Shown: piece by piece, positions 1 through 10,236 of the stretch
How positions within the stretch are numbered: the first letter of the stretch is position 1
Layout of the letters: each line of letters starts with the position of its first letter
Source of the DNA: a virus
Lineage: Duplodnaviria; Heunggongvirae; Uroviricota; Caudoviricetes
Length of the DNA stretch: 10,236 bases
Strand: one strand, 5' to 3'
IMG/VR virus record: IMGVR_UViG_3300024518_005076
Notes under the pieces: model-generated
The model's input: the letters and a program-made list of their open reading frames with translations, nothing else
Databases searched by the model: none
What the model was told of the DNA's origin: nothing
Made by a program: the position numbers and the translations under genes

Positions 1-1
1 C

Positions 2-124
2 TTCAAATCCGCTCTCAGGAGAGCGTACGACTCTGGAGGAGAGAACACAGCCAAGGCCCTCAGGGACTTGGAGATGACCGGAAAACCAGACTATAAAGAT
101 CTCTTTGGAGGCATGTTCGGTTGA
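2..124 (+). CDS. C-terminal end of a hypothetical protein (5' partial)
   Basis: Open frame from position 2 (FKSALRRAYDSGGENTAKALRDLEMTGKPDYKDLFGGMFG*) ending at TGA 122-124, which overlaps the TTG start of the next gene (TTGA coupling). Confidence 0.6.
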   Translation, partial: FKSALRRAYDSGGENTAKALRDLEMTGKPDYKDLFGGMFG

Positions 125-852
125 TTTCCTTCAAGGATGTAACGGTCGTTGTGCTCAACTACAAACGGCCATGGAACGTAATGCGAATCTGTGATCATCT
201 CCTGAAAACTGGATTTGATGACATCATCGTGAGGGACCAATCTCCCCCGCTTGAGCATTTCGCATACCCTCTTGAACAGGTAATCCCGCCATCTGTGCGA
301 CTTGTACGTGAGGAAAACCTGCTCAATATGAGAACCTTGGGAAGGATGCTTGAGCTGGGGAAAACCAACAGAAAGTGGATTGCTACCCAGGATGATGACT
401 ATCAGGTCACTGATCTGGGCTGGCACAGACTCATGCACCAGAGATATGACGGAATTTGCTGTCAGCTACCCCGGACAAACATGAAGTTTGATCAGGCATA
501 CGAACTGCCTTTCGTGAACATCGGGTACGGCTCCATATTCCCTCGAAGCCTGGCTGCCAGATTCATTAAAGAGTGGTCAGAAAGCTACGGGGCAGCCGAC
601 CCATCCCTGATGCTTAAGGGAGATCGATGTTTCACTGCGTGGGCTGGAAAATGGCTTGCGATCCCGGCATATGACGATACCCTGAAGAAGCTCTGGAACC
701 CGGACGGAGAGCTTAGCGAAAACGACCCCAGTTCAATCAGCCTGACGGAAGAGCATTGGCCGGACACATGGAGAGCAGTGCTAAAAGCGAGGGAACTATC
801 CGCATCGAAGATCCCTGCGGGGCGAGAGTTCCCTACCTGTTCCAACAACTGA
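121..852 (+). CDS. GT-A fold glycosyltransferase (GT2/GT64-like)
   Basis: N-terminal 'VTVVVLNYKRPWNV' nucleotide-binding strand and 'IATQDDDY' DxD-type motif about 90 residues in; 243 aa; TTG start coupled to the upstream stop. Confidence 0.7.
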   Translation: MISFKDVTVVVLNYKRPWNVMRICDHLLKTGFDDIIVRDQSPPLEHFAYPLEQVIPPSVRLVREENLLNMRTLGRMLELGKTNRKWIATQDDDYQVTDLGWHRLMHQRYDGICCQLPRTNMKFDQAYELPFVNIGYGSIFPRSLAARFIKEWSESYGAADPSLMLKGDRCFTAWAGKWLAIPAYDDTLKKLWNPDGELSENDPSSISLTEEHWPDTWRAVLKARELSASKIPAGREFPTCSNN

Positions 853-872
853 GCCACAGAGAGTTCTGGCTC

Positions 873-1013
873 ATGAACCGGTACAGCAAAGAGACGTACG
901 ACATCGACATTATTTCAAGGACTTGCACATGCGGTAATTTCGTCTGGGTACGGGACGGAGAAGATCCGCATGGTTGTAAGCACGTAAGAGCTTTAAGAAA
1001 GGCATTCAAGTGA
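873..1013 (+). CDS. SWIM-type zinc finger protein
   Basis: 'YDIDIISRTCTCGNF...GCKH' matches CxC-xn-CxH. The start is uncertain: ATG 873 (no overlap) or ATG 768/TTG 756 (overlapping the GT gene). Confidence 0.65.
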   Translation: MNRYSKETYDIDIISRTCTCGNFVWVRDGEDPHGCKHVRALRKAFK

Positions 1014-1384
1014 TTGGATCAGACACAAGTTTGTTCGTTGTAACTGGAGTTATCTGTCAGGCCACAGAGACCTACGACACGAACTCCGGAAAGCCCAAAT
1101 CGAAGATCTTTGTGAAGGCAAAGAAGGAGTGGAACGGTGGCGGGTTTGAATCTGTGATTCCGATCACAGTGGATGACAAGGTGGTCTCTCAGCAGACACT
1201 GGCCAATATCCGACTCGGAACCAGGATTCAGGCGTCCGGATATCTGTCCTCGTTCGAGAAAGAGGGCACCAATGGCACGTTCTACAACTTGGCCCTGAGC
1301 GGTCAGAACGTGGCAGTTCTCAATGATGAGCCAGAGCAGGTTCCAGTCGGTGCAGCTGCTGGCGGGGATGACGTGCCATTTTGA
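1010..1384 (+). CDS. ssb: Single-stranded DNA-binding protein
   Basis: 124 aa OB-fold-sized protein with a 'GTRIQASGYL' strand and the acidic C-terminal SSB tail 'GGDDVPF'; GTGA overlap with the upstream stop. Confidence 0.85.
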   Translation: MIGSDTSLFVVTGVICQATETYDTNSGKPKSKIFVKAKKEWNGGGFESVIPITVDDKVVSQQTLANIRLGTRIQASGYLSSFEKEGTNGTFYNLALSGQNVAVLNDEPEQVPVGAAAGGDDVPF

Positions 1385-1620
1385 GAACCACAACCGAGAC
1401 GACAACAAAGATACACCTCGGGCGAGAAGAGATTGCCGATATGCTTTCTAAGTACCTTATCGGTAACAACTTCGGAACAATTCAGCCCGAGGACATCGTT
1501 GGTGCATCCTACGACCTGTTAGGGGAACTTGATTGCCTCACAGTGACGGTCAAGGGGGAGCCATGGAAACACCCGAACGGAGGAATATTGAGTGGAGAAC
1601 CTACACCTGACTCCGGTTGA
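1381..1620 (+). CDS. Hypothetical protein
   Basis: 79 aa; TTGA overlap with the ssb stop; co-oriented in the operon. Confidence 0.6.
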   Translation: MRTTTETTTKIHLGREEIADMLSKYLIGNNFGTIQPEDIVGASYDLLGELDCLTVTVKGEPWKHPNGGILSGEPTPDSG

Positions 1621-2071
1621 CGAGAATGGGATACCTCAATCTGTTTTTGATGAGTTCAGCACAGGCGCCTCACAGCACATGCTGGACTTAGACCTGACTA
1701 GACCGATCTTCTTCGATGCTCCGTGCTGTGCTGTCGTCATGGAGTTCGAGGACCCAGAGATGACAGATAACATCTGTGCGGGTGAGTTTCCGGTCTACTG
1801 CAACACCGAGCGGGGATTTGCCCTGTGGTACATGAACTTCAAATCTGCGAAGGACTTGCTCATGAACCACATCCCCGCTGGGATCGTACTGAACATCAAG
1901 GGGCAGATGCGAGCCAGGGTCACAAGCTCCGGAAAAGTGCCGTTCCCGCCCGATTTCGGGTTTGACTGGCTTGTCGAGAAGGCAATCCCGTACTTCACGG
2001 CTGCCGAACTGATGGCAAAAACTGCCATATTCGGAGAGCACAGAATTGCCCTGAACCTCAAAAGACAATGA
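1592..2071 (+). CDS. Hypothetical protein
   Basis: 159 aa ORF with GTG start preceded by a GGAGG-like AGGAA; its stop overlaps the next ATG (ATGA). No family recognised. Confidence 0.65.
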   Translation: MENLHLTPVDENGIPQSVFDEFSTGASQHMLDLDLTRPIFFDAPCCAVVMEFEDPEMTDNICAGEFPVYCNTERGFALWYMNFKSAKDLLMNHIPAGIVLNIKGQMRARVTSSGKVPFPPDFGFDWLVEKAIPYFTAAELMAKTAIFGEHRIALNLKRQ

Positions 2072-2415
2072 CGGTAGAATTGTGGGAAAAGGAGACCGCA
2101 ATGAACGCCGTCATGGTAACACCCGAGACGCTAGAGCCGATCTGCCAAGCCGCACTGGTAATCCTGAAGAATGAGGACGACCGTCGACTTCAGGCTCTCA
2201 AGAAGGATCACGCACTGCGTAAGGTCTGGTGGTTCCAAGGGAAACCGAAATTCAGCTACTGCGACCTGAGCAGTACAGAGAAGTGCTGGCTGGAAGAGAA
2301 TGCCGATCTTGCCAATGAAATCGAGTCCCTGCTTTCATCCTGTTCCGATGCAGAGAAGATCCTCGTGGATTCTGAGCTGTGGCGGAAAATGCAACAAATG
2401 ATCACTGGAGAATAA
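2068..2415 (+). CDS. Hypothetical protein
   Basis: 115 aa, helical-looking composition, ATGA coupling to the upstream gene. Confidence 0.65.
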   Translation: MTVELWEKETAMNAVMVTPETLEPICQAALVILKNEDDRRLQALKKDHALRKVWWFQGKPKFSYCDLSSTEKCWLEENADLANEIESLLSSCSDAEKILVDSELWRKMQQMITGE

Positions 2416-2417
2416 AC

Positions 2418-2750
2418 ATGACCACGCTGATTCCCGACACGTAGGTACAACACCTTTACATCCTGGTTCGGACGGACCTGTCCAAGTCTCAGCAGGCCGT
2501 CCAGGCAGCCCATGCCGGAATGGAGTCTGCCCGCAAATTCAGAACAGAAGAACATCCACACCTTGTATTGTGTGGCGTGAAATCAGAATCAGAACTGCTC
2601 TCAGCCGCCTCTCGTCTGCAGTCCATGGGAATCGATTATGTCGAATTCCGCGAACCGGACATCGGAAACCAGCTAACTGCTGTGGGAACGAAACCGATTC
2701 ATGGGAACAGAAGGAAATATCTTCGTAAATTCAAACTATTGGACCTCTGA
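2418..2750 (+). CDS. Peptidyl-tRNA hydrolase 2 (Pth2)-like protein with in-frame TAG at 2442-2444 (predicted readthrough)
   Basis: SD GGAGA 2407-2411, ATG 2418, then MTTLIPDT*(TAG)[29 protein letters not shown]...[46 protein letters not shown]...LRKFKLLDL. This follows the Pth2 pattern (YxxvRxDL, xQxxHA, vLxvxsexeL, T-A-v-g-x-x-P, lxxlkLL). 110 codons including the TAG. Confidence 0.8.
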
Positions 2751-2815
2751 CAACACACAGAGCAACGCAGTGAGACCGAAAGGGACATTTCCTAACAATA
2801 CAGAAAGGCCAAATT

Positions 2816-3319
2816 ATGAGCACTGCAACACCAACTACCGACCAGTCCGTTGTAACCGAGAGCAGAAGTCCCACAGACCATCTCCAGTCTCGATGGGGCC
2901 ACCACCCTTGCAGCTACGAGACCTACAAGAAGCTGAAGGACCTGAATAAGGTCTACATCAGGGAGCGGAATTACTTCCATGCCCTGTGTCGCCAGCTTGT
3001 GAAGGCACCCAGACACAGGACTGTGGCAGCAAACTGCGTGTCCACGGCAATGAATCTGCCCGGACCATTCATCACGCAATACAGAGAGAACGAGCGGGGC
3101 ACTAATGGATGGGGTGGGCACTGGTGGTACAGGTCTATGCCTTCAACCATCAGATACGAGAACGGGTACACAAAGAGGTATCCCGCCAAGTTTGACAACC
3201 AGGGCATTCCGATGCTTTACAGGCTGGCCAAGTACCCTAAAGCTGTCCCGTTTCCCATTCCCTTCAATCAGTCGATCTTGGATAAGATCGACTCTCTTCA
3301 CAGAAAGCTCTGTAATTAA
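2816..3319 (+). CDS. Hypothetical protein
   Basis: 167 aa; SD-like GAAAGG upstream; distinctive 'SRWGHHPCSYETYKKLK' segment; no function recognised. Confidence 0.7.
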   Translation: MSTATPTTDQSVVTESRSPTDHLQSRWGHHPCSYETYKKLKDLNKVYIRERNYFHALCRQLVKAPRHRTVAANCVSTAMNLPGPFITQYRENERGTNGWGGHWWYRSMPSTIRYENGYTKRYPAKFDNQGIPMLYRLAKYPKAVPFPIPFNQSILDKIDSLHRKLCN

Positions 3320-3334
3320 GCAACAGGAGAACAC

Positions 3335-3622
3335 ATGACACAAACGCAGCAGGCTCGTGGCGTCAAAACCAGCATCAGAACTGACGACAGTGGCAGGACT
3401 TACGTGAATTATCGCGGTACGGATTTTGTCTCGTTTGACGCAAACACGATCACATTGAGATCTGGAGGATGGCTGACGGCAACTACGAAGACCCGGATGA
3501 ACCAGGCGTCAAACCAGTTCGATCTGGGCTATTCCGTGTTCCAGAAGAACTTCGAGTGGTTCGTAAGGCTTGAGGGGAGGAACCTGGAGTTCGTTGACGG
3601 GATGACCATAGTCCGCCCGTAA
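3335..3622 (+). CDS. Conserved phage hypothetical protein (GGWxTxTTKxRxNQ motif)
   Basis: SD CAGGAG upstream. 'ITLRSGGWLTATTKTRMNQ...VFQKNFEWFV' is a pattern I recognise from small phage proteins of unknown function. Confidence 0.75.
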   Translation: MTQTQQARGVKTSIRTDDSGRTYVNYRGTDFVSFDANTITLRSGGWLTATTKTRMNQASNQFDLGYSVFQKNFEWFVRLEGRNLEFVDGMTIVRP

Positions 3623-3628
3623 CGAAAG

Positions 3629-3698
3629 GCCCGCGTAGTGTTAATCAACACGCAAGTCTCTAAAACTTGAAATCTGGGTTAAAGTCCCAGCGCGGGCA
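3629..3698 (+). tRNA. Amber suppressor tRNA, anticodon CUA
   Basis: Acceptor GCCCGCG/CGCGGGC (7/7), T8A9, D stem GTGT/ACAC, anticodon stem CAAGT/ACTTG (5/5) with loop CT-CTA-AA (anticodon 3660-3662), 4-nt variable loop, T stem CTGGG/CCCAG with loop TTAAAGT, discriminator A, CCA not encoded. Confidence 0.88.
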
Positions 3699-3855
3699 AT
3701 CAATTACCGACCCGGACCCTGTTGCCGAATAATGCCGTGTCTCGACCGACTGCGCCCGTGTAACCGAAAAAAGCCCTTACCTTCCGCGTAGAAGAATGCC
3801 ACCGAGGGAACACTTACCGGAAAGCTCACCGTAACCGATCGCTACTGTTTTTCTC

Positions 3856-3883
3856 TTGACTAATCAGGATTCTCAAATAGGCT
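3856..3883 (+). promoter_or_regulatory. Sigma70-like promoter for the second tRNA block
   Basis: TTGACT (3856-3861), 16-nt spacer, TAGGCT (3878-3883), preceded by a T-rich UP-like tract; predicted start about 3890. Confidence 0.55.
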
Positions 3884-3890
3884 TTCATCT

Positions 3891-3949
3891 GCCGACCCTC
3901 AGGGGAACTTGGACTGGCCCGGTCTTGTGACTCTGGGGTGTCGGCTTTT
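3891..3949 (+). other. Rod-like hairpin leader followed by TTTT
   Basis: GCCGAC-CCTCAG pairs with CTGGGG-(T)-GTCGGC; inner GGACTG/CGGTCT stem; lies between the promoter and the tRNA-like gene at 3950. Confidence 0.5.
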
Positions 3950-4028
3950 CACCGGGTACGCCAATCGATCAGAGCGGCTCAGATTAAAATGAGTGGAAAT
4001 GGGGGTTCAAATCCCTCCCCGGTGTCCA
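3950..4028 (+). tRNA. Atypical tRNA-like gene with 8-nt anticodon loop (GATTAAAA); anticodon undetermined (UAA if U33 is kept)
   Basis: Acceptor CACCGGG/CCCGGTG, T73, encoded CCA (4026-4028), T arm GGGGG-TTCAAAT-CCCTC, anticodon stem GCTCA/TGAGT, weak D stem. Confidence 0.75.
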
Positions 4029-4104
4029 GAAGAGGTGGTGTAGCGGAAACACGCCGTCGTGATCGATCAGGGCGGAACCCGAGGTTCAAATCCTCGTCCC
4101 TTCA
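4029..4104 (+). tRNA. Atypical tRNA-like gene with 12-nt palindromic anticodon loop (no assignable anticodon)
   Basis: Acceptor GAAGAGG/TCCCTTC (one A-C mismatch), D stem GTGT/ACAC with GG in the loop, stem CCGTC/GGCGG around GTGATCGATCAG, T arm CGAGG-TTCAAAT-CCTCG. Starts 0 nt after the previous CCA. Confidence 0.75.
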
Positions 4105-4127
4105 TTAGCGCCAGCCTTGGCGCTAAT
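4104..4127 (+). other. Perfect 10-bp hairpin after the tRNA block
   Basis: ATTAGCGCCA-GCCT-TGGCGCTAAT; no U tract, so a processing/stabilising hairpin or operator rather than a classical terminator. Confidence 0.5.
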
Positions 4128-4238
4128 CAGAAACTTTGAGTTTGAGTGCCGTGCTGGTACTCACCCGGCCCTGTCGTGCGGAATCTCGGCCTCATCACCC
4201 GGAATTCCGACGCAGGGCCTTACTTTCAGGAGATAATC

Positions 4239-4409
4239 ATGTCAGGAAAAGAAACAAAGTTCCCGGTTTACTTCGACCCGGAAAGGCGACAGTTGTACTT
4301 CATCGAGTGGGATGAGACCGGAAATAGCGACATTCCCCATCGGATTTACATCCAGACGGAGAGGCCGGTGGTCAGCTCAGCATTGATGCCACCACCGGAC
4401 GAGAAGTAA
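4239..4409 (+). CDS. Small hypothetical protein (56 aa)
   Basis: SD CAGGAG then ATG 4239 (MSGKETKFPVYFDPERRQLYFIEWDE...). The track start at 4146 lies in hairpin sequence and lacks an SD. Confidence 0.65.
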   Translation: MSGKETKFPVYFDPERRQLYFIEWDETGNSDIPHRIYIQTERPVVSSALMPPPDEK

Positions 4410-4491
4410 GATGGTTGCCTCGTTCCTCGTAAGACCGGAGGTGATGTTATCTACGCCGGAAGAATCAAAGAAAAGGGTTGTTGAACCAGAG

Positions 4492-4520
4492 GCCAAGCCT
4501 CATCTGGGGCTTGGTTTTTT
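4492..4520 (+). terminator. Intrinsic terminator
   Basis: GCCAAGCCTC-ATCT-GGGGCTTGGT followed by a T run. Confidence 0.8.
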
Positions 4521-4540
4521 CAAACTCAGAGGGCAAAACT

Positions 4541-4918
4541 ATGACCAGACAGGAAACATTCAACAGAGTGGCGAAACACCTACTCACCCAAGGTAAGAGG
4601 TCCCTTGCCGTGTACCCCGGATCAGAGGATTATGGCCAGAAAGACTGTGCCTACCGAGGAGAGGGCGGTCTTTCGTGTGCTGTGGGATGCCTGATTCCGG
4701 ATGAAAGGTACAGACGGTCATGGGAGGGCCAAGGCGTGGAAAACGAAGATATCAAGGGGCTTTTGTGTGGCGAACTAGGCCACGACCTTAGATTGCTCCA
4801 AGATCTTCAGGGCGTTCACGATGAAACCAATCCGCTTGAGTGGCCGGAACACCTTGAAATAGTTGCGGAAGATAATGATTTAGAGTTCTCTGAAGAACTG
4901 GCTAGACTGCCAGCCTGA
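4541..4918 (+). CDS. Conserved phage hypothetical protein (CxYRG...CAVGCLI family)
   Basis: SD GAGGG then ATG 4541. The pattern 'QETFNRVAKHLLTQG...CAYRGEGGLSCAVGCLIPDERY...LQDLQGVHD...W' is typical of a small phage protein family; 125 aa. Confidence 0.75.
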   Translation: MTRQETFNRVAKHLLTQGKRSLAVYPGSEDYGQKDCAYRGEGGLSCAVGCLIPDERYRRSWEGQGVENEDIKGLLCGELGHDLRLLQDLQGVHDETNPLEWPEHLEIVAEDNDLEFSEELARLPA

Positions 4919-4936
4919 CTGTCCATTACTATCGTA

Positions 4937-5053
4937 TGGCCGGAATGGAGTAAGAGCCATTCAGGGGCCTTCCTAAAGTTGGTTGAACTTGGCACACAAA
5001 CATGTATGATTCAAACAGCTCACAAGAGGGATGGCTCTTACCCATTACGGCTA
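4937..5053 (+). ncRNA. Long rod RNA candidate: 24-bp closing stem, asymmetric bubble, 11-bp apical stem
   Basis: TGGCCG/CGGCTA + AATGG/CCATT + GTAAGAGCCATTC/GGATGGCTCTTAC; bubble 4963-4976 and 5021-5028; AGTTGGTTGAA/TTCAAACAGCT (10 of 11 pairs). The G-U pairs and bulges suggest selection at the RNA level. Confidence 0.55.
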
Positions 5054-5135
5054 CTCATCTCGGGGAGATGAAGCCTGCTCGACAAAGACTGGCGTGCCAA
5101 GCAGTCCAAGTCAGCCCTCGAATTCCCCGGCCCAT

Positions 5136-5176
5136 AAACCCAAGTTCTTCTCTTCGGAGAGGCGCTTGGGTTTTTT
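5136..5176 (+). terminator. Intrinsic terminator with cUUCGg tetraloop
   Basis: AAACCCAAG...TTCTC-TTCG-GAGAG...CTTGGGTTT followed by a T run. Confidence 0.75.
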
Positions 5177-5200
5177 CGTGCGCCAAGATTGGCGCTATCA

Positions 5201-5357
5201 GAACAGGAAGCCCACTTGGAAGTGGGAGCTACGGTCTCCAGATTTGCGACAGGACAAGGGCCATGAATGCTGAACTGCCACACCAAAGGCACATTCAGAC
5301 TACAAGGGTAAACGTCCGAGGCACTCTGGCATGCAGGTTCGAATCCTGCCCTGTTCA
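5201..5357 (+). ncRNA. 157-nt tRNA-like RNA with expanded D and anticodon domains
   Basis: Perfect acceptor GAACAGG (5201-5207)/CCTGTTC (5350-5356) + A, canonical T arm GCAGG-TTCGAAT-CCTGC, CCAGA (5238-5242)/TCTGG (5325-5329) stem enclosing 82 nt, 3-nt linker to the T arm. Confidence 0.7.
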
Positions 5358-5358
5358 A

Positions 5359-5973
5359 TTTAGCCCGATGAGAGGCTTGTAACCGATAGGATGCTTTGAG
5401 TATTCATTGAGCCGAAATGACCTGTGAGTCCGAACAACCGCCTTTGAGTACGGGACCGCAGCAGTTCCAGAATCGATCTGAGATCGAACACGCTGCCTGA
5501 GCATTCAGCCGATCGCTCGAATGATACCGAAAGGAAGCATTTAATCTGGGCGTGTCTAGATCCTTAAGTCGCCAAAGATGGCGAAATGGGACCGCAGAAG
5601 TTCCACAAATCGTCAAGATTGACGAATACTCTGCTTGAGCATTGAGTCGACAGCAGGTCCCCAAGATGGGACAGACCTGGCCGTGCAGGGATGCGAGGTT
5701 TGAGAATCCGCAGGACGCACACGGCGGAGGCATTAAGTTCACTTAATCCGAATGCATACACCACTGCATCACGGACGTGGGTAGGACTCCTTGCGGGGAG
5801 CGGTAGGATACCACGTTAAAAACACGGAGGGTGACTAAGTGATGCCCGGCTCCGCGAGCGGTGGTCAGGTTGCCCATACATTCACCTGTATGGGTTCCTT
5901 GCGCTCAACCACTCTCCCTAAGCGGTAGCTGCTCTGAGTCAGTGTAGTGGACTCTGGGGAGTCCGGATGACAC
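5359..5973 (+). ncRNA. Large ornate structured RNA candidate (~615 nt; GOLLD/ROOL-like in size and context)
   Basis: No credible + strand gene in an otherwise gene-packed genome. Many nested helices (e.g. GCCGTG/CACGGC, ACGTGG/CCACGT, CCCATACA/TGTATGGG, GGACTC/GAGTCC), a predicted pseudoknot and a duplicated module with compensatory changes. Boundaries approximate. Confidence 0.7.
5452..5650 (+). repeat. Two diverged copies of a ~62-nt structured module (5452-5512 and 5588-5650)
   Basis: GGGACC-GCAGC-AGT...TCGATC/GATCGA...AC-GCTGC-CTGAGCATTCAGCCGA versus GGGACC-GCAGA-AGT...TCGTCA/TGACGA...AC-TCTGC-TTGAGCATTGAGTCGA. Confidence 0.8.
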
Positions 5974-6000
5974 AGTTATGAGCCTGGAGAGAGAAATCTG

Positions 6001-6234
6001 ATGACGCAGGACAGTGATCTGACAGGTGACGATCTGCTTGATCGGATAAGAGAATTGGAACTTGAAGGCCCAGGGCAGGGATGGAGGCACCTTCTGTCGG
6101 CCTGTCGTGCGGAAATTGCCCAGCTCAGAGAGGCTCTTGCTGAATCGATCGAGGAATCTGATGCATGGGAGCGCAAAGCCAAGTCCATGGCGACTGAATG
6201 GGAAAACACAGATTTCATGAGGCCAGATCAATAA
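6001..6234 (+). CDS. Hypothetical coiled-coil protein
   Basis: SD GGAGAG upstream; heptad-like 'EIAQLREALAESIEE'. Confidence 0.7.
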   Translation: MTQDSDLTGDDLLDRIRELELEGPGQGWRHLLSACRAEIAQLREALAESIEESDAWERKAKSMATEWENTDFMRPDQ

Positions 6235-6262
6235 TCGTCCTTGCCGGACCTTTCTCAGAGGT

Positions 6263-6607
6263 GTGGCGGACGATTATGGGAGTACGATTAACATGAATGT
6301 ATGGGATGACGCAGATACACAGCTGATGGTTACGGCTGCACACCGGTACTGCCTGCATCGAAAAACCTACATAACCCACGCTGGACATAAATGGCTGGAG
6401 GAGAATCGAGCCAACTTCAATCGGCAGACCATCTTTATGATTGTAAGAGATACGATCCGGGCAATCATGGGTGGGAATGCCGGGTCAGAAACAATCGACG
6501 CTCCAGGCTGGCGGAGACTTGCTCTGCTTCTGTTTTCTGAGATGCGAGAGGACGACCGGGCCAGTATCCGGGAACAGTTTCCTGATTTTGAGGGGATTGC
6601 AGAATGA
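6263..6607 (+). CDS. Conserved phage hypothetical protein (AxRYCLxRxTY motif)
   Basis: SD GAGG, GTG start; 'AAHRYCLHRKTYIT...WL...IVRDT...G...D...W' pattern common in phage proteins. Confidence 0.7.
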   Translation: MADDYGSTINMNVWDDADTQLMVTAAHRYCLHRKTYITHAGHKWLEENRANFNRQTIFMIVRDTIRAIMGGNAGSETIDAPGWRRLALLLFSEMREDDRASIREQFPDFEGIAE

Positions 6608-7107
6608 AAGTGGTCAGTAATCTGTCTGGACTGGAACTTGATACGATTGTTGAGCTGGAAGTCTTCGGAGACGATCTGTCCTGTGCGTTTGACGAGAGAA
6701 GGATTCCTCAGGCTTGCGACCTCTTTGTGCCGAAATACCAGGATGGCCCTCGGAACCTTGTGATCGACGGCACGAGATATCCTCCAGAGGACTGGGTGAG
6801 GCTCTGTGGGGGTCCAGGGTACGATTTCTGGCATTACCGGGAAGGGAAGCCATGGCAGAAGGATCTTGAGGCTGTGATTGAGGCCTACCGTACAGACCCT
6901 CGGGCTTTTCATAGAGACTTGAATTTGTGCTTCCGGCACTTAGTTCCAAATATTCCCAACTTCAGACTCAGCAGGCATACAGATTGTTGGAAAGCGTGCT
7001 GGATATCCGAAAGAGACTCCCCAGACTCTCGGTTCGGGGTAACTCCCGAAGAAGCCATCTGTCGTGCCGCCATAGTAGCCAAAGGGGAAGTATGTACTAC
7101 ACCCTAG
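6604..7107 (+). CDS. Phage ABA sandwich domain-like protein
   Basis: N-terminal 'LSGLELDTIVELEVFG' and C-terminal 'WKACW...GVTPEEAICRAAIVA' fit the phage ABA-sandwich pattern; ends in TAG. Confidence 0.55.
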   Translation: MKVVSNLSGLELDTIVELEVFGDDLSCAFDERRIPQACDLFVPKYQDGPRNLVIDGTRYPPEDWVRLCGGPGYDFWHYREGKPWQKDLEAVIEAYRTDPRAFHRDLNLCFRHLVPNIPNFRLSRHTDCWKACWISERDSPDSRFGVTPEEAICRAAIVAKGEVCTTP

Positions 7108-7319
7108 ATCAGTTCATCGAGCGGCTGGCCTCACTACGCAGTGAAATCGAGGGTGGTGGTGAATCTCCTGTATGTGTTCTGGATACCGACAGGATTGCTG
7201 GCGGATCATGGTATCCTGCCTCGGTCGAAGTCCAGAACGCCGCCCAAGAGACCGCAGATATCTGGGATCTTCCAGTCCATGGAGAGGATGGGGCTGCTCA
7301 GATTATCTCGATCTTCTAG
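7092..7319 (+). CDS. Hypothetical protein (75 aa)
   Basis: SD AAGGGG then ATG 7092 (MYYTLDQFIERLASLRSEIEGGGESPVCV...); ends TAG-AAT-TGA. Confidence 0.65.
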   Translation: MYYTLDQFIERLASLRSEIEGGGESPVCVLDTDRIAGGSWYPASVEVQNAAQETADIWDLPVHGEDGAAQIISIF

Positions 7320-7329
7320 AATTGACTCT

Positions 7330-7917
7330 ATGAGTAAAAGGCATCGCCACAAGAAGCAGAAGCCGAAAAAACCCATCGACTATCTCTCAACACTGGATGA
7401 TCACATCCACATTTGGTGCGATGGAGCGTGCCACCCGAATCCGAACGGGGATGGCGGCTGGGCTTTCTGCTATCAGACTGTCGCCAAAACAGTCAAGTTC
7501 TCGTCCGGAGGCGTCCCGCAGACGACGAACAACAGGATGGAGATCATGGCCATCCTGATGGCTCTTAAGCACTTCACAGAGCCAGCCAGGCTGCTTGTTC
7601 TGAGCGACAGTCGATATGCCGTGAACGGAGCCAGCAGCTGGGCTCGTGCATGGAGCAAGAACGACTGGAGGACTCGTGGGAAAGGAAGGCCGGAAGCCAA
7701 GAACAGGGATCTGTGGGAACAAGTGCTAAAAGCCAAAGATTTTCACATTGATACCAGATTTCAGTGGGTTAAAGGGCATTCTGGCATAGAATTGAACGAG
7801 TTCTGTGACTCTTTGGCTCAAGATGAGAGGGTCGCCCTGTTGCGGGAGCGGTCTAATGAAAAGAGAAGAGAAATCCAGGATGGTCTTTTGTCCTGTGTGG
7901 AAACTAATGAATGCTAA
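7330..7917 (+). CDS. rnhA: Ribonuclease HI
   Basis: Complete RNase HI motif set: WCDGAC, GGW, TTNNRMEI, SDSRY, KNRDLW, WVKGHSG, NEFCDSLA. The start at ATG 7330 is my choice; the track start at 7141 overlaps the upstream gene. Confidence 0.93.
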   Translation: MSKRHRHKKQKPKKPIDYLSTLDDHIHIWCDGACHPNPNGDGGWAFCYQTVAKTVKFSSGGVPQTTNNRMEIMAILMALKHFTEPARLLVLSDSRYAVNGASSWARAWSKNDWRTRGKGRPEAKNRDLWEQVLKAKDFHIDTRFQWVKGHSGIELNEFCDSLAQDERVALLRERSNEKRREIQDGLLSCVETNEC

Positions 7918-8137
7918 GGATGCCGCTGTTTCCGGAGACACAAAAAGCTGCCTCTGGTGGATTAACGAAGCCATGCAGGACGACCTGTCGGGAATTACTC
8001 AACATCCAATGGTTCAGGCTGGGCTGGGCAACAGAAATCTGACGCCAACAAATTCAATTCATTGTCAGCTGTTTGAGCTGGGTGAATCCATGCTCGACTC
8101 TCTAATAGGGGAATATGATGCTCCCGACGACATGTAA
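7907..8137 (+). CDS. Hypothetical protein
   Basis: ATG 7907 overlapping the RNase H stop region (MNAKDAAVSG...); start uncertain. Confidence 0.55.
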   Translation: MNAKDAAVSGDTKSCLWWINEAMQDDLSGITQHPMVQAGLGNRNLTPTNSIHCQLFELGESMLDSLIGEYDAPDDM

Positions 8138-8336
8138 TCTGATCATTATGGCTCTGCGGGGCCAAGGGTCATGCACTGTTGATCAACTGTACCGTCTGAC
8201 TCGACGGGGGAAAACGACCATCAAGGAAGAACTGAAACATCTTGATCTGGGCGAGGAGATTCAGGTTGTGGATGGAATCGAAACCAAGAGTTACTTTCTG
8301 AAGCCGTATGGCCTGGTTGGGGCAAGCAATGAATGA
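8115..8336 (+). CDS. Winged helix-turn-helix DNA-binding protein
   Basis: 'IIMALRGQGSCTVDQLYRLTRRGKTTIKEELKHL...EEI...SYFL' has wHTH helix and wing spacing. Confidence 0.6.
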   Translation: MMLPTTCNLIIMALRGQGSCTVDQLYRLTRRGKTTIKEELKHLDLGEEIQVVDGIETKSYFLKPYGLVGASNE

Positions 8337-8418
8337 AGACCTGAAGCGAAGCCAGTATCTCGGGTTAAGCGACCTTAATACAGACAACGCCCAAAATCAC
8401 GGGGTTGCGGCCCGCTGA
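8329..8418 (+). CDS. 29-aa ORF running into the first attC site (possibly truncated by cassette insertion)
   Basis: ATG 8329 overlapping the wHTH stop; MNEDLKRSQYLGLSDLNTDNAQNHGVAAR*; the last ~10 codons are attC sequence. Confidence 0.35.
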   Translation: MNEDLKRSQYLGLSDLNTDNAQNHGVAAR

Positions 8419-8473
8419 TTTCCTATTCTGTGACGGGGCACAACCGCAACTCCCGTGCATTTTATTGTTCGTC
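8382..8473 (-). repeat. attC site 0
   Basis: AGACAAC-gcccaa-AATCACGGGGTTGCGG...CCGCAAC-T-CCCGTG-C-ATT-ttatt-GTTCGTC; extrahelical T8451 and C8458. Confidence 0.85.
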
Positions 8474-8511
8474 GCCTTTGCCAATACGGCTGATGATGAG
8501 GAGTGGGTACG

Positions 8512-8724
8512 ATGACCGGGAGACTGCTACTGATTCACGTACTGAGCCTGGTGGCTGGAATGCTACTGTTGGCAGCATGGGCGGAAATGAGCGGGCCGAG
8601 TACTTTGCAATGGCTGGTGCTGTTCGCGATGTTTGAACTGCCAATGTTGGCTCTGTTCATAATATCCGGGTGGGACGTGGCAACGCATAGCGAGTCAGAG
8701 TCGTCCGCAGACTCGCCAGATTGA
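8512..8724 (+). CDS. Small membrane protein, two predicted TM helices (cassette 1)
   Basis: SD GAGGAG then ATG 8512; hydrophobic segments 'LLLIHVLSLVAGMLLLAAW' and 'WLVLFAMFELPMLALFIISGW'; acidic tail. Confidence 0.7.
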   Translation: MTGRLLLIHVLSLVAGMLLLAAWAEMSGPSTLQWLVLFAMFELPMLALFIISGWDVATHSESESSADSPD

Positions 8725-8728
8725 GAGC

Positions 8729-8820
8729 GACGAACGACCTGAGCTAACCCGGCGGCCGGGGTTGGCGTTCCTACTTCAAGCGGCGTGGCCGGCCGCTCGG
8801 TGTTGAGCGATTTGTTATGC
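8729..8820 (-). repeat. attC site 1
   Basis: GACGAAC-gacctga-GCTAACCCGGCGGCCGG...CCGGCCGC-T-CGG-T-GTT-G-AGC-gattt-GTTATGC. Confidence 0.8.
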
Positions 8821-9113
8821 CTTCTCCAACTCTGCTGTGGATGTCGATAACGCTATGGGACAAATCAGAGGTTGAGTTTGTAAAGCTAGTCACATTGCCA
8901 TCGCCGTTAGTTCCCGGCGTGGCTGTGTCTATCTTTCCAGGCCTTGACCCGGATGTGCCGCACTGGCTGTTTTGGTCATACGGTGCAAATCCTGTTCTTG
9001 TAGCGAATTTCCGAGAAACAGCGGATGACCAAGACCAACTTGAATGGATGACTGAGGGGTGGGTGCAGATTGAACACTTCCGAAAAGCGTACGAGTGGAG
9101 CCTTGAGGCATAA
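8817..9113 (+). CDS. Hypothetical protein (cassette 2)
   Basis: ATG lies inside the GTTATGC box and the TAA stop inside the GCATAAC box of the next attC; no clear SD, so the start may be ATG 8841. Confidence 0.6.
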   Translation: MPSPTLLWMSITLWDKSEVEFVKLVTLPSPLVPGVAVSIFPGLDPDVPHWLFWSYGANPVLVANFRETADDQDQLEWMTEGWVQIEHFRKAYEWSLEA

Positions 9114-9198
9114 CGACCCGCATCACCGGGCCGTGGAGAACGATTATGAATTCAGAGAAGACGACGACCACGGCTCCGTGTGCATGTGATTGTTATGC
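9108..9198 (-). repeat. attC site 2 (contains SD and ATG of the next gene)
   Basis: GCATAAC-gacccg-CATCACCGGGCCGTGG...CCACGGC-T-CCG-T-GTG-C-ATG-tgatt-GTTATGC. Confidence 0.85.
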
Positions 9199-9439
9199 CG
9201 ATTGCCGCAAGTGTGCTGGTGCTGGTTGGTTGTGGTGTGACGAATTGGACAATCGGGCAGGGCATGATCCGACTGCGTTAGTGGTGGATGACACGCGGTA
9301 TCCGTGTGATGCTTGCGAACGATGCGACATTTGTGGGCGACGAAGCCAGACGACAGAGTTGATACCGGACGGCACGCCAAGCGGTGAATCAGATTTCATG
9401 TGTGCCCACTGCCGTGGCGAGTGTGACTGTTCGGCATAA
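9146..9439 (+). CDS. Cys-rich putative zinc-binding protein (cassette 3)
   Basis: SD GGAG 9135-9138, ATG 9146; CxxC pairs CRKC, CDAC, CDIC, CAHC; TAA in the next attC box. Confidence 0.7.
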   Translation: MNSEKTTTTAPCACDCYADCRKCAGAGWLWCDELDNRAGHDPTALVVDDTRYPCDACERCDICGRRSQTTELIPDGTPSGESDFMCAHCRGECDCSA

Positions 9440-9523
9440 CGACCATAATCACCGGGCCGCGAGTGCGGATCTCCTACCTCAATCCGCTGGGCTTCGCGGC
9501 TCCGGTGGATTTACAAGTTAGTT
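9434..9523 (-). repeat. attC site 3
   Basis: GCATAAC-gaccat-AATCACCGGGCCGCGA...TCGCGGC-T-CCGGTG-G-ATT-tacaa-GTTAGTT; inner GCGGAT/ATCCGC hairpin. Confidence 0.85.
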
Positions 9524-9532
9524 GCCTTTGCC

Positions 9533-9790
9533 ATGACGCAAACGAGCCCGCCCGCATCAACTGACGAGGACTATGGGCCGTCGCTGAGACTGATCGAGAG
9601 TGGGTGTGACGTATTGGTCACGCCCGATTGGTGTGCGTTACTCAGCCGTGCCGCGTCAGGGCGTTGTGTACGTTGGTGGCAGCAATCGATCTCCCGGACG
9701 GTGTTCGAGCGATTGCGGGACGAGCAACGAATCTCTGAAAGGCGCAGGATCGGTACTGTCACAGTTTGGACGGCATCCACTAGCAAATAA
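9533..9790 (+). CDS. Hypothetical protein (cassette 4)
   Basis: 85 aa filling the cassette; TAA in the next attC box; no SD seen. Confidence 0.5.
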   Translation: MTQTSPPASTDEDYGPSLRLIESGCDVLVTPDWCALLSRAASGRCVRWWQQSISRTVFERLRDEQRISERRRIGTVTVWTASTSK

Positions 9791-9875
9791 CGACCGTATT
9801 CACGGGGCGGCGGCTAGACGCTCCCGAATTCAGGACACGGGCAGCCCGCCGCTCCCGTGCAATACATGGTTCGTA
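9785..9875 (-). repeat. attC site 4
   Basis: AAATAAC-gaccgt-ATTCACGGGGCGGCGG...CCGCCGC-T-CCCGTG-C-AAT-acatg-GTTCGTA. Confidence 0.85.
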
Positions 9876-9897
9876 GTGCATACGGGGAGAGGTGGAT

Positions 9898-10104
9898 ATG
9901 GCCAGTCGGTTTGAGGTACAAATCCGCATTGGAGACCATTGGGAGCCGATTAAAATGTGCGACAAGCTGCAATACGCACGAGACGCATTTAAGTTGTGCG
10001 TGACGGAGGACGCTACCGCCCGCGTGGTGGAAGTTATGAACCAGCATGACTCGTCGTTTCGTGATAGCCCACCAGTCCACGCCACAGCGGATCGAACGAC
10101 ATAA
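9898..10104 (+). CDS. Hypothetical protein (cassette 5)
   Basis: SD GGAGAGG then ATG 9898 (MASRFEVQIRIGDHWEPI...); stop 4 nt before the next attC box. Confidence 0.65.
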   Translation: MASRFEVQIRIGDHWEPIKMCDKLQYARDAFKLCVTEDATARVVEVMNQHDSSFRDSPPVHATADRTT

Positions 10105-10107
10105 CAC

Positions 10108-10198
10108 GACGAACGACCGCCATAACCGGGCGGCCGAGGGAGACTTGGAATGACAGAGCAGACGGCGACGGCCGCTCCGGTTGATGGCATGGTTATGC
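10108..10198 (-). repeat. attC site 5 (contains SD and ATG of the next gene)
   Basis: GACGAAC-gaccgc-CATAACCGGGCGGCCG...CGGCCGC-T-CCGGTT-G-ATG-gcatg-GTTATGC. Confidence 0.85.
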
Positions 10199-10236
10199 CG
10201 CATTTACCGACAGAGCGTTCGAAGTTCTTTCAAAGC
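10150..10236 (+). CDS. Hypothetical protein, 3' partial (cassette 6)
   Basis: SD GGGAG 10138-10142, ATG 10150 in the attC loop; open to the window end (MTEQTATAAPVDGMVMPHLPTERSKFFQS...). Confidence 0.6.
   Translation, partial: MTEQTATAAPVDGMVMPHLPTERSKFFQS

Follow-up and report, generated by a model that had tools for sequence, protein, structure and literature searches.

A Pth2-like phage gene behind a conserved in-frame amber codon, paired with a phage-encoded tRNA(CUA)

The DNA analyzed here (the window) is a 10,236-nucleotide stretch of a marine Caudoviricetes phage, IMG/VR record IMGVR_UViG_3300024518_005076. All features of the locus lie on the plus strand. An upstream gene of 115 residues with no family (2068–2415) ends at a TAA (2413–2415), and the ATG of the following frame, at 2418, begins 2 nt past that stop; in the relatives L001 and L002, the stop of the upstream gene overlaps this ATG, as TGATG and TAATG, respectively. 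A Shine-Dalgarno sequence (SD), GGAGA (2407–2411), is located 6 nt ahead of ATG 2418, the sole SD-led start for the Pth2-like frame, which opens a leader of eight codons (MTTLIPDT, 2418–2441). Codon 9 is an in-frame amber triplet, TAG (2442–2444), in the context ACG TAG GTA, which we call the gate. Past the TAG, the frame reads [25 protein letters not shown]... and continues through a Pth2-like domain of 101 codons plus TGA (2445–2750, with the TGA at 2748–2750). No ATG, GTG or TTG occurs in frame from the TAG to ATG 2520, where gene callers place the start of a 76-residue ORF (2520–2750). The domain is followed by a 167-residue gene of no family (2816–3319), a 95-residue gene assigned to Kyano_Gp96 (PF23790) / phrog_554 (3335–3622), and a tRNA with a CUA anticodon (3629–3698). 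The first-pass annotation of this DNA had described the SD, ATG, leader and amber codon, together with an intact CUA tRNA two genes downstream, and all of these were recovered in place, the tRNA by both ARAGORN and Rfam.

The doubt raised at that stage, that the TAG might be a sequencing error, is dispelled: the amber codon is genuine, because five independent samples agree on this triplet, namely three assemblies made independently (JGI, ENA and Logan) plus contigs from two additional seawater sequencing runs. A coding-strand search of ~62 kb of this phage for short SD-led leaders (no more than 10 codons) that run through a terminal TAG into an open frame of 60 codons or longer gave one case. 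This single case in ~62 kb, along with the recurrence of the layout in 18 other lineages described below, makes the gate architecture more than chance.

Reading through the gate yields a 110-residue product, with strand 1 at residues 11–18 and helix 1 at residues 23–40. This product alone passes the PTH2 family profile (Pfam PF01981), scoring 26.6 bits against a gathering cut-off of 23, with an alignment of residues 13–107 that spans profile positions 3–114 of 115. The product from ATG 2520 scores 13.5 bits, under the cut-off, and lacks strand 1 and most of helix 1, R18, D20, Q29 and H32 included, and with them invariant residues of the family. The frame behind the TAG thus runs on into the Pth2 domain and the start at 2520 cuts off its first strand, as had been proposed from the letters of the sequence. 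Profile comparison with Pth2 entries in the PDB, an AF2 model (pLDDT 94.5) and Foldseek support the same assignment; the top 13 Foldseek matches in the PDB are all Pth2 or Bit1, with TM scores of 0.64–0.78. Archaeal and eukaryotic Pth2 proteins (PDB 2zv3, 3erj, 1wn2 and 1xty; human Bit1/PTRH2, 1q7s) have the same fold at TM 0.70–0.78, and their HA helix motif and DAG-type loop Asp are conserved in the phage protein. Two residues at least 90% conserved among 73 sequences, D81 and T87, align with the Asp of the D-A-G loop and with the Thr of Pth2 structures.

The phage protein differs from these Pth2 enzymes in being shorter, with a sequence identity of 16–27%, a four-residue deletion after the Asp, and a Gln where Pth2 has the loop Lys. 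Aligned by profile with 24bt and 2zv3, the phage protein shows a two-residue deletion at the GK loop and has Q25/Q26 ([10 protein letters not shown]) opposite that Lys. The Lys of the GK(G)K loop, ahead of the xQxxHA helix, was reportedly proposed as the catalytic residue in the S. solfataricus work. A caution about this Lys-to-Gln exchange, voiced earlier for the window, is correct and extends to the whole family, which numbers about 1,600 clusters at 50% identity and whose consensus at the loop and helix is QQAVQAxHA. Because the catalytic-loop Lys is replaced by Gln throughout, the name 'peptidyl-tRNA hydrolase' is a fold assignment, and the protein may lack that activity.

Codon comparison with two relatives indicates that the stretch hidden from gene callers is translated. 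Over the 25 codons from the TAG to ATG 2520, the ratio of synonymous to non-synonymous changes is 4:1 against L001 and 9:6 against L002; over the rest of the Pth2-like gene, it is 19:8 and 32:16, respectively. Synonymous changes exceed non-synonymous ones there: the codons behind the TAG are under purifying selection and hence appear to be translated. No frameshifts or further stops were seen in the Pth2-like gene of close relatives. Gene callers and GenBank records, which give stumps or nothing at this gene, would suit a decaying pseudogene or a locus from which only the 76-residue C-terminal fragment is made. The purifying selection behind the TAG and the presence of the same 'defect' at the same place in 19 lineages speak against such decay, as does a stump devoid of the invariant residues and of a core strand, and this explanation is very improbable.

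A gate that would be read as sense raises the question of the genetic code, which was checked over ~62 kb, containing 82 called genes, of a ~99-kb contig; the phage itself is ~100 kb. The called genes end in TAA (34), TGA (28) or TAG (20, or 24%), and no TAG interrupts the reading frames of the structural genes (portal, protease, capsid and tail, ~10 kb). The first-pass statement that most other genes end in TGA or TAA is therefore roughly right (62 of 82), and the conclusion drawn from it stands: because TAG ends 20 of the 82 genes and the structural genes are TAG-free, the phage uses the standard code with no genome-wide recoding. The summed ORF length under read-through of TAG, TGA or TAA did not tell the codes apart. 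Two TAG fusions, one joining TnpB to a GT61 glycosyltransferase in L006 and one joining a 167-residue ORF to RNase H in the window, were rejected as recoding evidence, their parts being unrelated or unlinked. A changed code, in which TAG is sense (code-15-like) and the gate is one of many such codons, would draw on the tRNA(CUA), since phages that recode TAG characteristically encode such a tRNA (bioRxiv 10.1101/2021.08.26.457843; PMC9523058). Besides the stop-codon usage and the TAG-free structural genes, this reading is opposed by the presence of one gated gene in ~62 kb and by a TAG position kept over 19 lineages, which is unexpected from random sense usage; we give it hardly any weight.

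The tRNA(CUA) lies 1.2 kb downstream, on the same strand as the gate, 6 nt past the stop of the preceding gene. It scores 58.5 bits against the Rfam tRNA model (cut-off 29) and folds into a cloverleaf with z = -5.8. Its body is minimal and non-canonical, with a short D loop devoid of GG and a T loop, UUAAAGU, that contains no TTC; position 73 is A and CCA is not encoded. In the relative L002, the syntenic place is occupied by a tRNA(CUA) ortholog whose acceptor stem is identical. In a comparison with neighboring phage tRNAs aimed at its amino acid, the best matches are to Asn or Trp, at a similarity of 0.6–0.79. Decoding of the pyrrolysine type came up only through ARAGORN, which names every CUA tRNA 'Pyl', and nothing supports it. 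The synteny of relatives would predict a tmRNA in the window; none was found there by ARAGORN at default settings or by Rfam, and the calls that ARAGORN makes at low threshold are implausible. A scan of positions 1–4400 for sigma-70 promoters and terminators found no promoter-like site, although host promoters may differ, and no terminator between the Pth2-like gene and the tRNA(CUA), which weakly fits their co-transcription.

The gate is not unique to the window; uniqueness would, according to the first-pass annotation, have refuted its reading. The layout of SD, ATG, 1–7 codons, TAG and Pth2-like domain recurs in 18 further lineages, the closest homologues included. Thirteen of the 18 are complete phage genomes, among them XacN1, GAP32, CBB, Serratia BF, Yersinia fHe-Yen9-04, ME3, RsoM2USA and Arash. 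Across the 19 lineages, at protein identities of 35–89% and GC contents of 32–53%, the gate stop is TAG in all 19, and an SD precedes the leader ATG in 17. The leaders read ML, MK, MKK, MT, MS, MAQ, MTH or MSH, each directly followed by the stop, or comprise eight codons of which the last before the stop encodes T. The nearest upstream in-frame stop is TAG in none of 22 ungated metagenomic homologues. A scan for leader-TAG arrangements in 12 related loci, eight of them tRNA-array phage loci in which the gene has its own ATG, found no further gated gene; a search of IMG/VR viral contigs with the read-through protein gave 30 pattern matches, of which none was confirmed, and a megablast of the window against INPHARED returned no match. 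The base following the gate (+4) is a purine in 19/19 lineages; in the 20 ordinary genes of this phage that terminate in TAG, it is a pyrimidine 13 times. In E. coli, a purine after UAG reportedly favors amber suppression (studies by Bossi and by Miller and Albertini, 1983).

The recurrent layout also bears on a different role for the leader, in which UAG is a true stop, the leader acts as a regulatory minigene (of the lambda bar kind, or a sensor specific to RF1), the domain is made by reinitiation or from a near-cognate start, and the tRNA(CUA) serves other targets. Leaders of two to three codons resemble drop-off-prone minigenes such as lambda bar. A possible start lies 3–9 codons past the TAG in L002 (GTG), XacN1 and Xoo-sp13 (ATG), and ME3 (GTG), where reinitiation after the TAG could serve. 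Furthermore, 14 ungated loci keep a tRNA(CUA), so other uses of this tRNA are needed. Elsewhere the start codons are wanting: the first canonical start is 19–131 codons past the TAG or absent in the window, L001, L010, fHe-Yen9-04, BF, RsoM2USA, Arash and three LR7565xx phages. In three cultured phages, Yersinia fHe-Yen9-04, Serratia BF and RsoM2USA, the frame behind the TAG contains no ATG, GTG or TTG at all. The invariance of the TAG, the presence of a tRNA(CUA) in every gated lineage with a whole genome at hand, and a +4 purine, which suits suppression and not strong termination, are likewise at odds with a true stop, and we consider that role unlikely.

A tRNA(CUA) is present in 13/13 complete gated phage genomes, often 0.5–4 kb from the gene, so that gate and CUA tRNA co-occur. 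Among ungated phages, none was found in RaK2 by ARAGORN or in Hallingskeid by a pattern scan. In the gated relatives L001 (11.5 kb), L006 and L007, no tRNA(CUA) was found in the sequence available, as would be expected if the gate were read without a phage tRNA, by near-cognate host tRNAs when RF1 is limiting or inhibited, so that the gate would act as a sensor of RF1 activity. Of the stop codons, only UAG is RF1-specific, which also suits such a sensor. Bacteria show little basal read-through of UAG, and the 13 complete genomes count against this explanation as well; we regard it as quite unlikely. The link reaches past gated genes. At 14 distant loci, the Pth2-like gene starts from an ATG of its own and a tRNA(CUA) still follows 0–1.6 kb downstream, usually with a tmRNA next. 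Because these ungated loci keep the tRNA near the gene, their synteny argues for a functional link between enzyme and tRNA(CUA) beyond the gate, and it is compatible with a product that acts on the recoding event. The pair in the window belongs to a widespread type of phage cassette, which consists of a Pth2-like enzyme and a tRNA(CUA), often with a phage tmRNA.

Several known systems share parts of this arrangement. Like prfB (RF2), the gated gene is translation-factor-like and has a conserved early in-frame stop, UGA in prfB, at which competition sets, or here would set, the output. In prfB, the passage is by +1 frameshift and the stop is read by RF2 itself, a direct negative feedback, whereas here the frame is kept (frame 0) and the decoder would be a separate tRNA. 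Lambda bar minigenes, in which an SD and AUG are followed by only one or a few codons before the stop, are prone to drop-off, and their peptidyl-tRNA products are substrates of Pth. Their anatomy matches the gated leader, but bar minigenes stand alone and unfused, whereas the leader here is in frame with the hydrolase gene, and the enzyme has a Pth2 fold, unlike bacterial Pth, without the Pth2 loop Lys. In code-15 phages (TAG to Gln; crAss-like, Lak and other gut phages), a phage tRNA(CUA) decodes in-frame UAG, as proposed here, and read-through has been put forward as a post-transcriptional control of expression (bioRxiv 10.1101/2021.08.26.457843; PMC9523058). Those phages place many TAGs in each of dozens of mostly late genes and have largely given up TAG as a stop; the present phage ends 24% of its genes with TAG and has a single gene with one TAG, at a conserved spot behind the start. 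Finally, XacN1 carries a tRNA(CUA) for which its authors could identify no target (PMC5852040), and for the tRNA(CUA) of RsoM2USA only generic UAG stops were named (PMC8504454). Both analyses considered read-through at the terminal stops of annotated genes, and the gated gene was missed because its TAG is the third codon of an ORF that was either left unannotated or given a wrong start. A literature search found no published description of an amber-gated Pth2-like gene.

The comparative evidence strongly supports the core of the first-pass reading, in which an amber codon gates a Pth2-like gene and a CUA suppressor tRNA is encoded in cis, and we think it likely that the phage needs its own suppressor tRNA to make the hydrolase. 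In the proposed circuit, translation would start at the SD and ATG 2418, and ribosomes would reach the UAG at codon 9, where the phage tRNA(CUA), whose gene lies 1.2 kb downstream and is probably co-transcribed, would compete with host RF1. The 110-residue Pth2-fold protein would be made only if the tRNA decodes the UAG; otherwise, an eight-residue peptide would be released or drop off. Any amino acid carried by the tRNA would probably be tolerated, because the gate lies in the unstructured N-terminus. From sequence comparison, we infer that read-through takes place and is tRNA-dependent; none of the public runs found to contain the sequence is an RNA run. Points against this reading are the non-canonical body of the tRNA and the use of TAG to end a quarter of this phage's genes, since strong suppression would extend many proteins. 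The enzyme would hydrolyze ester-linked tRNA species, its synthesis would be tied to active UAG suppression, and a possible use is the clearing of peptidyl-tRNA and stalled-ribosome by-products of read-through. A further step would close the circuit into a regulatory loop, with the acylated or peptidyl form of the suppressor tRNA, or UAG read-through products, as substrates of the Pth2-like protein. Because its synthesis depends on the suppressor, the protein would then set or buffer the level of read-through in the infected cell, forming with the tmRNA of many relatives a portable 'controlled read-through' module in which the Lys-to-Gln exchange would mark a new substrate specificity within the Pth2 fold. 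We offer this extension tentatively and regard it as unlikely.

Many standard-code phages, cultured jumbo phages included, carry amber-suppressor tRNAs whose purpose is openly described as puzzling (PMC5852040; PMC8504454). A conserved gene readable only with tRNA(CUA) would be a first concrete, bench-testable target for such tRNAs. The analysis also corrects annotation, as the Pth2-like gene is missing, truncated or mis-started in at least 11 GenBank phage records. The hypothesis is directly testable because culturable phage systems of Yersinia, Serratia, Salmonella, Acinetobacter and Xanthomonas are at hand. If true, the pair would be a natural translational switch for a single gene, built from one tRNA and one codon and comparable to engineered amber-suppression switches.

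The Pth2-like gene of the window lies in a run of genes on the + strand. Its upstream neighbor (2068–2415, + strand) ends in TAA, and ATG 2418 comes two bases after, preceded by the Shine–Dalgarno sequence GGAGA (2407–2411, + strand). This ATG opens the eight-codon leader MTTLIPDT (+ strand), which ends at an in-frame TAG (2442–2444, + strand; the gate), beyond which the Pth2-like frame stays open to TGA 2748–2750. The first-pass annotation had proposed precisely this arrangement, and all of its elements are present. Three independent assemblies of the window phage (JGI, ENA, and Logan) and contigs from two more seawater metagenome runs all show the same TAG, so the sequencing error that had been raised as a concern can be set aside. 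No canonical start codon (ATG, GTG, or TTG) occurs in the window's frame between the TAG and ATG 2520.

The Pfam PTH2 gathering score of 23 is passed only when the TAG is read through: the read-through product scores 26.6 bits over residues 13–107, versus 13.5 bits for the product from ATG 2520. The family comprises 1,584 clusters at E < 1e-3, the majority of whose members start M-Y-V-L-V-R at the place of window residue 13, and a 73-member profile matched the solved Pth2 proteins 24bt (E 6e-8) and 2zv3 (E 2e-5). The AlphaFold model of the read-through product is confident (pLDDT 94.5), and its top structural matches in the PDB are exclusively archaeal Pth2 and human Bit1/PTRH2 (TM 0.70–0.78). 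Strand 1 spans residues 11–18 and helix 1 residues 23–40; the 76-residue product from ATG 2520 would therefore miss a core strand together with R18, D20, Q29, and H32, which are nearly invariant in the family. The gate codon corresponds to residue 9, inside the low-confidence N-terminal tail of the model, and any amino acid should be tolerated there. The GK-loop lysine of Pth2 is replaced by glutamine, as the first-pass annotation had read in the window, and this substitution, with a two-residue deletion, holds throughout the family; the second active-site loop retains Asp (D81) and Thr (T87). 'Peptidyl-tRNA hydrolase' is thus a fold assignment, and the activity is putative.

Between the TAG and ATG 2520, codon changes number four synonymous and one non-synonymous against the close relative L001 (89%), and nine and six against L002 (79%); the corresponding ratios for the rest of the gene are 19:8 and 32:16. 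Judged by these substitutions, the segment is translated, and the idea that the Pth2-like gene is a pseudogene is hardly credible.

The expectation that homologs keep a TAG near the start was borne out in 18 lineages besides the window. The gate region reads TGATG CTG TAG GTA CAA CAC in L001 and TAATG TTG TAG ATA CAA CAC in L002. Three distant metagenomic homologs (43–50% identity, 37–43% GC) have a strong Shine–Dalgarno sequence in front of the gated leaders MLKSSEFT (L006), MYFAKPHT (L007), and ML (L010). A tblastn search against 50,697 phage records matched 36, nearly all from jumbo phages, and one record was inspected for each distinct phage. The leaders of the 13 complete gated genomes are MAQ (GAP32, CBB), MTH (Serratia BF, LR756511), MSH (Yersinia fHe-Yen9-04), MK (XacN1, RAS14, LR756500), MKK (Xoo-sp13), MT (Acinetobacter ME3), ML (Ralstonia RsoM2USA, Salmonella Arash), and MS (LR756501), each ending at the gate. 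The gate stop is TAG in 19 of 19 lineages, the base 3′ of it is always a purine (A in 13, G in six), and a Shine–Dalgarno sequence lies ahead of the leader ATG in 17; TAG is the nearest upstream in-frame stop in none of 22 ungated metagenomic homologs. The domain behind the TAG contains no in-frame ATG, GTG, or TTG in fHe-Yen9-04, BF, or RsoM2USA, and it is unlikely that UAG acts as a true stop with the domain made by reinitiation.

The eight-codon leaders (window, L006, and L007) have the nucleotide 9-mer CACGTAGGT in common across the gate (window 2436–2447, L006 3670–3681, L007 5977–5988; pattern ..C ACG TAG GT.); beyond this, the leader peptides bear no relation to one another, and GC content varies among the genomes. 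In XacN1, Xoo-sp13, and RAS14, the gate opens a fusion in which the Pth2-like domain follows an N-terminal domain of ~180 residues. The L002 gene also terminates in TAG (6277–6279) and so carries the codon twice; the next base is A at the gate and C at the terminus. L006, a 59-kb contig with sugar-metabolism genes, is possibly of cellular and not of phage origin, and it still contains the gated gene. In GenBank entries of gated phages, the Pth2-like gene is missing, truncated, or given an internal start codon. The Arash record (L068, OQ632216.1) annotates only a 50-residue stump at 1660–1812, as 'peptidyl-tRNA hydrolase'; at full length the gene opens with ATG CTG TAG at about 1480.

The tRNA(CUA) reported downstream of the window's Pth2-like gene (3629–3698, + strand) was confirmed by ARAGORN, by Rfam (58.5 bits; cut-off 29), and by its cloverleaf fold (z = −5.8). 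Its body is minimal and non-canonical, and it begins 6 nt past the stop of the preceding gene; our search found no promoter-like or terminator-like site between the Pth2-like gene and the tRNA, which is weak evidence. A low-depth contig from seawater run X5 carries G>T at 3669, which would disrupt the C25–G41 anticodon-stem pair and may be an error. Beyond the suppressor lie two tRNA-like units, one at 3950–4025 (27.8 bits, just under the Rfam cut-off) and one at 4029–4104 that ARAGORN calls tRNA-Asp with the unusual anticodon AUC, and ~1.1 kb without a convincing ORF (4918–6001). Relatives have a tmRNA after the suppressor tRNA; ARAGORN and Rfam found none in 4918–6001.

L002 encodes a tRNA(CUA) at the syntenic place with the same acceptor stem, and the predicted co-occurrence of gate and CUA tRNA holds in 13 of 13 complete gated genomes. 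The tRNA lies 0.45 kb upstream of the Pth2-like gene in ME3; downstream by about 1 kb in Arash and LR756500, 2.4 kb in LR756501 (two copies), and about 3–4 kb in GAP32, BF, fHe-Yen9-04, and CBB; 8–13 kb away in LR756511 and RsoM2USA; and at a distance in XacN1, Xoo-sp13, and RAS14. Each terminal repeat of XacN1 (L055, AP018399.1 34578–37604) holds two tandem tRNA(CUA) genes and, less than 1 kb beyond them, a permuted tmRNA. The Arash tRNA (2798–2872) is labeled tRNA-Phe in the record and is CUA by ARAGORN. Read-through independent of the phage tRNA, with the gate sensing RF1, is unlikely. The two ungated cultured members, Klebsiella phage RaK2 (ARAGORN on all Rfam tRNA hits) and Hallingskeid (pattern scan only), gave no tRNA(CUA). 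The RaK2 gene has its own ATG with an in-frame TAG three codons upstream, and RaK2 also has an annotated pseudo-tRNA with CUA within an enlarged loop of ~11 nt; gate and key may both have decayed here (L093, JQ513383.1, 19242–19317; L038 1471–1485). In 14 distant tRNA-array phage loci, where the Pth2-like gene starts at an ATG of its own, a tRNA(CUA) still lies 0–1.6 kb downstream, usually followed by a tmRNA. Enzyme and suppressor are thus linked beyond the gate, since the tRNA adjoins ungated genes too.

A changed genetic code would also account for an in-frame TAG. The walk covered about 62 kb of a contig of roughly 99 kb; TAG terminates 20 of 82 called genes, and no in-frame TAG interrupts the portal, prohead protease, major capsid, or tail genes, all of which are intact. 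By this census the code is not changed, in agreement with the earlier claim of no genome-wide recoding, and this alternative is very remote. The Pth2-like gene is the only Shine–Dalgarno-led leader, TAG, and open frame on a coding strand in the walked sequence, and a pyrimidine follows 13 of the 20 ordinary terminal TAGs, versus none of 19 gates. A 167-residue ORF whose TAG (7105–7107) is in frame with an RNase H gene (PF00075; 6604–7917) was rejected as a second gated gene: the linker looks non-coding, gene callers place another ORF there, and the arrangement is probably coincidence. On the − strand of L006 (5999–8062), the TAG that terminates a TnpB gene (IS605 OrfB/Cas12f-like) shares its frame with a GT61 glycosyltransferase. 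Three other loci of the window phage (L079 10536–15345, L033 7766–8620, L076 1593–3872) hold an HK97-type portal, protease, and capsid module, a ThiF/E1-like gene, CsrA, ParB, and an N6/N4 methyltransferase split by a LAGLIDADG domain.

The best-supported reading of these sequences is that competition between tRNA(CUA) and RF1 controls enzyme synthesis. Ribosomes would initiate at ATG 2418 and meet UAG as codon 9, and the Pth2-like enzyme would be made only if the phage tRNA beats RF1 there. Bossi, and Miller and Albertini, both in 1983, reportedly found that a purine 3′ of UAG aids amber suppression in E. coli. In very short ORFs, termination is inefficient and peptidyl-tRNA drop-off is favored. 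Both properties would suit a gate placed directly behind the start. A phage tmRNA repeatedly accompanies the enzyme and the suppressor, and the three may form a module for by-products of UAG read-through, namely dropped peptidyl-tRNA and ribosomes that have run beyond the end of a TAG-terminated gene. Less likely is a feedback loop of the enzyme on the suppressor itself.

Full-text literature searches found no description of an amber-gated Pth2-like gene. No target was identifiable for the two CUA suppressors of XacN1 (PMC5852040), and generic UAG stops are the only targets named for RsoM2USA (PMC8504454). Suppressor tRNAs encoded by phages have been described before, as has regulation through stop-codon recoding (bioRxiv 10.1101/2021.08.26.457843); in contrast to those recoded phages, what is new here is a single conserved gated gene in standard-code phages, a variant of the same idea. 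To this the window adds the eight-codon leader type with a CACGTAGGT context common to three lineages, a gated phage from seawater that measures only about 100 kb, a suppressor tRNA of pared-down, non-canonical form, and direct evidence of standard coding in the structural genes of a phage of this kind.

Follow-up and report, generated by a model that had tools for sequence, protein, structure and literature searches.

The question raised by this locus is whether a 615-nt stretch lying beside tRNA-like genes acts as an RNA and, if so, as an RNA of which kind. The window, that is the whole piece of DNA analysed here, comprises 10,236 nucleotides of a virus of the class Caudoviricetes (IMG/VR record IMGVR_UViG_3300024518_005076). 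A first-pass annotation had described the stretch at positions 5359-5973 as an ornate non-coding RNA of the GOLLD or ROOL class, or of a new one. ROOL and GOLLD are the best-studied of the gene-free, hairpin-dense stretches of phage tRNA islands. If the stretch is a working RNA, its architecture could be read from an internal duplication, with kept loops, covarying stems and a tRNA-shaped handle, and concrete sites to mutate would be at hand.

The source is an uncultured marine phage, of which the identical sequence is present on ENA metagenome contigs of at least 32 kb, and the longest contig with the flanking proteins reaches 99 kb in the cluster table of the collection. The recognisable genes of the window are small and accessory, lie on the + strand without exception, and represent phage gene content. 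The stretch forms the last part of an RNA-rich island (Table 1). The tRNA-shaped element directly upstream of it carries a 7-bp acceptor stem (GAACAGG / CCTGTTC) with the discriminator A and a T arm (GCAGG-TTCGAAT-CCTGC), and approximately 100 nt replace the anticodon arm. This element was called neither by ARAGORN nor by the Rfam tRNA model. Three IMG/VR phage contigs contain tRNA-like genes in which the last 26 nt of the element recur unchanged, and these 26 nt also match T arms of tRNAs in sampled genomes of the phylum to which a Pirellulales MAG belongs. Further upstream, the terminator at 5136-5178 would end a possible small RNA of about 160 nt starting behind the promoter-like site. No recognisable promoter was found between this terminator and the tRNA-like element, and no terminator between position 5178 and the ATG at 6001. 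A reading frame of 7 codons at 5978-6001 ends with TGATG, overlapping the start codon of the 77-aa gene.

Table 1. Features of the RNA-rich island and of the stretch at its end (positions in the window; an empty cell means that nothing was assigned).
Feature	Positions	Strand	Remarks
Suppressor tRNA	3629-3698	+	anticodon CUA
tRNA-like unit, sub-threshold	3950-4025	+	abuts the odd tRNA at 4029-4104
Odd tRNA	4029-4104	+	
Two small genes	4239-4409, 4541-4918	+	
Strong intrinsic terminator	4490-4520		
Promoter-like site, sigma-70-like	4983-5010		TTGAAC-16-TATGAT
Strong intrinsic terminator	5136-5178	+	17-bp stem, UUCG loop, U6; -24.6 kcal/mol, z -4.1
tRNA-shaped element, 157 nt	5201-5357	+	directly 5' of the stretch; read from sequence
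Stretch flagged as non-coding	5359-5973	+	row of local hairpins; starts one base after the tRNA-shaped element
Duplication unit 1	5388-5512	+	
Duplication unit 2	5532-5650	+	
Hairpin Pa	unit 1, 5404-5420; unit 2, 5545-5560	+	TCATT-7 nt-AATGA; TCTGG-6 nt-CTAGA
Conserved block 1, 18 nt	5452-5469; copy 5588-5605	+	GGGACCGCAGmAGTTCCA
Stem Pb, around Pc	unit 1, 5458-5496; unit 2, 5594-5634	+	GCAGC / GCTGC; GCAGA / TCTGC
Hairpin Pc	unit 1, 5473-5487; unit 2, 5610-5625	+	TCGATC-TGA-GATCGA; TCGTCA-AGAT-TGACGA
Conserved block 2, 20 nt	5493-5512; copy 5631-5650	+	CTGCyTGAGCATTsAGyCGA
Hairpin TCGCCA-AAGA-TGGCGA	5569-5584	+	family CGYCA-N4-TGRCG; ensemble probability 0.95
Further local hairpins	5732-5747, 5949-5964	+	
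Strongest hairpin of the 3' part	about 5872-5895	+	8-9 bp, loop TTCACC
Shine-Dalgarno GGAGAG	5986-5991	+	
Orphan 77-aa gene	6001-6234	+	codon score +0.18; follows the stretch without a terminator

Codon usage was scored with a model trained on the 19 genes of the window, leaving out each gene when it was scored. The genes reached +0.12±0.09 bits/codon, with positive values for 17 of 19, and the gap at 4919-6000 scored below 17 of the 19. All ORFs of at least 40 aa in this gap scored between -0.05 and -0.20 bits/codon, those within the stretch between -0.09 and -0.20. All six frames scored negative as well, and a sliding window over the gap gave no clearly positive frame, its best value being +0.05, which is under the gene mean. 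Searches of the ORFs in 4919-6000 against Pfam and PHROG returned no match. The longest ORF in the stretch encodes 112 aa on the minus strand (5404-5742), and its presence, together with two weak matches (E 2e-6 and 4e-4) in a full HMMER search against 1.84 billion proteins, is what a coding reading could draw on. However, its codon score of -0.15 lies under those of 18 of the 19 genes, and its strand is opposite to that of all genes of the window. The two matches were leucine-rich-repeat (LRR) proteins, scattered across 5-6 short pieces, and no LRR was found when the ORF was searched against Pfam. Their scores are inflated because the DNA duplication described below yields a repeated peptide that slightly matches every LRR unit, and we therefore treated them as spurious. 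Moreover, one frame cannot contain both duplicated blocks, since the block offsets differ (136 vs 138 nt). It is thus extremely unlikely that 5359-5973 is protein-coding after all, through this ORF or another. As far as sequence can tell, the stretch is non-coding, and the first-pass placement of a non-coding stretch next to tRNA-like genes held up, with negative codon scores and an adjoining tRNA-shaped element.

Membership in a described RNA family was examined by running cmscan against all 4227 Rfam 15 families at three stringencies, namely gathering scores, E<=10 on 2.8 kb, and E<=10 with the laxest filters on 831 nt. None of the three runs matched GOLLD, ROOL, OLE, raiA, HEARO or an intron; the matches consisted of just two tRNAs, the one sub-threshold tRNA (3950-4025) and noise. 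Likewise, tmRNA, group I or II intron, RNase P RNA and Y RNA were considered and gave no Rfam signal. ROOL RNAs average 581 nt and, like GOLLD, often have tRNAs as neighbours in prophages (PMC5737381). Closed cages are formed by both, and one marine GOLLD lies downstream of a tRNA-Met (bioRxiv 10.1101/2024.12.08.627333). The covariance-model check gave no GOLLD or ROOL match even at E<=10, so that the stretch is not a GOLLD or ROOL RNA and the proposed membership is rejected. The weaker half of the first-pass reading, a non-coding RNA element in a phage tRNA island and outside all described families, is consistent with the data.

The ornate architecture that had been read by eye consisted of long-range helices with nesting and a 3' pseudoknot. 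All of the named strings are present at the coordinates given for them, but most of the helices are poorly supported in the predicted ensemble. The pairing of ATGCTT (5391) with AAGCAT (5535) reached a probability of only 0.12. The two 3' helices, GGAGGG (5826-5831) with CTCTCC (5912-5917), which needs one G-U pair, and TGACT (5832-5836) with AGTCA (5937-5941), do cross each other on paper, but their complementarity is at chance level and each had a probability of about 0, under an energy model that cannot score pseudoknots and in which real tertiary folds can score poorly. GTGGT (5861) and ACCAC (5908), the latter string occurring also at 5760 and 5810, likewise paired with a probability of about 0. 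The sole robust helix among those named is formed by CCCATACA (5873) and TGTATGGG (5887), with an ensemble probability of 0.98.

Complementarity over the whole region was compared with that in dinucleotide-preserving shuffles. There were 181 complementary 5-mer pairs (180.9±15.6 in shuffles), 37 6-mer pairs (45.5±8.4) and 7 7-mer pairs (11.4), so that complementarities of 5-6 nt occur at shuffle frequency. The minimum free energy (MFE) of the region was -216.5 kcal/mol vs -204.8±7.7 for shuffles (z -1.52), and the folding energy of the stretch is not clearly below that of shuffled sequence. Over the region, pieces of 150 nt had z values between -0.2 and -2.4, which lie inside the background of the whole window (-0.53±1.27), and the minus strand of the stretch folds about as well (z -2.8). 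Given chance-level complementarity, an ordinary MFE and low ensemble probabilities, the ornate nesting and the pseudoknot are unsupported. This serves as a caution, as long-range pairings of 5-6 nt and pseudoknots found by eye are expected by chance in 600 nt.

A large globular RNA of a new class, built in the manner of ROOL and GOLLD with long-range helices and pseudoknots and perhaps self-assembling, for instance through the palindromic CGAUCG in a 12-nt loop at 5507-5518, has to be weighed against these numbers. The length of 615 nt and the location in a phage tRNA island do resemble ROOL and GOLLD (PMC5737381; bioRxiv 10.1101/2024.12.08.627333), some long-range helices in the 3' half have ensemble probabilities above 0.8 (e.g. 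5760-5767/5858-5865), and the 3' half at 5655-6010 folds at z -1.8. However, long-range complementarity is at chance, the helices named by eye have near-zero probabilities, and the strongest signals of the stretch are all local hairpins. We give a fold of this kind quite a small chance.

The enrichment in local hairpins was clear when perfect stems with loops of 3-12 nt were counted. The stretch contains 20 hairpin 5-mers vs 6.2±3.1 in shuffles, and none of 200 shuffles reached 20. Maximal stems of at least 5 bp numbered 12, whereas 4.8 were expected from the coding DNA of the window (2.5-fold, P=0.004); for stems of at least 6 bp the values were 6 and 1.4 (4.4-fold, P about 0.003-0.004). The hairpin at 5569-5584 belongs to a family, CGYCA-N4-TGRCG, with four matches in the 10-kb window vs 0.21 expected and a maximum of 2 in 100 shuffles. 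The other three matches start at 4109, 5181 and 5611. The members occur only in the RNA island, one after the tRNA ending at 4104, one before the element at 5201, and two in unit 2 of the duplication.

The two duplication units aligned locally with a score of 72, compared with 24.3±4.4 (maximum 39) for 300 shuffles. Within them, two blocks are conserved as sequence. The block 1 pattern was matched exactly at two places, and allowing up to 3 mismatches added no further site in the window (0.04 expected); block 2 had two matches and likewise no other site in the window (0.01 expected). The copies are spaced 136 bp apart for block 1 and 138 bp apart for block 2, which corresponds to about 13 helical turns.

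Three helices are common to both units. In hairpin Pc, three of six pairs are altered on both sides, and the ensemble probability is 0.53 in unit 1 and 0.93 in unit 2. In stem Pb, which surrounds Pc, one pair is altered on both sides; RNAalifold recovers this stem, but its ensemble probability is only 0.13-0.19. Hairpin Pa has three of five pairs altered on both sides and a low ensemble probability of 0.01-0.06, and one of its compensated pairs is a G-U in unit 2, which pairs on the + strand only. Over the three helices, 7 of the 16 pairs carry compensatory changes on both sides and none is broken by a change on one side, as counted between just two paralogous copies and with dependence on their alignment by hand. 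On the structure-guided hand alignment, RNAalifold recovered the three helices at -19.2 kcal/mol vs -6.6±2.8 for 500 column shuffles (z -4.5), whereas z was only -1.06 on an unguided MAFFT alignment of the same units. The folding energies of the single units were ordinary (z +0.3 and -2.0). The chance of such compensations without selection, roughly estimated at 0.002-0.01, is suggestive but not conclusive. The units have diverged very unevenly, with near-invariant blocks beside stems in which 14 positions were altered in matched pairs. The kept blocks and the two-sided stem changes suggest that the stems matter as stems and the blocks as sequence-specific contacts.

Homologues were sought for the stretch as well as for its neighbours. 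Scans for the block 1 motif in IMG/VR, for block 1 plus TGAGCAT in IMG/VR, for block 2 in JGI metagenome contigs and IMG/VR, and for the two-block pattern in GTDB species genomes returned chance matches in unrelated coding DNA only, and these shared nothing with the stretch past the motif itself. No match was obtained by blastn (word 11) with 5200-6000 against GenBank phages, and BLAST of 5201-5973 against 401 genomes from the sampled phylum gave host tRNAs matching in the T arm only. Among the proteins, the 125-aa neighbour had 295 homologues with a best identity of 48%, and the loci of these homologues were unrelated, tightly packed phage contexts with no comparable gap. The 77-aa protein is an orphan with no homologue, the RNase H protein of the window has no close relative, and the 114-aa protein has no relative in IMG/VR. 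Contigs of the same phage were 100% identical over the stretch, and the strain was also present in four further seawater runs, where single contigs at low depth differed at four positions (4846, 4921, 5430 and 5688). The contig of a protein variant ends at 5053. In the searched data, only one phage population carries the element.

Taken together, the stretch is probably a modular, hairpin-rich RNA with a duplicated unit of about 125 bases, and not one ornate fold. On internal evidence a novel RNA element is plausible, since there is no coding signal, hairpins are enriched, the duplication carries compensated stems, and a tRNA-like element is adjacent. Against a modular RNA, two of the three shared helices are low in ensemble probability. 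In the mechanism that we propose, the stretch would form the non-coding end of the tRNA island of the phage, transcribed from the + strand as a row of small RNA modules and on one transcript with the tRNA-like element and the gene that follows. The 157-nt element may be cut out by host RNase P on its 5' side and by RNase Z or an equivalent on its 3' side, and this excision would leave the downstream RNA with a 5' end at about 5358/5359. The transcript would continue, uninterrupted by any terminator, as far as the ribosome-binding site and start codon of the next gene. The duplicated unit may provide two copies of a binding platform, to which a protein of the phage or of the host, or else another RNA, would attach; the platform could function as a stable RNA after processing or, alternatively, as a leader for the genes that lie downstream. 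We hold this full model, comprising the island tail, the hairpin modules, the 5' end cut by tRNA enzymes and the doubled binding platform, only tentatively, at somewhat less than an even chance. That the stretch would also be the founding member of a new class of large phage RNA, with a duplicated module of about 125 nt, released from its tRNA-shaped handle by host enzymes of tRNA processing and acting in trans during infection, is decidedly unlikely; such action might consist in the binding of two copies of a host or phage factor, or in self-assembly through the palindromic loop as in ROOL and GOLLD.

These proposals compete with readings in which the stretch does something else or nothing at all. 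It might be a non-functional spacer of decaying accessory DNA, such as dead tRNA genes or a small gene, that underwent a fairly recent tandem duplication, so that the shared hairpins would be leftovers or coincidence. The absence of homologues from the searched collections fits such an origin, as do ordinary folding energies, chance-level long-range complementarity, a consensus fold that loses its significance with unguided alignment, and adjoining genes that are orphans or promiscuous accessory genes. Neutral decay, however, does not produce the uneven divergence of the units, in which blocks of 18 and 20 nt stay near-invariant, and the hairpin density exceeds that of coding DNA by a factor of 2.5-4.4; a useless gap of 1.1 kb would also be unusual in a region where the other genes abut or overlap. 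We consider a spacer somewhat unlikely. The stretch could alternatively function in cis as a leader whose 3' part is an expression platform. Pairing of CTCTCC (5912-5917) with the Shine-Dalgarno GGAGAG (5986-5991) would then block translation of the 77-aa gene, its alternative pairing with GGAGGG (5826-5831) would permit translation, and the duplicated units would be tandem sensor domains. Riboswitches with homologous sensor domains in tandem are known. The lack of a terminator ahead of the ATG at 6001 would suit a leader, and so would the short frame overlapping the start codon through TGATG and the fact that CTCTCC is exactly complementary to the Shine-Dalgarno hexamer and pairs with GGAGGG as well. 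But a 6-nt complement of a given hexamer is expected about once per seven such stretches, neither pairing is favoured in the MFE structure or the ensemble, no known riboswitch or leader family matches, and a leader of 640 nt would be exceptionally long, all of which makes regulation of this kind decidedly unlikely.

An element acting at the DNA level, i.e. a replication origin, a packaging site or recombination sites, would explain the blocks as double-stranded binding sites for proteins, and the spacing of their 18- and 20-nt copies (136 and 138 bp, about 13 helical turns) is consistent with this. There are only two copies, though, with neither an AT-rich segment nor a turn in GC skew, and the compensation seen in the stems speaks for a single-stranded fold, so that we regard a DNA element as very unlikely.

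Further candidates were considered and rejected. A cluster of GATC sites as in origins or pac sites was not seen, with 58 observed vs 58 expected. By eye, the units are unlike the sequences ahead of downstream cassette genes, which speaks against attC-like sites, and GGA occurs at about the chance number in a by-eye count, which speaks against a CsrA-type decoy. Pairing of the conserved blocks elsewhere in the window yielded chance 8-mers only.

Among known systems, ROOL (RF03087) is similar to the stretch in length (about 580 nt vs 615 nt here), in being phage-encoded and in lying near tRNA genes, but its covariance model is unmatched, and the clear signals of the stretch are local hairpins and an internal duplication. 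GOLLD (RF01998) is likewise phage-borne and often found in tRNA islands, sometimes with tRNAs inside or adjacent, and the location agrees, as tRNA or tRNA-like units lie at 3629-3698, 3950-4104 and 5201-5357. However, many GOLLD RNAs exceed 800 nt, whereas the stretch has 615 nt between a tRNA-like element and the ribosome-binding site of the next gene, and it shows no counterpart of the universally conserved 3' domain of GOLLD, which the unmatched covariance model includes. A closed 14-mer RNA cage is a feature of GOLLD assembly.

Two other systems offer parallels for the proposed release of the RNA. In the MALAT1/mascRNA system (RF01684), a tRNA-shaped element abuts a long non-coding RNA, and cleavage by tRNA-processing enzymes defines an end of the long RNA. 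That system is eukaryotic and its handle lies 3' of the long RNA, whereas the phage handle here is 5'; the weak RF01684 matches in the window coincide with the real tRNAs at 3629 and 4029 rather than with the element at 5201-5357. The tRNA cluster of phage T4 encodes small stable RNAs (species 1 and 2, RNA C and RNA D), which are structured non-tRNA species, co-transcribed with the tRNAs and released by the tRNA machinery; these RNAs are about 120-140 nt each, with defined ends. The stretch differs from them in having 615 nt and a duplicated unit, and similarity in sequence is not expected, but co-transcription and release by tRNA enzymes are the very arrangement that we infer for it. By analogy, the stretch may work more like the small stable RNAs of the T4 tRNA cluster than like ROOL or GOLLD.

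A 6-bp hairpin of the form CGYCA-N4-TGRCG was found four times in the window, at 4109, 5181, 5570 and 5611 (+), and all four copies are confined to the RNA island of the phage. The copies at 4108 and 5180 flank tRNA or tRNA-like units and share TA(A)TCAGAA(A)C on their 3′ side, which makes them possible sites of processing or protein binding. Region 4101-4250 (+) carries a 9-bp hairpin directly 3′ of a tRNA, followed by two long hairpins that stop just 5′ of the 56-aa gene's ribosome-binding site; the stablest local structure in the entire window lies here (4100-4240, -60.8 kcal/mol, z about -5).

Region 4983-5178 (+) holds a promoter-like site and, about 130 nt downstream, a terminator; the pair would yield a small RNA of ~160 nt, and no coding signal was found in this putative transcript.

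Coordinates of the features described here
Feature	Position	Strand	Remark
suppressor tRNA, anticodon CUA	3629-3698		phage's own
56-aa gene	starts 4239	+	
sigma-70-like promoter, TTGAAC-16-TATGAT	region 4983-5178	+	
strong intrinsic terminator	region 4983-5178	+	17-bp stem, UUCG loop, U6
167-aa ORF	6604-7107	+	
RNase H ORF	7141-7917	+	
26-nt match to tRNA mimic 3′ end	L063 5645-5670		in tRNA-like gene
26-nt match to tRNA mimic 3′ end	L064 11763-11788		in tRNA-like gene
matches to tRNA mimic 3′ end	L065 7772-7797 and 8042-8067		in tRNA-like genes

Just one in-frame TAG separates the 167-aa ORF from the RNase H ORF. If TAG is translated as sense, the two form a single 437-aa frame (6604-7917), in which the Pfam RNase_H domain occupies residues 268-407. 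The CUA suppressor tRNA could gate this joined frame, which would make it a second such gene. A short reading frame of 7 codons (5978-6003, +), whose ATG lies at 5978, contains the Shine-Dalgarno sequence of the orphan 77-aa gene, and its TGA overlaps the ATG of that gene (TGATG).

The last 26 nt of the 157-nt tRNA mimic (T arm and 3′ acceptor strand, 5332-5357) are identical in three unrelated IMG/VR phage contigs (L063, L064 and L065). The matched tRNA-like genes, like the mimic, start with GAACAG; they have Leu-type D arms, and their inserts vary in length. ARAGORN called none of the exact-match copies as a tRNA; its sole call was the second, 96%-identical L065 copy (8041-8128), as tRNA-Ala. 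The T-arm match also located dense tRNA arrays in three of the genomes (L070, L072 and L073) that were drawn from the phylum of a Pirellulales MAG, with 6 to 12 tRNA genes within 3 kb.

Follow-up and report, generated by a model that had tools for sequence, protein, structure and literature searches.

The phage DNA analysed here (the window, 10,236 nucleotides) very probably carries an integrase-less integron array (CALIN) with attC sites of the Planctomycetota type, whose cassettes are mirror-built and would be exchanged by an IntI supplied by the host. The carrier is a large marine tailed phage, probably one of Planctomycetota, and the array is located in its early/DNA-metabolism region. Six hairpin sites of 90-92 nt, spanning 8382-10198, were recovered with RNAalifold, DNA folds and a covariance model, as the original prediction had it. 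The consensus hairpin comprises 21 pairs, 12 of which show compensatory changes among the six sites (RNAalifold). The outer boxes of integron attC sites have the general form RYYYAAC ... GTTRRRY. R1, a covariance model built in this analysis from the six window sites, scores every one of them at 73-89 bits on the + strand (E 1e-17 to 1e-22) and at no more than 25 bits on the - strand, and it finds no further sites in the window; Rfam contains no attC family. The sites, all on the + strand, lie at 8382..8473 (site 1, 82.5 bits; left box AGACAA/C, where the slash marks the predicted crossover, right box GTTCGTC, bulges on the 3′ arm only), 8729..8820 (site 2, 72.7 bits; predicted crossover between A8734 and C8735), 9108..9198 (site 3, 88.9 bits; its loop holds GGAG and the ATG of cassette 3), 9434..9523 (site 4, 79 bits), 9785..9875 (site 5, 89 bits) and 10108..10198 (site 6, 88 bits; its loop holds GAGGGAG and the ATG of cassette 6).

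In DNA folds the 5′ arm of the + strand is free of single-base bulges, and the two to three per site are all found on the 3′ arm; they consist of an invariant T plus G or C, with a second T in some sites, in agreement with the right-arm position first proposed for the extrahelical bases. The left unpaired spacer of the + strand is indeed longer by one base than the right one, while the exact lengths originally given (6 nt on the left, or 7 in site 1, and 5 nt on the right) vary with the placement of the L boxes. The match between the boxes on either side of each gene was reproduced at 9/9, 9/9, 10/10, 8/9 and 9/10 positions; within one hairpin, the boxes pair only at AAC/GTT (3-4 bases), site 3 being the exception. 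A site finder demanding a box match within one hairpin was unsuccessful because the boxes match across cassettes. Matches to the family pattern occur at at least 120 genome loci, of which 102 carry the label Planctomycetota; this bears out the resemblance initially noted to sites of that phylum. R1 detects 329 sites in 80 of those loci, on a single strand per locus. We therefore take the window sites to be true attC sites of integrons, of the type seen in Planctomycetota.

The cassette genes are small and all read on the + strand. The gene of cassette 1 (8512..8724) encodes a hydrophobic, probably membrane protein of 70 aa and has GAGGAG 9 nt 5′ of its ATG; it was called on + (9367-9579 in contig L154), and its codon score favours this strand. 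That of cassette 2 (8817..9113; 98 aa, no known family) has its ATG inside the right box GTTATGCC and a TAA stop ending at the AA/C of site 3; its product has a homologue, P0001, with 91% identity. The gene of cassette 3 (9146..9439; 97 aa, Cys-rich, zinc-ribbon-like) starts in the loop of the third attC, spans the right GTT box and ends at TAA/C; an identical called gene is on record (P0078), and the homologues P0082 and P0084 belong to other arrays with the layout seen in the window. The open frame of cassette 4 (9533..9790; 85 aa) also ends at TAA/C, but its coding status is uncertain: the codon score is weak, gene callers skipped it in both L154 and L155, and a gene there is doubtful. The gene of cassette 5 (9898..10104; 68 aa) has GGAGAGG upstream and was called on + (L154 10753-10959); its 70-aa GTG-start form has no exact protein record. 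Only the start of the cassette 6 gene is in the window (10150..10236); at full length it encodes 129 aa, runs to about position 10539 (1265-1654 in the longer contig L155) and ends there in GGCATAA/C, matching the right box of site 6. The three stops singled out at the outset (9113, 9439 and 9790) are each the TAA of ...TAA/C, as is that of the sixth gene; four + ORFs end exactly at a left AA/C and none crosses one, while ORFs 3 and 6 begin in an attC loop and traverse the right GTT box. No cassette protein could be assigned a function from Pfam or PHROGs, and gene 2 and RNase H, used as single-protein queries of viral contigs, found no relatives. Methyltransferases occur as attC-first cassettes in a sister array, L162.

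Four tests support the view that the + strand is, as far as sequence can tell, the equivalent of the recombinogenic bottom strand. According to Bouvier 2009 (PMC2727003), the extrahelical bases lie on the R′′-L′′ arm and the bottom-strand R′ box is cut between A and C, a G following that AAC; the bottom strands printed in Table S3 of Qi 2023 (PMC9892861) read AAC, 6 nt, L′ ... L′′ (with an extra G), 5 nt, GTT. The layout of the window + strand equals that of these printed bottom strands, which agrees with the earlier statement that the canonical arrangement is obtained on the minus strand only. In a canonical Vibrio array it is the coding strand's 5′ arm that carries the bulges, opposite to the window. 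Furthermore, the experimentally tested bottom strands of phage TJE1 are those matched by R1, and the R1 strand points to intI in Lacipirellula I41 and Novipirellula SH528. When one ORF test was applied throughout, the ORF was opposite to the bottom strand in 200 and on the same strand in 15 of the 215 decided cassettes from bacteria; the figures were 4 opposite and 13 same in related viral contigs, and 0 opposite and 4 same in the window, as expected if the genes are inverted relative to their attC sites. Gene callers choose the + ORFs and codon scores also favour them. The related array L162 has N6_N4_Mtase and Dam genes that are supported by Pfam; both are located on the R1 strand, their starts falling within an attC or at its end. 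In the viral lineage L004/L006/L008 the strand calls are ambiguous, and they stayed so when TAG or TGA was read through. Since the window genes lie on the recombinogenic strand, as in related viral contigs, we regard the reversal of gene polarity with respect to bacterial integrons as real. A canonical gene cassette has a top-strand gene followed by its attC, and insertion at attI thus places the gene downstream of Pc; the window genes instead occupy the equivalent of the bottom strand, after the attC.

An indication of cassette mobility is provided by cassette 2, which recurs (attC plus gene) in an unrelated contig, L152, with 95% identity. The shared block consists of 8733-9118 only, from one left-box AAC to the next; attC site 2 has a 100% identical copy at L152 332-423, and the two cassettes differ by no more than five substitutions and a single in-frame indel of 15 nt. 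Branch points, read from assembled seawater metagenome contigs, were found at 8733, 9118, 9789 and 10110-10112 (cassettes 2, 5 and 6). Thus, in run X1, the contig covering 8733-9118 has a depth of 38 versus 16-19 for the flanking contigs, in run X6 a contig whose upstream part is of another sequence joins at 9789, and contigs with two other upstream sequences join at 10110-10112. Two branch points, 8497 and 9869, are off the left box; the latter coincides with a right GTT box and may reflect a diverged attC, and also fits occasional right-box exchange. The shared blocks and branch points, from which we infer exchange, suggest that whole cassettes are the moving units, the breakpoints falling at the predicted AA/C, in line with the gene shuffling originally envisaged. 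In tblastn, the window proteins had no match in L001-L151 (two phages from GenBank, 19 viral loci, 120 genome loci and 10 intI loci), and therefore none of the cassettes is shared with the sampled bacterial arrays.

The last conserved backbone gene before the array is at 8115..8336 (+); the window is 74% identical to the related phage contig L153 over 7317-8337, with nothing beyond (blastn), and synteny ends at 8337. L153 lacks the array (it has no R1 site) and its synteny resumes after the array, so that the region is variable between relatives. Insertion of the array at an AAC inside an L153 gene was considered and dropped: the alignment past 8337 is unconvincing, and the right flank has been replaced. 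The array reads in the same direction as the phage genes before it and contains no promoter-like signal above chance, which fits the suggestion that it is expressed from the phage operon. A hybrid box closes it about 300 nt past the window; a terminator-like hairpin comes next, and then 8.9 kb with conserved phage genes (exonuclease, tail-fibre-like, terminase). The window end had no exact match in viral and metagenome contig collections, and no near match turned up among GenBank phages. No IntI was detected by tblastn with two IntI proteins in the window, L154 and L155 (about 10 kb on each side), and the prediction that any intI or attI would lie rightward of 10236 was therefore not borne out. 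With six sites and no IntI within about 10 kb, the array is a CALIN (at least two attC sites, no integrase nearby); a complete integron, with intI, attI and Pc beside the array, is absent from the region searched. The original prediction had left the choice between an own and a host integrase; since the 8.9 kb beyond the array are devoid of IntI, a host-supplied enzyme is better supported.

It is unlikely, though best placed among the alternatives, that the phage exchanges its cassettes independently of the host, by means of a non-IntI recombinase of its own or of an IntI encoded elsewhere in its genome. The recombinase search leaves room for this, as it covered about 21 kb around the array in a genome of well over 100 kb, the source contigs being of 30 kb and 99 kb; however, the tyrosine recombinase model TIGR02249 has no match in five viral contigs that share this attC family and include one rated 100% complete, and the window sites are indistinguishable from those beside host intI. 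We consider slightly less probable still that the attC-derived hairpins now serve mainly as RNA or translation signals, the shared blocks having arisen by ordinary or illegitimate repeat recombination. The + strand hairpin would be transcribed within the mRNA, and a ribosome-binding site and start are indeed in the loop at sites 3 and 6 and in L162, but roles in translation and in recombination can coexist; moreover, the breakpoints are at the edge of a 7-nt AACGACC with unrelated sequence across, too short for homologous recombination, and the complementary boxes around each gene are the footprint expected of circular intermediates. Finally, that the array is canonical, with genuine - strand ORFs (long ones exist, e.g. 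9780-10190, 136 aa) and + ORFs that are chance frames in GC-rich DNA, is very improbable, because the - ORFs traverse attC sites and crossover points, have lower codon scores and were never called, whereas the + ORFs fit between sites and have ribosome-binding sites and length-matched homologues, and the sister array has its Pfam-supported methyltransferase genes on the R1 strand.

The most likely explanation is thus a phage-specific pool of attC-first cassettes exchanged by host IntI. The mobile unit would begin at the C of a left-box AA/C, take in the attC and the gene, and finish at the AA of the left box that follows; the integron integrase of the host would, during infection, excise, insert and swap such units, the predicted cut being at the A/C step in the 5′ box of the + strand. 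Expression would result from read-through from upstream phage genes, several genes presumably taking their ribosome-binding site and start codon from their own attC loop. Because gene-to-attC polarity is fixed within a cassette, these cannot be ordinary host cassettes that hopped in, and they would form a separate, phage-adapted pool. That Planctomycetota phages hold such a mirror-image pool and exchange it among phage genomes via host IntI is proposed tentatively, its chances being a little under even. If this is true, the attC-first design would link every gene with the translation signals of its own hairpin, the phage operon would drive cassette expression, and the recombinogenic strand would be the sense (non-template) strand, so that folding and turnover could rise while the phage is transcribed or replicated.

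Integrons are seen as bacterial devices, with expression from the platform promoter ensured by the polarity of attC. What we describe is an array reversed in its entirety, in a phage with no integrase nearby, with the attC family of the host and signs of recent exchange at the canonical cleavage point. The same recombination chemistry would then serve a second cassette pool, whose members could be captured by bacterial integrons but would not be expressed there from Pc. This offers a concrete route to rapid turnover of phage accessory genes and a testable case of the influence that strand choice, replication and transcription have on integron evolution; in addition, the attC family may be used as a host clue for uncultured phages.

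Three known systems can be compared with this array. Planctomycetota chromosomal integrons have the same attC family (R1 60-83 bits), and their sites agree with those of the window in length, in the AACGACC start, in the invariant bulged T and in the G/C bulge. In four of five Planctomycetota genomes an IntI passes the cut-off of TIGR02249, and in two of those an array lies within a few kb of intI: in Lacipirellula I41 (IntI 438.7 bits) a site is within about 0.7 kb and the array 3-11 kb away, and in Novipirellula SH528 (404.5 bits) the array begins about 1.2 kb away, so that in both the attC family adjoins an integron integrase gene. They differ from the phage array in that theirs are beside intI, which is not near the latter, and in that their genes are opposite to the bottom strand (200/215), an arrangement reversed in the phage.

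The second comparison is with phage CALINs. Qi, Rajabal, Ghaly, Tetu and Gillings 2023 (PMC9892861) described CALINs in phage genomes, e.g. that of Tetrasphaera phage TJE1, and found that TJE1, PH101 and P12002L sites recombine with attI1 via IntI1; gene-to-attC polarity is not discussed there. As in TJE1, attC sites are in rows between small accessory genes in a phage without IntI. However, the tested bottom strands of TJE1 are opposite to its genes, i.e. canonical, whereas the window genes are on the bottom strand, each attC coming before its gene; we found no paper on such an attC-first layout. The third comparison is with inverted chromosomal cassettes, in which the gene likewise runs against the canonical direction. 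The known toxin-antitoxin cassettes of sedentary chromosomal integrons are reportedly inverted individually. Richard et al. 2024 (PMC13108822) describe them as carrying their own promoters. In the bacterial arrays inverted cassettes amount to 15 of 215 decided ones, with at most two per locus. The toxin-antitoxin cassettes are promoter-bearing exceptions within canonical arrays, in contrast to the window array, which has no promoter-like signal, in which all cassettes are reversed, and which is co-oriented with the phage operon.

The final 1.9 kb of the window contains six hairpin sites of 90-92 nt each, at positions 8382-8473, 8729-8820, 9108-9198, 9434-9523, 9785-9875 and 10108-10198 (sites 1 to 6, all on the + strand). 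A covariance model, R1, was built from these same sites. On the + strand, all six begin with xxxxAAC followed by G(A/C)CC and end with GTTxxxx. The consensus stem obtained from the six sites with RNAalifold has 21 pairs, 12 of which show compensatory changes. When the sites are folded as DNA, no single-base bulge falls outside the 3' arm of the + strand. Each site has an unpaired T there that never varies and a bulged G or C located three bases ahead of the right spacer; some sites have a second bulged T. The R1 scores are 73-89 bits on the + strand and at most 25 bits on the - strand, and the model detected no site in the window beyond the six. The boxes on either side of each gene are complementary (9/9, 9/9, 10/10, 8/9 and 9/10, the very figures of the original prediction), and the two boxes of a given hairpin have little in common past AAC/GTT.

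Four independent lines agree that the + strand of the window is the recombinogenic one. In known attC sites, the extrahelical bases are on the R''-L'' arm, the bottom-strand R' box is cut between A and C, and the AAC of the cleaved box is usually followed by G (Bouvier et al. 2009, PMC2727003); all three features are present on the + strand. The bottom strands listed by Qi et al. 2023 (PMC9892861, Table S3), that of attCaadA7 among them, read 5'-3' AAC-6 nt-L'...L''(extra G, then 3 nt)-5 nt-GTT, a layout which is also that of the + strand. The bottom strands that were tested by experiment in phage TJE1 correspond to the minus strand, opposite the genes, and R1 matches this same strand. In the chromosomes of both Lacipirellula limnantheis I41 and Novipirellula SH528, the strand scored by R1 (the R1 strand) is directed toward intI. 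Vibrio phage Va_90-11-286_p16 has a canonical array with intI upstream and divergent, and its clear sites bulge on the 5' arm of the coding strand; relative to the coding strand, the bulges of the window are on the opposite arm.

A pattern derived from the sites matches 19 viral contigs and at least 120 loci in species-representative genomes, 102 of which are Planctomycetota by record title. Applied to the pattern-matched genome loci, R1 found 329 sites in 80 loci, on a single strand per locus throughout. Of five Planctomycetota genomes tested, four have an IntI that scores above the TIGR02249 cut-off. In Lacipirellula limnantheis I41, intI (1,027,730-1,028,680, minus strand) is accompanied by one site at a distance of about 0.7 kb and by an array 3-11 kb from it; in Novipirellula SH528, intI (4,757,824-4,758,774) is followed by an array beginning about 1.2 kb further. 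Since such sites adjoin intI and lie mostly in Planctomycetota loci, those of the window belong to the attC family resident in Planctomycetota integrons, which also supports the host clue offered by the original prediction.

Gene strand was assessed by one method for all sources, the longest ORF on each strand being compared in each interval between adjacent sites. In bacterial loci, this ORF was opposite the R1 strand in 200 intervals and on the same strand in 15 (p = 2e-42), the same-strand cassettes being dispersed, one or two per array. In viral contigs the figures were 4 opposite versus 13 same, and in the window 0 versus 4, as expected if the genes are inverted relative to their attC. 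When the comparison was restricted to ORFs that fill 85% or more of the interval on just one strand, the counts were 141 opposite versus 5 same in bacteria and 8 same versus 0 opposite in viral contigs. In the window array, the + ORFs outscore the - ORFs in codon usage, possess ribosome-binding sites and have length-matched homologues; five of the six are called genes on the source contig (L154), and homologues of gene 3 are on the R1 strand in other arrays of the same site family. In one sister array (L162), Pfam-supported N6_N4_Mtase and Dam genes lie on the R1 strand and start inside an attC or at its end. The reversed polarity is therefore real, and not an artefact of ORF choice. The ORF of cassette 4 (9533-9790) is absent from the gene calls of both source contigs and its codon score is weak; this cassette may be non-coding or carry a poorly predicted gene. 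Three IMG/VR contigs of a single lineage (L004, L006 and L008), with at least 10 sites and cassettes of 420-1170 nt, have no dominant ORF on either strand, even with TAG or TGA read through; the cassettes may contain several very small genes or no coding sequence, or the contigs may be bacterial fragments classed as viral.

Three + ORFs have their terminal TAA exactly at the AA|C (the predicted crossover) of the following site, as does gene 6 once completed on a longer contig, and no + ORF of the window array spans a left AA|C. Both ORF 3 and ORF 6 begin within the attC loop, with GGAG-type ribosome-binding sites, and span the right GTT box, which only makes sense if crossover takes place at the left box and each attC moves with the gene behind it. 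Sister arrays (L162 2518-4049; L157-L161) contain cassettes for N6_N4 and Dam methyltransferases and for a homologue of the Cys-rich gene 3, each with a ribosome-binding site and ATG within the attC loop.

One cassette is found in more than one context, its breakpoints being at AA|C: only 8733-9118 of the window has a counterpart, at 95% identity, in an unrelated contig of 8.2 kb (L152). The shared block starts with the site 2 AAC and extends to the site 3 AACGACC, and the sequences differ on both sides of it. The attC2 copies are 100% identical, and those of gene 2 differ by five substitutions and a 15-nt in-frame insertion (near 9068), also present in one seawater metagenome run (X6). In L152, cassette 2 is followed (729-823) by a different AAC...GTT hairpin, with a perfect 13-bp inverted repeat and a branched centre, to which R1 gives no score; thus, cassettes of different attC subtypes stand side by side. 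Assembled contigs from four seawater metagenome runs branch at 8733, 9118, 9789 and 10110-10112. A different upstream sequence leads into 8733 and two others lead into 10110-10112; past 9118, the L152 arrangement carries on. Branching also occurs away from the left boxes, at 8497 and 9869; one of these two points coincides with a right GTT box, possibly because the attC has diverged. In run X1, the contig on cassette 2 (8733-9118) has a depth of 38, about twice that of flanking contigs (16-19). Since summed contig depth over 8680-8757 and 10084-10236 in this run is two to three times that of the flanks, cassettes 2 and 6 are not confined to this phage in these water samples but are carried by further genomes. 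Two sister arrays, L157 and L158, have some cassettes in common at 93-99% identity, with different intervening ones.

On L154 and an identical 99-kb contig (L155), the array ends after cassette 6, about 300 nt beyond the window; the cassette terminus, GGCATAA|C, agrees with the site 6 right box. Beyond it come a terminator-like hairpin, a single small ORF and conserved genes, in this order. This hairpin (L155 1655-1700, ~10540-10585 in window numbering) consists of 6 perfect GC base pairs and a T-rich tail, 13 nt past the last AA|C, and no attI-like box pair is recognisable in this segment. Synteny with L153, a contig of a related phage with 74-85% nucleotide identity, holds as far as 8337 and resumes past the array; L153 has no site between these two parts. 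Phage genes around the array include those for RNase H, a DNA-repair exonuclease, a collagen-like tail-fibre protein and the large terminase, and two tRNAs. The latter, upstream at 3629-3698 and 4029-4104, have Rfam scores of 58.5 and 39 bits; one of the pair has a CUA anticodon (amber suppressor; Pyl by ARAGORN), the other an odd ATC anticodon. No IntI-like sequence was found within about 10 kb on either side of the array, nor did five viral contigs bearing these sites, including one rated as complete, yield any IntI, and promoter-like or terminator-like signals inside the array do not exceed chance.

The array combines genuine attC sites of the host-phylum type, reversed polarity, an attC-first unit and no nearby integrase. 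A host IntI, which most of the Planctomycetota tested possess, probably folds the + strand of the sites and drives cassette swaps between co-infecting or successive phage genomes; the cassette genes would be transcribed by read-through from upstream phage genes, with translation signals provided in part by their own attC. Richard et al. 2024 (PMC13108822) found excision to be orders of magnitude higher with the bottom strands on the lagging-strand template, and the position of the strands with respect to phage replication or transcription is thus a candidate reason for the reversed polarity. Because gene-to-attC polarity is fixed within a cassette, host cassettes cannot be converted to phage cassettes by recombination alone, and the latter constitute a separate pool.

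Chromosomal integrons contain single inverted cassettes with their own promoters. Toxin-antitoxin cassettes have their own promoters (Richard et al. 2024, PMC13108822). Phage CALINs have already been published, without discussion of gene polarity (Qi et al. 2023, PMC9892861); TJE1, the sole one of these that we examined, has canonical polarity, unlike the window. Full-text literature searches brought up no account of phage arrays that are inverted throughout. What is new here is a bacterium-versus-phage control inside one attC family, a strand call anchored to intI and to experimentally tested sites, and population evidence for exchange at the predicted crossover.
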